A program made the translations under genes and the position numbers. Below, piece by piece: positions 1 through 64,000 of a stretch of DNA of 64,000 nt (positions are counted from its first letter, which is position 1; every line of letters begins with the position of its first letter). The notes beneath the pieces were generated by a model, which ran no database searches, had not been told where the DNA came from, and saw only the letters and a list, made by a program, of their open reading frames with translations. Origin of the DNA: Alphaproteobacteria bacterium (GTDB taxonomy: Bacteria; Pseudomonadota; Alphaproteobacteria; JAAXGF01). Location of the stretch: contig CAUVXB020000002.1 of assembly GCA_963555825.3 (NCBI GenBank), forward strand, positions 2,240,001 through 2,304,000, given 5' to 3'.

Positions 1-61
1 TGGCGTTGCGCCGCCAGCGGCGCTGCAGCGCCGCGAAGAGCACTTCAGGAATTCTTAACAT
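1..61 (-). CDS. 5' part of small DUF1127 (YjiS-like) protein, runs off the window
   Basis: Minus-strand ATG at 61 preceded by AGGAG; translates MLRIPEVLFAALQRRWRRNA...; the Arg-rich pattern and position divergent from a GcvA-like LysR are typical of DUF1127. Confidence 0.6.
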   Translation of the reverse strand, partial: MLRIPEVLFAALQRRWRRNA

Positions 62-150
62 TATCAAATCTCCTCTCGGCGAAGATTGGTATGACTTCTC
101 CAACTTGATGGCTATAATGCTTGACAACAATCGAGATTTCGCACGAGTAT

Positions 151-169
151 GATTTAGATAATCTAAATC
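151..169. promoter_or_regulatory. Palindromic operator, probable LysR binding site
   Basis: GATTTAGAT-A-ATCTAAATC is a perfect 9-bp inverted repeat between the divergent genes; TTGACA at 121-126. Confidence 0.55.
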
Positions 170-175
170 AATGGA

Positions 176-1084
176 ATGCCCATGGCCGACCGTCTGCCGT
201 CGCTTAACGCCCTGCGCGCCTTCGACTGCGTGGCGCGCCATCTGAGCGTGACAAAGGCGGCCGACGAGCTTCATGTCACGCCGGCGGCCGTGAGCCTGCA
301 GATCAAGGCGCTCGAGGCCGATCTCGGCGCCAAGCTGGTGCGCCGCGACGGCCGCGGCCTGGCGCTGACGACCGCCGGCAGGTCCGGCCTCGCCGATCTG
401 GGAGAGGGTTTCGATCGGTTGGCGCGGGCGGCGCGCACGATGCGTCCCGACCGCGATCGCCAGATGCTCACGGTCAGCGTCGAGCCATCCTTCGCGGCGA
501 CCTGGCTGGTGCGGCGTCTCGACCGCTTCAAGCGAGACCATCTCGGCATCGACGTGCGCATCGACGCCTCGATGGATCGTGCCGATTTCGCCCGCGACGG
601 CGTCGACGTCGGCATCCGCTACGGCACGGGCGACTACCCGGGGCTGGATGTCGTCCGCCTGTTCGACGACGAGGTCTTTCCGGTGTGCGCGCCGGCACTG
701 ATGGACGGCGTTCACCCGCTCGTCGAGCCCGGCGATCTGCGCTGGCACACGCTGTTGCACCTCGACTGGCCGCCGCATATGGGCGAGTGGCCCGACTGGT
801 CGTCGTGGCTGCGCGCCGCCGGGGTCGACGACGTCGACGCCGGGCCCGGCCCGCACTTCACCGACGAATCGATGGCCCTGCAGGCCGCCGTCCAGGGCCA
901 GGGCGTCGCGCTCGGCAACACCGCGCTGGTCGCCGACGACCTGGTGGCCGGCCGGCTGGTTTGGCCGTTCGCGCTGTGCCTGCCGACGATGTTCGCCTAT
1001 TACGTCGTCTGCCCCGAGGACCGCGCCGACGATCCGACGGTGACCGCCTTCCGCAATTGGCTGCTCGTCGAGGCGGCCGCCTGA
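176..1084 (+). CDS. gcvA: LysR-family transcriptional regulator, GcvA-like
   Basis: RLPSLNALRAF...AADELHVTPAAVS HTH; DVGIRYG and QGVALG substrate-binding domain motifs. Confidence 0.9.
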   Translation: MPMADRLPSLNALRAFDCVARHLSVTKAADELHVTPAAVSLQIKALEADLGAKLVRRDGRGLALTTAGRSGLADLGEGFDRLARAARTMRPDRDRQMLTVSVEPSFAATWLVRRLDRFKRDHLGIDVRIDASMDRADFARDGVDVGIRYGTGDYPGLDVVRLFDDEVFPVCAPALMDGVHPLVEPGDLRWHTLLHLDWPPHMGEWPDWSSWLRAAGVDDVDAGPGPHFTDESMALQAAVQGQGVALGNTALVADDLVAGRLVWPFALCLPTMFAYYVVCPEDRADDPTVTAFRNWLLVEAAA

Positions 1085-1717
1085 TCAGGCGACGTAATAG
1101 ACGAAAACCTGGTGCGCGACGTCGTGGCCCGATCCGGGCAGCGACAGGAAGGCGGGCGTTGCCTCGCTGCGCGACCAGCGCCCCTCGTGCTCGAGCGCAT
1201 CCTGGCGCGCCAGGAAGTCGTCGCCCGCGCCGCCGTCGACCCGGATCGAGAAGATCATCGGCGCGCCGGGCCGGGTCACCCGGATCAGTTCGTCGAAGGC
1301 ATCGGGCCTGGCGTGGCCGACGGTCAGCACGCCGACCGCCGTCATCGCCACGAAATGGTCGTCGGGGAAATCGAGCGTCTCGCCGAGCTTCATGCGACGA
1401 AGATCCCGGTAGACCGCCTTGGCGCGCGCGACGGCGAGCATGCCTTCGGAAAGGTCGATGCCGACCAGATCGCGATAGCCGAGCAGATGCAGCGTCTCGC
1501 CGATCATGCCGGTGCCGCAGCCGGCGTCGAGCACGGCGCCCTCGCCCGCATCGACGTGACGGCCGAACAACCCGGCGACCACCGCCGGCAGCTTGTAGCC
1601 CCAGCTGACCAGGTCGGCGTCGTAATCTGTCGCCCAACCGTCGTATCCGGCCGCCAGCTCGTCGTCGGTCTCGGCGCGATAGATCCGGTCGAGCTGCTCG
1701 TTGCGCGGCGTGCTCAT
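1085..1717 (-). CDS. Class I SAM-dependent methyltransferase
   Basis: VLDAGCGTG motif I; GIDLSEGML. Confidence 0.9.
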   Translation of the reverse strand: MSTPRNEQLDRIYRAETDDELAAGYDGWATDYDADLVSWGYKLPAVVAGLFGRHVDAGEGAVLDAGCGTGMIGETLHLLGYRDLVGIDLSEGMLAVARAKAVYRDLRRMKLGETLDFPDDHFVAMTAVGVLTVGHARPDAFDELIRVTRPGAPMIFSIRVDGGAGDDFLARQDALEHEGRWSRSEATPAFLSLPGSGHDVAHQVFVYYVA

Positions 1718-2088
1718 GGATCGCGGCTCAGGCCGCGGCCGGCGAGCGCGTCGAGGTAGGCCTGCCAGATGGTCTCGTAATCGGTGCCGATCTCATAGAG
1801 GTACTGCCACGAAAAGATGCCGGTGTCGTGCAGGTCGTCGAAGGTGATCTTGACCGCGTAGTTGCCGACCGCCGTGACGTCCATGATGCCGACGTGACGC
1901 CGCCCGGCGATGATCTGCTTCTGGCTCGGCCCGTGGCCCTGGACCTCGGCCGACGGGCTCTCGACGCGCAGGAACTCGGCCGGATAGCTGAACGTCGTGC
2001 CGTTGTCGAAGGTGACGTCGAGCGCCTTGTCCTCGCGCTTCAGCCGGATCTCGACCGGCCAGTGCTCGGCGCCGAACGATCCGCTCAC
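1714..2088 (-). CDS. DUF971 (gamma-butyrobetaine hydroxylase-like N-terminal) protein
   Basis: [16 protein letters not shown] and [21 protein letters not shown]. Confidence 0.9.
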
Positions 2089-2342
2089 GGCGTCGCCTGG
2101 GCATCACCGCCGTCGTCGAGGTGGCGCGCCTTGTCGATCAGCATGATCGGGATGCCATCGCGGATCGGATAGGCGAGGCCGGCCTGCTCGCTGATCAGCT
2201 CCTGGCCCTCGCGGTCGTAGCGCAGCGGCCCCTTGGTCAGCGGGCAGACCAGGATTTCGAGAAGCTTGGGGTCGACGCTGGCGCCATCGTCGGTCGACCG
2301 CTTGTCCGCCGCGTCGTCCGGCGCGTCGTCATGTTCACTCAT
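2085..2342 (-). CDS. Trm112/YcaR family protein
   Basis: [17 protein letters not shown]...[12 protein letters not shown]; ATG at 2342 overlaps the upstream stop (ATGA). Confidence 0.9.
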
Positions 2343-3016
2343 TGCAGCATGCCCTCCATGTCGGCGTCGACATCCGACGCCGCCAGCATTTCCATCAATG
2401 TTACCAGGATTTCCGCGCAAGCGCCGATGTCGGCGGCTTCCAGCAGCGCCTGCTTCTCGCCCGGGTTGAACGGGAACAGCATGGCGAGCGACGTCACCAG
2501 GCGGTCGCTCGGCATGCGCTCGACCGCCGGCCAATCGATTTCGTTGCCCGAGCCGGCCGGCACGCATAACTGCAGCGCCCGCATCAGCCGGTCGCGGTCG
2601 ACGGTCGCCGCATCGGGTTCGGCGAGATCGTCAAGGTAGCGCCCATAGGTCGGACAGACGCGCCGGTAGCCGGTATCCGTGAGCGCGATCTCGTCGGCGA
2701 CGACGAAGCGGCAGACGCCCGACAGCGTGATCAAAAAACGCCCGTCGTCGGTTTCTTGGAACGCAGTGATGCGCCCGGCGCAGCCGGTGTCGTAGACCGC
2801 CGGTGACGGCTCGCGTTCACCGCCCGGCGCGCGCGGCTGGATCATGCCGATCAGCTGATTGCCGATCATCGCCTCGCGTGTCATCGCCAGATAGCGTGGC
2901 TCGAATATATTGAGCGGCAATTGGCCGCGCGGCAACAGGAGAACACCCGACAGCGGAAAGATCGGCAGAATGTCAGGGAGGCCCCGTACGCCATCGCGCC
3001 CGGTCTCGGAGGTCAT
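2339..3016 (-). CDS. LON peptidase substrate-binding domain protein
   Basis: [26 protein letters not shown]; ATGA overlap with the upstream gene. Confidence 0.9.
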
Positions 3017-3933
3017 GCGAAGAGAATCGACGACAGCCTTCGACGCGCCGCGACGGTCAGGGGATCGGTCTGGCCGAAGGCCTCGAACAGGGTGAGCAGC
3101 TGAGTGCGCGCCGCCGCTTCGTTCCACTCGGCGTCGCGCCGCACGATCTCGAGCAGCTGGTCGACCGCAGCCTCGCGCTGGTTGGCGCCGTAATGTGCCA
3201 TGGCCAGGTCGAAGCGCGTCTGGTGGTCGTCGGGATCGGCGGCGAGCCTTGCTTCCAGCGCGTCGTGATCGCCTACCGAATCGGCGGCGTCGGCGGCCTG
3301 CTCGGCGAGCACCAGCGCCGAACGGGCGCCGGTGATCGCCGCGTGATCGGCCTGCGCGTCATCGATCGGGTCCAAGAGCGCGCGGGCCCCGGCCAAGTCG
3401 CCCGTCTCGATATGGCAGCGCGCCAGACCGGCGATGGCGTCCGGGTTGTCGGGCTCGTGGTTTATGACCTGGGCGAACAGCGCACTGGCGGCGCCGTGGT
3501 CGCCGTTCTCGAGCGCCGCGGTGGCGCGCTCGAGCGCTTGCTCGACCGGCGTCGGGCCGATCTCGCCGACCAGCCGCTCTATGAAGCTCTTGATCTGGCT
3601 TTCGGGCACCGCGCCGACGAAGCCGTCGACCGGACGGCCGTCGACCACGGCGTGGACCGCGGGGATCGACTGGACGCGGAAGGCCTGGGCAATCTGCGGG
3701 TTCTCGTCGATGTTGACCTTGACCAGCTTGACCCTGCCGCCGGCGGCGCGCACCGATTTCTCGAGCACCGGGGTGATCTGCTTGCACGGCTCGCACCAGG
3801 GCGCCCAGAAATCGACGATGACCGGCGTCTCCTGCGACGCGACCAATACGTCTGTCTCGAACGACTCCGTGTCGGCGTCCTTGATAAGCCCGTCCGGGGC
3901 GTCGGCCGGCGGCGCGCCAATTATCGGTTCCAT
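3013..3933 (-). CDS. cnoX: Thioredoxin-TPR chaperedoxin (YbbN/CnoX family)
   Basis: VDFWAPWCEPCKQ thioredoxin motif, TPR-like C-terminus ending [10 protein letters not shown]. Confidence 0.9.
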   Translation of the reverse strand: MEPIIGAPPADAPDGLIKDADTESFETDVLVASQETPVIVDFWAPWCEPCKQITPVLEKSVRAAGGRVKLVKVNIDENPQIAQAFRVQSIPAVHAVVDGRPVDGFVGAVPESQIKSFIERLVGEIGPTPVEQALERATAALENGDHGAASALFAQVINHEPDNPDAIAGLARCHIETGDLAGARALLDPIDDAQADHAAITGARSALVLAEQAADAADSVGDHDALEARLAADPDDHQTRFDLAMAHYGANQREAAVDQLLEIVRRDAEWNEAAARTQLLTLFEAFGQTDPLTVAARRRLSSILFA

Positions 3934-4002
3934 GTCCTCGCCCTCAGCGTTTGGTGTCACTCAAAGATGGCGGCTCGCGAGCCGGCTGGCAAGGGTTAGA
4001 CC

Positions 4003-4135
4003 CATGTGCGGCCACCTTTGACTCGCGTAAAGGTGGCCTGCGCTCAATCGCCGCGCACGCCATTCTTTATCCCACAAGGACTCGCCGAACGGTCGGCGGC
4101 CCCCCTCTTGTCCCATTAGGACTGGCGCGGGCTGG
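4003..4135 (-). repeat. Dispersed intergenic repeat, copy 1 (inverted relative to the copy at 17359-17533)
   Basis: Reverse complement aligns with 17359-17533, sharing ccagcccgcgcca, ccgccgaccgttcgg, ccttgtgggataaagaatgg, gcgcggcgattgagcgcagg and gcgagtcaaaggtggccg. Confidence 0.85.
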
Positions 4136-4180
4136 GGTTGTCCGACCGAGATCAATCGAACGGATATTTCTCCACTCCGC

Positions 4181-4678
4181 CTAGAGCGTCGCGAAGTCGA
4201 AGTGACGGCATGGGTGTCCGAGCGCGGCGATAAAGGCGTCGAGACCGGCCGGCGTGATCGCCGTCGTCGCGTCGTTGCCGAGCGGGTGGTAGTTCAAGAG
4301 GTCGAGGCCCATCATCTCGCGGTCGAGCACGACCTCGACGCGCCGCGCCGGGTCGTTGATCAGCGCGAGCGGCGTCACCGCGCCGGGGATGACGCCGAGC
4401 ACCTCCATCAACAGCTCGGCCCTGCCGAACGAAAAGCGCGCCGCGCCGAGCGCCTTCGACAGCGCCTTCAGGTCGACCGCGCGCTCGTCCAGCGTGACGA
4501 CCAGCCACAGCTTGGCCTTCTTGTCCTTGAGGAACAGGCTCTTGCAATGGCCGCCCGGCAGGTGGCCGCAGTGTCGCTGCGCTTCGGCGACGGTGAACAC
4601 CGGCGGGTGCTCGTGGGTCGTCGTCTCGATGCCGAGATCGGCCAGGCGTTCGAACAGCGTTTCGCGGGTTACTGCCAT
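4181..4678 (-). CDS. proX: Prolyl-tRNA editing protein (ProX, YbaK superfamily)
   Basis: HPPVFTVAEA, GGHCKSLFLKDKK, LGVIPGAVTP, NYHPLGNDAT. Confidence 0.85.
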   Translation of the reverse strand: MAVTRETLFERLADLGIETTTHEHPPVFTVAEAQRHCGHLPGGHCKSLFLKDKKAKLWLVVTLDERAVDLKALSKALGAARFSFGRAELLMEVLGVIPGAVTPLALINDPARRVEVVLDREMMGLDLLNYHPLGNDATTAITPAGLDAFIAALGHPCRHFDFATL

Positions 4679-4798
4679 GGCGTGGTATAGTGCCGGCACC
4701 CTGGCGCTGGCTCAAGCGCCAACTCGGACTTGCAAAGCCGGGGGCCTTCACTTAAGTATCGGGCGATCGATCGCGCCGGTCGCAGGCGCGGAAGCTAA

Positions 4799-4873
4799 GC
4801 GGGCGTAGCTCAGTGGTAGAGCACAACCTTGCCAAGGTTGGGGTCGTGAGTTCGAATCTCATCGCCCGCTCCA
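4799..4873 (+). tRNA. tRNA-Gly (GCC)
   Basis: GCGGGCG acceptor stem, TAGCTCAGTGGTAGAGC D-arm, anticodon loop TTGCCAA, GTTCGAATC T-loop, encoded CCA. Confidence 0.97.
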
Positions 4874-4910
4874 TTTCTTTCGGTTTTCGAGCGACTTTTC
4901 TTCGGTACTA

Positions 4911-4934
4911 GGCCCGGCCTTCGCGCCGGGCTTT
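4911..4934 (+). terminator. Hairpin downstream of tRNA-Gly
   Basis: gcccggc-cttcgc-gccgggc stem followed by ttt. Confidence 0.45.
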
Positions 4935-5037
4935 CGCCGTCTTGGGCGCCGGGCGAGGTATCCGAGTGCACTGCGTACGCGCAGATAAGCCGGCGCCGCC
5001 ATTCGATCGGCACGGCCGACGCGCTCGCACGGCCCCG

Positions 5038-5245
5038 TTAGCGGCGCCGCGCGGCGCGTTCGAGGGGCGTCGGCGGTCAGCACCCAGTTGGTCAGGGCGC
5101 GGTCCTCATGGCTCATGCGCCAGCTCAGCATCTTCTGGGCGTACTCCAGGACCAGGCCCCGGTACGCCGGATCATCGGCCAGGTTGCGGAGTTCCGCCGG
5201 GTCCTCTTCGAGGTCGAAGAACAGCGCCGGCAGGGCGGTGAAATG
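5038..5245 (-). pseudogene. 3' remnant of a sulfatase / phosphonate monoester hydrolase-like gene
   Basis: HFTALPALFFDLEEDPAELRNLADDPAY...QKMLSWRMSH matches the C-terminus of alkaline-phosphatase-superfamily hydrolases; the 5' portion is missing. Confidence 0.7.
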
Positions 5246-5269
5246 GGCGTTTTTATGCGGGCTGGACAC

Positions 5270-6130
5270 TCAGCGGACATTCGGCTGAGCCGCATGAGCT
5301 TCACGAATCAGCGCTCCCGGTGCGGCATTTTTGTGGCTGACCAGGGGGTTAAGTTCACGGAGCAGTTTGCGCAGGAAGGCGCGCGCGAAGTCGTCATAAT
5401 CATTTGCAATCTCGATGAAAGCACCCGGACCCTGGATAACATTTTCGCGGTAATACGTTTCCATCTCGAAGAAATCGACGTTGGTATGAGCGTGATAACG
5501 ACCCATGCTCATCGGGCCCGGCGGGGATGGTGTGCGTGCGGAATATTCAACGATACGAGTGAGGATAGGCAAACCGTTGATCACGATCCCCAGGGCATTT
5601 GCCGCTTGTCGGGGTATGGCTAGGTGTACGCCGATATTGTTGCGGCCGTCGCCCGATACATCGATCTTCAACTGGCGGCCTTCGAATGCGTTTTCGGCAA
5701 TCATACGAACGCCAAAATCAATGGCCTCGCCAATCCCGGTGAAGACACGCTTCGGATCGCGTTCAGCTTTTTCCACCTTGGCGGCGAATGCCAAGACACT
5801 CGCTGGATCCTTCAGCAGGTGCCAGGGGATCATGTATTGCTCGTTGACCTCCGAGCTCCATTGGAAGAGTGTCACGGCGACACCGTCTTGCTGCCCAATA
5901 AGGCTGACGATTTCGGGCGTTCGAAAGGCGCTGGCAATCCCTTTCATCAAAAGACCGAATTCAAAGCCGTCGATGCTCATCGAGGTATCGACAGCAAAAA
6001 CGAGTTCAATCGATATCGGGGTTTTTGCCCGCGCGCCTTCAATCGGCAGAAGCGCCACGGCCGCCCAAACAGCCATTGCGGCGTTCGAGAGAAACTGCAC
6101 TAGGAACGTAGAACCCGTTCTTTCTCGCAT
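5270..6130 (-). CDS. DUF1194 (vWA-like) exported protein
   Basis: ELVFAVDTSMSID, TLFQWS, KIDVSGDGRNN, YYRENVIQGPGAF; signal-like N-terminus. Confidence 0.85.
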   Translation of the reverse strand: MRERTGSTFLVQFLSNAAMAVWAAVALLPIEGARAKTPISIELVFAVDTSMSIDGFEFGLLMKGIASAFRTPEIVSLIGQQDGVAVTLFQWSSEVNEQYMIPWHLLKDPASVLAFAAKVEKAERDPKRVFTGIGEAIDFGVRMIAENAFEGRQLKIDVSGDGRNNIGVHLAIPRQAANALGIVINGLPILTRIVEYSARTPSPPGPMSMGRYHAHTNVDFFEMETYYRENVIQGPGAFIEIANDYDDFARAFLRKLLRELNPLVSHKNAAPGALIREAHAAQPNVR

Positions 6131-6442
6131 TATCTACCGGCAGATCTGATTGGGACGAAAGCGCCTTGGTCATTGGTTGGTCAAAGGCGCGCGGCTCACC
6201 CGCCCCGACTTTCATCGTCAAATCATATCAGTGTTTCGGGGCCCATTCGAAGGAAACTACCTTCGCGGCGCATACAAACACACCCGCCGGAGTCGAACGG
6301 ATAGGGAGTGGATGCATCGAACGGCACAGCTTCCGAATACCGGTGAACCTAATGAAGGAGCTCGAAGCTGCGTCCCTCGGCTTCATAGCACCCTACTGGC
6401 GGTCAACGGCCGCGGTGCACCGAAGGACCCGTTGATGAGCTA

Positions 6443-7610
6443 ATACCATCGAGCATTGAAGGAGACTCATTTAGGGGATTCCCAAACGGCAAGAAGTCTG
6501 AATCAATGAGGCGAACTGATACGGAGGTTCGCTATGGGCAGAGCGGTTGCGTTACGGGAAGATTTTGATGGTCCGGCGCTTCGGCGGTTAGCCAAGGCGT
6601 CGAAGGATGCTGGACAGAGCCGGCGGCTTCTTGCGCTGGCTGAGATTTACGATGGTGGCCGTCGCACGGAGGCGGCGCGGATCGGTACTGTCGGGCTCCA
6701 GGTGGTCCGTGACTGGGTTCTCCGTTTCAACGCCAAGGGGCCGGATGGTCTGATTGACGGCAAGGCGACAGGCAAGCCGGCCAAGCTCAATGACAGGCAG
6801 CGACAAGCGCTCGCTCGGCTTGTTGAGAGCGGACCGATTCCGGCGATCCACGGTGTCGTGCGTTGGCGCCGAAAGGACCTGGCGCATTGGATATTCGAAG
6901 AGTTCCGCATTTCGGTTGATGAGACGACGGTGGGCCGTGAATTGAGGGCGCTGGGGTTTCGCAAGATATCGGCACGACCACGCCACAAGGGGCAGAACGA
7001 GTTTGCCGTCGAGGATTTAAAAAAAACTTCCCCGCCGGGTTGGGGGAGATCCGAGCCAGGCTCCCGGCCAACACCGCGATAGAAATTTGGTGGCAAGATG
7101 AGGCCCGGGTCGGCCAGAAAACCATGCTCACCCGGCGCTGGGCGCGACGCGGCAGCCGACCCACGGCGCTCCGGGACCAACGCACGAAGTCGGCCTATAT
7201 CTTTGGTGCCATCTGTCCCGCGCGCGGTGTCGGTGCGGGCCTTGTCCTGCCCCGCTGCAACACTCAGGCCATGCAATGGCATCTTGATGAAATCTCGGCC
7301 CTGGTGACACCAGGCGCTCACGCTGTACTCATCATCGACCGGGCCGGATGGCACACCACCGGCAGGCTCGAGATCCCATCCAACATCACATTGATGTTCT
7401 TGCCACCAAGAGCGCCCGAGCTGAACCCCGTCGAAAACATATGGCAGTTCATGCGCGATAACTGGCTTTCCAACAGGATATTCAAGACCTACGACGATAT
7501 CGTCGCGCTGTGTTGCGAAGCCTGGAACAGGCTCATCGATCAACCCTGGAAGATCATGTCGATCGGACGCCGAAAATGGGCCCATGGGTTCTGATTAATG
7601 CCCGTTGGTA
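6443..7610 (+). mobile_element. IS630-family insertion sequence
   Basis: Ends ATACCATCGAGCATT / AATGCCCGTTGGTA, flanked by TA on both sides; two overlapping ORFs. Confidence 0.92.
6534..7594 (+). CDS. IS630 transposase (HTH ORF plus DDE ORF joined by a -1 frameshift at the A-run near 7019-7026)
   Basis: WQDEARVG, IIDRAGWH, PPRAPELNPVENIW. Confidence 0.9.
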
Positions 7611-7619
7611 TAAAGCGTC

Positions 7620-8108
7620 ATCCGAGCGCGTGGAATCGCCCGATATTCGGACTAAAGCGCCAGCTCTTCGGCGAAATGGCACGAGACGAAGTGATCGTCG
7701 TCGATCTCGCGCCATTCGGGCTCCTCCGTCTTGCAACGATCCTGCGCGAAGGGGCGGCGCGTATGGAATTTTCAGCCCGGCGGCGGGTCTATCGGGCTCG
7801 GAATTTCGCCTTCGAGCTTGGTCGCCGTCTGTTCGGCGCCCGGGTCGAGGTGGGGAATAGCCGAGAGCAGCGCCTGGGTATAGGGATGACGCGGCGCCGC
7901 GAACAGGTCACGCGTCGGCGCCGTTTCGACTAGACGTCCCAGATACATCACCGCCACATGATCGCAAATATGGGCGACCACGCTGAGGTCGTGGTTGGTG
8001 AACAGGAATGTGATTTCCAAATCTCCCGTCAAAGACTTCAGGAGATTGAGGATGTCCGCCTGGATTAAGACATCAAGCACCGCCATGCTTTCGTCAGCGA
8101 CCAGGAAC
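7620..8108 (-). pseudogene. 3' half of a second OppF-like ABC ATPase
   Basis: FLVADESMAVLDV...HDLSVVAHICDHVAVMYLG...; TGA in place of Cys in PPG-C-KFHTR; no Walker A region. Confidence 0.8.
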
Positions 8109-8170
8109 AGCGTGTTAGGCGGTGTTAAAGCAAAAAGGGCACTGTGTTGGTTATTAGCAGAAACCCAAGT

Positions 8171-9382
8171 TTACAATGCGCAAGCGAATGGGAGCGCTAG
8201 CAGCGCTAGTATACAAGCCGTAATAGCTATACGGTTTTTTCTGCGCAATTTAGCGAGTTCGCTCGCCAGCACCTCCGCCGCCACCGGCTCCACTTCGGCC
8301 GCCGGCGCCGGCTCGAGTTTGGGCTTAGGTTCGGGCTCGGGTCGGGGTTCAGGCGCGCGAGCCGTCACGATGGCGGGGGCTTGATCCTCGAACAGTTCCT
8401 CCCACCTGTGGCAGGCCACGTCGTGTTCAAACCCGAGCTGCGACAGCATGGGTTCCTCCGTGCGGCAAATATCGATGGCATGCGGGCAACGGGTTTGGAA
8501 CTTGCAGCCGGGCGGCGGATTGGTGGGGCTGGGAATTTCGCCCTCGAGCTTCTGTGCCTGTCCGCTGTGATCCGGATCCAGGGACGGGATCGCCGAGAGC
8601 AGCGCCTTGGTATAGGGGTGACGCGGCGCCGCGAACAGCTCACGCGTCGGCGCCGTCTCGACGAGACGCCCGAGATACATCACCGCCACATGATCGCAAA
8701 TATGGGCGACCACGCTGAGGTCGTGGCTGATGAACAGGAACGTGATGCCCAATTCCTCGGTCAGGGACTTCAGAAGATTAAGAATGTCCGCCTGGATCGA
8801 GACGTCGAGCGCCGCGACGCTTTCGTCGGCAACCAGGAACTTGGGCTGGCAGACCAATGCCCGGGCAATGGATATGCGCTGGCGCTGGCCACCCGAGAAG
8901 GCATGGGGAAAGCGCCGGAGATGCTCCAGATTGAGCCGGCACATGGCGGCCATTTCACGCACCCGCGCATCCGTGTCTTTGCGCGACGCCGTCAGGCCCA
9001 TGACCTCAAGGGGTTCGGCGATAATGTCGCGCACGGTCATGCGCGGCGACAGCGCCGCGTAAGGATCCTGGAAGATCAATTGGGCGCGCTTGCGGTAGTC
9101 CTTCAGATCAGCCTTACCGAGTGAGGCGACATCGTAGTCGACCTCGCCATCATTGTAGGCGATGGTCCCATTGGTGATGGGGGCGGCCTGCAGGATGGCG
9201 CGGCCGAACGTCGTCTTGCCGGATCCGCTTTCGCCAACCAGGCCGAAGAAGGAGCCCTTCGGGATGTCGAGGGAAATGTTTTCGACGGCACGGACAACTT
9301 TCTGCTCGCCAAACAGCTTGCGGCCGAGGCCGAAATGCACCGACAGGTTTTTGGCGGAGATAAGGGGTGTTTCTTCGTTCAT
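8171..9382 (-). CDS. Opp/Dpp-type ABC transporter ATP-binding protein with a Pro/Glu-rich, hydrophobic C-terminal extension
   Basis: GESGSGKT, FSGGQRQR, oligo_HPY domain; ATGA overlap with the upstream gene. Confidence 0.9.
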   Translation of the reverse strand: MNEETPLISAKNLSVHFGLGRKLFGEQKVVRAVENISLDIPKGSFFGLVGESGSGKTTFGRAILQAAPITNGTIAYNDGEVDYDVASLGKADLKDYRKRAQLIFQDPYAALSPRMTVRDIIAEPLEVMGLTASRKDTDARVREMAAMCRLNLEHLRRFPHAFSGGQRQRISIARALVCQPKFLVADESVAALDVSIQADILNLLKSLTEELGITFLFISHDLSVVAHICDHVAVMYLGRLVETAPTRELFAAPRHPYTKALLSAIPSLDPDHSGQAQKLEGEIPSPTNPPPGCKFQTRCPHAIDICRTEEPMLSQLGFEHDVACHRWEELFEDQAPAIVTARAPEPRPEPEPKPKLEPAPAAEVEPVAAEVLASELAKLRRKNRIAITACILALLALPFACAL

Positions 9383-10398
9383 GCCGAGGCCTCCGGTACG
9401 CCGCCAGGACCGTATTGGGCGACAAAACACGATGCCACATGGCCCTCGCTCAATGTGGTCGGGGTCGGTATGTCGGCATCGCATCTGCCCTCTATCATTT
9501 GCGAACATCGCGTATGGAATACGCAGCCGGGCGGCCGGTCGAGGGGGCTCGGGATGTCGCCGGGCACCGGCGTCAGCGGCACGTCGAGCTCTTCCAGTTT
9601 CGGGATCGCATTCAGCAGTCCCTGGGTGTAGGGATGGGCCGGTTCGCGGATCACCTGGCGGACCGAGCCGGTCTCGATGAGCTTGCCCAGATACATCACG
9701 GAGACGTTGTCGGCGGTTTGCGCGATAACGCCAAGATCGTGGGTGATGAAAAGAATGCCCATGCCGTATTCGGTGACAAGACCCCTCATCAGGTCGATGA
9801 CCTGGGCTTGAATTGTGACGTCGAGCGCCGTTGTCGGCTCGTCGGCGATCAAGAGCTTGGGTTTGGTCGAAAGCGCCATGGCGATCATGGCGCGCTGGCG
9901 CATGCCGCCGGAAAACTCGAAGGCATATTGTCCGAAACGCGTGGCCGCGTCGGAAATGCCGACCCGCTCCAGCATCTCAATGGAATGGTCGCGGGCCCGC
10001 TCCTTGTTCATATCAGTGTGCAGCAGGAGTTGCTCCACCATTTGATCGCCGATCGTGATGGCCGGCGCGAAGCTCGCCATGGGTTCCTGGAAAATCATGG
10101 AAACCGCCCCGCCGCGCACGACCTTCAAGTCGCGGTCGGTTTTCAGTTTGAGCACTTCCACGCTTTCGTCGTCGGTGGTCAAGGTAATCCGGCTTTCCGG
10201 CGAATAGACCGCGTTGCCGGGATTCAATTGCATCAGCGACTTGGCTGTCACCGATTTTCCGGACCCCGATTCCCCGACCAGACCCATGATTTCACCGGGC
10301 GCCACCTCGAAGGACACGTTATCGACGGCCGTGATCAGACCTTCGTCCGTCTTGAACTGCAGGGTCAGGTTCTCAACTTTGATAAGCGGGCTACTCAT
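9379..10398 (-). CDS. Opp/Dpp-type ABC transporter ATP-binding protein (OppD-like)
   Basis: GESGSGKS, FSGGMRQR, ADEPTTALDV, HPYT. Confidence 0.93.
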   Translation of the reverse strand: MSSPLIKVENLTLQFKTDEGLITAVDNVSFEVAPGEIMGLVGESGSGKSVTAKSLMQLNPGNAVYSPESRITLTTDDESVEVLKLKTDRDLKVVRGGAVSMIFQEPMASFAPAITIGDQMVEQLLLHTDMNKERARDHSIEMLERVGISDAATRFGQYAFEFSGGMRQRAMIAMALSTKPKLLIADEPTTALDVTIQAQVIDLMRGLVTEYGMGILFITHDLGVIAQTADNVSVMYLGKLIETGSVRQVIREPAHPYTQGLLNAIPKLEELDVPLTPVPGDIPSPLDRPPGCVFHTRCSQMIEGRCDADIPTPTTLSEGHVASCFVAQYGPGGVPEASA

Positions 10399-11600
10399 TA
10401 TTTGTGTCCCCCATAGGGGTCTGCCGCGTCGCGCAGCCCGTCGCCGACGAAAACAAAAGCCATGACCAGCGCCATGAAGAAAATCACCGGAATGAAGTAC
10501 CAGTGGTAGTTCAACAGGACATCCGCCCTGGTGACGTTCTGCAGCATCACGCCTAAGGAGTTGACCGGGTCCTTGAGGCCCAGGCCAATGAAGCTGAGCG
10601 CTGTTTCGCTGAGCACCATGTAGGGGAACGAAATCACCAGATCGACGATGATATAGCTGGTGAAACTGGGCAGCAAATGCTTGCGGATGACATGGCCGGG
10701 CGAGGCGCCGCAAAGCTTCGCCGCCAAGACGTAATCCTGCGAACGCTCGGTCAACAGATGCGTGCGCACGCGCCGGGCCAGGGTCGGCCAGCCGATCAAT
10801 CCCAATATGATGGAGATAAAGAGGAAGCGGAGTTCGGCGCTCCATTCATCCGGTACAAACGCCGCCAGGGCCATGAACAAAGGAATTGCCGGTATGGTTC
10901 GGACCGCATCGGTAATCATTTGCAGGACGCCATCCAACCAGCCACCGTAATAGCCCGACACGCCGCCAATCACCAGGGCCAGAATGAAGCCGATGAAAAC
11001 GCCGATGGTTCCCACCGCCAGCGATGTGTAAATGGCGTGCAGTGTCCGGGAAAAGACGTCCTTGCCGGGGCCGTCGGTGCCGAATAAATGGATTTGGCCT
11101 TGATCGACGCCAAACAGATGCGTGGTCGATTCGAGCACTTGGATATTGATGTCGAAAGCGTCACCCGGCAAATCCAGGTGTAGATCCATCAAGTGGTATT
11201 CCCAGCCCGAAACGAACAGCTCCACGTAGCGGCGTTTATCCTTGTCGACCTTGCTGACCCAGCGGAAATTGGTCGCCGCGGACCGCTCCCGACCATAGGT
11301 ATAAATAAACGGCCGCAATGAAAAACCATTGTCATCCCAAAAATAGGGTATTTGCGGGGCGCCGTTCTGGTACTCCTTATCCCGCCCCGCGATGGTCGGG
11401 TCATAGGGCGACAGGAACGGCGCGAATATGCCCATGCCGACCAAGGCTAACAGAACGACCCCTCCCACCATGGCGGATCGGTTTTTCCTGAAGCGGGCCC
11501 AGATCAATTGCAGTTGACCGGCGGTAAAATAGGCTTCCTTGCGTTTTTGTTCCGCCAGGGCGGCTTTGTCCGACAATGCGGTGCTAGCTGTATCAGTCAT
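10398..11600 (-). CDS. ABC transporter permease (OppC-like)
   Basis: HLFGTDGPGKDVFSR, EAA-loop-like YVLAAKLCGAS, GDGLRDAADP. Confidence 0.92.
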   Translation of the reverse strand: MTDTASTALSDKAALAEQKRKEAYFTAGQLQLIWARFRKNRSAMVGGVVLLALVGMGIFAPFLSPYDPTIAGRDKEYQNGAPQIPYFWDDNGFSLRPFIYTYGRERSAATNFRWVSKVDKDKRRYVELFVSGWEYHLMDLHLDLPGDAFDINIQVLESTTHLFGVDQGQIHLFGTDGPGKDVFSRTLHAIYTSLAVGTIGVFIGFILALVIGGVSGYYGGWLDGVLQMITDAVRTIPAIPLFMALAAFVPDEWSAELRFLFISIILGLIGWPTLARRVRTHLLTERSQDYVLAAKLCGASPGHVIRKHLLPSFTSYIIVDLVISFPYMVLSETALSFIGLGLKDPVNSLGVMLQNVTRADVLLNYHWYFIPVIFFMALVMAFVFVGDGLRDAADPYGGHK

Positions 11601-11604
11601 GATG

Positions 11605-12618
11605 TCACCCCCCACCCATGACACTTTTCCAGATTCGGGGATCGATTAGGGCCAGGAGAATATCGGTTATGAAGTTCAGGGTGACGATCGTAGCCGTGAG
11701 CATGAAAATGATGGCGCCCGCGAGCTGTTGGTCATTGGAGCGCGCCAGGGCCTCGATCAGCAGCGCACCCGATTCAGTCAGCACCAGAATCAAGGCGACG
11801 ATGGGGAGCTCGTTGAACACCCGGTTCAGATCGAACCCCAAGGAATTGATGATCGGCGCCAGGGCGTGACGCGCCGGATACCGCATCAACAATTGCCTTC
11901 CGGAAACGCCGCGGGCCGTGGCCGCGGTGACGTAGAGTTTTCCATTTTCGTCGGCCATCAAGGCCCGCACGGTTTGAAGCGCGAAGGCCGTGGCCGACCA
12001 GCCGAGAATAAAGACCGGCAACCAGGCCCGCGACAGGAAATCCCTGACCCGCGCCCAGGACCAGGCGGCGTCTCTGAATTCCTTGCTGAATAACCCCGTC
12101 AGGCTGTCGCCGAAGAGAATGGTGGAAGCCAGCATGATCATCAGCGCCAACAGGAAATTGGGCATCGCCAATCCCATATAGCTGACAAAACGAATCGAGT
12201 TATTGAGATAGGGGTTGCTCGACGACGCCGACATTATTCCGGCCGGTATGGCAATGGCGTAGGCGAGGATCAGGGCCGTCAGGCAAATAGCCAGAGAAAG
12301 CAGGAACTTTTGCCCAAGCAGCTGGTTAATGTTGACACGAAGGATGCAGCTATCACCGAAATCGCCTTTGAAAAAGACGTTCCCGACCCATCCGGCCCAA
12401 CGAATGACATAAGGTCTGTCGAGGCCCAGCCGGCGTTCTTCAGCGGCAATATCTTCTTCACTGATTTGCCCGCCCTGAAAGCTCTTATAGGAAAGGTAAC
12501 GTTCCGCGCAATTCGCGGGAACCATCTCCATCAATGTGAAAACAATAAACGATACAGTCAACAACGTGACGATGGCCAAAAAAGCTCTTGTGAGGACAAA
12601 TCGGCCAAATTGAAGCAT
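11605..12618 (-). CDS. ABC transporter permease (OppB-like)
   Basis: LGLDRPYVIRW, GDFGDS, YVTAATARG, DILLALIDPRI. Confidence 0.92.
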   Translation of the reverse strand: MLQFGRFVLTRAFLAIVTLLTVSFIVFTLMEMVPANCAERYLSYKSFQGGQISEEDIAAEERRLGLDRPYVIRWAGWVGNVFFKGDFGDSCILRVNINQLLGQKFLLSLAICLTALILAYAIAIPAGIMSASSSNPYLNNSIRFVSYMGLAMPNFLLALMIMLASTILFGDSLTGLFSKEFRDAAWSWARVRDFLSRAWLPVFILGWSATAFALQTVRALMADENGKLYVTAATARGVSGRQLLMRYPARHALAPIINSLGFDLNRVFNELPIVALILVLTESGALLIEALARSNDQQLAGAIIFMLTATIVTLNFITDILLALIDPRIWKSVMGGG

Positions 12619-12687
12619 CGAACTAATTCCCCCAAACCGGCTTTCTTAGAAAGACATCGAGCCTCTGAATTCAAGAAGTGGAAATCA

Positions 12688-12712
12688 TGCCGGGCGTCGG
12701 CGACGCCCGGCA
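12688..12712 (-). terminator. Intercistronic stem-loop after the substrate-binding gene (mRNA stabiliser or attenuator)
   Basis: tgccgggcgtcg-g-cgacgcccggca inverted repeat. Confidence 0.6.
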
Positions 12713-12733
12713 CAAATTTCAGATGACTAGCTT

Positions 12734-14818
12734 CTATTCGTCGAGATACCACTGAGCAGCCCTATAGGGATAAGTCCGGTAGAACTCATAGGACGCTGTC
12801 TTGAAGGTTGGGAAGTTTTTCAGCGCATTGCGGTGATAAACCGGCCCTGGAGCCAGAATAATTCCGAAATACACCAAGTTCTCAGCCATGTTCGAAACCA
12901 GTTTATTGACAGCGGCATTTGATTCAGGCGTACCGGCAACCGCTGCCTGTAATGCGTTGATGCCGTCTCTCAGGTTATCAACGAATTGTGGAGGCTTGAG
13001 GCCACTTGCGCCATCACTGTCGATGTACTGTTTCCATAATTGGCCGTTAGTCACTCCGAAATAGGTGCCAAAAGGAGCCAGGAACTTATCGTTATTACCC
13101 AGATGAATCGCAAGTGGTTGAGCAGTTGTCCACGATTGCACATCCAGTTCATTTGCCGTTTGAGCTGAACGATACTCATCCGGTGTAACTTCCTTGAAGA
13201 TGGTTTTGATGCCAACATTATTCCAGTGCTGGGCGATCAGTTCGACAACAGCCGAAGGCATACCCTGTGTCGCATATTGAATATTCACGACCAGTTTGCT
13301 GCCATCGAGAAGATCACGGAAGCCGTCACCGTCTTTGTCAACGACCCCGATTTCATCAAGCAGGTTTTTGGCTTGAGCCATATCATGCTTGATTAAGTAA
13401 TTCTGCCACTTGGGATCTACAAAATCCGGGACAGGACTAAAGCCGGTATACTGTACCGGTGTACCAAGACCGTAGTACGCAACTTCGTTAATTTCGTCAC
13501 GGTTCATCGCTACGGACATCGCCTGACGGAATTTGATGTTACTGAAAACCTTACGTTTTTCTTCATCAGCGGACGTTACGTTGATGCCGATGACTGGCGA
13601 TGAAATTGGCGGTATCAGCTCGATCGTGTAGCCACCCTTTTCCTGGTTGTCCATAAGAATAGGAGCATCAGGCAGCATTAATGACTGGTACTTATAGTCA
13701 TACTCACCATTGATCGCTTTCAGGATACGAACTTCGTTATCGTTGATGTAGACTTCGTCCTGCTCGTTCATGTACGGCAATTGATTGCCCGCCGTATCAA
13801 CCATATGGAAGTATGGATTGGCCACATAGTGCCGCCCTTCCGTGGTGTCGGCTATGGTAATGTAGGATTCCAGCGATGGCTGGATATTTGCCGGCAACTT
13901 CGACAGCTTGGAAGGAGTCCTGAGCATCGGTGACGGCACATCGGTCCAATCGGATGAGCCGTAATAGAGCAGCAGCAGCTCATAACCAGACTCGAATCCA
14001 GCGGCTTTTGCAACTTTGTCTGCATCTGGATTGATGTCCGGATGGAACTGTCCCAGGAAATGCTTAGGCTGGAAAGCCTGAGCATAATGGCCGGCAAAAT
14101 GCGACAACATTCCGGGATAGGGCACCTCTGTCGTAAAGCGTACGGTTTGCGGGTCGAGGGCTTCGACTTTCCAGGGTTTGTCACCGGCGAGCATGAAGCT
14201 TTTTGGTTTTTCAAAGATGTTCGTATCCATGTTCAGGTTGTGATACCAGAACACAACATCATCGGCTGTGAACGGCGCGCCATCAGACCATTTATGGCCT
14301 TTACGAAGTTTGAAGGTTAACTGCGTAAAATCATCGTTCCACGACCAACTCTTGGCGATGTTTGGTACGACGGTCGTCAGATCGTCGGAGAAGCGCACCA
14401 GGTTCACATGACGCGTGGACAGCAAATCGGACGTGCCGGCTTCGGTATTATTCGAAATCATATCGAAAACACCGCCGTATTTTCCGATTGCGTCATAGGG
14501 TGCGACGACCAACGGTTCATCCGGCAGGCGCTCGGCCACCGGCGGCAACGATGACGGGTTGCCGACGATGCGCCCGTTCAGCGCGCCGATGTCTGGATTT
14601 TCCGAAAATGTCAGTGTGCAGTTCGCCAGCTTCTCGAACTCCGCCAGATCGAACTGCTGCGGATATTCTCCGGCGGAAACTCCCATGTTGTCGGCCACGG
14701 TGATAGCCGGGCACGCGGCCGCGTGCGCCGCCGGCATCGGAGCGGTGAAGACGAGCAAGGCGCCAGTCATCAGCGCCGCCGTCGATAGTCCTAGGATACG
14801 TGATGTCGGTATAGTCAA
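12734..14818 (-). CDS. Family 5 extracellular solute-binding protein
   Basis: Signal peptide; LPPVAERLP; FKLRKGHKWSDGAPFTADDV; ANPYFHMVDTAGNQLPY; TTG start preceded by GGGAG. Confidence 0.9.
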   Translation of the reverse strand: MTIPTSRILGLSTAALMTGALLVFTAPMPAAHAAACPAITVADNMGVSAGEYPQQFDLAEFEKLANCTLTFSENPDIGALNGRIVGNPSSLPPVAERLPDEPLVVAPYDAIGKYGGVFDMISNNTEAGTSDLLSTRHVNLVRFSDDLTTVVPNIAKSWSWNDDFTQLTFKLRKGHKWSDGAPFTADDVVFWYHNLNMDTNIFEKPKSFMLAGDKPWKVEALDPQTVRFTTEVPYPGMLSHFAGHYAQAFQPKHFLGQFHPDINPDADKVAKAAGFESGYELLLLYYGSSDWTDVPSPMLRTPSKLSKLPANIQPSLESYITIADTTEGRHYVANPYFHMVDTAGNQLPYMNEQDEVYINDNEVRILKAINGEYDYKYQSLMLPDAPILMDNQEKGGYTIELIPPISSPVIGINVTSADEEKRKVFSNIKFRQAMSVAMNRDEINEVAYYGLGTPVQYTGFSPVPDFVDPKWQNYLIKHDMAQAKNLLDEIGVVDKDGDGFRDLLDGSKLVVNIQYATQGMPSAVVELIAQHWNNVGIKTIFKEVTPDEYRSAQTANELDVQSWTTAQPLAIHLGNNDKFLAPFGTYFGVTNGQLWKQYIDSDGASGLKPPQFVDNLRDGINALQAAVAGTPESNAAVNKLVSNMAENLVYFGIILAPGPVYHRNALKNFPTFKTASYEFYRTYPYRAAQWYLDE

Positions 14819-15039
14819 GGCGATTCTCCCTTATCTGACAATTGTTGGGCGATGCGAACACGCTTCGCCCATAGTTTCTATGGCCTTGTCAAAGCTTAAT
14901 TGTGCGTGGCGGCCCTGATCAGTTCCCTGCGCGACGGCTTGATTTTGTTCCACCGTCTTGAATTGCTACATCAAGCAATGATCGATTTGTTTCTGTCTGT
15001 CAAGCGCCCAGGCCGGTTCATATTACCCTGTGTCTTCGA

Positions 15040-15260
15040 CGGTGCGCCAAGGGTATCGCGCGCCCCGCGATTGGCCGGGAACCCGGCGTCGGAGGCGATC
15101 GTGCCGCCGCTGAATTCCAGCTTCGGGCGGCGCTCGATATCGGATCGCGGCCCGAGCTGTCTGGATGCACCCACCAGTGACCCGTCCGCGGCCCGTTGCG
15201 GCGACGATATTGCGTTGATTCCAAACGCACAACCACACCTGTCCATGGTTGGAATTCCGG
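15040..15260 (-). mobile_element. Degenerate IS1380 left-end remnant
   Basis: RRPKLEFSGGTIASDAG resembles RRLKLEFHGSKITSDAG of the IS1380 at 34851-35525; end CCCGGAATTCC next to CTAG. Confidence 0.65.
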
Positions 15261-15303
15261 GCTAGGGTGCCGCGTGGCTGATGTCGGTGGGAGAATCAAT
15301 GTC

Positions 15304-16272
15304 ATGAAGGTCGTTGTCGCGTTCCCGCTTCACGCCGACGCCTTGGCGCTGCTCGATCGTCGTTCCGACGTCGATTATGTCGCCTTGGGCCGCGCGGGCG
15401 CCGACGAGATCGACGCGCGCCTCGCCGACACCGACGGCATCGTCCTCGGCGTGACGCCGTTCGGCGCCGAGGTCGTTGGCCGGGCCGCGCGGTTGCGCGT
15501 CGTCTCGCGCTTCGGCGTCGGCTACGACAACGTCGACGTCGCGGCGCTCACCGCGCGCGGCATACCGCTCACCATCGTCGGCGATGCCAACTCGACCTCG
15601 GTCGCCGAGCAGACCTTCGCCTTGATGCTCGCGGCGGCGCGGCGGACCCGCGTCTGTGACGCCCATGTCCGCGGCGGCGGCTGGCGCGATGCCGTCACCG
15701 AGGGGCAGATCGAACTCGCCGGGCGGACCGTGCTCGTCGTCGGTTTCGGGCGCATCGGTCGACGGGTGGCGCGACGCTGCGCCGCCTTCGAGATGCGCGT
15801 CGTGGTCGCCGATCCCTATGTCGAGCGTGAACTGATCGAGGCCGAGGGCCACGACTATGTCGCCGATCTCCGCGCGGCGCTGGCCGACGCCGACATCGTG
15901 AGCCTGCACATGCCGGCGCACGCCGACGGGCATGCCGAGTTCGGCATCGAGGAATTCGCCGCCATGAAGCCGGGCGTCCTGTTCGTCAACACTGCCCGCG
16001 GCACGCTGGTCGACGAGGCGGCGCTCGCCCGGGCGCTGACCGATGGCCGCGTGCGCGCCGCCGGGCTCGACGTCCTGCGTGACGAGCCGCCGGCGCCCGA
16101 CAATCCCCTGCTCGGGTTCGACAACGTGGTCTTGAGTCCCCATTGCTCCGCGTTTACCGCCGAATCGTTCCGCCGCATGAGCATGGCGGCGGTGCACAAC
16201 GTGCTCGACGCATTCGACGGTTGCCTGGCGCCCGAGATGGTCGTCAACGCGGCGGTTCTCGATGCGCATTGA
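15304..16272 (+). CDS. D-isomer 2-hydroxyacid dehydrogenase (SerA-like)
   Basis: GVGYDNVD, GFGRIG, NTARG, GLDV..EP, SPHCS. Confidence 0.9.
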   Translation: MKVVVAFPLHADALALLDRRSDVDYVALGRAGADEIDARLADTDGIVLGVTPFGAEVVGRAARLRVVSRFGVGYDNVDVAALTARGIPLTIVGDANSTSVAEQTFALMLAAARRTRVCDAHVRGGGWRDAVTEGQIELAGRTVLVVGFGRIGRRVARRCAAFEMRVVVADPYVERELIEAEGHDYVADLRAALADADIVSLHMPAHADGHAEFGIEEFAAMKPGVLFVNTARGTLVDEAALARALTDGRVRAAGLDVLRDEPPAPDNPLLGFDNVVLSPHCSAFTAESFRRMSMAAVHNVLDAFDGCLAPEMVVNAAVLDAH

Positions 16273-17347
16273 CAGCGTCGACCTCGAACGCCTGACCGGC
16301 GCCATCTTCGCCGCCGCCGGCTGCTCGGCGGCCGAGGCTGCGCGCATCGGCGAGCGTCTGGTCAAGGCGAACCTTGCGGGACACGACAGCCACGGCGTCA
16401 TCCGCGTGCCGCGTTACGTCAAGATGATGCGCGACGAGGAAGTGTTCGCCGATCGACGGATCTCGGTGGTCACCGAGAACGATGCCTTGGCGGTGGTCGA
16501 CGGCAATCTCGGATTCGGCCAGACCGTCGGGCCGCAGGCCGTCGAACTCGGCATCGCCAAGGCGGCCCGCAACGGCGTCGCGGTCATCGCGCTGCGTCGC
16601 GCCGGGCATCTCGGCTGCATCGGGGACTGGGCCGAGATGGCGGCCGACGCCGGTCTGATATCGCTCCATTTGGTGAACGTCTCGGGCAGTCTCCTGGTCG
16701 CGCCGTTCGGCGCCGTCGAGCGACGACTCGGGACCAACCCCATCGCGATCGGCGTGCCGCGTCCCGGCGAGCCCCACCTGATCCTCGACTTCGCCACCTC
16801 GGTGGTCGCCGAGGGCAAGGTGCTGGTCGCCTTGGGCGGCGGCAAGGCGTTGCCCGAGGGCAGCCTGATCGACGACGACGCGACGCTGACGACCGACCCG
16901 AGCATCTTCTATGGCTATGCCACGCCCGGCGGCGCGCCAAGCGCGCGGCTCGGTCACGGCGCGATCCGGGCGATGGCCGAGCACAAGGGCTCGGGCCTCT
17001 CGCTGATGTGCGAGCTGCTCGCCGGCGCACTCACCGGCTCGGGCTGCGCCGGGTCGGGCAAAGCCCATGTCTTCAACGGCATGCTGTCCATCTATCTCGA
17101 CGCCGCGACCTTCGACTCAGCCGACTATTTCGCCGACGAGGTGCGACGCTACCTGGACTTCTTCCAGAGCGCGAAGCCAACCGAGGCGGGCGGCGAAGTG
17201 CTGCTGCCGGGCGACGTCGAGCGGCGCAACCGCGCGGCCCGTCTGGCGCAAGGCATTCCGCTGACCGACGACGCCTGGCGCGCGCTCGTCGAGACCGCTC
17301 GCGCGGTCGGCGTCGCCGCGCAAGACATCGTCGCACCGCACTCCTGA
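16262..17347 (+). CDS. Ldh_2 family (malate/lactate/ureidoglycolate) oxidoreductase
   Basis: GHDSHGVIR, GTNPIAIG, LDFATS, HKGSGL. Confidence 0.9.
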   Translation: MRIDSVDLERLTGAIFAAAGCSAAEAARIGERLVKANLAGHDSHGVIRVPRYVKMMRDEEVFADRRISVVTENDALAVVDGNLGFGQTVGPQAVELGIAKAARNGVAVIALRRAGHLGCIGDWAEMAADAGLISLHLVNVSGSLLVAPFGAVERRLGTNPIAIGVPRPGEPHLILDFATSVVAEGKVLVALGGGKALPEGSLIDDDATLTTDPSIFYGYATPGGAPSARLGHGAIRAMAEHKGSGLSLMCELLAGALTGSGCAGSGKAHVFNGMLSIYLDAATFDSADYFADEVRRYLDFFQSAKPTEAGGEVLLPGDVERRNRAARLAQGIPLTDDAWRALVETARAVGVAAQDIVAPHS

Positions 17348-17358
17348 TCTGCAATCTA

Positions 17359-17533
17359 CCAGCCCGCGCCAATGTTGATTCCAACGAGAGGGGGACCGCC
17401 GACCGTTCGGCCAATCCTTGTGGGATAAAGAATGGCCTTGTGGGATAAAGAATGGCCTTGTGGGATATAGATTGTCATGCGCGGCGATTGAGCGCAGGTC
17501 AGATTTATGCGAGTCAAAGGTGGCCGGACAATG
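17359..17533 (+). repeat. Dispersed intergenic repeat, copy 2, with an internal 20-bp tandem triplication
   Basis: Homologous to 4003-4135; ccttgtgggataaagaatgg at 17416 and 17436, degenerate third copy at 17456. Confidence 0.85.
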
Positions 17534-17535
17534 AT

Positions 17536-18243
17536 CTATTCGACCGTCGCCGACTCGGCGAACGCGCGCTTGAGCGCCTCGATATCGAAGTCGGGACGCG
17601 CGCAGGCATCCAGGATCACCTTCTCGCGCCGGGTCATGAGATCGACCGCCGCGGGCAGCGCGCGCGCCACGGCCTGAGGCACGACCACCGCGCCGTGGCG
17701 GTCGGCGTGGATGAGATCGCCGTGGCGCACGCTCATGCCGTAAACGTCGACCGCGCCGCCGAAATCGACGACGTGGACATGGGCGTGACTGGGGCCGACT
17801 TCGCCGGCCAGCAGTTGGAAACCGGGCGCCAGCATATCCAGATCGCGGATCGAGCCGTTGGTGACGCAGCCCAGGCAGCCGCGCGCCTTATGCACAGTGG
17901 TGTTGACCTCGCCCCACCAGGCGCCGAAGCCGGGACGCGGATCGATGTCCTGGATCACCATCACCGTCGGCCCCGGGCCTTGCGCTACGTATTCGTAGTA
18001 GGCGCCGCGCCGGGCGCGCATTTCATCGGCTGTGAGCGCGGACGGCGCGGCGGCGCGGATCGTCGCCGTGCGGGCATAGCCGACGATCGGCGGCAGCGCC
18101 GGATCGGCGCAAACCAATGGCTCGGTGGTGAAGCCCGTGGCGCGCCGCTCGGGCGCGACCAGTTCGAGCGCGTTGCAGATCGTCGGCGTGTCGACGGCCC
18201 CGAGCGCATCCCGCTCGTCCTGTGTCAACTCATTCCGGGTCAT
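17536..18243 (-). CDS. RraA / HMG-aldolase family protein
   Basis: DTPTICNALE, VGYARTA, WGEV, TNGSIRD, GDLIHADRHG. Confidence 0.88.
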   Translation of the reverse strand: MTRNELTQDERDALGAVDTPTICNALELVAPERRATGFTTEPLVCADPALPPIVGYARTATIRAAAPSALTADEMRARRGAYYEYVAQGPGPTVMVIQDIDPRPGFGAWWGEVNTTVHKARGCLGCVTNGSIRDLDMLAPGFQLLAGEVGPSHAHVHVVDFGGAVDVYGMSVRHGDLIHADRHGAVVVPQAVARALPAAVDLMTRREKVILDACARPDFDIEALKRAFAESATVE

Positions 18244-18398
18244 GGTGATCGTCTCCTCGTTCGGCGCCGCCCCCGCGCGGCACGATCACGAGCAGAACAT
18301 CGCCGCCCGGCAGCGTCAACGCCGGCGCAGGGGCGCTCGGCCGATCGCCTTCGAGGCGCGTCAGCGCCTCGTCGATCATCGATGGTTGGGGTGTTCGA

Positions 18399-18563
18399 CT
18401 AGACCAGCGCCCACATGGGCCAAGAGAAGCCGTATGCGAGCGCTTGCGGTGCGAGCGAGCTGAAGCTCCAATCGCTCCAAAATTCCATTGCAAAACGCGT
18501 CGTGAAGAAGAGCGAGACGAGCGTGTAGACGGTGCAAACGCCCAACTGGACTTTCACGAACAT
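18399..18563 (-). CDS. Small (54 aa) hydrophobic hypothetical membrane protein
   Basis: ATG preceded by AAAGGA; MFVKVQLGVCTVYTLVSLFFTTRFAMEFWSDWSFSSLAPQALAYGFSWPMWALV; lies directly below a riboswitch. Confidence 0.65.
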   Translation of the reverse strand: MFVKVQLGVCTVYTLVSLFFTTRFAMEFWSDWSFSSLAPQALAYGFSWPMWALV

Positions 18564-18569
18564 CTTCGT

Positions 18570-18657
18570 TCCTTTCGGTGGCCCCGCCGCCTGGCCGAGT
18601 GACCAGGCCGGAAGCTTTGCGTCCCACCTTCGCAGGTGGTTTGCCGGTTCGAGGAAA
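18570..18657 (-). ncRNA. c-di-GMP-I (GEMM) riboswitch
   Basis: Minus strand reads GGCAAACCACCTGCGAAGGTGGGACGCAAAGCTTCCGGCCT...GGCGGCGGGGCCACCGA, collinear with the V. cholerae Vc2-type consensus GGCAAACC...GGGACGCAAAGCCTCCGGCCT...GCGGGGTTACCGA. Confidence 0.88.
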
Positions 18658-18707
18658 CCAGGAAGTGCCCTCTCCCGTGCTCGGGGCCTTCCTCTAGAAT
18701 CACAACA

Positions 18708-18736
18708 AGCATACCGCGGATAAGCCGGCTGGTCAG
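18708..18736 (-). promoter_or_regulatory. Sigma70-like promoter for the riboswitch transcript
   Basis: CTGACC-17 bp-TATGCT on the minus strand. Confidence 0.5.
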
Positions 18737-18829
18737 TGACCGGCGTCACCTCCCGGGCGTTCAGCGGTAACCGGCTCCGCGGCGTCGCGATCGGCGCGAC
18801 ATTCACCGACAGCGCCACGTCGGGCGACG

Positions 18830-18946
18830 GCAAAAAAGGAGCCCGCCAAAGAATGGCGGGCCCGATGGGTGTGGGTAATATGGCTCAGCGCCCCGTTTTG
18901 CTGCGTATGCTGTGGGTTGCGTATTACGGCTCGGGGCGTTGCGCGG
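18830..18946 (-). ncRNA. Candidate small RNA ending in an intrinsic terminator
   Basis: TGcTAATGT extended -10 just upstream; cgccccg/cggggcg stem; gcccgcca-ttctt-tggcgggc hairpin followed by a T-run. Confidence 0.4.
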
Positions 18947-19068
18947 AAAGAACATTAGCAGCGTCTTCGGCGCCGCGTAACTAGGGTTGATTCCTAGGTT
19001 TGCGGCGCATCGGTGATGTGCCGTATTGTGCCCGCCGGGCCGAACCATCGACAAGAGGAGACCGACCG

Positions 19069-20037
19069 ATGACCGTGATCGCCATACAGGGCGCGTCGGC
19101 CGCTGGCGACGTGCCGGGTCTCGAGGCGCTGGCCGGCGAGGCCGAGCTGCGTTTCGCGCCGGACACCGAAACACTGCGCCAGGCGCTCGACGGCGCCGAG
19201 GTATTGCTCGGCTGGACGTTCAACGCCGAAAACCTGCGCGAGGCCTGGGATTGCACCGGCGCACTGCGCTGGATCCACTGGGCGGGCGCCGGCGTCGACG
19301 CCCTGATGTTCGCCGATCTCGTGAAGAGCGACGTCGTGCTGACCAACACGCGCGGCGTCTACGACCGCGCCATGGCGGAATACGTGCTCGGCCTGATCAT
19401 CGCCTTCGCCAAGCGCTTCCCCGAATCGTTGACGGCGCAGGCCGAGCGCCGCTGGCAGCACAAGTTCAGCGAACGGATCGACGGCAAGCACGCGTTGATC
19501 GTCGGCGCCGGCAGCATCGGCCGCGAGATCGCGCGGCTGTTGCGCGCCGCCGGCATGACGGTCGCCGGCGTCGGCCGCTCGGCGCGCGCCGGCGACCCCG
19601 ACTTCGGCACCGTTCACGGCTACGACGATCTGAACGACGTGCTCGGCGCCGCCGATTACGTGATCGCCATCCTGCCGCTGACCGAGGCGACGCGCGACGC
19701 CTTCGGCGCCGCCCAGTTCGCCGCCATGAAGCCGACCGCGCGCTTAATCAACATGGGCCGCGGCCCATCGGTCGACGAGGCGGCGCTCAACGCGGCGCTC
19801 GAGGCGGGCGAGATCGCCGGCGCCGGGCTCGACGTCTTCGTCACCGAGCCGCTGCCCGCCGAAAGCCCGCTGTGGACGCGGCCCGACGTCATCGTCTCGC
19901 CGCACATGTCGGGCGACTATTATGGTTGGGACAGTGACGTCGCCGCGCTGTTCATCGACAACTTCCGCCGCTATCGCGCCGGCGAGCCGCTGCGCAACAT
20001 GATCGACAAGCAACACGGCTTCGCGGCCGCGGGCTAG
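19069..20037 (+). CDS. D-2-hydroxyacid dehydrogenase (DDH-like)
   Basis: AGAGVD, GAGSIG, NMGRG, GLDVFVTEPLP, SPHMSG; AGAGGAG RBS. Confidence 0.9.
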   Translation: MTVIAIQGASAAGDVPGLEALAGEAELRFAPDTETLRQALDGAEVLLGWTFNAENLREAWDCTGALRWIHWAGAGVDALMFADLVKSDVVLTNTRGVYDRAMAEYVLGLIIAFAKRFPESLTAQAERRWQHKFSERIDGKHALIVGAGSIGREIARLLRAAGMTVAGVGRSARAGDPDFGTVHGYDDLNDVLGAADYVIAILPLTEATRDAFGAAQFAAMKPTARLINMGRGPSVDEAALNAALEAGEIAGAGLDVFVTEPLPAESPLWTRPDVIVSPHMSGDYYGWDSDVAALFIDNFRRYRAGEPLRNMIDKQHGFAAAG

Positions 20038-20078
20038 CCCAGGCTCGTACCAAGGATCAGATCACGGGCGCGCCGACG

Positions 20079-20948
20079 TCATTCGCAGTCGGCGATGGTC
20101 AGGCCCTCGGGCAGCGCCGTGGTCACGCTGCCGCAGGCGGTGTCGAGCTGTGCCTGGGTCAGTCCCTTGGCGAGCCTGAAGCTGGCGCCCGAAAGATTCG
20201 CGCCGACCAGCTGCGCGCCGGCCAGGTTGGCCCTCTGCAGGCGCGCGTCCTTTAACGTCGCGTCCTGAAGGTTGGCGCCCGCGAGGTGCGCCCGCGCCAA
20301 ATTCGCGGCCCTCAGGTCGGCGCCCTTGAGCTGAGCGTCCTGCAGGTTCGCGCGTTCCAGATTGGCGCGCTCGAGGACGGCGTCGACCAGGGTGGCGCCG
20401 GTCAGATTGGCCCGCTTCAGCTTGGCGCGGTTGAAGTTGACGTTGCTGAGCAGGGCGCCCGTGAGGTTCGCCCGGCTGAGCTCGACATATTCAATGTTGG
20501 CGCCGGCGAGCTTGGCGCCGGTCAGATTGGCGCCATCCAGGTCGGCGCCGCTCAGGTCGGAACCGGTGAGCGCGGCGTCCATCAGAAGAGCCTTTTCCAG
20601 GTCGATCCAGCGCATGTCCGCCCGCGCCACGTCGGCGCTGCTCAGATCGGCCTTCTCGGCGTTCGCGCCGCTCAGGTTCGCGCCCGCGAGCTTGGCGCCG
20701 CGCAACGACGCTTTCTCCAAGATAGCGCTCCTGAGATCGGCCGCCTGCAGGTCGGCGCCGGCGAGATCGGCGTTCGCCAGATCCGCCCGGATCAGGTCGC
20801 AGCCGGTACAGGCGTTGTCGGCCGCGAGCCTCTCGACCGCCTTCTGGTCGAAGGCGTGGGCGGCGACGCCGAAGGCGAGGACCAGCCAGAGGGAGAGTGC
20901 CGCCGCGGCCGCCGCCGACCCGGCAAGATTGGAGTGGGAGGTTCGCAT
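20079..20948 (-). CDS. Exported pentapeptide-repeat protein
   Basis: Signal peptide, CTGCDL cap, long A(D/N)Lxx repeats. Confidence 0.92.
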   Translation of the reverse strand: MRTSHSNLAGSAAAAAALSLWLVLAFGVAAHAFDQKAVERLAADNACTGCDLIRADLANADLAGADLQAADLRSAILEKASLRGAKLAGANLSGANAEKADLSSADVARADMRWIDLEKALLMDAALTGSDLSGADLDGANLTGAKLAGANIEYVELSRANLTGALLSNVNFNRAKLKRANLTGATLVDAVLERANLERANLQDAQLKGADLRAANLARAHLAGANLQDATLKDARLQRANLAGAQLVGANLSGASFRLAKGLTQAQLDTACGSVTTALPEGLTIADCE

Positions 20949-21026
20949 CGCGCCTCTCCTTCTCATTGATTGGTCTCGGATCACCAAACTGTCGCGTTCG
21001 GCGCCGAAAGGCAACAGGACATTGGT

Positions 21027-21569
21027 CTAGCCCGGATTTCTCACCAAGGACAGGCGCGTCATCGCGTCGGGCGGTCGCCGATCCGCCAGGAGAAGGCCGC
21101 GGCGCATAGCCCGGGCTACGCGCAAGGCCTTCGACGCCGCGCCCGCCCCGCCCGGCGCGACCCTTAAGGGCGGCGGATATCGGACGACAGGACGGCGTCA
21201 AAGCGCTTGCCCGATGCGCGAGTACTCACTTGCACGATGCCACGGTACGTAGGACGGCCTTGCGTGGTCGTCCGGCAAGGCGCCCGGCGCGCCGTGATGC
21301 TGGACGCATCACAAGCGCCGGGCAACGCCGCCGGCGGCCGCGCAAGGCCGCCCTGCGGGTCGCGTTTCGCGCCCCCTCGGGGCGTCGGGAACGCTCTGCG
21401 ATGCCAAGGCATCGCCGTCGCGCCCCTTCCTGCCGAGGAAACGGGAAACGCGATCCTACGTGCCGTCGAATCGTGCAAGGGAGTACTGGCATCGTGCCGC
21501 GCGCTTTTCCTAGCCTGTCGTCCGATATCCGCCGTGCCGCACCTATCCTTGGTGAGAAAGCCGGGCTAG
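21027..21569. mobile_element. MITE-like palindromic element with nested inverted repeats
   Basis: CTAG at both ends; 28-bp ends ctagcccgg(a/c)tttctcaccaagga(c/t)agg; inner ~80-bp inverted repeat (about 21171-21254 vs 21454-21534); no credible ORF. Confidence 0.75.
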
Positions 21570-22795
21570 CCTTGGTCGCGCAGGATCGAGGCGGCGGCGT
21601 CGCACAGCACCTGGCAGCCGAGCACGATATCGTCTTCGGCAGTATCCTCGCCGAAATCATGGCTGACGCCGCCGATCGAGGGCACGAAGAGCATGGCGCT
21701 GGGCAGCACCGCCGCCAGCACCTGGGCGTCGTGGCCGGCGCCCGACGGCATCGACATCCAGCCGCCCGGCAGTGCCGCTTGCGCCGCGTCGGTGAGGTGC
21801 GCCTGCAGCCGATCGTCCATCGGCACCGGCGCCGCGGGTGCGCCGCGCGCAGCGAGCGCGACGCCGACCGGGCCGCGCGCATTGGCCTCGGCGACCAGCT
21901 CGTGGGCCCTGGCCTCGAGGGCGTCGAGGCGGGCGTCGTCGTGGTCGCGGCACTGCAGGATCATCTCGGCGCGCCCCGGGATGATGCTCATGGCGCCCGG
22001 ATCGAGGGTGATGCGGCCGACCGTCCAGACGGTGAGCGGGCCGGCGATTTCGGCGAACGCGGCGTGCAGCCGGTTGGCGAAGTCGACCAGGGCGACGCCG
22101 GCGTCGCGGCGCTTGGGCATCGGCGTCGTGCCGGCATGGTTCTGCTGGCCGGCGAAGCTGACCTCGTAACCGCGGTTGCCGACGATGCCGGTGACCACGC
22201 CGATACGCTTGCCGGTGTCCTCGAGGATGGCGCCCTGTTCGATATGCGCCTCGAGATAGGCGACGTGGCGGTCGGCTTCGAGGCGGGCGAGTGGGCGGCC
22301 GTCGATGCCCGCCTCGGCGATCGCGTCGGCGAGACGGTGGCCGTCGCTGTTCACCGCGCTCGCGATCGCCTCGGCGTCGAGCATGCCGCAGAACGAGAGG
22401 CTGCCGAGGAAGCCGCAATACGTGCCTTCCTCGTCGATCAGCGAAATGCAGTCGACCGCGAGATGACGCGTCGCCGGGTCTTCGGCCAAGGCACGGGCGA
22501 TCTCGATGGCGTAGATTACGCCCATCGCGCCGTCGAGCCAGCCACCGCGCGGCTGGGTGTCGGAATGCGAGCCGATGACGAGCGCCTTGCCGGCGTTGCG
22601 CGAGCGGCCAAAGACGCTGCCGACGCCGTCGATCGCGGCGTCGAGGCCGGCCTCGGTCATGCGCTGGACGAGCCATTCGCGCGACGCCATGTCGACCGGC
22701 GACAGCGATGGCCGCACGACACCGGGACCCGTCGCGCCGAAAGTGCGGAGCGTCTTGAGATCGCCGATCAGGCGTTCGGCGTCGATCCTCGGCAT
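21566..22795 (-). CDS. Zn-dependent amidohydrolase (hydantoinase/carbamoylase, M20 family)
   Basis: GSHSDT, GWLDG, DEEG, EAHIEQG, NHAGTTPM, SGAGHDA. Confidence 0.92.
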   Translation of the reverse strand: MPRIDAERLIGDLKTLRTFGATGPGVVRPSLSPVDMASREWLVQRMTEAGLDAAIDGVGSVFGRSRNAGKALVIGSHSDTQPRGGWLDGAMGVIYAIEIARALAEDPATRHLAVDCISLIDEEGTYCGFLGSLSFCGMLDAEAIASAVNSDGHRLADAIAEAGIDGRPLARLEADRHVAYLEAHIEQGAILEDTGKRIGVVTGIVGNRGYEVSFAGQQNHAGTTPMPKRRDAGVALVDFANRLHAAFAEIAGPLTVWTVGRITLDPGAMSIIPGRAEMILQCRDHDDARLDALEARAHELVAEANARGPVGVALAARGAPAAPVPMDDRLQAHLTDAAQAALPGGWMSMPSGAGHDAQVLAAVLPSAMLFVPSIGGVSHDFGEDTAEDDIVLGCQVLCDAAASILRDQG

Positions 22796-22808
22796 CGCGC
22801 CGCGGCGC

Positions 22809-23594
22809 CTATTCCGCCGCGTCCGACTGGGCCTTGGCCTGCTGCTCGATGAAGATGCAGTAGAACTTGCGCACCGTCTCTGAGCTCTTCCAGCCGCACA
22901 CCGCGCCCATCGGCACGAACAGCGTGTCGCCGGCGCTGAAATGGTGTTCGACGCCTTCGCCGTCGGTCAGCGTGACCGAGCCTTCGAGCAGATGCATCAG
23001 CTCGTGGCGCGGGAACGGGCCGGGCGCGCGCTCGAACGGCGTCGACTGCCACAGGCCGACCGTCATCTGGCCGGTCATGTCGGTGAAGTAGCTATGGGCG
23101 TGCTGCACCGGCACGTCGCCGACGAAGCCGACCGAGGTGTCGACCTCGATCTCGGCGAGGCTGTCGCCGGGGCGCGGCCGAAGGACCTTGAGTGCCGAGG
23201 GATCCTCGGGCGCGAGACCCGAGGCGTCGTCGAAGATGACGTAGAATTTGCGGATGTACTCGGTCTGCTTCCAGGTCGATGGCATGCCCTTGGGCATGAT
23301 GAAGGCCTCGCCGGTGCGGATCGTTTCCTCGCTGCCGCCCTCGTCGACGATGGTGACCGCGCCCTCGAGCACGACCATGAACTCGTTGACACCGTAGGCG
23401 CCCGGTTTCTCGGTCATCGGCGTGCAGTCCCAGACGCCCGACGTCAGCCCGTTCTTGGCGTCGTCGAGGTAGACGAAGCCGCGCTGGACCGGCGTGCCTG
23501 TGGTCAGCGCCTCGGGCGGTATGGCGTCCCATTCGGTCATCCCGACGTCGGCCGGACCGTTCGGTTCCATGCGCATGATGCGTGGCTCTGACAT
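22809..23594 (-). CDS. Tandem cupin (DUF861/EutQ-like) protein
   Basis: Two repeats of G(V/L)W..TP...E.M..LEG.VT...RKFY. Confidence 0.85.
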   Translation of the reverse strand: MSEPRIMRMEPNGPADVGMTEWDAIPPEALTTGTPVQRGFVYLDDAKNGLTSGVWDCTPMTEKPGAYGVNEFMVVLEGAVTIVDEGGSEETIRTGEAFIMPKGMPSTWKQTEYIRKFYVIFDDASGLAPEDPSALKVLRPRPGDSLAEIEVDTSVGFVGDVPVQHAHSYFTDMTGQMTVGLWQSTPFERAPGPFPRHELMHLLEGSVTLTDGEGVEHHFSAGDTLFVPMGAVCGWKSSETVRKFYCIFIEQQAKAQSDAAE

Positions 23595-23839
23595 TCGTCC
23601 ATCCTCCCCCAAATGTTTGGAAGCGTGGTTTGGCGAAACTATGCCCGACGCCGATTGGCGGCACAAGCGGCTAGGTTCCGCGCCGTCGTGAGCCGTTGCT
23701 CGAAGAACGAGATCTCGTCATCCATACGGGTGATGACGGGGCGCCGGGTACATGAAAACATGTTCCACGGCGACACCTGGGCCGAGCCTGCGCGGGATCG
23801 GTGCACCTGCATACGGGAGATCGTGGTGTGCGAATAGGC

Positions 23840-24226
23840 ATGAAAAGCTATGTCGACTATGTCATGACCGGCGCTATTGCGTCGCTGATGCTATTGGTCT
23901 CGGGCCATCCGGGGTTCAACAACGACGCCCATGCCGGCGAAGAAGACCTGTCGGTGACGGCGGCCGGCAAGACGGTCGTCGTCACGGCGGGCTACGGCAC
24001 GACCATCGCGCCCGGCGAGCCACCGTCGGAGCCGACTGCATTCAGCCGGGCTCGGCTCGATGAGATGTTGTCGCAACTTCTGCCGCCGCCGCCGCCGTCA
24101 TCCGAGGTACCGTCCTCGCTGAGCGAGGCGTTGAAAATCGCCGAGAACGACATCGCGATGGGCGCGCAGAGGACCGGATCAGCGCGCAAGCTCCAGGACG
24201 ACCGCGTGGAGGCGAGCGACCGGTAG
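23840..24226 (+). CDS. Hypothetical exported protein
   Basis: Signal-like N-terminus ending AHA, Pro-rich segment; no family recognised. Confidence 0.5.
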   Translation: MKSYVDYVMTGAIASLMLLVSGHPGFNNDAHAGEEDLSVTAAGKTVVVTAGYGTTIAPGEPPSEPTAFSRARLDEMLSQLLPPPPPSSEVPSSLSEALKIAENDIAMGAQRTGSARKLQDDRVEASDR

Positions 24227-24358
24227 GACGATCATGTTTCCTGGTGCGGCGAAAGTCGTCCCGATGTCGTCTTCTGGATTAAGGCAGCCGCCGCCGTTTC
24301 CACCCGGTGGTTTTGATGTATCCAGTCCCCAGCCTTGGGCCGTTCACCGCCTTGCGAT

Positions 24359-24718
24359 TCAGGCGCTCAAGGGCCTGGCGAAGCTAATCTCATGGCCGTC
24401 CGGGTCGGTCAGGTGGAAGTAACGCTCGCCCCATTCGGCGTCGGCGGGCGTGGTGTCGGGGTCGAGCGCGCAGGCCACGGCGAGCCGGTACAGCGCGTCG
24501 ACGTCGGAGACGTAAAAGATCGCCCGTCCCCACCATGACCATTGGCGGCCCGCCGTTTCGGCTATCAGGTTGAGGTAGCCCGAGCCGGCCCGGAAGCTGG
24601 TGAAGGCTGCGTCCTCACCGCCGTGGATCATCTCGAATCCGAGTGTCCGGTAAAACCGTACCGCGCACGACATGTCATGGGTCTCCAGTGTAATGGCGCT
24701 GATGCACTCGATGGTCAT
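24359..24718 (-). CDS. VOC (glyoxalase/bleomycin resistance) family protein
   Basis: AVRFYRTLGF, WGERYFHLTDPDGHEISF. Confidence 0.88.
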   Translation of the reverse strand: MTIECISAITLETHDMSCAVRFYRTLGFEMIHGGEDAAFTSFRAGSGYLNLIAETAGRQWSWWGRAIFYVSDVDALYRLAVACALDPDTTPADAEWGERYFHLTDPDGHEISFARPLSA

Positions 24719-24997
24719 GCGCCCATCGTAGCAAACTTGCCGTCGAGGTTCGATTGACGCTCGAGGCCACGCACGCTTCAAGGCGCAAAACGTGATCGGC
24801 AAGGCGATGCCGGCCGACGTCGCGATCGCGCGTCCCAACGCCTCCTCGCCGAGCGCCGCGGGTACATTCCGCCAAGGCTTCGGCCTTCGCCGACCGAAAG
24901 TCGGCTTCGGCAGACTGAAGGTCGGTGGGCAGCTTCGCTCTAATCTCGCTGCCGCTGACTTACTGGCGTAAGCCAGCCGAAGCTCGAAGAGCGATGG

Positions 24998-25242
24998 CTG
25001 GCGGTGGACGCAGTCTGGAGCGAACCCGTCTCCGGTGAAATTCCCTGATAACCCCCGATTTACAGGGAAATAATGCGAATTAACAGGGAATGCGCGCCAG
25101 CATGCGTTGAATTACCGCATGATGTCAGTCAGTTACGGGCAAATTCCCTAAACCTCGGAACAGGGAATTAAATTCGCATATCAGGGAATTTATTCGACGT
25201 ATCAGGGAATTGCTGCAGGTTCAAATCCCGGGCACGCAACCA
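24998..25242. other. Probable left boundary (att-like region) of a genomic island
   Basis: Minus-strand tRNA-3'-like GGGTTCG...CCACCGCCA; seven AGGGAA-core repeats in both orientations (25039-25211); tRNA-fMet-like GCAGGTTCAAATCC..CGCAACCA at 25215-25242; composition changes here. Confidence 0.6.
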
Positions 25243-25496
25243 CCGATACCGACATTTGATCGAAGTCCCAGTCTGATCCGTATCAACCCTTTGATTTACA
25301 AGAGCAATTTGTAAGTCCGCAGCCTGCCGTCTGCCAGAATATCTTTCTTACCGCGATTGCCGGCAACGATCCTGACTCGTAACCTCTCCAGTCTGCATAC
25401 ACTCGCCGCTCTCTCCCCCCTTCGGCTCGTAGTAGAGCGAGGAGGGCCCGATCGACAGCGCGCGGCATTGCCCATCCACCTGCTTGCCATAGCGTT

Positions 25497-25600
25497 ACAT
25501 GTCGATGTATTCTAATTTGATCGACATGTTGAGGTGACATGTCGACGGAATCGACATGTTCGGAAAACGTGTCGACAGGAGCTGGATACATCGACATGAC
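25497..25600. promoter_or_regulatory. Array of TCGACATG/CATGTCGA repeats upstream of fic (putative autoregulatory operator)
   Basis: About six copies in alternating orientation; the last overlaps the start codon. Confidence 0.55.
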
Positions 25601-26681
25601 CTTCGATCCCGGTCGTCCCTTCAATGACCTTCCGAACCTGCCACCGGCTTCGGAAACCGAGACAAAGGCCATTCTTCGCAGCTGCATTGCCGCGCGCGCG
25701 GCACTGGCAGAGCTCCGGGTCTCCGGGAAGCTCATCCCGAACCAGGCGATGCTGATCAACTCGATCCCCCTGCTCGAGGCTCAGGCGAGTTCCGAGATCG
25801 AAAACATCGTCACGACGACGGACCGACTGTTCCGCTATGCCAACGACGCGGCAGGTCAAGCGGACCCGGCCACCAAAGAGACTCTGCGCTACCGCTCCGC
25901 CTTGTACCGTGGTTTCGAGATGCTGAAGCGACGACCGGTTTCGACCGCCATGGCGGTCGAGGTCTGTCGAACGATCAAGGGTGTGGATTTGGATATTCGC
26001 AACACGCCGGGAACGGCGTTGATAAATGATGCAACCGACGAAGTCATCTACACACCGCCGGAGGGAGAGGACGTTCTCCGGAGCAAACTGGCCAATTGGG
26101 AGCGCTACATTCACGAGGTCGAGGAGATCGACCCACTGATCCGGCTTGCGGTCATGCATTATCAGTTCGAGGCGATCCATCCGTTTGTCGACGGAAACGG
26201 CCGGACCGGACGCGTGCTGAACTTGCTCTATCTCGTCGACAAGGGCCTGCTCGACATTCCCGTCCTCTATCTCAGTCGGCACATCATCCTGAACAAGGCG
26301 CAGTACTACCGGAATCTGCTTGAAGTGACGACCCGACAGGCCTGGGAGACGTGGATACTTTTCATTCTCGAGGCTGTCCAAACAACGGCCGAATGGACCT
26401 CTGCAAAGATCCATGCCATCCGGGAGCTTCTCGACGAAACGGCCGCTGCAATTCGACAGGGGATGCCGAAAATCTACTCCCGCGAACTGGCGGAACTGAT
26501 CTTCGTGAATCCCTACTGCCGGATCAGTGACGTGGTCGAAGCGGACATCGCCAAGCGCCAGACGGCCGCTGTCTATCTGAAAGCCCTCGCAGCCGAAGGC
26601 CTCCTCGAGGAAATCAAGGCGGGACGCGAGAATCTCTACATCAACCCGCCGCTCCTAGCACTCCTATCCGAGCGCGCGTGA
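25596..26681 (+). CDS. fic: Fic-family protein adenylyltransferase (SoFic-like, C-terminal HTH)
   Basis: HPFVDGNGRTGR catalytic motif; SSEIEN inhibitory motif. Confidence 0.93.
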   Translation: MTFDPGRPFNDLPNLPPASETETKAILRSCIAARAALAELRVSGKLIPNQAMLINSIPLLEAQASSEIENIVTTTDRLFRYANDAAGQADPATKETLRYRSALYRGFEMLKRRPVSTAMAVEVCRTIKGVDLDIRNTPGTALINDATDEVIYTPPEGEDVLRSKLANWERYIHEVEEIDPLIRLAVMHYQFEAIHPFVDGNGRTGRVLNLLYLVDKGLLDIPVLYLSRHIILNKAQYYRNLLEVTTRQAWETWILFILEAVQTTAEWTSAKIHAIRELLDETAAAIRQGMPKIYSRELAELIFVNPYCRISDVVEADIAKRQTAAVYLKALAAEGLLEEIKAGRENLYINPPLLALLSERA

Positions 26682-26782
26682 CAATGCGCGACGTAGCAGT
26701 CTGAGCAACCCAGTCCTTCTCACCGGAGGCCGCGAAGAGCACCAAGCTCATACACCGCCGGCCGGGACACGATCGCGAGAGT

Positions 26783-28412
26783 ATGCATGACTATCGAAAA
26801 CAAGACACAAATCACGACAAGGCCATGACACAGGAAAGCGCTTTCAAATCCTGGCTCGAGCAAGGTGGGGCTCAGACCGTCGCCGGGCGGAACACCCGTG
26901 CTTCAGCCATCCGGACGATCGAACGGAAACTGGAAGAGCTTGGAATGCCGCTCCGGGATGTGGACGGAGCTTGGGAAGCGGACCGTTTCGAGTCGCTGCG
27001 CGAACGGCTACGCCGGATGCGGGAAGATGCCCGCGATGGGGGACAGGACTACCGGATTCTGATGCCGGACTCCGAGAACCCCCACAAGCGCCTTTCCAGC
27101 TGGCGCAGCTGGCTGGGGCAATATGGCCGGTTCCTCGCCGGCTAGCCTCCGGGATCAGCCAAAGATGCCGACCGCATCCGGCAATATGTCCTCGAACACT
27201 ATATCAAGCCTGCCCGGGAGGAACGTCGCGGACAGGCAGAAGTTCTCGTGCGCGACGTGAACGAGGCGCTCGGTCTGAACGAGGCATGGCCGAACATCTG
27301 TCAGGCTCTTGCCGGGCACAAGTTCCAGGAGCTCGCACAGATTCCACCGCCCGAGCGGATCGGCGCCGATCAAAGCTCGGCCACAGTGTTTCGGTTCGAT
27401 CTGAGCAATCATCGCGTCGACAGGACGGCTCTCGACCAGTTGCGCGATCGGTTCGTCGCTGCTTGTCCTGATTTCAGGAGCTTCGTCGATCCCGGAACAG
27501 GATGGGCCAGGGACGAGAAGGCCTACAAGGTGGCGGCTTCCGAACGGGTGCGGGCCGCGCTTGAAGAAGGTGGAGACGACGAGGCCCTTGGAAAGGCCGT
27601 CTTCGAGGTACTCAAGACTGCAGCAAGGGACGGCCCCTTCGTACGATGGCAGACCGAGGACTCGATCGCCAAGCAGTCTCCCCAGCTGCTCGGTGAGTTC
27701 CATGCAGTCATCGGGCGACTGATCCGGTACGGCCAAGCCGCGGAAGAAGTCCTTTCGCAAGCGTTCGATACGCTCGACGCCCTGAAGGAGCGAGGCGCCG
27801 CATCGCTGACCTATGGCGAGCGACTCAACATCCTGTTTTCTGCGCTATCCATGGTGCGCCCCAGCGAGGCAGGTCCCCTCAAGATCACGCGGTTCAACGA
27901 GGCCTGGGACAAGCTCACGGGAGAGAAGCTCTTCGTCGAAGCCACGGCCAACATGGCATCGGATTATCGCCGCTTCGCGGCCGTCTTCTCCGAGCTCTTC
28001 GAAATCATGCGGGACGACTGGCAGTGGCAGCCACAGGACTGGCTGGACATACAGGGATTCCTCTGGATCGCCCTCGACAAGACCGCCAGCGCACCGCCTG
28101 AGACAGACGCTTCGCCCGACACCAGCGAAAGCCGAGAGAGGCCCAATGCCGATTTCCCCCATGAACCTCATCCTTTACGGACCGCCCGGCACAGGTAAGA
28201 CGTTTTCCACTGCCGCGGAGGCCGTCAGGCTTTGTGGTGAGCCTGTGCCCAAGGATGCGAGCCCCTGATGCAGGCCTATCAACAGCTCCTCGCGGCGGGA
28301 CGTATCGAGTTCGTCACCTTTCACCAGTCGTTGTCCTACGAGGATTTCGTGGAAGGCCGACAGCCGATGACCGGGTCGGACGAAGACGACGACTCCTCCT
28401 CCGCTGGCTTCC
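26783..28412 (+). pseudogene. mcrB: McrB-like AAA+ restriction GTPase pseudogene
   Basis: One frame across an internal TAG at 27143; frameshifted [13 protein letters not shown] and IEFVTFHQSLSYEDFVEG motifs; cut by IS3 at 28413. Confidence 0.85.
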
Positions 28413-28473
28413 TGGACCCTGCTGACGAAAGTGGAGACGTCCTGCGATAGGATTTTGATCGCAGGAGGTGCAA

Positions 28474-28770
28474 ATGTCGAAGCAGAATGGGAACAAGGGC
28501 CGGCGGTTTGATCGGGCCTTCAAGGAAGAAGCCGTCCGTCTTTTACAGACGAGCGGGCGCAGGCAGCGGCAGATAGCAGGAGATCTTGGGATCAGCGTCA
28601 GCGCGCTCGGCCGCTGGGTCACAGAATTGCGTGAGGAGGATTTGCTTTCCGGTCCGCATGAGGATGCAGCGAAGGAGATTACCCGCCGACGCCGAGAGCG
28701 TGATCTGGCCCGTCAGGAACGTGATCTGCTAAAAAAAGCGCTGGCCTTCTTCGCCAGGGAAAGTCGATGA
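28474..28770 (+). CDS. IS3 transposase OrfA
   Basis: FDRAFKEEAVRL...ERDLLKKALAFF. Confidence 0.88.
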   Translation: MSKQNGNKGRRFDRAFKEEAVRLLQTSGRRQRQIAGDLGISVSALGRWVTELREEDLLSGPHEDAAKEITRRRRERDLARQERDLLKKALAFFARESR

Positions 28771-29354
28771 GGTTCCGGTTCATCGACGCGGAGAGGGCCG
28801 GGTTGGCGATGCCGATATTCCGCCTGTGCAGACTGCTGCAGGTCAGCGTCTCAGGCTTCTACGCTTGGCGCAATCGCGGCCCAAGCCAGCGACAGCTCGA
28901 TGACATGGTTCTACTCGCCCATGTCCGGGCAGCCTTTCGGCGCAGCCGCGAGAGCTACGGTGCAGAGCGGGTCCATCACGAGCTTGCCGAGAATGGGATC
29001 GAGGTTGGACGCCATAGGGTGGCTCGGCTGATGCGGGGAAATGGGTTGTCTCCAAAACGGAAACAGAAGTTCAAAAAGACGACGGACAGCCAGCACAACA
29101 AGGCCGTCGCATCGAACCTTCTCGACCAGAACTTCTCCGCCGAGGCACCCAACGAGAAATGGGCTGCCGACATCAGCTATATCTGGACGGCACAGGGCTG
29201 GCGGTACCTGGCCGTCATGCTCGACCTCTACTCCCGGCGCGTCATCGGCTGGGCCGTGGGCGCTCGCATGACCAGCGACCTGCCGCTCAGGGCGCTTAAC
29301 CGTGCTATCGGGCTGCGCCAACCTGGCGCCGGTGTGATCCACCATAGCGATAGT

Positions 29355-29625
29355 GAGTATCTGCGGGCCGGTTCCCTCGGAGTGACCTGACCCGCACAGC
29401 GATAGACGCATCTAGACTGATAGGGCCGGCCGCCCTTGGGTGGCTTGACCCACACTCAGATCGACCGAGATGTCATTCCCCGGACATGTCGGCCACCCGG
29501 GGGCAACCGGTTGAGGTTCCGACCTCGACCGACATCGTGACCTGATGAGAGCCCGGCCTTGGGCGCCCCGTCACTGTCGTGTCCGACATCGGCTGAGTTC
29601 GGAGCCAACCCCTCCACCCATCATA
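29355..29625 (+). ncRNA. Putative bridge RNA of the IS110 element
   Basis: Segments match the right junction (29476-29485), the element right end (29545-29552) and the element left end (29571-29579); RNA ends are approximate. Confidence 0.7.
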
Positions 29626-29640
29626 GACCAGGGGGCGGAC

Positions 29641-30696
29641 ATGGCGACTGCAACAGCCGACAACATCCAGATCATCGGTGGCGTCGACACCCACCAGGAC
29701 CTGCACACCGCCGCCGTCGTGAGCCACGACGGAACGGTGCTTGGTACCGAATCGTTCTCCACCACCCGAGCCGGCTACCGGGCGATGCTTCGCTGGTTCC
29801 GCTCTCATGGCGAGCTGCTTCGTGTAGGAGTGGAATCCACCGGTACCTACGGAGCCGGCATCACCCGGCACCTGGCACTCTCGGGTATCCCCGTGCTCGA
29901 GGTGACCGGGCCGGACCCAGCCAGCCGAAGAGCCAAGGGCAAGGACGACGCCCTGGATGCGATCTCCGCGGCCGAGGCGGCGCGCACAAGACGCCGGGTC
30001 CAGGTGGCCAAAGACCGTTCCGGCACCGTGGAAGCCCTGCGGGTGCTGCGAACAACGCGAAAGACGGCAATCAAGTGCCGCCGCGCGGCCCTGCAGCAAC
30101 TCCACAACACCATCGTTGCCGCACCGGAGGAAGTGCGTGACCAGGTCCGCAACCTCACCCGCATGCAGCGCCTGCGTACCTGTGCGGCCTGGAGGCCGGA
30201 CACGGTCGGCTATCGAGACCCGGTGGTCGCGACCAAGCTCTCCCTGAAGTCCCTCGCCCGCAGAATCCTCGACATCAACGACGAGATCGCTGAACTCGAC
30301 CGGTTCATCGTCCCCTTGGTCGAGGAGCTCGCCCCCAGTCTGCTTGAGCTCGAAGGCGTGGGCACCGAGAACGCAGGCGCAGTAATGGTCGCCGTTGGGG
30401 ATAACCCGGATCGGCTCCGCTCCGAGGCGAGCTTCGCCATGATGTGCGGCGTCTGCCCGATCCCCGCATCGAGTGGGAAGACGCAACGCCACCGTCTCAA
30501 CCGCGGAGGCAACCGCCAAGCCAACTCCGCCCTGCACATGGTCGTCGTGTGCCGAATGCGAACCGACGAGCGGACCCGAGCCTATGTCGCTCGCAGGACC
30601 CTGGAGGGGCTGTCCAAACGCGAGATCATGCGCTGCCTGAAGCGTTACGTGGCCCGCGAGATCTACCGCGTACTCACCGCCCCATCGAGTGCTTGA
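29641..30696 (+). CDS. IS110-family DEDD recombinase
   Basis: GGVDTH, GVESTG, KDDALDA, PIPASSGK, RLNRGGNRQAN. Confidence 0.93.
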   Translation: MATATADNIQIIGGVDTHQDLHTAAVVSHDGTVLGTESFSTTRAGYRAMLRWFRSHGELLRVGVESTGTYGAGITRHLALSGIPVLEVTGPDPASRRAKGKDDALDAISAAEAARTRRRVQVAKDRSGTVEALRVLRTTRKTAIKCRRAALQQLHNTIVAAPEEVRDQVRNLTRMQRLRTCAAWRPDTVGYRDPVVATKLSLKSLARRILDINDEIAELDRFIVPLVEELAPSLLELEGVGTENAGAVMVAVGDNPDRLRSEASFAMMCGVCPIPASSGKTQRHRLNRGGNRQANSALHMVVVCRMRTDERTRAYVARRTLEGLSKREIMRCLKRYVAREIYRVLTAPSSA

Positions 30697-31029
30697 CAAA
30701 CATGAGAGCGTCCGGGGAAGCCAGTACTGCTCAGACGCATACCAGGCGCGCCTCGGTGAACTCGGTTTCCTCGCCTCAATGAGCGGTAAGGGAAATTGCT
30801 ATGATAACGCCGTCGTCGAGACCTTCTTCAAAACCATCAAGTCAGAACTGATCTGGAGGACTGTGTTCATGTCAAGAAGCCAAGCTGAAACTGCCATAGA
30901 CGGATACATCGATGGGTTCTATAATCCAGTCCGTCGGCACTCGACGCTGGACTTCACAAGCCCCGTCAAATTCGAGGCAGAAGCAATGCAAACGGTGTAG
31001 GGCGCCTCCACTTTTCCTGGATGGGTCCA

Positions 31030-31851
31030 GTTTATGAGTTTCTGGAAGCGGAAGGCTTCAAGTACGCCATCCGGCTTCCGGCCAACAAGGTGCTGCACGA
31101 CAGCATCGCGCACCTGCTCAAGCGCTCCGTCGGTCGGCCGCCGAAGGAAGTTCGTCGGTATTACGCGAACTTCAGCTATCGGGCCGGTAGCTGGACGGAG
31201 CCCCGCCGGGTCGTCGCCAAGGTGGAGTGGCACTCAGGGGAACTGTATCCCCGCGTCGGCTTCATCGTCACCAACCTGAGCCGTCCTGCCGAGCGGGTTG
31301 TTGCGTTCTACAATCAGCGCGGCACTGCCGAGCAATGGATCAAGGAAGGCAAGAACGCCATCAAGTGGACGCGGCTGTCATGCCGTTCGTTACGCAACAA
31401 TGCCGTCCGGCTCCAGCTGCATGCACTCGCCTATAACCTCGGCAACTTCATGCGTACCCTGGCGTTGCCCGATGCCGTGGAGCAATGGTCGCTGACGACG
31501 CTGAGGGAGAAGCTGGTCAAGATCGGTGCGAAAGTTGTCAGCCATGGCCGGTACGTCACATTTCAATTGGCCGAGGTTGCAGTCACCAGAAGCTTGTTCC
31601 AGAAAATCTTGAGCCTGATTGATGATCTACGACGAAGACCCGCTCCGGCGTAGGCCGAGGGAATCGACGGCAAGGAGATTGCGACACGAGAGGTGTGTCT
31701 GGATGGCAAGAGAAACGACCAAATGGCCTTCCACGCGCTGGCCGATTACCAAAATCATGTCATCGGATGGCTGCAATGGGAACAGAGTTCCCTTGGAGAT
31801 GGGGCCGTGGTACGATTTCCGCGAATTTGGATGTCATCTGGGGAATGTCGG
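31030..31851 (+). mobile_element. IS1380 3' fragment with right end
   Basis: FYNQRGTAEQWIKEGK; tail closely similar to the IS1380 at 32594; ends GGGAATGTCGG. Confidence 0.85.
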
Positions 31852-31994
31852 TCAAGATCGCCGGCACGCTGGTGCATGAATTGATCCACGCTTGCGGGAG
31901 ATTCAATCACGGCGCCGAGTTTGCCGCGGACCGCCTGCCCGCGTGGGCTCGGCGGATCATGGTCAAGCTAGGCCTGCCCTGTACCCACAAGTGA
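31852..31994 (+). pseudogene. C-terminal fragment of an HExxH (SprT-like) metalloprotein
   Basis: IAGTLVHELIHACGRFNHGAEF. Confidence 0.5.
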
Positions 31995-33506
31995 CGCTGG
32001 ACAAACGATTCGAAGATGTCGAGTTTCAAAGGCAATGACGGCAATTTGATGCAGCACTGGGTATTGTGCGAACTATTGGCGGTCGCTCGGAAATACACAA
32101 CCCGCTTGACGTTCATTGACGCCCACTCTATGGCGCCTACCGCCATTCAAAGGACGGAGAAGAAGGCGAATCGTAGACGTAACTTCGATTCAGTATTGGA
32201 AAATTTCCCCGGGCAGGGATCGTCGTACGAACAAGCGTGGCAATCTCTATCGCCCGAACGAGGAACTTATCCGAATTGCGCCAACTTCGTGACGCATATC
32301 TGGAGTCCACCGAGCGTTTGCTCGTTGCTGCTATGCGAGCGTGATGAACAAACAGTGTCCTTGCTGCGTTCGTGGGCTGTCAAGCACAGCGATATCGAAA
32401 TTGAAATCGCGGCCGGAGACTGGCGCACACGGTTCAACCGTGCACTCCCGAAGCAGGAGGGGTTGGTGTTCATCTCATTCGATCCGTACATGTTCAATCG
32501 GCATCGACGTAAGGAGAATCCAGGAAACATGTACCCCGCCGACCTTGACCGGTTGGTCGATGCGACAGGTTCTTTTCCGGAGAATGTTCTAATCCGACAT
32601 TCCCCATATACCATCCAAATTCGTGGAAATCGTACCACTTTCCCACCGCCAAGGGAACTGTATCCCCTATGCAGCCATCCGATGGCATGATTTTGGTAAT
32701 CGGCCCGCGCTTGGAAGGCCACTCGGTCATTTTTCTCGCCATCCAGACACACCTCTCCTGTCGCTTTCTCCTCGCCGTCGATTCCCTCGGCCTACGCCGG
32801 AGCGGGTCTTCGTCGCAGATCATCAATCAAGCTCAGGATTTTCCGGAACAGGTCCCTCGGCACCGCCACCTCAGCCAATTGGAACGTAACGTAGCGGCCA
32901 TGTCGGACAACCTTGGCCCCGATCTTCACCAGCTTGTCGCGCAACGTCGTCATCGACCAGTGCTCCACCTCCTTCGGCAAAGCCAGTGTCCTCATGAAGT
33001 TGCCCAGATTGTAGGCCAGGGCGTGAAGCTGGAGCCGAACGGCATTGTTGCGGAACTTGCGACATGACAGACGGGTCCAGTTGATGGCGTTCTTGCCTTC
33101 CTTGATGTGCTGCTCCGCCGTGCCACGGTGATTATAGAACGCCACCACCCGCTTGGTAGGGCGCGACAGATTAGTGACGATGAAACCGACGCGAGGAACC
33201 AGCTCGCCGGGGTGCCACTCCACTTTGGCCACGACACGGCGCTTCTTGTTCCACGATCCGGCCTGATAGCTGAAGCTGGCGTGGAAACGGCGAACATGGT
33301 CGGGCGGGCGACCGACAGGTCGCGTAAGCAGATGGGCAATGTTCCGCTGGAGAATCGCGTTCGCTTTGAGGCGGATGACGTAGAGTAATCCCTCGGCTTC
33401 GAGATATTCGTATATCTCCGGTGAGGCGAAGGCGGCATCGCCACGAAAATACAGCCGCACCTTCCTTTCCTTATAGCGCATCACCACCGGCTCCAGAACA
33501 TTCCGC

Positions 33507-34881
33507 GAGCTATAACCGAATCTTGTGTACGGCGTTGAAATGAAGGCGGCGTATCCTGGTGATTGTTGATGTCACCACTTGAGCTAAGCCAAGGAAGGAT
33601 ACGCCATGAAAGAGAATACCGTTGTTGCTTTTCAAAACCCATCTGATTTTCAGAAAGATCCGTTGACGGAAGTCCTACAAGCTGGAGCTCGCGAGTTGTT
33701 GGCCCAAGCCGTTGAGGCCGAGGTCTCCGTGTTTTTGGGTAGCCATGCGGCGCTTGTTGACGCCGCCGGCCGCCGCCGGGTTGTCCGCAATGGATATCTG
33801 CCGGAACGCTTCATCCAGACCGGGATCGGCCCGGTGAGCGTGCGCCAACCCCGTGTGCGGGACCGGGGGGACGGCGCCATCCGCTTCACGTCGGCGATCC
33901 TGCCGCGCTATCTGCGCCGCGCCAAGAGCCTGGAAGACCTTTTGCCATGGCTGTATCTGAAGGGCATTTCCACCGGCGACTTCGGGGAAGCCTTGGCGGC
34001 GCTCCTGGGGAGCTCCGCGCCGGGGCTTTCGGCCTCCACGATCACCCGGCTGAAAGAGGTCTGGGGGGTTGAGGCGGAGCGCTGGCAACGGCGCGACCTC
34101 ACGGCCAAGCGCTACGTCTATTTCTGGGTGGACGGCATCTATTTCAGCGCCCGCATGGAGGAAGAGAAGCAGTGCATCCTGGTGATCGTCGGGGCCACGG
34201 ACAAGGGACAGAAGGAACTGATCGCCATCGCCGACGGCTATCGCGAAAGTGAGCAGTCCTGGCTCGAAGTTCTGCTCGATCTCAAGCGGCGCGGCCTTGA
34301 AATGGGTCCGCAACTGGCGCTCGGCGACGGCGCGCTCGGCTTCTGGAAGGCGCTCCGCCAAGTCTACCCAGGCGCCCGCGAGCAACGCTGCTGGGTTCAC
34401 AAGACGGGCAACGTCTTGAACAAGCTGCCCAAGGGTCTGCAAAAGAAAGCCAAGGGGCGCCTGCAAGACATCTGGATGGCCGAAACCAGGAAGGATGCCG
34501 AGAGCGCCTTCGACTTCTTCCTGGAAGCCTACGGGCCGAAGTACGACAAGGCCGCGGCCTGCCTGGCCAAGGACCGCGACGTCCTGCTGACGTTCTACGA
34601 CTTCCCCGCCGAGCACTGGAAGCATGTACGCACGACCAACCCCATCGAGAGCACGTTCGCCACGGTTCGTCTGCGCACCTACCGGACCAAGGGCTGCCTG
34701 TCGCGCAAGACGGCGATGGCCATGGTCTTCAAACTATGCCAGTGCGCTCAGAGAAAATGGAGAAAACTCGATGGATCGAACCATCTCGCCGAGATCATTC
34801 GCGGCGTCAAATTCGTAGATGGAGAACGCCAGGATCGCGCCGCCGCATGATCAGCCCATACACAACTTTTGACAATAGCTC
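33507..34881 (+). mobile_element. IS256-family element
   Basis: 9-bp duplication ACATTCCGC; ends GAGCTAT.. / ..ATAGCTC. Confidence 0.93.
33606..34850 (+). CDS. IS256-family transposase
   Basis: FWVDGIY, LGDGALGF, QRCWVH, RTTNPIES. Confidence 0.93.
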   Translation: MKENTVVAFQNPSDFQKDPLTEVLQAGARELLAQAVEAEVSVFLGSHAALVDAAGRRRVVRNGYLPERFIQTGIGPVSVRQPRVRDRGDGAIRFTSAILPRYLRRAKSLEDLLPWLYLKGISTGDFGEALAALLGSSAPGLSASTITRLKEVWGVEAERWQRRDLTAKRYVYFWVDGIYFSARMEEEKQCILVIVGATDKGQKELIAIADGYRESEQSWLEVLLDLKRRGLEMGPQLALGDGALGFWKALRQVYPGAREQRCWVHKTGNVLNKLPKGLQKKAKGRLQDIWMAETRKDAESAFDFFLEAYGPKYDKAAACLAKDRDVLLTFYDFPAEHWKHVRTTNPIESTFATVRLRTYRTKGCLSRKTAMAMVFKLCQCAQRKWRKLDGSNHLAEIIRGVKFVDGERQDRAAA

Positions 34882-35909
34882 ACATTCCGCCATCCGTCGG
34901 CACTGTGAACATTACCGGGGCGCAGGGAACATCTCTCCAAGTCGCCGAACTGGTTGAACAGGAATAGCGGATGGTAGCAGGTACAGCCGAAGTGACCATT
35001 GTACGCTGTTCCCTCTTGTTCGCCATGGGTCGGGCTGACGCTGCTGTCCATGTCGAGAATGATCATCTTCGGCGGATGGCGGTCATGAACCTTGTCGATC
35101 CACACCCCGTTCATGTCGACCAAGGCTTCAACGTTCTCGTCGGTGGCCAATAGCTCCGTCTCGAAGCGTCCCATCTGGCTGGTGGAAGCGGCCTGTCTTT
35201 CGATGGCCTTGCCGCCAACAATCCAGCGCATGGCGGGATCGCGTCCCAGACGGTCGGCGTCGTTCACATCGTCATAGCCGCCAAGGCGCCCGAAAACGGA
35301 CTGGCGAAACTGACCCGTCATGCCGTGCCATCCGTTCTTGCCGGTACGGCTATCCTGGAAAACACCCTCGGCCATCTCAGTCAGGCCGAGGGCATCGTCA
35401 AGCTCCCGGTAGGCGAGCAACCCGGCATCAGAGGTGATCTTGGAACCGTGGAATTCAAGCTTCAATCGACGGTCAAAAACGACCCGAAGGCACCCCGGTT
35501 TCGATTCACCCATCGGGTGTGCCATATCCGCCGCTCCATGTATGCTACAACTTCATGATTCTTATAGCAGAATCGCCTTCTCGCCGCACTGAATATCGAC
35601 GATACTTGGGAAATGCGGGCTAATACAGCTATCGACCTATGACACCAACGACGATAATGGCCAGAACGCGGTCGCGGAATGCATTCGGTCAGGGCTTGAG
35701 TCTGGCGGATTCGAAGAGGTCGCGATTGTCAAGCCCAGCGCAAAGATGATGTCCCTTCTCTATCAGCGTCGCGTCGACTTCTCCGCAGAATTGACGTCGC
35801 TGCCGTGTCGGTTCCAGACATGGTTCGATGCCATCGAGCGTCGTTTCTGACGCTATGTCGAGTCCGGCCCACTGAGTTGCCTTTGGGCAATTCGGTTTCA
35901 AGCCTCTTA

Positions 35910-37085
35910 TACCAGTGAGCCTATGAAATCACCTTCATGATCCATGGATAGGCGCAGAGGGTTCGCATACGATCCGGTTCTGCGATGAGGTCGATCCATG
36001 CTTGGCAACAGGCGTCGATGATGGCCTCGGTGTCGTCGAGGACGCGGAGCGATAGGAAGCGTTCGCGTAGGTAGAGCCAAACCCGCTCGACGGGGTTGAG
36101 TTCGGGACTGTAAGGCGGCAACAGCGCCAAGGTGACGTTGTCGGGGACGGTGAGGGCGCGCTCGTCGTGCCAACCGGCGCCGTCGCACATCATGACGGCG
36201 TGCGCATCCTGGTCCAGGGTATCGGCGAAGTGTGCGAGAAACAGGTCCATGACCTTGGCGTTGACGCTCGGCATCACCAGGGTGACGTCGTCGCCGGTGT
36301 CCGGGCGCACGGCGGAGAAGATGTAGGCCCACTGGTAGCCGATTTGACGCGTCCCGGGGGCACGCTCGCCCCTGCGCCACCACCGGTGACACACCCGGCC
36401 CTTGTTGCCGACGCGCGCTTCATCCTGAAACCACAGCTGTAGGCGCTTGTCGGGATGCGCCGCGGCGGTCGCCTTCAGGATGTCGCGAAGCCCCCTTTTT
36501 TGAAGCGCTCCTGCGCTTCGGCGTCCCTTCGCGGGTGGCTCGGGCGCGCCTTCTGGCGGGAAAATCCCATCCGCCGTAGAACCCGGGTCATGCTCGAGGG
36601 GTGGTAGGTCTTGGCGAAGCGCTCCTCCAGCCAGCGGCACAGATCGGCCCGGGTCCAGGCGCAAACCCCGTCGCGCTCAGGCTCCGGCCCGGCGATGATG
36701 ACCGCCGCCAGCGCCGCTTCCTCGTCTGCCGTCAGCCGCCGCGGCGAGTAGCCCTTTGGACGGTCGTGAAGCCCCTCCAATCCCTTTGCATTGTAACGAA
36801 CAACCGCGTCGCGAAGCGTTTGGCGATCCATCCCCGCAAGCCGCGCGGCATCAGCCCGGGGCATCTCCTCCAAAGCATTCGCGATCCCATAGGCCCGCGC
36901 CGCCGCTCGACCGTACGATTCCACGCGAGCCCAGCGCCGAAGCTCCAAAGGCGTCAAATCATCCCGTATCTTGAGTGCTGATCCCATGACATCCCCCACA
37001 TCTGGTGGGAGACCATAGAATCACAATCCGCCATCATCCGCCATCAATGAATATCCCGAGAGTCAATTCAGGCGCTCACTGGTAT
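35910..37085 (-). mobile_element. IS630-family element, type B, copy 1
   Basis: TA flanks; ends ATACCAGTGAGC / GCTCACTGGTA; ORFs 36475-36999 and 35921-36664 with an A6G5 slippery site. Confidence 0.92.
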
Positions 37086-37106
37086 TATACTGCCGCGTGG
37101 CCCGGC

Positions 37107-38556
37107 GGAGATGTCCCGGTCGATGTTGAAAAGTTGAGGTAGGTGTCGCTCTCCTGGAGCCGTTAGGCTCCGGGTGCTGCAAACCCAAGAGGGAGAACGA
37201 CACCATGGGAAAGAATATCCGTAGTTCCAGTAGCCCGAAAGCCCTTGCCACCTCGTTTCCTATGCCGCCGCTGGCAGACGCGATGGACGCAGTCCGTCTC
37301 AGCGTGGATCGGTTCTGTCTCCTGGCCGGGGTCGAGGCCTTGGCCGAGATGATGGAGGAGGACGCCACGACCGTGTGCGGGGCCCGACATCGTCGCCATG
37401 GGAACCGTCGGGGTTATCGCTGGGGCCATACGCAGAGCGAGATCGGCTACCACGGCGGCCGCGTGAAAGTGCAGCGGCCACGGGTTCGCGACCATGCTGG
37501 CAAGGAGGTGGGTTTGGAGAGCTGGCAGGTGCTGCGCGATGGCAACCTGCTGCTCGAGTGGGCGCTCAACCTGATGGTCCTGAACGTGTCGACCCGCAAG
37601 TACCACCGCGCGGTCCGTCTGCCCGAGGGCGACCTGGCGAAAGCGCGTGGCGACGGCACCTCGAAGTCGGCCGTTTCCCGGCGCTTTGTGGCGCTGTCGC
37701 GCAAGAAGATGAAGGCCTGGCTCGCCTCGGACCTCTCGGAGCTCGACCTGCGGGTCATCCAGATCGACGGTCTGCATGTCGGCGACCATGTCTTGGTGGC
37801 GGCGATCGGCGTCGATGGCAACGGCGACAAGCATGTCCTGGCCGTGGTCGAGGGGGCGACGGAGAACACTGTCGTCGTCCAGGCCTTGCTCGACAATCTC
37901 CTCGCCAGGGGGCTCGATCCGACGCTGCCCCGGCTGTTCATCGTCGATGGCGCGAAGGCGCTCAGCAAAGCGATCCGCAACACCTTCGGTGTGGCCGCCG
38001 CCATCCAGCGCTGCCAGGTCCACAAGGGCCGTAACATCATCGAGCGCCTGCCCCTGCATTTGCATGCGAGCGTCAAGAAGGCGCTCCGTCAGGCCTGGGA
38101 CCAGGACGACGCAGACAAGGCCGAACGGCTGCTGCGCAACCTGGCCCGGCGTCTGGAGCATGAGGAACCGGGCGTCTCGGGCAGCATCCTGGAGGGGCTG
38201 GACGAGATCCTCACCGTCATCCGCCTCGGCCTGCCGCACGAACTCCGGCGCTCGCTTGCCTGCACCAACATCATCGAGAACGCGCTCGGCACGGTGCGTC
38301 AGGTCACCCGCAACGTCAAACGCTGGAGGAACGCCGAGATGGCGCTCAGATGGACCGCCGCCGGCTTGCTGGAGGCCCAGAAGACCTTCCGTCGCCTCAA
38401 GGCCTATCGTCAGCTGCCCATACTCCGAAACGCTCTCCAGGAGCACTTGAGAAAGGCTCACGCCGACAGTGCCATTGAAACCATCATGAAGGCAGCATAG
38501 CATCATCAACCAGCGATGTCTGCCCCACGAATTTCAACAGAGATAGGGACATCGCC
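37107..38556 (+). mobile_element. IS256-family element
   Basis: 9-bp duplication TGGCCCGGC; ends GGAGATGTCCC / GGGACATCGCC. Confidence 0.9.
37205..38500 (+). CDS. IS256-family transposase
   Basis: IQIDG, FIVDGAKAL, QRCQVH, CTNIIE. Confidence 0.9.
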   Translation: MGKNIRSSSSPKALATSFPMPPLADAMDAVRLSVDRFCLLAGVEALAEMMEEDATTVCGARHRRHGNRRGYRWGHTQSEIGYHGGRVKVQRPRVRDHAGKEVGLESWQVLRDGNLLLEWALNLMVLNVSTRKYHRAVRLPEGDLAKARGDGTSKSAVSRRFVALSRKKMKAWLASDLSELDLRVIQIDGLHVGDHVLVAAIGVDGNGDKHVLAVVEGATENTVVVQALLDNLLARGLDPTLPRLFIVDGAKALSKAIRNTFGVAAAIQRCQVHKGRNIIERLPLHLHASVKKALRQAWDQDDADKAERLLRNLARRLEHEEPGVSGSILEGLDEILTVIRLGLPHELRRSLACTNIIENALGTVRQVTRNVKRWRNAEMALRWTAAGLLEAQKTFRRLKAYRQLPILRNALQEHLRKAHADSAIETIMKAA

Positions 38557-38713
38557 TGGCCCGGCTGGTACAACTGATTGCCACTGTTACACGCCAGTTT
38601 GCCGTTTCCCTTTTCACGTCGTTCTACTTGAACCGATGTGCTGGATGTATTCTACCGCCAAACCAAGTTAATCGCCGCCGGCGCCGACAAGGGAAATTTA
38701 CAGGCATTGCCTG

Positions 38714-38998
38714 ATGTTCACCGTAGTCACCCCCACGACGAGTCTTAGCCTCGACGATCATTTCATAAAGCGTCCTGCGGCGACATTCTTTGTCACGGTC
38801 GAGGGCGGCGGCATGGCCGAACACGGGATCCTTACCGGCGATACCCTGATCGTCGACCGTTCGCGCACGCCGGGCGCTGGCTCCATCGTCATCGCGGTAA
38901 TCGAGGGCGAGTTGACCGCCCGTCCGTTCACCGCCCTTGATGGCGAGGAGGCCCACGTCTGGGGCGTCGTTGCCGGTGTGGTGCGGAGCCTGCCATGA
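38714..38998 (+). CDS. umuD: Short UmuD'-like S24-fold protein lacking the catalytic Ser/Lys
   Basis: ATFFVTVEGGGM, GDTLIVDRS, IVIAVIEGELT, VWGVV; ATGA overlap with umuC. Confidence 0.75.
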   Translation: MFTVVTPTTSLSLDDHFIKRPAATFFVTVEGGGMAEHGILTGDTLIVDRSRTPGAGSIVIAVIEGELTARPFTALDGEEAHVWGVVAGVVRSLP

Positions 38999-40254
38999 GC
39001 ATCTACGGACTGGCCGACTGCAACAACTTCTTCGTCTCCTGCGAAAGGGTCTTCCGTCCCGCGCTCGAGGGCCGTCCCGCCGTGGTCCTGTCATCGAACG
39101 ACGGCTGCATCGTCGCGCGCAGCGACGAGGCGAAGGCGCTCGGCGTCAAGATGGCCCAGCCGGCGTTCCAGGCGAAAGACCTCATCGAGCGGCACAGCAT
39201 TGCCGTCATCAGCGGCAACCTCCAGTTCTATACCGACATGAGCAACCGAGTGATGCAGGTCTTCGGGGAACTGGTCCCGGCGGTAGAGAAATACTCGATC
39301 GACGAATGTTTTCTCGATCTCGCGGGAATACCGCAAGACCTCACGGCATTCTGCCAGGACCTGAAACGCACCGTGCGGCAATGGACCGGGCTGCCGATCA
39401 GCATCGGCATCGCCGAGACCAAGACCCTTGCCAAGATCGCCAACCGTCTCGCGAAGACCTCTGCCAAAACGGACGGCGTTCTCGATCTCACCGGTGAACG
39501 CTGGCGCGACAGGGCGCTGGCGTCAACTGAAGTCGGCGATGTCTGGGGCATCGGCAGGCAGTACGCCAAGAAACTCAACCGTAACGGTGTCATGACGGCC
39601 CTCGATCTGACGAGCCGTCCCGATGGCTGGATCCGCAAGGAGATGGGCGTCGGCGGGCTGAAGACGGTGCGGGAATTGCGCGGAGAGGACTGTATAGGCT
39701 TCGATGACATGCCCCAGCCCAAGCAGACGACGATGGTCTCGCGATCCTTCGGCACGGAAGTGCGCGACTACGACAAGTTGTCCAATGCGATCACCATGTT
39801 CGCGACCGATGCGGCGCGCTCCATTCGCACGGCCAATCTCGTCGCCTCGTCGACGAGCGTGTTCATCGAGACCAACCGTTTCGGCAAGAGCCCGCACCAT
39901 GCTCCGTCCCGCTCGGAGGCGCTGTCGCCCGCGACCAATAACACGAAGCATATCGTGCGAGCCGCGCTGGCCGCTCTGAAGCACATCTACCGCGAGGGGC
40001 TGGCGTACAAGCGCGCCGGGGTGATGCTGCTCGACCTCGTAGAAGCCGGCCGGGCGCCAATCTCGCTATTCGATACGCAGGATCCAAGGGACGACAAGCT
40101 GATCGAAGCGTTCGACGCCATCAACGACCGGCTGGGGCCGGGAGCGATCCAATTCGGCCCCGCGGCGCAGGGCGCGGCCTGGCGATCGAGCAGCGCCTTC
40201 CGCTCGCCCTTCTACACAACCCGTTGGGAAGACATCCCGAAGGTTAAAACCTGA
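38995..40254 (+). CDS. umuC: Y-family DNA polymerase V catalytic subunit (UmuC-like)
   Basis: LADCNNFFVSCE, VVLSSNDGC, YSIDE, SPFYTTRW. Confidence 0.93.
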   Translation: MSIYGLADCNNFFVSCERVFRPALEGRPAVVLSSNDGCIVARSDEAKALGVKMAQPAFQAKDLIERHSIAVISGNLQFYTDMSNRVMQVFGELVPAVEKYSIDECFLDLAGIPQDLTAFCQDLKRTVRQWTGLPISIGIAETKTLAKIANRLAKTSAKTDGVLDLTGERWRDRALASTEVGDVWGIGRQYAKKLNRNGVMTALDLTSRPDGWIRKEMGVGGLKTVRELRGEDCIGFDDMPQPKQTTMVSRSFGTEVRDYDKLSNAITMFATDAARSIRTANLVASSTSVFIETNRFGKSPHHAPSRSEALSPATNNTKHIVRAALAALKHIYREGLAYKRAGVMLLDLVEAGRAPISLFDTQDPRDDKLIEAFDAINDRLGPGAIQFGPAAQGAAWRSSSAFRSPFYTTRWEDIPKVKT

Positions 40255-40419
40255 GCACCGACAGACCCGGGCGTCGATCCTGGGCCGGCCCACAAGCGTG
40301 GACATTACCCAACAGGCGCGCAGCCTCCGCCAGATCCTGACGCGCCGGCGAGAGAATGAGAATGGGCCCTTTCGGGCGGCGGGAAAGAGCGCGAGAGAAC
40401 AGCTTTCGCTGCCCCGCCG

Positions 40420-40862
40420 GACGATCGCTGTAGTCGCGGTGCAGTTTCTGGCCGGCTGCATGACCGGCAATCATGGGTGAAGCGGATGGCCGACGCGGGG
40501 GCTCCACGGATTCGCCGGAGGCGTGCTCTGATCCACGGCCGACAGCGGCAAGCTCGGGATCGCGGCCTCGGTGGCGGGAACCATGGCGGGGTTGTTTCCC
40601 GGCAGCGGGATCGGCGCCTCGCTCGACAAGCTGTATGCGGCCCGCACGCGGCAAGCAGCGCTGGAGATCCGTCCAAGCGGGGCCTGGCACAATCCCAATA
40701 CTGGCAACGCGGGGGTGATTACGCCGACGCGCACCTAAAGATCGACCGCCGACGGCATCAACTGTCGGGAATATCAGCCCACCGTGACCATCGACAGACG
40801 CCCCGAGCAAGCCCACGGCAGCGTCTGCCGTCAGCCCGACGCCGCGTGGCGGGTATCGAACC
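40420..40862 (+). pseudogene. 17-kDa surface antigen-like lipoprotein pseudogene
   Basis: LAGC lipobox, glycine zipper, WHNPNTGNAG, CREYQ..CRQPD..W spread over broken frames. Confidence 0.6.
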
Positions 40863-41043
40863 AGCACCGCGCCTGCCCATGGCGGCCTGCCCGGCGCAGT
40901 ATCGGCGGCGATGGCTTCAACTGTCTTTGCACGGTCCAGCCGTTCCGGCCCCATCCGGTTCCGTCACGCCGCCGAGAGCGAGAGCTTGAGCCAAAGGCGG
41001 GCGAGGGCGGATGCCGAAGAGGGTGTCCCCGCCCGGCGGAACC

Positions 41044-42624
41044 TGTCAACGACTTTGAGACAGTGACGATTACGATTTACTGAGCAGTTTCTCCTGTTGT
41101 GGGTGTCACAGGTGGGTTGATCCAGACGGCTTGGGGAAGGGGATCCGGTTGTGGGATCCCTCGAACGAAGCGTTCGGGATGACGGGTCCAGGCGGCTTGA
41201 AGGGTCCGCCCGCGCTGCTCCAGCACGCTCTGGGTTCGATTGTGATGCACGTCGTCCGGGGTGAGCATGGCGATCCCGCCATGGCGATGTTCGGTGTTGT
41301 ACCAAGGGAAGAACGTTCGGCAGAAGGCGATCGCGGCGGTGATGTCGTGGAAGCGGCCAGGGAAGCCGGGGTGGTACTTCAGGGTCTTGAACTGCGCCTC
41401 GGAGAAGGGGTTGTCGTCGGACACCTGAGGGCGGCTCAGTGAACGGGTCACGCCGAGGTCGGCGAGCAGTTGTGCGGTGCACTTGCTCGTCATCGGCGCG
41501 CCGCGGTCGGAGTGCAGGGTGAGCACCTGGGGCTGGACGCCCTGTTTATGGCAGGTCTCTTCGATGAGACGACCGGCCAGCGCCGAGTTCTCCCGGTCTG
41601 CGACCATCCAGCCGACCGCGTAGCGGCTGAAGATGTCGAGCACGACGTAGAGGTAGAAGTACGTCCACTTGGTCGGCCCCAACAGCTTGGTGATGTCCCA
41701 GGACCAGGTCTGGTTCGGCGCCGTGGCCACCAGCTCGGGCTTGGTGTACTGGGGATGCTCGCGCTGATTGCGCCGCTCTCGGACCGGCTGATCGGCGGCC
41801 AGGATCCGATACATCGTCCGCTCCGAGCACAGGTAATGGCCTTCGTCGAGCAGCGTCGCCACGACCTCCGCCGGCGCACGGTCGACGAAGCGCGGGCCGG
41901 CGAGCACATCGAGGATCTGCTCGCGCTCGGCTTCACACAGCGCCCGGGCGGGCGTTGGACGGGGCTGCTGGTGCCCGGGAGTTGACCTCTGACGACGGTA
42001 GAAGGTCGCCCGTGACACGCCCAGTGCTTGGCAGGCCGGCGCCACGCCGACCTGCGCCGCAAGCGGTTGGACCGCCATCAAGAGCGCGTTCCGTGTTCGA
42101 GGTTCAATCCCAGCAGCCCGGCAACTTTTCCCTGCACGTCCAGGATCGTGTGCGCGGTGTGCAACTCGTGCTCCAGGCGAGCCACTTGCGCCTCGAGCGC
42201 GCGCACCTTCGCATCCAGCGGGTTGCGTTCGGCCGGTTTCGCGCCGCGCTTCTTCGCGGCCAACTCCCGCAGCGAGCCCTTGCGCCGCGCCTTGCGCCAA
42301 GCCGTCAGATGCGAGCTGTACAACCCCTCGCGGCGAAGCAGGCGGCCCACCTCGCCGGGCTGTGTGCAGCGATCCGCCTCCTCCAGAATCCGCAGCCGAT
42401 ACTCTGCGGTGAACTGGCGCCGCTTCGGCTTGGCCACAACCTCCGGGTCCGGGGTCGGTCTGGCGCGGCCGGCCCTGGGGGCCTCGTCGCTACGCTCCTC
42501 GACCCCAAGGGCCGGAACGGAAACCTCATTCAATGTCATCGAGTCTCTCTCTGCGGTCATCGGTTTTCACCTCCACCGCCCTACAGAAATTCCGAAGGTT
42601 GCTGGTGTCTCAGTGATGTTGGCA
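41044..42624 (-). mobile_element. IS3-family element (orfA 42078-42560, orfB 41077 to about 42078)
   Basis: Ends TGTCAAC..TGAGACA / TGTCTCA..GTTGGCA; WSWDIT, LHSDRG, DNPFSE. Confidence 0.9.
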
Positions 42625-42664
42625 GAGAGGGCGGTTCCGCATTCACGCAATCCCGGAGACCGAA

Positions 42665-45184
42665 ATGCACGACCCCGAAAGCGATATCCGCGACATCCCA
42701 CTATCTCAACTCGAACTCTCGCCCAGCAACGTGCGCAAGACGCCGGCCGACGCTTCGGCCTTCACCGAGCTCAAGGCCTCGATCGCCGCCCACGGGCTGC
42801 TCGAGAACCTGATTACCCGTTCCATGGGACCCGGCCCGGACGGTGCCGCGCGCTACGCGGTGATCGCCGGCGGTCGGCGGTTGGCTGCGATGCAGGCGCT
42901 GGCCGCCGAGTGCGCGCTGGACGAGGATCACCCCGTGCCCTGCCGCATGATCGGCGGTATCGTGGCGGCCGAAGAAGTTTCGCTGGCCGAGAACAGTGTC
43001 CGCGCCGCCATGCACCCGGCCGATCAGGTCGAGGCGTTCCGCCGCCTTGCCGATGCGGGCAGCACGGCGGCCGCCATCGCGGCGCGCTTCGGGATCTCGG
43101 AGCGCACCGTGGAGAAGCGGCTGAGGCTCGGCAACGCTGCACCGGTGCTGCTTGAGGCCTACCGGGCGGGCGAAATCGATCTGGACACATTGATGGCCTT
43201 CGCCGTCACCACGGATCAGGCGCGCCAGAGCGTGGTCTGGGAGACGGTGAGCCAGCAGGGCTACCGGCCCGGCGTCTGGCAGATCAAGCGCCTGCTGACC
43301 GAGGACCGGGTTCCGGCCACCTCCGCAATCGTGCATTTCGTCGGCCTTGAGGCTTACGAGGCGGCGGGCGGCAGGATCGACCGCGACCTGTTCGCCGAGG
43401 AGGACGAGCGAGGGATCTGGTTCGACGATCCTAATCTCTTGAACAAACTCGCCATGGACAGCCTCCAGGCGGCGGCGAGGGAACTGGAGACGCGCTGGAA
43501 ATGGGCCGAGGCGCGGCTAGACGTGGACTGGAGCGCCACCGCCGCTTTCGGGCGGGTACGCCCGCAACCGGCCGAGCCCACGGACGAAGAGAAGGCCGAG
43601 ATCGAACGCCTCCGGACCCGTAACGACGAACTCGCCAACATGGACGACGACGGCTGGACCGAAGAATTGGTGGAGGAAGCCGAGGGCAACGAAGAGCGGC
43701 TCGACGAGATCGAGGCCATGATCGAGGCCCGCGCGGTCTACCGGCGCGAGGATATCGCCATCGCCGGGTGCATCGCCACCGTCGGCAACGACGGCGAACT
43801 CAAACTGATCCAGGGCCTGGTCAGGCCCGAGGACATGCCCGCGCGCGAATCCAACGATGCGAACATGGCCGGACAAGACGATACCGGCGACGGGGAGAGC
43901 GCCAGTTCCAGCATCGAGGCTCCCACACTTGCGGCTCCCCTCGCTTCGCTCGGCGATGCGGAAGCCGAGGCGCGCAAGGAAGCGGGCGTCGGCATCGGCC
44001 TCGCCGACGACTTGCGGGCCATCCGCACGGCCATCATCAAGAGCCAGCTCGCCTGCGACTTCGAGGCGGCCTTCGATCTCCTGCTGCTCCAGCTTGCCCG
44101 GAGCGTGTTCACCACCGGCTACCATGATGACGCACTCGATATCAGGGCGGCCGAGACCCCGGACCGTCCGGCCATGCGGGTCAACGACGATGCGTTCGGC
44201 GACATCAATGTCGGTGAGAAGCACCTTGAGATCGACCGTGCCGCGCAAAAGCTCGACTGGGCCGGCCTGCCCGAAGCCGAGGCCTTCGCTGAACTGCGGG
44301 CGCTTCCCGAACGGGACAAAAGGACCCTGTTCGCGTCCTGTGTCGCGCGCACGCTGAAGGGTCAACTGGCGTTCGAACCCAAAGCCCGGCCCGAGGTCGA
44401 AGCGACCGTGGCCCGGCTCGACATCGATTTCGCCGCCGCTGTCCGAGGCAACCGCGATCAGGTCTGGACCGCCGATCTGCTGTGGTCGCGCTTGCGCAAG
44501 GACCGCATCCTCGCCATCGCCCGCGAGACGCTGGGCGAGACCTGGGCGCAAGCCGAGGCCAAGCGGAAGAAGGCCGACATTGCCAAGGCGATGCAGGACG
44601 CCTTCGCCCACGGCGGCGATGTGCCCGCCGGGGTCACGGCCGAGGGCCGCGCCGCGGCCATCGCCTGGACGCCGCCGGGCTTCCGCGCCTTCGATACGGG
44701 CGCCGTCAACGACAGTGCCTTGGCTGATGACGAGGGGACAACCGCCCCCGAACAGCAACCGTCGAAGATCGATATGCCATCGGTCGACGCACTGGAACAC
44801 AGCAGCGTCGATCCATCGGGCGCGGATGGGGAGGACCGGCAAGACGACGCTACGGAAGCCGATGCACTACCGGGCGATGATCCTGAACCCACTCCGATGG
44901 AGGCGCCGCGTCCCATGAACGTGAGCGTTCCTGGCATCGTCGAGAGCATCGATGCTCCCGCCGTGGCCGAACGCCGCGCCGCGGCAATCGCCTCGGCCAT
45001 GAACGCGGATGCAACGCTCCCGGTTGCGGCGTCCGCGCCGGAAGTGGCCGGCCCACCCGCCGCCGACGCGAGCGGCCATGGCGTGTCCGTAGAGCGGGAA
45101 CAGGTCCTGGCCCCGCCGCGCGGCAACGGCCACGACAACGGTGCGGAGTTGCTGGAGATACCGGCATTCCTGCGCCGCGGCTGA
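42665..45184 (+). CDS. ParB/RepB/Spo0J-domain protein of ICE/plasmid type with an acidic C-terminal tail
   Basis: SPSNVRK, LKASIAAHGLLENL, AGGRRL, SLAEN..R..MHPADQ. Confidence 0.88.
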   Translation: MHDPESDIRDIPLSQLELSPSNVRKTPADASAFTELKASIAAHGLLENLITRSMGPGPDGAARYAVIAGGRRLAAMQALAAECALDEDHPVPCRMIGGIVAAEEVSLAENSVRAAMHPADQVEAFRRLADAGSTAAAIAARFGISERTVEKRLRLGNAAPVLLEAYRAGEIDLDTLMAFAVTTDQARQSVVWETVSQQGYRPGVWQIKRLLTEDRVPATSAIVHFVGLEAYEAAGGRIDRDLFAEEDERGIWFDDPNLLNKLAMDSLQAAARELETRWKWAEARLDVDWSATAAFGRVRPQPAEPTDEEKAEIERLRTRNDELANMDDDGWTEELVEEAEGNEERLDEIEAMIEARAVYRREDIAIAGCIATVGNDGELKLIQGLVRPEDMPARESNDANMAGQDDTGDGESASSSIEAPTLAAPLASLGDAEAEARKEAGVGIGLADDLRAIRTAIIKSQLACDFEAAFDLLLLQLARSVFTTGYHDDALDIRAAETPDRPAMRVNDDAFGDINVGEKHLEIDRAAQKLDWAGLPEAEAFAELRALPERDKRTLFASCVARTLKGQLAFEPKARPEVEATVARLDIDFAAAVRGNRDQVWTADLLWSRLRKDRILAIARETLGETWAQAEAKRKKADIAKAMQDAFAHGGDVPAGVTAEGRAAAIAWTPPGFRAFDTGAVNDSALADDEGTTAPEQQPSKIDMPSVDALEHSSVDPSGADGEDRQDDATEADALPGDDPEPTPMEAPRPMNVSVPGIVESIDAPAVAERRAAAIASAMNADATLPVAASAPEVAGPPAADASGHGVSVEREQVLAPPRGNGHDNGAELLEIPAFLRRG

Positions 45185-45209
45185 ACCACCGCGTTCTTCT
45201 CTCACGACA

Positions 45210-45245
45210 ACGCCCCGCCGGCTTCAGTCCGGCGGGGCGTCTTTC
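45210..45245 (+). terminator. Stem-loop after the ParB-like gene
   Basis: acgccccgccgg...ccggcggggcgt followed by cttt. Confidence 0.6.
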
Positions 45246-45275
45246 GTTCCCGTATCGACAACCAGGAGATTCCCA

Positions 45276-46620
45276 ATGTCTACCGTACAGAATGCCGTTA
45301 CGGCCGAGGCCGGCGATAGTTCCGCCACGATCCGCGCCCGCGTCGGCGACAGCGCCATTGACAAGGTAACCCGGCTGTTTTCGGCTAGCCTTGCCGATAT
45401 TTTCACCGAGACGCTGCAAAACTCACGCCGTGGCGGTGCCAACCGCGTCGCCGCAACCATCGAGCAGGACGGCGACACCACCCGCGTTACTCTCATCGAC
45501 GGTGGCGCCGGGATCGCCGATCCTGCGGTCCTGCTGACCTTCGGCGAGAGCGGCTGGAAGGCCGGCATCGCCGAGGCGGAGGATCCCGCCGGGTTCGGGC
45601 TTCTCGCTCTCTCGCGCCGGGGCTGCACGCTGCGCTGGCGCCGCCCCGGCGGGGACCCAAGCCCAGGCTACCGCTTGACGCTGGAGCCTGTTCACTTTCT
45701 CGGCCGCGATGCGGCCCATGTCGTCCTGGACGACAGCGCCCCCTGGCCCCATGGCACTGCGGTCACCTTCGAAGCGTCCGAGGCGCCTCACTCCGTCCGC
45801 GCTTTCCTTGAGTCCGCCGCCCGCCATTATCCATTGCCGGTCACCATCGGCGGAGAGACCGTCGAACGCCGCGCCTTCCTGGACGGCGCGCTCCATGTGG
45901 AACCATGGAAGGGCCTCGTGTTCGGCATCTTCAAGGACAGCCATGCGGGCTACCGCATTCCCGACGTCAACTTTCACGGCCTGACCCTGCCGGTGCGCCT
46001 GCCGCAGATCGACACGGTGGAAGGCGGCACCTGGTCGGCGCGCGCCGACATCGACTCCTGCCCCGATCTGGAGCTGGTCCTGCCCGCGAGAAAGGAAGCG
46101 GTGGAGACCCCGTTTCTGGAAGAGATGCGCGAGGCCGCGGGGCTTGCCGTCTACCGCGCCATGGCCCAGGCCGTTCCGGCCCCGCGGGTTGCCTGGACCG
46201 ACTGGCACAAGGCGAAAGAGGCCGGGATCGAGATTCCCGAGCCACCGGCCGAGCTACGCCTCTGGCATCCCACCATCGCCGACACCGACTATTGGGACGA
46301 GCGGTCCGCCTTCGCAGGCGTAGGCACCGACGCCCTGGTGATGCAGGCCGACCCCGAGCCGCCCGAGGCCCAGGCGCTTCATCGCGGCCTCGGCCTGACC
46401 GAGCTTCAGGACGGATCGGAACGAACGCTCCAGTTGTTCGCCCCCGAGCCGCGTTTCGACGGTTATCCCTGGTACGACGCGCTCGCGCGCGTCACCGGCA
46501 TCAAGACCCTTATTACCGTGGATGGCGCCGTCCGTTCGCTGGATTACTTCACCAACCGGGAAAACGGCGGCGAGCCGGAACGGCCCGAGACCATCGTGAT
46601 GCACCTGAATGTCCTGCATC
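45276..46620 (+). pseudogene. GHKL/HATPase-fold ATP-binding protein truncated by IS30
   Basis: ETLQNSRRGGA, DGGAGI, GESGW, AGFG motifs; AGGAG RBS. Confidence 0.7.
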
Positions 46621-47305
46621 CGCTGCCGCCTCAACCGGTCGATGCAACACAAGCGTTGAATCTCTCTGCCGGTGTTTCAAACCCCAAGGTTTTGCGTGGC
46701 CGTTCGTTGAGCTGACGCGCCACTTTGTTCAGATGAGCCTGCGAGTATACCGACACGTCGGTGCCTTTGGGGAAGTACTGTCTGAGCAGGCCATTAGTGT
46801 TCTCATTGGAACCCCGTTGCCACGGGCTTTGCGGATCACAGAAGTAGACATCGATGTCGGTCGCCAGGCTGAACCGGCGATGGTCCGCGAGTTCCTTGCC
46901 CCGGTCCCAGGTCAGGGACTTGTAGAGCTCGGTCGGCAGCTTCCTCGCCTGCCTGATGAGCGCGGATACCACTGTCAGGGTTTCCTTGTTGGCAACCTTT
47001 ACCAACATCACGTAACGCGTTTGACGTTCGACCAGGGTCGCGATGTAGCTGTTCTTCGATCCCGACAACAGATCACCTTCCCAGTGACCCGGCACCGCCC
47101 GATCTTCGACCGAGGCCGGGCGCTCACGGATCGACACCATGTCCGTGATTTGACCCCGGCCAACGCCTTTCCGGCGCGCCTCTTTCGAGCGTCGGATCGT
47201 GCGCTTCGACCGAAGATGCTGAAGCAGCTCCTTCTTAAGCACACCGCGGGCTTGAACAAACAAACTGCGATAGATCGTCTCGTGAGACACCTGATAAGAC
47301 CCAGC
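46621..47305 (-). mobile_element. IS30-family 3' fragment
   Basis: GHWEGDL, LTWDRGKE, SPWQRGSNENTNG; 5' part removed at the IS6. Confidence 0.88.
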
Positions 47306-48111
47306 GGCATTGTCACGTTAACAGCGTGGCTTCGGCACGGCCGGTGCTTTAGCGTCTCTGGATGTGCAAGATATCCTACCGTCGTCACCGCTTTCCACCG
47401 GTCATCATCCAGCATGCCGTCTGGCTCTATTGCCGTTTCACGCTGAGCTATCGGGACGTTGAGGACCTGCTTGCCGAGCGTGGTCTCGACATCTCGTATG
47501 AGACAGTTCGAAGATGGGTCTTGAAATTCGGTCGGGCCTATGCGCGGCGGATTCAACGTCGGCGGCCACGACCGACCGAACGCTGGCACCTGGACGAGAT
47601 GGTCGTCGTAATTCGAGGGAGGCAGTTCTATCTCTGGCGTGCCGTGGACAGTGAGGGCGAAGTCCTGGATTCCCTGGTTCAATCCCGCAGGAACGCTCGG
47701 GCGGCAATTCGGCTGATGCGGAAACTCTTGAAGAAGCAGGGCTTCGCGCCGGCGACGATTGTAACCGATAAACTCCGCTCCTACGGCACCGCGATCCGTT
47801 TGCTTGCCCTCTCGGCTCAGCATGAGCAAGGCCTGCGAAAGAACAATCGGGCAGAAAATTCACATCAGCCGGTGCGACGACGAGAGCGAAAGATGCAGCG
47901 GTTCAAATCGCCCGCGTCCGCGCAGCGGTTCCTCGCCGTCCATGCGACCGTCTACAACCTCTTCAACGTCCAACGCCATCTGGTCTCCCGCCGAACACTC
48001 CGCCAATTCCGCGGCGACGCGATGAGACAGTGGGGGCAAGTGACGACCGTTGCATAATCTCCGGCGTCGGCGCCCACAAGCTGGTTACACGGTGGTTAAC
48101 GTGACAACGCC
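47306..48111 (+). mobile_element. IS6-family element (transposase 47362-48057)
   Basis: Ends GGCATTGTCACGTTAAC / GTTAACGTGACAACGCC; WHLDE, VTDK, NNRAENSH. Confidence 0.92.
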
Positions 48112-48379
48112 CTCGGCGCTCTATGACGAGATGCTGGCGGGCTGGCGCAGTCTGGCGCTGCAGGTGACGACCCAGGCCCAGGTGCGGACCGAGGTCGTGT
48201 GGTTCAACTTCGCGCCCGACCGGGTGCATTGGGCGAGCTACGCAGGCCGGAACTTCACCGACCGCCAGCGCATCAAGCGTAAGGCGGCCAACTGGGGCCG
48301 GCGTTACAAGGCCTTGCCGGCGGGCGAACGCCTCGCGGTGCTGGCCGCCATGATGGCCGTCGATGCCGAGGACCCGTGA
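48112..48379 (+). pseudogene. C-terminal fragment of a Dam/D12-type DNA adenine methyltransferase-like protein
   Basis: SALYDEMLAGW...RTEVVWFNF...; stop overlaps the IS66 transposase start (GTGA). Confidence 0.55.
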
Positions 48380-49893
48380 CGCTGTCGCGCTGGCACGAGG
48401 ACCTCGCCGCCCATGACGAGGCCTTCGCGTGCCTGCAAGATCTTCTTGACCCCTCATCCTTCGCAACCACAGTCGTCAAGGCCTTCCGGGAATGGGGCCA
48501 GGGGCTGTTGCGCCTGGCCACGGCGCTCGTCCGGGAGAATGCCGCGCTCGAGCGGGAGAACGCGACCCTGCGGGACCGCATCGCCGAGCTCGAGCGGAGC
48601 GCGGCGCTTGACAGCACCACCAGCAGCAAGCCGCCCGCCAGCGACGGCCTGCGCAAGAAGAGCGGAACCCAGAGGCGCACCCGAAGCCAGCGCGGCAAGT
48701 CCGGCAGGCCAAGCGGCGGCCAGCCGGGCCACAAGGGAACGACGCTGGCGCGGACCGAGAGCCCGGACCATGTTGTGGATCATGACCCCTCCGCCTGTTC
48801 GGGCTGCGGCGCACCGCTGTCGGACGCCGACCGTCACCGCGCGCCCGTCTGTCGACAGGTCTTCGATGTGCCCGAGCCACGCCCCCTGGAGGTCACCGAA
48901 CACCGCGCCCATCGCTGCCTCTGCGGCGCCTGCGCCACCGTGACAGGAGCCGTCTTCCCGGACGGCGTGACCGCCCCGGTCCAGTACGGGCCACGCATCA
49001 CCGCCTGGGTGAGCTACCTGCTGTACGCCCAGTTCGTTCCCGAGAAGCGCTTGGCCGAACTCATGAGCGACCTCTTCGCAGTGTCCATCTCCACAGCCAC
49101 GATCACCGCCATGGGCCGGCGAACCGCCAGGCGCTTCGAGCCCTTCCTCGCCCATGTCGCAGACGTGATCCGCACAGCGGTCCCGGTCAAGCACCTCGAC
49201 GAAACCGGCCTGAGGATCGCCGCCCGTACCCGCTGGCTCCACGTGCTGTGCACCCCATTCCTGACCGTCCTGCGCATCGGCGCGGGACGCGGCGATGTCG
49301 AAAAGGACCTCGAAGGCATCCTCATCCATGACGATTACGCCGCCTACTTCACCCTCAAGGGCGTGCGCCACGGCGCCTGCAACGCCCATCACCTGCGCGA
49401 ACTCCAGGCCCTGATCGACATCGAGAAGGAAGACTGGGCAAAGAGCATGCACCGCCTCCTTGAGCGCGCACACAGGGCTACCCGCTTCTCCCGTGAGAAC
49501 GGCCGCGACGTGCCCGCCTCCCTGGTGGCCCGGATCTCGCGGGCCTGGGCCCGCATCCTCGACCACGCCATCGCCTTCCACGAGGCGCAGCCGCCGCTCC
49601 GGACCGGCAAGCGCGGACGAAAGAAACGCCGCATCGGTCATAACCTCGCGCTCCGCCTCCGCAAGCACAAGGAGGGATGCCTGCGATTCCTCACCGACCC
49701 GCGCACGCCGTTTACGAACAATGAGGCCGAACGTGACCTCCGAATGGCCAAGCTGCGCCAGAAGATCTCCGGTGGCTTCCGCTCCGAGAGGGGTGCCTAC
49801 AACTTCGCCAGAATGCGTGCCGTCATCGCCACCGCCCGAAAGCAAGGCTGGAACGTCCTCCAGACCCTGGTGCATCCCGATCCGATGCAACTA
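48376..49893 (+). CDS. IS66-family transposase (single-ORF type); extreme C-terminus cut by IS630
   Basis: SSKPPASD, GGQPGH, HLDETG, CNAHHLRE, TNNEAERDLR. Confidence 0.88.
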
Positions 49894-51055
49894 ATACCAA
49901 CGGCGCAAAATTCTGACTCGCAAGGGATTCCCTTTTTGGGCTGGATGTGATTCAAGGCTGGCGAAGGAGATTCGCCATGTCAGTATGCATTGCTCTTCGG
50001 GACGACTACGACAGCATTGAGCTCCGGTGTTTGGCCAAGCACAGTCGCGATCCCCGCCAAGTTCGCCGGCTTTTGGCCTTGGCGGCGGTTTACGACGGCA
50101 TGAGCCGAGCGGAAGCCGCTAAGGTCGGCGGCATGGATCGCCAGACGCTGAGAGACTGGGCGCACCGCTTCAACGATGAAGGGGCAGACGGCTTGAAGAA
50201 CCGTCCCGGTGCGGGCCGCCCCCGGCTCTTGACCGACGAGCAGATGGGCGAACTGTCGGTGATCGTCGAAACGGGCCCCGATCCAGAGATTGACGGTGTG
50301 GTTCGCTGGCGGCGGGTTGACCTGAAACGGGTGATCGAAGAACGCTTTGGCGTGATCTATAGCGAGCGGGCGATCTCCGACCTTCTCGTCGCGCTGTCCT
50401 TCTCCCACATCAGCGCCCGGCCGCAGCACCCCAAGCAGGACCAGCGGGTGATCGAGGCGTTCAAAAAAACTTCCCCCGCACGCTCGCTGCCCACCTAGCC
50501 GGTCTGCCCAAGACCAAGCGGGTCGAGATCTGGTTCCAAGACGAGGCCAGGCTGGGACAGAAGAACGGGCGTGTGCGCATTTGGGCGAAGAAGGGAACAA
50601 GGCCACGCCTGCCCGCCGATCAGCGCTACACGAACGCCTACCTCTTTGGCGCAATCTGTCCCATGGGAGCCAAGGGTGCCGCTCTCATGCTCCCCTTCGC
50701 CAACACAGCCGCCATGCAGATGCATCTCGACGAGATCAGCTGCAACGTCGCCGCCAAGGCCCATGGCGTCGTCCTGATGGACCGCGCCGGGTGGCACAGC
50801 ACCGACCAGCTCAAGGTCCCCAAGAACCTCACCATCATCCTGCTGCCATCGCGCTCGCCCGAGCTGAACCCGGTCGAGAACATCTGGCAATACCTCCGCC
50901 AGAATTGGCTCTCTAACCGCGTCTTCGAAGATTACGACGCCATCATCGAGGCCGGTTGCCAAGCCTGGAACAAACTAATCGACCAGCCCGAGACGATCAT
51001 GTCCATCGGAATGAGAGATTGGGCGATTTCAGGTCAATAATTAGTGCCGTTGGTA
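49894..51055 (+). mobile_element. IS630-family element, type C
   Basis: TA flanks; ends ATACCAACGGC / GCCGTTGGTA; frameshifted transposase from about 49977 to 51040 at the A7 run near 50463. Confidence 0.92.
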
Positions 51056-51057
51056 TA

Positions 51058-51972
51058 ATCCCCCAACTGCGCCTCTGAGAACACCGGCACCGCTACCAGC
51101 CCGGACCGCCACGATCCCTCACATACAAACGCTCGGGCCAATCAGACCTGGGTAGTTACGTTCGATCAAGAGTATGTCGCCAGCATCGAGATCCAAGGAT
51201 GCCGTGAGGATCGCGTTTGCAGAGTGTGCATTGCCGCTGCTGGTGTCGAAGGTGGAACAGCCCTTTAGGCGGGCCGCCGGGGCGATTCCCGTTACGCCGA
51301 TGCCATTCTGTTCCGCACAGATTTCACCGATCACGGCGGTGCCGTGGTTGCGCCAATCAGCACGAGTTTGGCCGTCCAGGAGCCGTCGGTCGTGTTGATC
51401 AGGACCTCGTGGTCAAAGCGCCAATCTCCCTCCACGTCGACGACCTTCACGCCGTCACCGCGCCCGCCGGCGATCGTCCACCCATGTCGGGCATCAACCC
51501 CTGCAGGCGCCGGGTCGAGGTAGCCCTGAAGATGCTGCAGATCGGGCGAAGCCGGATTGGGAACGTGAGCCATGGGCTTCAAGCCGCGCTGCAGTTCGCC
51601 GATATCGACCTCGTCATATGCTGGCGCCACGGGCAGCTCCGCTGCTGGCTTCACATATGCTCCGGCGACCTCAGGGAGCTCGATCATCCTGCGCGCCAGT
51701 TCCTCCATGCGCGTCTCCTGCGCATCAATGAAATAGAACGAACGCAACGGCGAATCGGGTTTTACACCAAGTCCCGCGGTCGCCGAAGCGGGTGTTGCCA
51801 GAGCACTTTCGGCCAGATGTGCTTGGACCAGGGGCACCATGCTCAACGACTCTGAGGTAAGGAAAGTATGCAACTGACCTGTCTCGGACGGCATCGGCGA
51901 TCCGGTCTCGGCTGCTTCAGCTACTTCGTGGAGACGAACCACAAACTCTTTCGCGTTCGCACGACTATCCAT
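51058..51972 (-). pseudogene. S8 (subtilase) peptidase pseudogene
   Basis: QGYLDPAPAGVDA..W, VVDVE, then frameshifted NHGTAVIGE and GVTGIAP; truncated. Confidence 0.7.
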
Positions 51973-52023
51973 CTTAGCCCCCCCTTATTACTATGGTTGA
52001 AAATGCTATTGATATAACGACTG

Positions 52024-53199
52024 ATACCAGTGAGCGCCTGAATTGACTCTCGGGATATTCATTGATGGCGGATGATGGCGGATTGTGATTCTATGGTCTC
52101 CCACCAGATGTGGGGGATGTCATGGGATCAGCACTCAAGATACGGGATGATTTGACGCCTTTGGAGCTTCGGCGCTGGGCTCGCGTGGAATCGTACGGTC
52201 GAGCGGCGGCGCGGGCCTATGGGATCGCGAATGCTTTGGAGGAGATGCCCCGGGCTGATGCCGCGCGGCTTGCGGGGATGGATCGCCAAACGCTTCGCGA
52301 CGCGGTTGTTCGTTACAATGCAAAGGGATTGGAGGGGCTTCACGACCGTCCAAAGGGCTACTCGCCGCGGCGGCTGACGGCAGACGAGGAAGCGGCGCTG
52401 GCGGCGGTCATCATCGCCGGGCCGGAGCCTGAGCGCGACGGGGTTTGCGCCTGGACCCGGGCCGATCTGTGCCGCTGGCTGGAGGAGCGCTTCGCCAAGA
52501 CCTACCACCCCTCGAGCATGACCCGGGTTCTACGGCGGATGGGATTTTCCCGCCAGAAGGCGCGCCCGAGCCACCCGCGAAGGGACGCCGAAGCGCAGGA
52601 GCGCTTCAAAAAAGGGGGCTTCGCGACATCCTGAAGGCGACCGCCGCGGCGCATCCCGACAAGCGCCTACAGCTGTGGTTTCAGGATGAAGCGCGCGTCG
52701 GCAACAAGGGCCGGGTGTGTCACCGGTGGTGGCGCAGGGGCGAGCGTGCCCCCGGGACGCGTCAAATCGGCTACCAGTGGGCCTACATCTTCTCCGCCGT
52801 GCGCCCGGACACCGGCGACGACGTCACCCTGGTGATGCCGAGCGTCAACGCCAAGGTCATGGACCTGTTTCTCGCACACTTCGCCGATACCCTGGACCAG
52901 GATGCGCACGCCGTCATGATGTGCGACGGCGCCGGTTGGCACGACGAGCGCGCCCTCACCGTCCCCGACAACGTCACCTTGGCGCTGTTGCCGCCTTACA
53001 GTCCCGAACTCAACCCCGTCGAGCGGGTTTGGCTCTACCTACGCGAACGCTTCCTATCGCTCCGCGTCCTCGACGACACCGAGGCCATCATCGACGCCTG
53101 TTGCCAAGCATGGATCGACCTCATCGCAGAACCGGATCGTATGCGAACCCTCTGCGCCTATCCATGGATCATGAAGGTGATTTCATAGGCTCACTGGTA
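52024..53199 (+). mobile_element. IS630-family element, type B, copy 2
   Basis: Same 1176-bp length and identical ORF translations as 35910-37085. Confidence 0.93.
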
Positions 53200-53201
53200 T
53201 A

Positions 53202-54068
53202 ATACCAGTGAGCGCCTGAATTGACTCTCGGGATATTCATTGATGGCGGATGATGGCGGATTGTGATTCTATGGTCTCCCACCAGATGTGGGGGATGTCA
53301 TGGGATCAGCACTCAAGATACGGGATGATTTGACGCCTTTGGAGCTTCGGCGCTGGGCTCGCGTGGAATCGTACGGTCGAGCGGCGGCGCGGGCCTATGG
53401 GATCGCGAATGCTTTGGAGGAGATGCCCCGGGCTGATGCCGCGCGGCTTGCGGGGATGGATCGCCAAACGCTTCGCGACGCGGTTGTTCGTTACAATGCA
53501 AAGGGATTGGAGGGGCTTCACGACCGTCCAAAGGGCTACTCGCCGCGGCGGCTGACGGCAGACGAGGAAGCGGCGCTGGCGGCGGTCATCATCGCCGGGC
53601 CGGAGCCTGAGCGCGACGGGGTTTGCGCCTGGACCCGGGCCGATCTGTGCCGCTGGCTGGAGGAGCGCTTCGCCAAGACCTACCACCCCTCGAGCATGAC
53701 CCGGGTTCTACGGCGGATGGGATTTTCCCGCCAGAAGGCGCGCCCGAGCCACCCGCGAAGGGACGCCGAAGCGCAGGAGCGCTTCAAAAAAGGGGGCTTC
53801 GCGACATCCTGAAGGCGACCGCCGCGGCGCATCCCGACAAGCGCCTACAGCTGTGGTTTCAGGATGAAGCGCGCGTCGGCAACAAGGGCCGGGTGTGTCA
53901 CCGGTGGTGGCGCAGGGGCGAGCGTGCCCCCGGGACGCGTCAAATCGGCTACCAGTGGGCCTACATCTTCTCCGCCGTGCGCCCGGACACCGGCGACGAC
54001 GTCACCCTGGTGATGCCGAGCGTCAACGCCAAGGTCATGGACCTGTTTCTCGAACACTTCGCCGATAT
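53202..54068 (+). mobile_element. IS630-family element, type B, copy 3 (tandem, truncated by IS21)
   Basis: Starts after a shared TA; homology ends at the IS21 terminus. Confidence 0.9.
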
Positions 54069-54259
54069 TGTCAATGGCGGAGCAAAAAGGGACCACCTCG
54101 GCGGTGTAAGAAGGGACCGCTTGGCGGCTGCGGGCTTGTCCCCGTAGTCCACGGGAGGGCCCCGCGCGCGACGCGGCGTGCCCTCAACAGGCTGACGCGG
54201 CGGCGCGCGCGGGAGGGACCTGTGGGCCCACGGGGTCAAGCGTGGGCTGGGTGGTCGGT

Positions 54260-55024
54260 TCAGTTAGCAGTCGGGGTTTGACGCCTGCGGCTCTGGTTGA
54301 GCCTGTAGCTGTCACCGTTCATCTCGAGGATGTTGACGTGGTGGGTGAGGCGATCGAGGAGCGCGCCGGTGAGGCGCTCGGAGCCGAACACCTCGGTCCA
54401 TTCGTCGAAGGGCAGATTGGTGGTGACCAGGGTCGAGCCCCGCTCGTAGCGTTGGCTGAACACCTCGAACAACAGCTCGGCGCCGGTCTTCGACAGCGGC
54501 ACGAAGCCGAGTTCGTCGACGATCAGAAGCTTGTAGGTGGCGAGCTTCTTCTGGAACCTCAGCAGCTGCTTGTCATCGCGGGCCTCGATGAGTTCGTGGA
54601 CCAGCGCGGCGGCGGTGATGAAGCCGACCGAGAGGCCCTTCTGGCAGGCCGCCAGGCCGAGACCGAGGGCGATGTGGGTCTTGCCGGTCCCACTGTTGCC
54701 GAGCGCGATGAGGTTCTCGCGGCGCTCGATGTACTCGCAGCGGGCCAGCTCCAGGACCAGCGCCTTGTTGAGCGAGGGGATGACCTTGAAGTCGAAGCTG
54801 TCGAGGCTCTTGACCACGGGGAAGCGCGCCGCCTTGATGCGCCGCTCGACCATGCGGCGCTCGCGGTCGATCAGCTCGAGCTCGGCGAGTCTCAACAGGT
54901 AGCGGACGTGATCGACGCCTTCCGAGGCGCACTGCCGGGCGATCTTGTCGTACTCGCGCAGGAAGGTCGGCAGCTTCAGCGTCTTGAGGTGGTGGGCGAG
55001 CAGCACTTGCGGTGTGTCGGTCAT
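54260..55024 (-). CDS. istB: IS21 helper ATPase IstB
   Basis: [25 protein letters not shown]. Confidence 0.93.
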   Translation of the reverse strand: MTDTPQVLLAHHLKTLKLPTFLREYDKIARQCASEGVDHVRYLLRLAELELIDRERRMVERRIKAARFPVVKSLDSFDFKVIPSLNKALVLELARCEYIERRENLIALGNSGTGKTHIALGLGLAACQKGLSVGFITAAALVHELIEARDDKQLLRFQKKLATYKLLIVDELGFVPLSKTGAELLFEVFSQRYERGSTLVTTNLPFDEWTEVFGSERLTGALLDRLTHHVNILEMNGDSYRLNQSRRRQTPTAN

Positions 55025-55699
55025 GCGCCGAGCCCCGACAGCAGGCTCATGTACGACTTGGCGGACGTCATCGCGACCCGGGCGCGCGGCAGATACGGAT
55101 AGACGTCGAGGTTGAGCCTGGGCGGCCGCCGCTCGATGCGGCACAGTACCAGGTGCTTCACCGCATCAAAGCCGATTGCGCCGAGCCGCAGGGCGTCGCC
55201 GACCGCACCCTCGACCTCCTCGAGCCGGAAGGTCTCCAGTAGACGGAGCACCTGGACGTACTCGCGCTTGCCTGCCTTGCCCATACGAGCTTCGAGGAGC
55301 CGCCGCAGAGTGATGAAGGCCTCGGGCAGGTCCCAGCCCGCCAATGGCGCGGCCTGGTCGAGGGCGCCGATCTTCTGCTCGATCAAGGGCAGGTAATGCA
55401 GCGGGTCGAAGATCAGGTCCTCGCTGTCGTAGGACCGGCGGTGCCGGGCGATCACCTCGGCCCCGCAGCTGATCACCACCTCATCGACGTAGCCCCGGAT
55501 GAGCACCTCACGGTGGCCGTAGGCCACGGGCACGGAATAGTCGTTGCTGCGGTAACGCACCAGCGACAGCGAACTCGCCCGTCCAGGGCGCTTATCGCAG
55601 GCATCATAGGGAGCAGGCGGCAATGGCAAGAGAACTTGACGATCCCGCTCGAGACGCTCGCCGATGGTCTCCTTATATGAGGCGTTTGCTGTCAAGGTG

Positions 55700-55989
55700 G
55701 ATTTAATCTACGCCACATGATCGTCTCTTCCATTGGTTATGGCTTTGTATCCAGGGCGGGTCTTGCGATGAGTTCCGTGTTTCGTGCGAGTGATCGCATC
55801 ACCTTATATCCGGCAGCTCCGATCCGGCTTGCCACAATGCTGTATACATGGACCATCACAGGACGGGGATGGGACTAATCTTGTGGACGGCACCTTCGCC
55901 AAGGAGACATGCAGTCACACATCCAACCTGCCAACAAGCGTTCCCATCGGGGAATGAAGCCCGTTAGAACGCTGAGCTGATCCGCAGTC
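55700..55989 (-). ncRNA. Putative seek/bridge RNA of the IS1111-type element
   Basis: Guide-like segments at 55900-55908, 55880-55886, 55837-55841 and 55803-55809 match the target and donor halves; RNA ends are approximate. Confidence 0.75.
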
Positions 55990-57123
55990 CTATTTGACGA
56001 CAGCACCCACCGGGATCAGCCCGGTTTCCAGATACCGCCAAAGCGCGATCGCCAGTTTGCGGGCCAGGGCGACGATCATGACGCGCCTGATGCGCCCCTT
56101 CTGACCTTGGGTGCGGTCATGGAACCACTGGGTCAGAGCGCTATCGGGTTGATGGCGGACCCAAAGCCATGCGGCTTCGATCATGGCAACCCGTGCCAGC
56201 CGATTGCCCGCCTTGGAGATGCCTTGGCTGCGGCGCCCGTCGCCGCTGTCATAGGCACTGGGCGTGATCCCGATATAGCTTGCCACCTGTCGGCGATTGG
56301 CGAACTGGCGATAATAGACTTCCCGTGCGAGCGTCGTGGATAAGGCCGGGCCGAGGCCCTTTAAGCGCAGCAGCTGGTGACGCTTGCTTTCCGTGGCCAC
56401 ACACGGTGTCGGCGCTTGATCACGCTCACGCTCGACCTCGACGATCTGCGCTTGGACCTGGGCCAGTCTCGCGATCTCCCGCGCGATCTCGCGGCCGAGA
56501 CGGTCCGGCAGGGGTCGGCCGTCTCCGGTGACCAGCGCCGCCGGTGTCAAGGTCTTGTAGCGCGCCTTGACATTGATGCCGCGAATGCCCTGACCGAATA
56601 GCAGACCCTTGATCCGGTTGATGTGGGCGGTTCGCTCGCGGACCAATCGGTCACGTTCCCGATGAGAGCGGCGAAGGTCCTCCTCCGCGACGCTCGGAAT
56701 CACCACCATGGAGCAGACATGACGCTCGCCGCGGCACCAGGCGATCAGCGTATGAAGAATATTCTCGACATCGATGCGGTCGGTCTTCACCCGCCGCGCC
56801 CGGCGGTTGACCCGCAAGCTGGCCGGCTCCATGACCAGACACTCGATGCCGCGCTGCTCGAGGAACCGCGCCAACCAGAAGCCGTCGTAGCCGGCCTCGT
56901 AGCACAGCGTTATCGTCGGCGTTCGACCCGTCACCTTGACCACCCGGTCCCGCGCCGCGTCCAGCTTGGCCATCAGTCCTTCAGCGTCGCCGCCCTTGAT
57001 CGGATGCAAGCTCGGATTGCCCCGCCCCGGAGCCTGGATCGCCAAAAGCCAGCTGTTCTTGCTCAACTCCAGTGCCGCATAAATAGCGTGTTCATTGGAG
57101 GTCGATACCGGAAACTGTGCCAT
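55990..57123 (-). CDS. IS110-family DEDD recombinase
   Basis: ALELSK, CYEAG, KTDRID, PSAYDSG, ISKAGN, ALARKL. Confidence 0.93.
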   Translation of the reverse strand: MAQFPVSTSNEHAIYAALELSKNSWLLAIQAPGRGNPSLHPIKGGDAEGLMAKLDAARDRVVKVTGRTPTITLCYEAGYDGFWLARFLEQRGIECLVMEPASLRVNRRARRVKTDRIDVENILHTLIAWCRGERHVCSMVVIPSVAEEDLRRSHRERDRLVRERTAHINRIKGLLFGQGIRGINVKARYKTLTPAALVTGDGRPLPDRLGREIAREIARLAQVQAQIVEVERERDQAPTPCVATESKRHQLLRLKGLGPALSTTLAREVYYRQFANRRQVASYIGITPSAYDSGDGRRSQGISKAGNRLARVAMIEAAWLWVRHQPDSALTQWFHDRTQGQKGRIRRVMIVALARKLAIALWRYLETGLIPVGAVVK

Positions 57124-58162
57124 CGTGTCGCTCCTTCTGATCGAGGTTGAAATAATCGAAGGAGCTTGAGGCTGCGTCCTTCAGCCTCATAGCATCTTGT
57201 GGCCCCGCAGCCGCGCCGCCTGGCGCCGGCGGCACTGTTCGGCGAGAGCATCGTTGAGGGCCGCGAAGCTCTCGGCACGCGGGACGGGGACCAGGAAGTT
57301 CCGCCGGATGAAGCCGACCAGTCCCTCGACCTTGCCCTTGTCGTTGCCCTTGCCCGGCCGGCCGAACCTGTCCTCGAACAGATAGTGGGACTGAAGCTCC
57401 GTGAAGACGCGCGTTCGCTGCCGCTTCCCATCGCCCAGGATCCGGGCAACCGCCAGCTTGGTGTTGTCGTACAGGATGGATCGGGGGACGCCGCCGAAGA
57501 AGGCAAACGCCGCGTTGTGGCCATCGCAGAATGCTTCGGTCGTCTCCGCCGGATAGGCCGCAACAAAGCAACCATCACTGTGGGGAAGGTCGAAGGCAAG
57601 GAAGTGGATCTTCCGTAACGCGCCGCCGATCACCGCCATCGCTTCGCCGAAGTCCGCCTGGGCGTGACCGGGGGAATGGGAGAGTGGCACGAACACCTCA
57701 CGCGACCGAAGCCCCTGCTCACGAACGTAGTCCTTCACGATGGTGTAGCCGCCCGTGAAACCGTACTCGTCCCGGAGGCGGTCGAAGATGCGCTTCGCAG
57801 TGTGCCGTTGCTTGCGGTGGCTGGTCCGATCGTCTTCCAAGATCCGATCGATGATTCCCGTGAACGGACCCAGCTTTGGCCGCCTCGGCGGCGCGCTTCG
57901 GCGATACCCTGGCGGCACCGAGAACGACAGCATCTTACGGACCGTCTTGCGGTCTACACCAAACACCCGCGAGGCCTCGCGGGTGCTCATCCCCTCGACA
58001 TGACACGCCCGCCGAACCCGTGCGTACAACTCCACCCGATACATCCCCCCCGCCTTCCAGTCAGAGCAACCCTGACAGAAGGCTATACGCGGTCCCATTT
58101 TGGTCCGCCGCAGCCGGATCGACCGGCCGCTTCAGTGGGGGATTATTGCTCTGCCCTTCTCA

Positions 58163-58925
58163 AGCATGCGGAACGTCCTGCCATCGTGTGTGCGGGCCAT
58201 GACGAAGTCATAGGCCCAGACATGGTTCGGCCAGCTCGGTCGCAGACGGATGCAGGACCCGTCGTTGAGCCACAGTCGGCCTCTCTTGGGTTGCTTTACA
58301 GGCACCTTCAGCCCCTCCCGTCGCCAGATGCGTTCGACCCGCTTGTGGTTCACGTGCCAACCATCTCCGCGGAGCAGCGCCGTGACCCGGCGATAGCCGT
58401 AGCGGCCATACTCACTGGCTAGCCGCACGATCGCCTCGGTGAGCGCCGCCTCATCGTCAGCCCCGACACGTCGATAGCGTTGCGTCGAGCGTGGCTGTCC
58501 GATGACCTGGCACACCCGGCGCTCGGGTAATCCATATCGTGTGCAGACATGCACAACACAGCGCCGGCGACGCTCGGGGCTTAGAAGTTTCCCTCGGCGG
58601 CTTCCTTCAGGATCAGTTTATCCAGCGTCAGATCGGCGACGGCTCGCCTGAGATGTGTGTTCTCCCGCTCGAGCTCCTTGAAGCGTCGGGCCTGCCCAAC
58701 CTTCAGGCCGCCGTACTCCTTGCGCCACCGATAGTACGTCTGCTCGGCGATGCCCAAGGTCCGGCACACTTCGGGCACCGTGTGACCGCTCGCCAGGCCG
58801 ACTTCAGCCTCACGCAGCTTGCTGATGATCTGTTCCGCGGTATGTCGCTTCCGTGGCATCTTGACCTCCTCTCCAACGGCCCAAGACTAACATTCCGCCT
58901 GGGCCAGGTTTTGGGGGGCAGGTCA
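58163..58925 (-). mobile_element. IS3-family (IS407-like) element, truncated copy
   Basis: Near-identical to 62485-63760; orfA 58581-58859; orfB cut by IS21. Confidence 0.9.
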
Positions 58926-58994
58926 ATCCCAGAGGACATGCTCACGGTCCCGGGGTTCGAGGGCGTCGACGGTTCGTTTGGTGATCTTGGCCAT
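58926..58994 (-). pseudogene. N-terminal stub of an arm-type tyrosine integrase
   Basis: MAKITKRTVDALEPRDREHVLWD preceded by GGAG; cut by the IS3 end. Confidence 0.65.
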
Positions 58995-59159
58995 GGCACA
59001 CTCCGTTTCTCGTTGCCTTATGGGAACCGCATGGGTACCCACAGGATGCAAACCGGAGTGTATTATAGTCGGCGACTGGCGGGTCGAAAAGACCCTAACA
59101 CCATGTAATATCGCATCTATCGTATGACATGTACCGACTAGTCACGACATCCCATGATG

Positions 59160-60189
59160 ATTGCCGATCACCAGCCGTTCTACTGCCAGACTGAAGCCTA
59201 CCGGCGCGAGGGGATCGATCTCGACCGCACCATGCTGGGCAACTGGGCCGGGCGCGGGGTGCAGTTCCTGGCTCCCGGTCATCGACCGGATGATCGACCA
59301 CCTCAAGGCGTCCGACTGCCTGTTCATGGACGAGGCCACGGTACCGGTGCTGGCGCCGGGGACCGGGCAGACCCGTCTCGACTATCTGTGGGCGATCGCC
59401 CGCGATCAGCGCGGCCATGGCGGTCCCGACCCGCCGATCGTGGAGTTCCACCACTCGCGCAATCGCAGCGCCAAGGTCGCCCTGGAACTGATGCGCGACT
59501 ATGCCGGCGGCGACCCGCTGCATGTCGATGGCTACACAGTGTACGACGCGCTCGGCGATCCGGGACGGGTCTCCAACCCATGGGATCTCGCATACTGTTG
59601 GGTCCACTGGCGGAGACGGTTTGTGGAGTTCCAGCGCGGCACGGCGTCGCCCGTGTGCGAGGAGATACTCGGACGCATCGCGGCGCTGTCCCGGATAGAG
59701 GCCATGGTGCGCGGCCATCCACCGGAGCACCGGCTTAGGGTCCGACAGGAACTCTCGACGCCGATCGTCGAGGCCCTGCGGCCCTGGGTCGAAGCCCAGC
59801 TTGGGCGCCTGTCGAGCGCATCCGAGCTCGCCAGGCATATCCGATACGCCCTCAAGCGCTACTAGAACGGCCTGAGCCGGCTCCTCCATGACCGGCGTAT
59901 CGAGATGGACACCATTCCTGTCGGGAACCTCATCCGCCTGGTGAAGCTCACAAAGGAAAACGCACTCTTCGCCGACAGTGACGACGGCGCCAAAACCTGG
60001 GCGCGATGCGCCAGCCTGATCGGCACCTGCAAGCTCAACGGCGTCAACCCGCAGGCCTACCTGACCGACACCCTGAGCCGGATCGTCGACATGCACTCCA
60101 TGTCATTCCTCAACGATCTAATGCCCTGGAACTTCACCCCGGCAATCCCGACCGTCACTCGTCAAGAAGGTTAACGGCGCGGCGCTTAC
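59160..60189 (+). mobile_element. IS66 tnpC remnant with right end
   Basis: LFMDEA, LHVDGY, CWVHWRRRF, TCKLNGVNPQAYL; frameshift and TAG; ends GCTTAC. Confidence 0.8.
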
Positions 60190-60300
60190 GTTTGAACCGG
60201 TAGCTGTCGTTTCCGGTCTCGACGATGTGGCAATGGTGGGTTAGGCGATCGAGGAGAGCGGTTGTCATTTTCTCGTCGCTAAAGACCGTCGGCCATTCGG
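60190..60300 (-). pseudogene. IstB C-terminal fragment of a second IS21
   Basis: [36 protein letters not shown]. Confidence 0.75.
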
Positions 60301-60427
60301 CCTGGCTTTACGCCGTTGGCGCCATGTCGACGAGTTCATCCATGTGTTGACTGGGGGTTGACACAATTATTAAACCACAGACGTGGAAATTCATATATCT
60401 ATAACTAATTGATATTACACATATGTT

Positions 60428-61372
60428 TTATACAAGATTCAGATTCTTAAATATGTCGATCATATTATTCGTGATGCCAGAGCCAGGGAAGGCGACGAGG
60501 CCCTTCGGCAGGAAGTTCAGCAGGACGTCGTTACGCCGGAAGGGCGCGGCCTTGCCGTCTCTATCCCAGTTCGGCTTGCAGACGACCTGATGCACGCCGT
60601 TCTTCTCCGCCCAGCTTGCGGCGATCTTCTCCGCGCCGGGTCCGCCGCCGTGCAGCAGGACCATGTCCTCGTACTTGATCTTGATGCCGTCCAACGAGCG
60701 CCAGATGGCGGTGACGTCGCCGAAGTCCTTGCCGCCGGTGAAGGCGACCAGGGTGCCCTCGGGCAGATGCGCGCTGGTCTCGCGGTGTTCACGGGCGCGC
60801 AGGTAGTCGCGGGCGTCGATGGCGGCTGAAGTGAGTTTGCCGGTCTGGCTGCTGTGCGACCCGTTGCGCGGACGCCAGGTGTCGCCGGTCTCGGCGCGGT
60901 ATCCCTCGGCGGCGAGGTCGCGCATGGCCTCGAAGGCGTCGCGCCGGTCGCCGAGGTTCCGGACCCGGTCGGTCAGGAGTTCCAGTTCGCGCGACTTGAT
61001 CTCGGAGCCGTCCTGTTCGCGCTGGAGGTCTTTCATCTCGGGCGCGATCTTGTCGATGCCGCGGTCGAGGCGCTGGACCTGGGCGTGCAGCGTATTGACG
61101 AAACCCTAGAGCAGGCTCTCGCGTTCGTCGGCGAGCTGCGTGCCGTCCGGTGCGACGGCGCCGGCCAGAATGTGGATCGCTTCCTCGATCCCGGCAAGCG
61201 CCTCGTCCTCGTTCCAGATCTCTCGATTGTCGAACTCTTCGGGACCAGGGGTCGCGCCGAACAGGGCGGCCTGTTCGCAAGCCATTGCGGTCTGTGACGT
61301 TTCGGTGCTGATGAAGTCTTGCATGATTCTCTCCACTGCAATGTTGCTATCCTCCGAGGCGGGCTGCCCCAT
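60428..61372 (-). pseudogene. DUF2493 (SLOG-like) ICE/plasmid protein pseudogene
   Basis: LPEGTLVAFTGG, VLLHGG, AAPFRRND, FPGSGIT; internal TAG at 61106; C-terminus replaced. Confidence 0.8.
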
Positions 61373-61945
61373 CGTGATGACTCTTTGGGTCACGCGCTCG
61401 CAGCGGAGCCACGATGGCCGGAATGCCTGCGCTGGGGGGATGCGCGAGTGGTGCGGGCGCAGGGAGCGAAGCGAGCGAGCCACGGTCGCGTATTCAACCG
61501 GCGCTAGCCGCGCAGCGGCGTGGCATTGCGCGCTATCGCCGTAACGGAGCGCGAGCGGAGTGGAGGACCTCGCAGGGGTTGGCGCAGTGAGAACGTGTGG
61601 GACAATGAGACATCATGACGGGTTAATTATTCTCCCACTCCCACGACTCTCTTCCACCGTGACCGCGGGCTGGATGCTTGCAATAGGGGGCACAATCCGG
61701 GCCGCAAGGGTGCCGGCGCAGATGGCATTAAGGTTGTCATTTAATTCGGAGCGGGCGGGAGCGACCACTATTAGGGGAATGCCGCGTTCCGCAGAGAGGT
61801 ACAGAAGATGTTTTGCAGCGCGTTCGCACAGCGCGCCCGGTATGGAGGTTTTTCCTGGACTCGAAGAGGACTACATAAAAAATGGCCGGTCCCACGCCGA
61901 GTTGGCGGGAACCGGCCCTGGGGTATGCGGGAGAAGAAAACCAGC

Positions 61946-62382
61946 TTAGAAGGGGATCTCGCTGTCATCCACCGTCGTGGCGGTTTCGGCGGCCGGCGCG
62001 GCGTCGCCGTTCATCGCCGGCGCGCCGTTGCCGTTCGGCTTGTCGAGAAACTGGACCCTGCCGCCGGGGACTAGGAGGATCTCGGTCGAGAACCGGTCGC
62101 TGTCCTCGCCGTCCTTGCGCCACTTGCGGTTTGCAGCTTGCCCGAGACGTAGACCAGGCGGCCCTTCTTCGCGTGCTTCTCCAGCATCTCCACCAGGCCG
62201 TCCTGGAAGGTGACGATGCGGTGCCACTCGGTGCGGTCCACCTTGTCCCCCGAATTTCTATCGAGGTAGCTCTCGTCGGTCGCGATCGAGACGTTGGCCA
62301 CGCGGCCGCCGTTGGTGAGATGGCTGATGGTGGCGTAGGCGCCGAGGCGTCCGATCAACTGTGCGTTATTCAGTCCGAACAT
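61946..62382 (-). pseudogene. ssb: Single-stranded DNA-binding protein, frameshifted
   Basis: NNAQLIGRLG, TEWHRIV, acidic tip DDSEIPF in another frame. Confidence 0.85.
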
Positions 62383-62484
62383 GATCAATCTCCTATAATC
62401 CGGGTTATGACATCGGGTTAGCGAACGGGAACCGGTCTCTCTCGATCCCTTCTCCGTTCATCCTCTCTAAAAGCCCTTCTCTTC

Positions 62485-63760
62485 TGACCTGCCCCCCAAA
62501 ACCTGGCCCAGGCGGAATGTTAGTCTTGGGCCGTTGGAGAGGAGGTCAAGATGCCACGGAAGCGACATACCGCGGAACAGATCATCAGCAAGCTGCGTGA
62601 GGCTGAAGTCGGCCTAGCAGGCGGTCACACGGTGCCCGAAGTGTGCCGGACCTTGGGCATCGCCGAGCAGACGTACTATCGGTGGCGCAAGGAGTACGGC
62701 GGCCTGAAGGTTGGGCAAGCCCGACGCTTCAAGGAGCTTGAGCGGGAGAACACACATCTCAGGCGAGCCGTCGCCGATCTAACGCTGGATAAACTGATCC
62801 TGAAGGAAGCCGCCGAGGGAAACTTCTAAGCCCCGAGCGTCGCCGGCGCTGTGTTGAGCATGTCTGCACACGATATGGATTACCCGAGCGTCGCGTGTGC
62901 CAGGTCATCGGACAGCCACGCTCGACGCAACGCTATCGACGTGTCGGGGCTGACGATGAGGCGGCGCTCACCGAGGCGATCGTGCGGCTAGCCAGTGAGT
63001 ATGGCCGCTACGGCTATCGCCGGGTCACGGCGCTGCTCCGCGGAGATGGTTGGCACGTGAACCACAAGCGGGTCGAACGCATCTGGCGACGGGAGGGGCT
63101 GAAGGTGCCTGTAAAGCAACCCAAGAGAGGCCGACTGTGGCTCAACGACGGGTCCTGCATCCGTCTGCGGCCGAGCTGGCCGAACCATGTCTGGGCCTAT
63201 GACTTCGTCATGGCCCGCACACACGATGGCAGGACGTTCCGCATGCTGACGATCATCGACGAGTGGACCAGGGAGTGCCTGGCGATCGACGTCGCCCGGC
63301 ACCTGCGATCCGACGACGTGCTGTATCGCCTGGCGGCACTGTTCGTCGACCGGGGGCCACCGGACCACATCCGCTCGGACAACGGCAGCGAGTTCACCGC
63401 CAAGGCCGTCCGTGACTGGCTGGCGAGAGTCGGTGTGACGACGCTCTACATCGCGCCGGGGAGTCCCTGGGAGAACGGCTACAACGAATCATTCAACGGC
63501 AAGCTCGGAGACGAGCTGCTCGACGGTGAGATATTCTACTCGCTCACGGAAGCTCAGGTGCTGATCGAGCGATGGCGATATCACTACAACACGGTCAGGC
63601 CGCACAGTGCGCTGGGCTATAGACCCCCGGCGCCACAAGCCATCGTGCCTAAACGGACTGATCCGGCCTTCGCGATTGATGGGCTACAGCCGGATCAGCC
63701 CTTCCCAAAAACCGTGCCAGGACTAACATAGGAACTGGTACAAAGAATGGGGGCAGGCCA
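62485..63760 (+). mobile_element. IS3-family (IS407-like) element, complete (orfA 62551-62829, orfB to 63731)
   Basis: Ends TGACCTGCCCCC / GGGGGCAGGCCA; [26 protein letters not shown]. Confidence 0.93.
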
Positions 63761-63938
63761 CGGTGTAAGTCCGGGAAGCGAGAACCTCACGGATCGCGTG
63801 GGCTGGCACTCCGGCCGCGGCCAGTAATTCGCCGCTGTCGGGCAATGGTGCGGTAAAGCGTGGATCGGTATCTTCGATGCTGCCGGGGTCCGGCTGGATG
63901 TCGAAGGAGTTTGCAATTGTGAGAATGGAATTGAACAT
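63761..63938 (-). pseudogene. 5' part of a hypothetical gene cut by IS3
   Basis: ATG preceded by AGGAGG; the frame runs into the IS end. Confidence 0.4.
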
Positions 63939-64000
63939 GTGCGCCTCCTGTGTGTGGGGTTGGGACGCCACCGGCGGAACTCTCTTTGTCGCCTCTGGCG

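Follow-up and report, generated by a model that had tools for sequence, protein, structure and literature searches.

The insertion sequence IS621 takes a REP sequence as its target. Its bridge RNA forms two binding loops, and in both of them the 5' side holds a sense guide and the 3' side an antisense one; its left guide (LTG) is 9 nt long, and its transposase joins a DEDD (RuvC-like) domain to a Tnp domain (Durrant et al. 2024, PMC11208160; Hiraizumi et al. 2024, PMC11208158). Every guide covers a shared CT core, which the system needs, and handshake guides, which are extensions that cross the junction (PMC11208158), pair with the non-cognate DNA after exchange. A second system, ISEc21, targets the codons that surround the DDE motif's second D in IS3-family transposases without target duplication, and a junction promoter formed by its joined ends has been reported (Siddiquee et al. 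2024, PMC11187229). The same paper names ISMch6, a relative of ISEc21 in which natural retargeting has occurred. Homing of ISEc21-type IS110 elements to this Asp codon in IS3 transposase genes is therefore known, and it already explains the core of what is described below.

The locus lies in a 64,000-nt stretch of DNA (the window), and all of its features are given on the + strand. An IS3-family element, assigned as such by both Pfam and NCBIfam, occupies 28413-31029 and has TG...CA ends with imperfect terminal inverted repeats (I1; arms 28412-28443 and 30999-31030); its left end, TGGACCC, is common to three copies with differing upstream flanks. Its orfA (HTH_Tnp_1) lies at 28468-28770. Its orfB is in two parts: the left (28767-29351) ends in ...HHSD, where the rve match stops at profile position 73 of 102, and the right (30713-31000; rve_2/rve_3) starts with RGSQY. 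Nothing was lost from orfB at the break, because the two parts match positions 90-282 and 283-369 of the NCBIfam profile transpos_IS3 and are thus contiguous at 282|283.

Between the two parts stands an IS110-family, ISEc21-like element of 1361 nt (29352-30712) that reads AGTGAG...GAGAGCGTC and has AG...TC termini. Terminal inverted repeats and a target-site duplication are both absent, as is usual for the IS110 family. The element lies exactly between the GAT (Asp) and CGG (Arg) codons: HHSD is encoded by cac cat agc gat at 29340-29351, which includes the left target (LT), CATAGCGAT (29343-29351; His-Ser-Asp codons), and RGSQY restarts at cgg, 30713. The first-pass annotation had recognised the split between HHSD and RGSQY, and with it a bridge-RNA element of the IS110 family; both hold, with GAT ending at 29351 and CGG resuming at 30713. 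The extent that it gave, 29341-30722, was too wide, since 29341 falls in an IS3 His codon and 30722 within the IS3.

What did the target look like before insertion? Contigs from all four of the public runs examined contain uninterrupted IS3, in which 29351 is joined to 30713 and 1361 nt are skipped; one such contig, of 889 nt, has 148 nt on either side of the joint 29351|30713. A further copy of the element, outside IS3 in a metallophosphoesterase-like gene (contig C1, 404209-405569), has a clean empty site, ..CAGAT|CGCGGATC.., in four related genomes. No core dinucleotide is shared at the crossover, the target being GAT|CG and the donor GTC|AG. The resulting junctions are GAT|AG on the left and GTC|CG on the right, and in relatives AG or TG is found on the left and CA, AG, or AA on the right. 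Every natural copy compared retains the bases of the donor at its left junction and those of the target at its right junction. Models with a 'GT' core or a 'GC/CG' core, based on the junctions alone, are ruled out because the empty sites read GAT|CGG and CAGAT|CGCGG. The absence of a shared core bears on the generality of the core rule known from IS621.

The transposase gene (29641-30696) encodes 351 aa, within the 345-385 aa class of the ISEc21 group. The protein has the N-terminal DEDD (RuvC-like) and C-terminal Transposase_20 domains of the IS110 family (PF01548 DEDD_Tnp_IS110, 2.6e-25; PF02371 Transposase_20, 3e-17), and it scores 183.4 bits against NCBIfam NF033542, 'IS110 family RNA-guided transposase' (cut-off 140). 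It is 56% identical to the ISEc21 transposase (187/335, E = 7e-144), and insertion at the codons around the second Asp of DDE in IS3-family transposase genes is likewise a trait of that group. The earlier suggestion that ISEc21 is a precedent for such targeting is correct (PMC11187229). The locus is very probably an autonomous insertion sequence that belongs to the IS110 family and resembles ISEc21 in kind, with RNA guides to the DNA of the IS3/rve catalytic motif.

The likeness to ISEc21 (L174 in the present comparison) extends to the upstream non-coding RNA region, in which the match to the bottom strand lies 5' of the match to the top strand, and to the anatomy of the junctions, which in ISEc21 read ..AGCGAC|AGTAAT.. 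and ..GGGCGTC|CAGGGAAGCCAGTAT. In the IS110 family a circular intermediate forms a promoter where its ends meet, and such a promoter may also arise here. The right end, CTTGACAAACATGAGAGCGTC, is nearly invariant among relatives; TTGACA (30693-30698) within it would serve as the -35 box, and GAGTAT (29355-29360), read by eye as a possible -10 box, comes to lie 17 nt from it once the ends are joined. ISEc21 has TTGACT and AATAAT at the same 17-nt spacing. On the + strand of the linear element no promoter was found. The right-end-to-left-end junction of a circle was not among the contigs of the runs examined, and assembled contigs drop rare forms. In contrast to this element, ISEc21 has other end sequences, with matching changes in its donor guides LDG and RDG.

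Do the copies in this genome record repeated targeting? There are six full copies of the element, with 0-4 differing positions, and all six IS3 copies that reach the Asp codon carry it. Here repeated targeting is indistinguishable from composite amplification, because the IS3 parts (0-2 differences per 939 nt) and the IS110 parts (0-4 per 1361 nt) are equally similar among copies. It is quite possible, though not the favoured account, that the six copies stem from duplication or transposition of an IS3::IS110 composite, or from recombination between copies, and not from six RNA-guided insertions. This would fit the near-identity of both parts to the same degree, the 40-nt IS3 left flank common to five of the six full copies, and the rearrangement of several right flanks. 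However, the C1 copy is an independent insertion with an empty site in relatives, and uninterrupted IS3 is present in the public runs. Composite amplification also bears only on the history of the copies and leaves the mechanism of RNA-guided insertion untouched. A search of five related genomes added a single copy, again borne by an IS3, and yielded no new insertion elsewhere. Two IS3 copies carry a second insertion 12 nt downstream, which has terminal inverted repeats and a 475-aa ORF and is not an IS110 element.

The 5' non-coding region of the element comprises 289 nt (29352-29640). As in other IS110 elements, it carries, at fixed places, guides that match either strand of the target as well as of the donor ends. 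The four bridge/seekRNA guides and the 3-nt handshake guides are supported by compensatory changes among some 60 homologues, which come from several phyla and whose insertion events are phylogenetically non-independent.

RTG, TTCCCCG (29476-29482), is antisense to the right target CGGGGAA (30713-30719). Beside it, the target-loop handshake guide GAC (29483-29485) is antisense to GTC, the last 3 nt of the element (30710-30712); this handshake is Watson-Crick in 53/53 unique events, three of which covary (GAU with ATC). Taken together, TTCCCCGGAC (29476-29485) and GTCCGGGGAA (30710-30719) are exact reverse complements, and this 10-mer has only these two matches in the 64-kb window against 0.25 expected; two matches are reached in 2 of 100 shuffles. 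Across relatives, 7-mer matching to the right target at the RTG place attains at least 6/7 in only 4 of 51 events, similar to the background elsewhere, and per-position counts were therefore used for RTG. Pairing is poor at +3, +6, and +7 of the right target. RTG position 6 faces RT+2 as C-G (28), U-A (11), U-G (7), or C-A (6).

In the donor loop, the LDG, ATGAGAGC (29545-29552), has the same sense as positions -11 to -4 of the right end (30702-30709). The ATGAGAGC match alone is within chance in 64 kb (as a 9-mer with at most one mismatch, 11 matches against 18.9 expected), and its weight comes from covariation in relatives. The LDG is identical to the right end at 8/8 positions in 10 of 11 unique pairs, and at no other place; L088 and ISEc21 both have AGAAGGGC at the LDG and at the right end. 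In 0 of 12 does the LDG match the donor's final 8 nt contiguously; it ends 3 nt before the donor end. The RDG, TCACT (29571-29575), is antisense to AGTGA, the first 5 nt of the element, and compensatory changes in relatives give AGTAA/UUACU, AGGGA/UCCCU, AGTCA/UGACU, and TGTGA/UCACA. Alignment columns 4/267 hold GC 51 times, AU 6 times, and CG 3 times, and in L103, L118, L120, and L125 a T at +1 is accompanied by an A in the RDG.

The donor-loop handshake guide, GTC (29576-29578), pairs with GAY, the 3 nt in which the left target ends; in L093, L119, and L145 it is GUA and the flanks are TAY. With its neighbours it forms TCACTGTCG (29571-29579), which pairs with CGATAGTGA (29348-29356) with one G-T. 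When 4 nt of LT and 5 nt of the left end are combined into one antisense 9-mer, at least 8/9 is reached only at the RDG-handshake place, in 16 of 27 events. The fourth base (G, 29579) tracks LT -4 inconsistently, and the donor-loop handshake is therefore counted as 3 nt. The three sequence relations noticed in the first-pass annotation, namely the reverse complement at the right junction, the agreement of 29545-29552 with the right end, and the pairing of 29571-29579 with the left end through one wobble, have all been confirmed, and the layout of guides proposed there agrees with published bridge RNAs. Covariation is observed at the RDG, the LDG, both handshakes, and RTG position 6.

The target-binding loop is closed by a stem with its 5' strand (B conformer) at 29426-29444 (inverted repeat I4) and a shared 3' strand, GUCGGCCACCCGGGGGCAACCGG, at 29488-29510. 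This stem also covaries, with 96.7% of cells paired and 28 compensatory, a result reached in 0/500 shuffles. The single-sequence MFE of the 5' region is no better than that of shuffles (z = -1.66), and an Rfam scan of 28000-32000 at E <= 1 gave only a chance lncRNA match outside the element.

The IS621 scheme transfers only in part, because the LDG misses the last 3 donor nt and there is no shared core dinucleotide. The two-loop arrangement of guides, the 9-nt LTG, and the domains of the transposase are alike, and handshake guides to non-cognate DNA are found in both, here as GAC-GTC at the donor end and GUC-GAY at the target end, both covarying. In contrast to IS621, each handshake segment here has 3 nt, the last 3 nt before the end are not reached by the LDG, the target loop has its left half in duplicate, and the DNA targeted encodes a protein motif of another IS.

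Which part of the RNA reads the left target? The first-pass annotation had pointed, with some doubt, to 29453-29461, CACTCAGAT, which encodes His-Ser(TCA)-Asp (CAC TCA GAT). This segment (LTG-B) matches CATAGCGAT at only 5/9, and it matches the flank of the off-target C1 copy at 8/9. A paralogous cassette, A (29368-29410), lies 58 nt upstream of cassette B and fits better: it comprises a 5' strand able to pair with the shared 3' strand, UGACCC (29388-29393), a 9-nt guide, and AGAC. The guide, LTG-A, CACAGCGAT (29395-29403), encodes His-Ser(AGC)-Asp (CAC AGC GAT) and matches the left target of this IS3 at 8/9. Most of the closer relatives (66-100% transposase identity) also have two cassettes, and L120 has three at the same 58-nt spacing. 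By contrast, ISEc21 has one left-guide cassette, and its group a single bottom-strand and a single top-strand target guide; in structure, this element departs from that pattern.

When 9-nt windows of the 5' region were compared with the left flanks of 67 unique events, at least 8/9 identity was found at cassette A in 12 events and at cassette B in 22, and nowhere else; the antisense control gave one event. If wobble is accepted, pairing over all 9/9 positions is likewise confined to A (7) and B (19). Under the looser threshold of at least 8/9 with wobble, other windows score too, for example in 10 events at position 13, and in 14 of the 67 events neither cassette reaches 8/9 even with wobble included. 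Between the 5' strand of A and the shared 3' strand, 90.2% of cells are paired and 27 are compensatory; 0/500 shuffles reach this, and slid controls give 27-57%. Constrained folds place the A conformer (-105.0 kcal/mol) and the B conformer (-101.6 kcal/mol) near each other in energy.

Is cassette A a guide at all? It might be a non-functional or structural duplicate, for example a 5' stem-loop, with B alone acting as guide and this IS3 targeted despite its 5/9 left match through the perfect 10-nt match of RTG plus handshake. Several observations are in keeping with this. B gives the best-matching window for 43 of the 67 events and A for 18, the pairing of A with the shared 3' strand could reflect mere paralogy to B, and A is absent from ISEc21 and L088 and degenerate in some lineages, being unlike a codon-type guide in L053, L071, and L124. 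Moreover, one cassette serves ISEc21, for which an RNA of 58 nt is enough (PMC11187229). Nevertheless, this reading of A is the less likely one. In the 12 events noted above the flank fits A and not B at 8/9 or better, and at least five differing A sequences track their own flanks; flank matches at that identity are confined to the A and B windows; and conservation reaches at least 90% in the UGACC context of A but not in the spacer that follows.

The genome G041 also argues against B as the sole guide. It has 10 matches to the element, and the nine loci compared have an identical 5' region. Four insertions lie outside IS3. For three of them the flanks agree with A at 9/9, 9/9, and 8/9 but reach only 6/9 with B; the fourth fits B at 9/9. 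No empty site for these four insertions was found in the G041 genome, where only a repeat upstream of L040 matched.

To return to the preferred reading, the left half of the target loop (58 nt) has probably been duplicated in tandem, and cassettes A and B would compete for the single 3' strand and RTG; the RNA would therefore offer two alternative left guides. The duplicated unit would consist of the 5' strand of the closing stem, UGACCC, the 9-nt guide, and NGAC, and the guides of A and B would represent two serine codon families. Judged from the sequences, the duplicated cassette seems to widen the range of targets. A broader reading is marginally favoured, namely that in this clade the bridge RNA holds duplicable 58-nt left-guide cassettes, used as alternative conformers, which have diverged to cover variants of one protein motif beyond the reach of any one guide (Ser AGY/TCN; His-Ser-Asp/Asn-Thr-Asp). 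This would be a natural form of multiplexing by an RNA-guided recombinase, directed in many phyla at the codon for the catalytic residue of competing transposons. Duplicated left guides were not found described in the main-text literature searched; PMC11187229 treats relatives of ISEc21 and their folds in its Supplementary Figs 11-12, which might bear on this point. The tandem duplication is what is new here, and we infer that both A and B function. Cassette duplication is a candidate means for a bridge RNA to hold two or three left guides and, if functional, would be a simple natural design for multi-target bridge RNAs. In ISMch6 guide changes track a changed target (PMC11187229), which parallels the lineages here whose guides are of the Asn-Thr-Asp or Tyr type.

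Are homologues of the element found at the same codon? Homology to IS3 orfB ends at the junction in 48 of 76 unique left flanks, and 38 of these 48 stop exactly at Asp; the identity of the homologous flanks to this IS3 is 28-100%. Left flanks end in [HN][STAG]D in 66 of 76. On the right, orfB homology begins at residue 1-2 in 34 of 63 unique flanks, and [RQNHC]G.[QE][YF] is found in 41 of 63. Ten of the 28 non-homologous flanks were put to Pfam, and four of them are rve domains ending at profile position 73. The idea that the RNA is tuned to the HSDRG codons of IS3 elements, which homologues lying mostly outside IS3 orfB would have contradicted, is supported: they lie mostly inside IS3/rve genes, at the same codon (48/76 by homology, 66/76 by motif). 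Although the ATGAGAGC 8-mer alone is within chance in 64 kb and the MFE z is only -1.66, it is scarcely credible that a non-specific IS nested here by chance with coincidental complementarities, given that 48-66 of the 76 unique flanks, from several phyla, share one insertion point, and given the compensatory changes in four guide segments and the experimental precedent of ISEc21 (PMC11187229).

How might RNA-guided insertion proceed? The element encodes the 351-aa DEDD transposase together with a bridge/seekRNA upstream of the transposase gene, the RNA presumably being made from the promoter formed at the circle junction. The target loop would read the DNA for the central catalytic motif of IS3/rve transposases, with a 9-nt left guide in the sense of (His/Asn)-(Ser/Thr)-Asp codons that pairs with the bottom strand. 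The donor loop would read the ends of the element itself, with the LDG corresponding to -11 to -4 of the right end and the RDG antisense to the first 5 nt. After strand exchange, the 3-nt handshake guides beside RTG and RDG would pair with the last three bases of the partner. Recombination would join the DNAs precisely at the boundary of the Asp codon with the codon that follows, without duplication or a visible shared core, by a chemistry that is likely to resemble that of IS621 and ISEc21. The insertion splits the IS3 transposase and so inactivates it.

In contrast to ISEc21, which is from Enterobacteria, the homologues come from environmental MAGs of Alpha- and Gammaproteobacteria, Gemmatimonadota, and Actinomycetota, and the habit of transposon acting against transposon is widespread outside Enterobacteria. 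The IS3/rve genes struck at the same codon share an identity of no more than 28-49% among themselves. The guides take the form of codons, often with U at the third position, so that synonymous C/T changes are tolerated; some lineages carry guides of the Asn-Thr-Asp type or the Tyr type.

The inserted element occupies 29352-30712 (1361 nt, with ends AG..TC) and is an ISEc21-like member of the IS110 family. It encodes a 351-aa protein with the Pfam domains DEDD_Tnp_IS110 and Transposase_20, which exceeds the cut-off of the NCBIfam model 'IS110 family RNA-guided transposase'; the gene has 289 nt of non-coding sequence upstream and only 16 nt downstream. Its host is an IS3-family element, placed at 28413-31029 by its terminal inverted repeats, with orfA at 28468-28770 and an orfB that starts at 28767, is broken after ...HHSD (last sense codons cac cat agc gat, 29340-29351) and continues with RGSQY at 30713. 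The two orfB pieces cover positions 90-282 and 283-369 of the NCBIfam IS3 transposase model; since 282 and 283 adjoin, no residues are missing, and the split HHSD|RGSQY described in the first-pass annotation is borne out. So is its broader observation of an IS110 element inserted at the catalytic Asp codon, and the interpretation that the RNA is tuned to the conserved HSDRG codons of IS3 elements is supported.

Where exactly does the element begin and end? Contigs from 4/4 public runs covering the region join 29351 straight to 30713, skipping 1361 nt (one is 889 nt long, with 148 nt on each side), from which it follows that the uninterrupted IS3 reads CAT AGC GAT|CGG GGA. Six full copies are present in this genome, one of them inside a metallophosphoesterase-like gene and not in an IS3. 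That gene is uninterrupted in four related genomes (..TTCAGATCGCGGATC.. or ..CAGGTCGCGGATC..), so the insert is AGTGAG...GAGAGCGTC without duplication. GT or GC/CG cores, considered at first because the junctions alone fit several registers, are ruled out by these two independent empty sites. Within this genome, each of the 6 IS3 copies extending as far as the Asp codon carries the element.

The host IS3 is nested in turn. On the right (31021-31653), it borders the last 200 aa of a DDE_Tnp_1_4 transposase, which match profile positions 231-434 of 435, and on the left (28268-28450) its end truncates an unrelated ORF; the two flanks are not like one interrupted site. In two IS3 copies of this genome, a second, unrelated IS (G000:C1:228650-230122 and upstream of G000:C2:3413369) lies 12 nt past the IS110 site. 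This IS is about 1.47 kb long, is bounded by terminal inverted repeats (GGCGAGTTCAATCGG..) and contains an ORF of 475 aa, whose C-terminal motif we take to be IS30-like.

At the crossover, the target reads GAT|CG, GAC|CA or GAT|AG, and the donor GTC|AG or, in one subclade, GTC|TG. Target and donor thus have no dinucleotide in common, in contrast to the core rule of IS621. The donor's +1/+2 bases are always found at the left junction, and those of the target mostly at the right junction. One copy in this genome (right junction at G000:C1:230135) and the relative locus L033 lie in otherwise identical contexts, in each case the right part of an IS3 that is interrupted again after ..GGAAGCCAG, and their +1 bases differ (A in the former, C in L033); hence, +1 can end as the donor's or the target's base. 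The right flanks of L034, L042, L048, L049, L102 and this genome's copy at C2:3379891-3381251 (6/53 unique) are non-IS3 and start AGT like the element's own start, while the left flank of L046 and L047, CATGAGAGCG.., resembles its right end. Judged by sequence, these cases look as if the element had recombined with half sites resembling the donor; a 'half-match' is the subject of a preprint (10.64898/2026.08.31.748434).

According to Siddiquee et al. (PMC11187229), ISEc21 makes no duplication, which agrees with the crossover seen here, and circularizes, with a promoter at the circle junction; it requires a short seekRNA that has its bottom-strand match on the 5' side of its top-strand match. 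The transposase of a retrieved ISEc21 copy is 56% identical to that of the element, and the two elements share the same junction anatomy. Together, these findings show that the first-pass annotation was right to recall ISEc21 as a precedent, and the core finding falls within this already known type. The new parts are a duplicated left-guide cassette and a wide distribution.

The guide geometry is the published one. All of the sequence matches reported earlier are present. Apart from the right junction, the 10-mer GTCCGGGGAA is found nowhere but at 29476-29485, where it is inverted (two occurrences against 0.25 expected), as had been claimed; the 8-mer ATGAGAGC is also present but, by its match count in the window, unremarkable on its own. 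The bases next to the right target guide (RTG) and right donor guide (RDG), termed handshake guides, are described as pairing with the other DNA once the strands have been exchanged (PMC11208158), which is why RTG and its extension match the right junction, and RDG and its extension the left.

Searching with the transposase yielded 68 related loci from genome contigs and 74 from metagenome contigs. Their MAG labels span Alpha- and Gammaproteobacteria, Gemmatimonadota (Palauibacter, Longimicrobiales) and Actinomycetota, with one Xenorhabdus in addition. Guides and flanks were tabulated from the 110 matches to a 5'-region profile among these loci and this genome's copies. RDG covaries with the element start (UCACU/AGTGA, UUACU/AGTAA, UCCCU/AGGGA, UGACU/AGTCA, UCACA/TGTGA; at alignment columns 4/267, GC 51, AU 6, CG 3), with L063 as an exception. 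The left donor guide (LDG) equals right-end positions -11 to -4 in 10/11 unique pairs, with no match elsewhere; L088 and ISEc21 have AGAAGGGC at both places. The target-loop handshake guide is paired in 53/53 events (unique insertions), as GAC with GTC in 50 and GAU with ATC in 3, and that of the donor loop is GUC with GAY, or GUA with TAY in L093, L119 and L145. RTG position 6 against right-target (RT) position +2 gives C-G 28, U-A 11, U-G 7 and C-A 6. RT+4 is paired in 41/53 events, RT+5 in 49/53 and RT+3, a codon third position, in just 15/53. The stem closing the target loop is 96.7% paired, with 28 compensatory cells.

Which sequence serves as the left guide? The candidate proposed earlier, and called uncertain, is CACTCAGAT at 29453-29461 (cassette B); it is present but matches the left target of this IS3 at only 5/9 positions. 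In the alignment, its entire context (stem 5' strand, UGACCC, 4 nt, 9-nt guide, NGAC) is repeated 58 nt upstream as cassette A, whose guide CACAGCGAT at 29395-29403 fits this IS3 at 8/9; B fits the off-target copy at 8/9. When 5'-region windows were compared with the 9-nt stretch that borders the element on its left in 67 unique events, windows at least 8/9 identical lay at A in 12 events, at B in 22 and elsewhere in 0 (antisense control, 1). When U-G and G-T wobble is allowed, perfect 9/9 pairing is confined to A (7 events) and B (19 events); at the level of at least 8/9 with wobble, other windows show background, and 14/67 events fit neither cassette. Wobble raises the perfect B matches from 6 (counted from rows) to 19. 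The commonest B guide is CACTCTGAT (guides at A1 columns 44-56 and 127-137); U at its codon third positions would, by sequence, pair with bottom-strand A and G, and one guide would thus tolerate synonymous C/T differences between targets.

The 9 loci compared in one relative's genome (G041) share an identical 5' region. Of the four that lie outside IS3, three have flanks fitting A (9/9, 9/9 and 8/9) and one has a flank fitting B (9/9). Variants of A track their own flanks: AACACTGAT or AATACTGAC is seen where the IS3 encodes Asn-Thr-Asp, and CACACGGAT where the flank is identical to it. The 5' strand of A can pair with the same 3' strand as that of B and does so in 90.2% of cells, 27 cells being compensatory; 0/500 shuffles reach this pairing and slid controls give 27-57%. 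Constrained folds of the element's RNA have energies of -105.0 (A conformer) and -101.6 kcal/mol (B conformer). From these related events, we infer that A and B may be alternative left guides with one common right guide. In the locus L120 (1118-1480), a single RTG is preceded by three left-guide cassettes, spaced 58 nt apart, whose guides are AACACTGAT, AACAGCGAT and AACTCTGAT; ISEc21, L088 and a few others have a single cassette. No description of duplicated left guides was found in the passages covered by a literature search.

How widely is the target shared? Homology to this IS3's orfB ends at the junction in 48/76 unique left flanks, in 38 of these exactly at Asp, with identity down to 28%; [HN][STAG]D ends 66/76. 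On the other side, orfB homology begins at residue 1-2 in 34/63 unique right flanks. Of the 28 left flanks without orfB homology, 10 were run against Pfam. In four, an rve domain breaks off at profile position 73, as it does here; one matches Phage_integrase weakly, its 26.5 bits falling short of the cut-off of 27.1; and five gave no family.

The window also holds an intact 407-aa transposase (HTH_32 + rve + rve_3; 41077-42300, minus strand) with an unoccupied site at 41501-41514, CAC TCC GAC|CGC GG (Leu-His-Ser-Asp|Arg-Gly). Cassette B matches this site at 7/9 positions, or 8/9 with wobble, when counted by eye. Genes of this type carry the element's relatives in L059 and L132.

In one sub-lineage (L093:2191-2488, L119:163-457 and L145:93-377), the left guides end in TAT (e.g., TATGCTTAT), the handshake guides are GUA and GAU and the right end is ...GCATC. 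Its members are inserted after codons Phe-Tyr-x-Tyr and before CGN GG, and the L093 flank is the one with the weak Phage_integrase match. It looks as if these guides were naturally retargeted, from IS3 to the gene of another recombinase.

What the first reader, a model, noticed from the sequence alone, without database searches (positions are those of the whole stretch)
55672..57198. IS1111-type recombinase whose non-coding RNA region spells out a target inside IS21 istA
Seen in sequence: the element splits istA. On the minus strand the restored target is GGCCAC-AAG-GAGAC (codons GHKET) and the circle junction is CTCATAT-AAG-ATGCTAT. The 3' non-coding region holds four guide-like segments in order on the RNA. 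GTCTCCTTG (55908-55900) is the exact complement of target CAAGGAGAC. CCACAAG (55886-55880) equals left target plus core. AGCAT (55841-55837) is complementary to donor ATGCT. ATATAAG (55809-55803) equals left donor plus core. The bases following the two left guides match the partner DNA, as handshake positions would. Established: IS110/IS1111 elements use bridge or seek RNAs. Inference: this element is programmed to hit an IS21 transposase coding sequence, a target I do not recognise from described examples.
Basis: partly seen in the sequence, partly recalled or inferred. Interest (0 to 1): 0.8.

Follow-up and report, generated by a model that had tools for sequence, protein, structure and literature searches.

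The report
RNA-guided IS1111-type element inside IS21
A small jumping gene of the RNA-guided IS110/IS1111 kind carries a guide RNA that spells out a 12-base word found almost only inside the transposase gene of another, very abundant jumping gene (IS21) in this genome, and it has landed there repeatedly; this is a clear new example of a known mechanism, not a new mechanism.

Summary
Window 57195-55675 (minus strand) is a 1.52-kb element with one 377-aa IS110-family RNA-guided transposase, 8-bp subterminal inverted repeats and a 315-nt downstream non-coding region. It splits IS21 istA at GGCCAC-AAG|GAGAC.

The genome holds 11 full copies. Seven sit at the identical istA site. Four sit at unrelated loci that carry the same word with at most one mismatch. 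All 69 empty exact CCACAAGGAGAC sites lie in istA.

In 32 of 80 related loci the non-coding region has the same architecture. Six helices are 94.1% paired and 16 of 34 pairs show compensatory changes. They enclose two internal loops that hold the four guide segments.

Across 18 target classes the loop sequences track each element's own flanks (0 of 20,000 permutations). A relative with 89% protein identity aims at CCAAAAG|CGGAC instead. A sister group sits in IS3-family transposase genes.

So this is a new, naturally retargeted member of the seekRNA/bridge-RNA family. RNA binding and activity were not tested. Whether IS21 was selected as a target or matches by chance is open. The handshake claim is only half supported.

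The parts
55672..57198 (-). Whole element with both copies of the AAG core. It is 1524 bp counted with one core. One of 11 full-length copies in the genome (99.87-100% identical).
   Evidence: joint 'skips 1524' in 4 of 4 runs
57196..57198 (-). Left copy of the core AAG (junction of left target and element)
57184..57191 (-). Left subterminal inverted repeat TATGAGGC, 4 nt inside the left end ATGC
   Evidence: Read. The same ends (ATGCTATGAGGC ... GCCTCATATAAG) occur in relatives.
55990..57123 (-). Transposase gene, 377 aa: RuvC-like domain (PF01548) plus Transposase_20 (PF02371). Conserved residues are E19, E76, D115, D118 and S293-G294.
55913..55927 (-). 5' strands of helices P1 and P2 that close the target-binding loop
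   Evidence: 9 of 12 pairs in these two helices have compensatory changes
55900..55908 (-). Target guide 1, GTCTCCTTG. It is complementary to the top strand C-AAG-GAGAC (core + right target) and lies on the 5' side of the target loop.
   Evidence: it covaries with the right flank in relatives
55888..55901 (-). Small hairpin P3 (UGGC...GCCG) between the two target guides
   Evidence: 94.4% paired; GGU/ACC variants in L027 and L050
55880..55886 (-). Target guide 2, CCACAAG. It is identical to the top strand (left target + core), so it is complementary to the bottom strand. It lies on the 3' side of the target loop.
55855..55876 (-). 3' strands of helices P2 and P1
55837..55841 (-). Donor guide AGCAT, complementary to the element's left end ATGCT. 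It lies on the 5' side of the donor loop.
   Evidence: the 5-mer is complementary to the element's own left end in 19 of 25 loci, including AGGAT with ATCCT
55811..55834 (-). Near-invariant hairpin P4 (UGGCAAGCCGGAUCGGAGCUGCCG) inside the donor loop
   Evidence: 99.5% paired; one compensatory A-U to G-C
55803..55809 (-). Donor guide ATATAAG, identical to the element's right end plus core. The next base, G55802, equals the first right-target base.
55774..55797 (-). Hairpin P5 and the 3' strand of helix P6, which closes the donor loop together with 55852-55847
   Evidence: P6 is 80.9% paired; 4 of 6 pairs have compensatory changes
55676..55683 (-). Right subterminal inverted repeat GCCTCATA, followed by T and the right core copy AAG (55674-55672). 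A conserved TTGACA lies at 55695-55690.
   Evidence: relatives
57199..58098 (-). 5' part of IS21 istA (NF033546, rve core). It is cut after ...G H K and ends two codons into the element (M L stop).
55021..55671 (-). 3' part of istA (Mu-transpos_C_2 domain), starting at E T I G E R
54260..55144 (-). istB, the intact helper ATPase gene of the same IS21 copy

Best explanation
This is an autonomous IS1111-type member of the IS110 family. Its transposase works with a structured RNA made from the 315-nt region downstream of the gene (a seekRNA or bridge RNA).

One internal loop of that RNA carries GUCUCCUUG, which pairs with the top strand of C-AAG-GAGAC. It also carries CCACAAG, which pairs with the bottom strand of CCAC-AAG. 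A second loop carries AGCAU and AUAUAAG, which match the element's own joined ends. Recombination at the shared AAG core then places the circular element, in one orientation, at the word CCAC-AAG-GAGAC.

In this genome that 12-bp word occurs almost only in the istA gene of an IS21 present in about 80 near-identical copies. The element therefore accumulates there and cuts IstA between its catalytic core and its C-terminal domain.

Shown here: anatomy, copy distribution, conserved RNA structure, and covariation of guides with flanks.
Inferred from published work on relatives: that the RNA is made, binds the protein, and directs excision and insertion.
For: Family. NF033542 'IS110 family RNA-guided transposase' scores 204 bits against a cut-off of 140. 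PF01548 and PF02371 both match.

Copies. There are 11 full copies. Seven lie at the same istA position in the same orientation. Four lie elsewhere, with restored sites CCACAAGGAGAC, TCACAAGGAGAC (twice) and CCATAAGGAGAC. Two internally deleted copies and one 233-nt remnant with a different 3' tail also lie at the istA site.

Word distribution. All 69 of 69 empty exact 12-mers are in istA, where 0.75 would be expected from base composition. The only exact site outside istA is occupied.

Chance. Both target matches arise together in 1 of 20,000 shuffles of the non-coding region.

Structure. In 27 distinct sequences, 34 pairs in 6 helices are 94.1% paired, against 31-47% when the partners are slid. 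Sixteen pairs have changes on both sides, and 0 of 500 shuffles reach the observed covariation score. RNAalifold alone found 26 pairs, 13 of them compensatory.

Guides track flanks. Of 26 loci with both flanks, 18 target classes were kept. The summed match of each target loop to its own flanks is 227, reached by 0 of 20,000 permutations. The element's own target ranks first for 12 of 18 classes, 9 of them without ties. Examples: L022 (89% aa) has guides GTCCGCTTG/CCCAAAG and flanks CCAAAAG|CGGAC; L027 has GGTAAAG; L024 has GGTAGAG.

Donor guide. It covaries with the left end: AGCAT with ATGCT, and AGGAT with ATCCT, in 19 of 25 loci.

Guide order. It equals that reported for IS1111 seekRNAs (PMC11187229, section 9).

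RNA libraries. Contigs from three RNA libraries cover the non-coding region. This is weak, because DNA may be present in such libraries.
Against: No experiment was possible. The ends of the RNA, its binding to the protein and any current activity are unknown.

Single-sequence folding is no better than shuffles (z = +0.94 and +0.86). No Rfam family matches.

Covariation is imperfect. Six of 18 classes do not rank their own target first. L034 and L028 have poor right-guide matches. Six of 25 loci have a donor guide that mismatches their own left end.

The transposase is 377 aa, outside the 330-350 aa quoted for IS1111 transposases. It is only 23.6% identical to the IS4321 transposase.

The seven istA copies need not be seven independent insertions. 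IS21 copies are too alike to tell.

Only about 10 of 79 istA sites are occupied, and 41 one-mismatch sites outside istA are empty.
Confidence: 0.88

Rival explanations
1. The match to IS21 is fortuitous and was not selected. The element specifies a 12-bp word, inherited with a few changes from relatives that aim at hairpin repeats. IS21 merely happens to contain that word and then amplified to about 80 copies, which created many landing sites.
For: Four of 11 full copies lie outside IS21 at the same word.

The closest relatives target a hairpin-like repeat (ATGTCCGCTTT...AAAAGCGGACAT) and differ from this element by about four guide bases.

A 130-nt remnant at C2:1770129 has the hairpin-like left flank ATGTCTCCTCCTGGCTAC|AAG.

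Only about 10 of 79 istA sites are filled.
Against: A sister group is found between orfA and orfB of IS3-family elements in 13 of 14 loci. The host ISs there are only 48-96% alike, so landing inside other ISs' transposase genes recurs in this clade.

Every empty exact site in this genome is in istA.
Confidence: 0.5
2. Most istA-borne copies were not made by the element itself. One insertion into one IS21 was then multiplied when the composite (IS21 carrying the element) was moved in trans by IstA/IstB from intact IS21 copies.
For: The seven occupied IS21 copies and their inserts are 99-100% identical. No SNP separates occupied from empty IS21 copies, so the data cannot exclude this. Many intact IS21 copies could supply the proteins (57 uninterrupted).
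Against: The element clearly moves by itself, since it occupies four non-IS21 sites carrying the same word.

A remnant with a different 3' tail (89% identical) occupies the same istA position, which suggests at least two separate hits.

Two occupied copies carry private changes in the IS21 part.
Confidence: 0.25
3. The protein alone recognises the site, as a classical site-specific recombinase would, and the matches in the non-coding region are coincidental or merely regulatory.
For: No RNA-protein data exist for this element. Single-sequence folds are unremarkable.
Against: Guide segments change with the flanks across 18 target classes while the protein stays 57-89% identical. The loops are framed by helices with compensatory changes. 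Published experiments on relatives show that the RNA is required (PMC11187229, sections 9, 10 and 14).
Confidence: 0.03

Closest known systems
IS1111-family elements with a seekRNA (ISEc11, ISPa11, ISKpn4, ISPst6; Siddiquee et al. 2024, PMC11187229; sections 6, 9, 10, 13, 14 read)
   Same: The same features are present: a DEDD-type transposase followed by a long downstream non-coding region, subterminal inverted repeats, two short target matches with the top-strand-complementary one first, and natural retargeting between close relatives (the ISEc11/ISXne4 pair there; this element and L022 here).
   Different: The transposase is longer (377 aa against about 340) and is only distantly related to IS4321/IS5075 (23.6% identity over residues 58-362). 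The first acidic residue of the catalytic set appears to be Glu in all 34 clade sequences examined. The target is a coding sequence of another IS.
IS621 / IS110-group bridge RNA (Durrant et al. 2024, PMC11208160; Hiraizumi et al. 2024, PMC11208158; passages read by term search)
   Same: A two-loop RNA is present, with one loop for the target and one for the donor. Each loop has a guide for each strand around a shared core. A base next to the donor guide covaries with the target, as the 'handshake guides' do.
   Different: The RNA lies in the right end, not the left. The guide order is reversed. The core is 3 nt (AAG) rather than CT. Only the C-terminal domain aligns to the solved IS621 and ISCro4 proteins (E 1.9e-10 and 3.9e-12 with a profile).
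IS110-family elements that target other mobile elements: IS1383 into the inverted repeats of IS1384; IS4321/IS5075 into Tn21-family terminal repeats; the IS1111-attC group (titles seen in the reference lists of PMC11208160 and PMC11187229; the papers themselves were not read)
   Same: Here too, a site-specific IS lives inside another multicopy mobile element.
   Different: Those targets are terminal repeats or attC sites. Here the target lies in the middle of the transposase reading frame and inactivates it. In the sister group it lies at the orfA/orfB boundary of IS3-family elements.
ISPpu9/ISPpu10 and IS621, which target REP sequences (abstracts in the listings)
   Same: Multicopy short targets are hit in a specific orientation. 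The closest relatives of this element (L022-L030) also sit in hairpin-like repeats.
   Different: This copy family has left the hairpin target. Three of the 4 non-IS21 sites show no hairpin within the 30 nt printed upstream.

Membership tests
IS110 family (RNA-guided DEDD transposases) | N-terminal RuvC-like DEDD domain (PF01548) and C-terminal Transposase_20 domain (PF02371) with a conserved Ser-Gly | tested here: met
   PF01548 matches at E 1.1e-9 and PF02371 at E 1.6e-16. NF033542 scores 204 bits against a cut-off of 140. The motif G-x-x-P-x-x-x-x-S-G is GITPSAYDSG, and S293-G294 are invariant in 12 of 12 aligned sequences.
IS110 family (RNA-guided DEDD transposases) | Catalytic tetrad D-E-D-D | tested here: inconclusive
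   E76, D115 and D118 are invariant and align weakly to the CMEAT and KTD..D stretches of ISCro4/IS621. At the first position the clade has E19 (A-L/I-E-L-S-K) in 34 of 34 sequences. Its equivalence to the first Asp is inferred from the NCBIfam match that starts at residue 15. It was not shown by structure.
IS1111 group | Subterminal inverted repeats of 7-17 bp (Durrant et al.) | tested here: met
   The repeat is 8 bp: TATGAGGC (57191-57184) and GCCTCATA (55683-55676). They lie 4 nt and 1 nt (plus core) from the ends. They are conserved in relatives.
IS1111 group | The long non-coding region lies downstream of the transposase gene | tested here: met
   The non-coding region is 72 nt upstream and 315 nt downstream.
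IS1111 group | seekRNA with the top-strand-complementary match 5' of the bottom-strand-complementary match (PMC11187229, section 9) | tested here: met
   GTCTCCTTG (55908-55900) precedes CCACAAG (55886-55880) on the RNA strand.
IS1111 group | Transposase related over its full length to that of IS1111 and 330-350 aa long (PMC11187229, section 6) | tested here: inconclusive
   The protein aligns to the IS4321/IS5075 transposases over residues 58-362 (81% of its length) at 23.6% identity, E 4e-8. Its length of 377 aa is outside the quoted range. No tree with ISfinder references was built.
seekRNA / bridge RNA systems | Guide segments covary with target and donor DNA across relatives | tested here: met
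   Target: 0 of 20,000 permutations reach the observed match over 18 classes. Donor: the guide is complementary to the element's own left end in 19 of 25 loci, including AGGAT with ATCCT.
seekRNA / bridge RNA systems | Guides lie in internal loops of a conserved structured RNA | tested here: met
   The 6 helices are 94.1% paired, and 16 of 34 pairs have compensatory changes.
seekRNA / bridge RNA systems | The RNA co-purifies with the transposase and is required for excision and insertion | not testable with these tools
   Only contigs from RNA libraries that cover the region are available. They do not show transcription, RNA ends or binding.

The most novel reading that the evidence does not exclude
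This clade of IS1111-type elements may have specialised as parasites of other insertion sequences. Under this reading, its guide loops are repeatedly retuned to conserved words inside the transposase genes of whichever IS is abundant in the host: IS21 istA here, and the orfA/orfB boundary of IS3-family elements in the sister group. Each hit would give the element a harmless multicopy home and switch off one copy of the host IS. The element would then act as a natural RNA-guided brake on IS expansions, with predator-prey dynamics between two layers of mobile DNA.
Probability: 0.3. Interest if true: 0.65.

Novelty: new member of a known kind. Interest (0 to 1): 0.45.

Why it matters
It is a clean natural case of retargeting. 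About four base changes in two short guide segments separate a hairpin-repeat seeker (L022, 89% protein identity) from an element that lands in a transposase gene. The occupied and empty sites can all be counted within one genome.

It supplies a ready-made set of about 18 guide/target pairs from one clade for testing the programming rules of IS1111-type RNAs, including a candidate handshake position. These RNAs are less studied than IS621.

It also shows that RNA-guided ISs can live inside, and inactivate, other ISs' transposase genes. This bears on how IS bursts in symbiont-like, IS-rich genomes are shaped.

Tried and rejected
- Rfam 15 scan of 54000-59000 at E <= 1 gave no match. This says only that no curated family fits.
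- Single-sequence folds of the non-coding region were no more stable than shuffles. They were set aside in favour of comparative structure.
- An automatic search of the alignment for covarying helices found only short pieces, because of indels. It was replaced by a hand-built 34-pair structure that was tested with controls.
- SNP typing of IS21 copies, meant to tell independent insertions from copying of a composite, was uninformative. The copies are near-identical.
- Read laying could lay contigs only. No circle junction was seen, and no RNA ends or strand could be read. In run X17 the transposase gene part (about 56076-57163) had no cover while the non-coding region did. Depth figures are not used as copy numbers.
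- The PDB sequence search aligned only the C-terminal domain, with weak RuvC stretches. The equivalence of E19 to the first catalytic Asp therefore stays unproven.
- I looked for a sigma-70-like promoter across the inferred circle junction by eye only. TTGACA lies in the right end, but no convincing -10 lies at 16-19 nt. This was not pursued, because the junction is not a contiguous natural sequence in the window.
- Pfam on the flanks of L031, L033, L034 and L051 gave no mobile-element context. IS-in-IS targeting is therefore not universal in the clade.
- Literature searches for an IS110/IS1111 element in IS21 istA (listings only) showed no such report. Subscription papers, ISfinder and supplementary files were not searchable.
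Full report
WHAT IS THERE

On the minus strand of the window an IS21 istA reading frame runs to ...CTG CGG GGC CAC AAG. It is then interrupted by ATGCTATGAGGC... at 57195. It resumes after ...GCCTCATAT AAG with GAG ACC ATC GGC at 55671.

The insert holds one ORF, 57123-55990, of 377 aa. The ORF matches Pfam DEDD_Tnp_IS110 and Transposase_20. It also matches NCBIfam NF033542, 'IS110 family RNA-guided transposase', at 204 bits against a cut-off of 140.

The flanks are the two parts of IstA: NF033546 with the rve core upstream, and Mu-transpos_C_2 downstream. An intact istB follows.

The upstream non-coding part of the insert is 72 nt and the downstream part is 315 nt. Eight-base subterminal inverted repeats, TATGAGGC and GCCTCATA, lie 4 nt and 1 nt (plus core) from the ends.

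IS IT MORE THAN CHANCE?

In 20,000 dinucleotide-preserving shuffles of the non-coding region, three counts were taken:
- a match of 9 nt or more to the complement of core plus right target appeared 37 times;
- a match of 7 nt or more to left target plus core appeared 1,453 times;
- both appeared together once.

COPIES AND SITES

The window's genome has two contigs, 6.04 Mb and 65% G+C. It holds 11 full-length copies that are 99.87-100% identical.

Seven copies are at the same istA position in the same orientation. The other four are at unrelated loci whose restored sites are:
- CCACAAGGAGAC, inside a large serine recombinase gene;
- TCACAAGGAGAC, twice;
- CCATAAGGAGAC.

These four sites differ from the istA word by at most one base, and the difference is always in the left-target part.

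Further copies at the istA site are:
- two internally deleted copies;
- a 233-nt remnant whose 3' tail differs from the full copies (89% identity).

A separate 130-nt left-end remnant lies at ATGTCTCCTCCTGGCTAC|AAG.

The IS21 itself is present about 80 times. Of 66 copies with both halves, 57 are uninterrupted and 9 carry an insert.

The exact word CCACAAGGAGAC occurs 69 times unoccupied, always in istA, against 0.75 expected from composition. There are 46 one-mismatch sites, 5 of them in istA, and 512 two-mismatch sites. The only exact site outside istA is therefore occupied, and about 10 of 79 istA sites are occupied.

Contigs of four public runs (three RNA libraries and one DNA) carry both the element and the empty site. 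The joint skips exactly 1524 bases with 3 ambiguous bases, which fits a 3-nt AAG core. Loose ends in those runs reproduce three of the other insertion sites.

RELATIVES AND THE RNA

A scan of one genome per species returned 80 loci encoding relatives of 49-89% identity, mostly Alphaproteobacteria. Thirty-two of them (L022-L053) share the downstream architecture, including a nearly invariant hairpin, GCAAGCCGGATCGGAGCTGCC.

After dropping 4 duplicates and 2 loci that were too short, I aligned 27 distinct sequences. RNAalifold predicted 26 pairs, 13 of them with compensatory changes.

A hand-built structure of 34 pairs in six helices gave these results:
- 94.1% of cells are paired, against 31-47% when the 3' partners are slid by 1-3 columns;
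- 16 pairs have changes on both sides;
- 0 of 500 shuffles reach the observed covariation score.

The helices frame two internal loops:
- In the first loop, GTCTCCTTG lies on the 5' side and CCACAAG on the 3' side, separated by a small hairpin.
- In the second loop, AGCAT lies on the 5' side and ATATAAG on the 3' side, around the invariant hairpin.

DO THE LOOPS SPECIFY THE SITES?

I located element ends in the relatives by their conserved termini. Twenty-six loci had both flanks, and these fall into 18 distinct target classes.

For each class I scored the longest exact match of the target-loop region to the complement of core plus right flank, and to left flank plus core. The summed score for the elements' own flanks is 227. 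None of 20,000 random re-pairings reached it. The own target is the best-scoring one for 12 of 18 classes, 9 of them without ties.

The six failures are L028, L033, L043, L044, L046 and L047. Several of them belong to one group with similar targets, or look like off-target copies.

Concrete cases:

| Locus | Protein identity | Flanks | Guides |
|---|---|---|---|
| L022 | 89% | CCAAAAG\|CGGAC | GTCCGCTTG and CCCAAAG |
| L027 | not recorded | GGTAAAG\|CGGAC | GTCCGCTTG and GGTAAAG |
| L024 | not recorded | GGTAGAG ... AAG\|CCGAC | GTCGACTTG and GGTAGAG |
| L037 | not recorded | CAGAAAAG\|CCCTCCA | TGGAGGG and CAGAAAAG |

The donor guide also covaries. Elements whose left end is ATCCT carry AGGAT. 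Overall the 5-mer is complementary to the element's own left end in 19 of 25 loci.

The order of the guides, top-strand-complementary first, is the one reported for IS1111-family seekRNAs. It is the reverse of the IS110 type (PMC11187229, sections 9 and 14).

HANDSHAKE POSITIONS

In IS621, handshake guides are bases next to the core in one loop that pair with the partner DNA after strand exchange (PMC11208158, passages).

Here the base after ATATAAG equals the first right-target base in 15 of 24 loci. There are G/G, C/C and T/T cases in what look like about six separate lineages. There are also consistent mismatches in the L022-L030 group. I read this as suggestive.

The AT after CCACAAG equals the donor's first two bases in 10 of 25 loci. 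The donor start never varies, so nothing can be concluded from it.

MECHANISM

The best-supported reading is that this is a working, or recently working, IS1111-type RNA-guided insertion sequence. Its target loop specifies CCAC-AAG-GAGAC.

The steps that are inferred from published work, and not shown here, are:
- transcription and processing of the RNA;
- its binding to the transposase;
- excision as a circle;
- recombination at the core.

Insertion in istA is in the sense orientation. Read-through from IS21 could therefore contribute to expression, which is an inference. The insertion truncates IstA after its catalytic core.

WHAT STAYS OPEN

First, the seven istA copies may be seven separate hits, or partly copies of a composite moved by IS21 proteins. 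IS21 copies are too similar to decide. However, the four non-IS21 sites and the variant remnant at the same istA position argue that direct targeting happens.

Second, IS21 may be a selected target or a lucky match. The nearest relatives aim at hairpin-like repeats and differ by about four guide bases, and one remnant in this genome sits in such a hairpin-like site.

On the other side, a sister group of 14 loci (57-59% identity) lies between orfA (HTH_Tnp_1) and orfB (HTH_21 + rve) of IS3-family elements in 13 of 14 loci. Those host elements are only 48-96% alike. L037 also lies beside an IS3-type orfB. Landing inside other ISs' transposase genes therefore recurs in this clade.

COMPARISON WITH WHAT IS KNOWN

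The mechanism class is known (Siddiquee et al. 2024; Durrant et al. 2024; Hiraizumi et al. 2024). Targeting of other mobile elements by this family is also known. Examples are IS1383 into the inverted repeats of IS1384, IS4321/IS5075 into Tn21-family repeats, and attC sites. I saw these only as titles in reference lists.

What differs here:
- the target is a coding-sequence word in the middle of IS21 istA;
- the subclade is divergent, with a 377-aa protein;
- the protein is at most 57% identical to anything in the plasmid collection;
- it is 23.6% identical to the IS4321 transposase;
- only the C-terminal domain aligns to solved IS621 and ISCro4 structures;
- Glu appears at the first catalytic position in 34 of 34 clade sequences.

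Four literature searches found no report of an IS110/IS1111 element in IS21 istA (listings only). ISfinder, subscription papers and supplementary tables, such as the target logos of Siddiquee et al., could not be checked and may hold similar cases.

VERDICT

This is a new member of a known kind, with a neat natural retargeting series. Interest is moderate.

Noticed in passing
whole genome G000; in the window the IS21 copy spans about 58162-54100 (minus strand): One IS21-family element of about 2.54 kb is present roughly 80 times in a 6.04-Mb genome, and most copies are 99.9-100% identical. This indicates a very recent burst. Several copies are themselves truncated or interrupted by other sequences.
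   Followed up: partly
window 57069-57067 (codon E19 of the transposase); relatives L022-L094: All 34 clade sequences examined have A-L/I-E-L-S-K where IS110-family transposases usually carry the first catalytic Asp (the usual motif is recalled, not from a call). This suggests an E-E-D-D set. The equivalence was not verified by structure.
   Followed up: partly
window 55695-55690, and the right ends of L031-L052: A TTGAC(A) hexamer sits at a conserved distance upstream of the right end CATATAAG in this element and its relatives. It could be the -35 half of a promoter completed at the circle junction, or an outward-reading promoter. No convincing -10 was found by eye.
   Followed up: no
L039-L050, L052, L053 (for example L039 1429-3064): A sister group of the element (57-59% aa identity) is inserted, in opposite orientation, between orfA and orfB of IS3-family elements at GACAAAAAG|...AAA|TCGTTTTCGACC. 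This lies in or next to the run of T/A at the end of orfA. The left core copy reads AAG and the right one AAA, which hints at where strand exchange occurs within the core.
   Followed up: partly
L022, L023, L025, L030 flanks: The closest relatives sit in a hairpin-like repeat, ATGTCCGCTTT(N)CCAAAAG|CGGACAT, so guide 1 equals the 5' arm of the hairpin. This looks like a REP-type target. Its copy number in those genomes was not examined.
   Followed up: no
G000 C1:1251402-1251634: A 5'-truncated remnant at the same istA site keeps the RNA region from guide 2 onward unchanged. It has an unrelated stretch of about 80 nt between the RNA and the right end, so a second variant of the element once existed in this genome.
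   Followed up: partly
window 52445-54147 (+): Two ORFs (52445-53188 and 53623-54147) begin with the same roughly 150 residues. This is a tandem or nested duplication of another transposase-like gene just beside the IS21 copy. It was not identified.
   Followed up: no
G000 C2:3336900-3337800: This is a scrambled patch in which decayed pieces of IS21 istA and of the IS1111-type element (81% identity) are interleaved. It is possibly an old occupied copy eroded by deletions.
   Followed up: no
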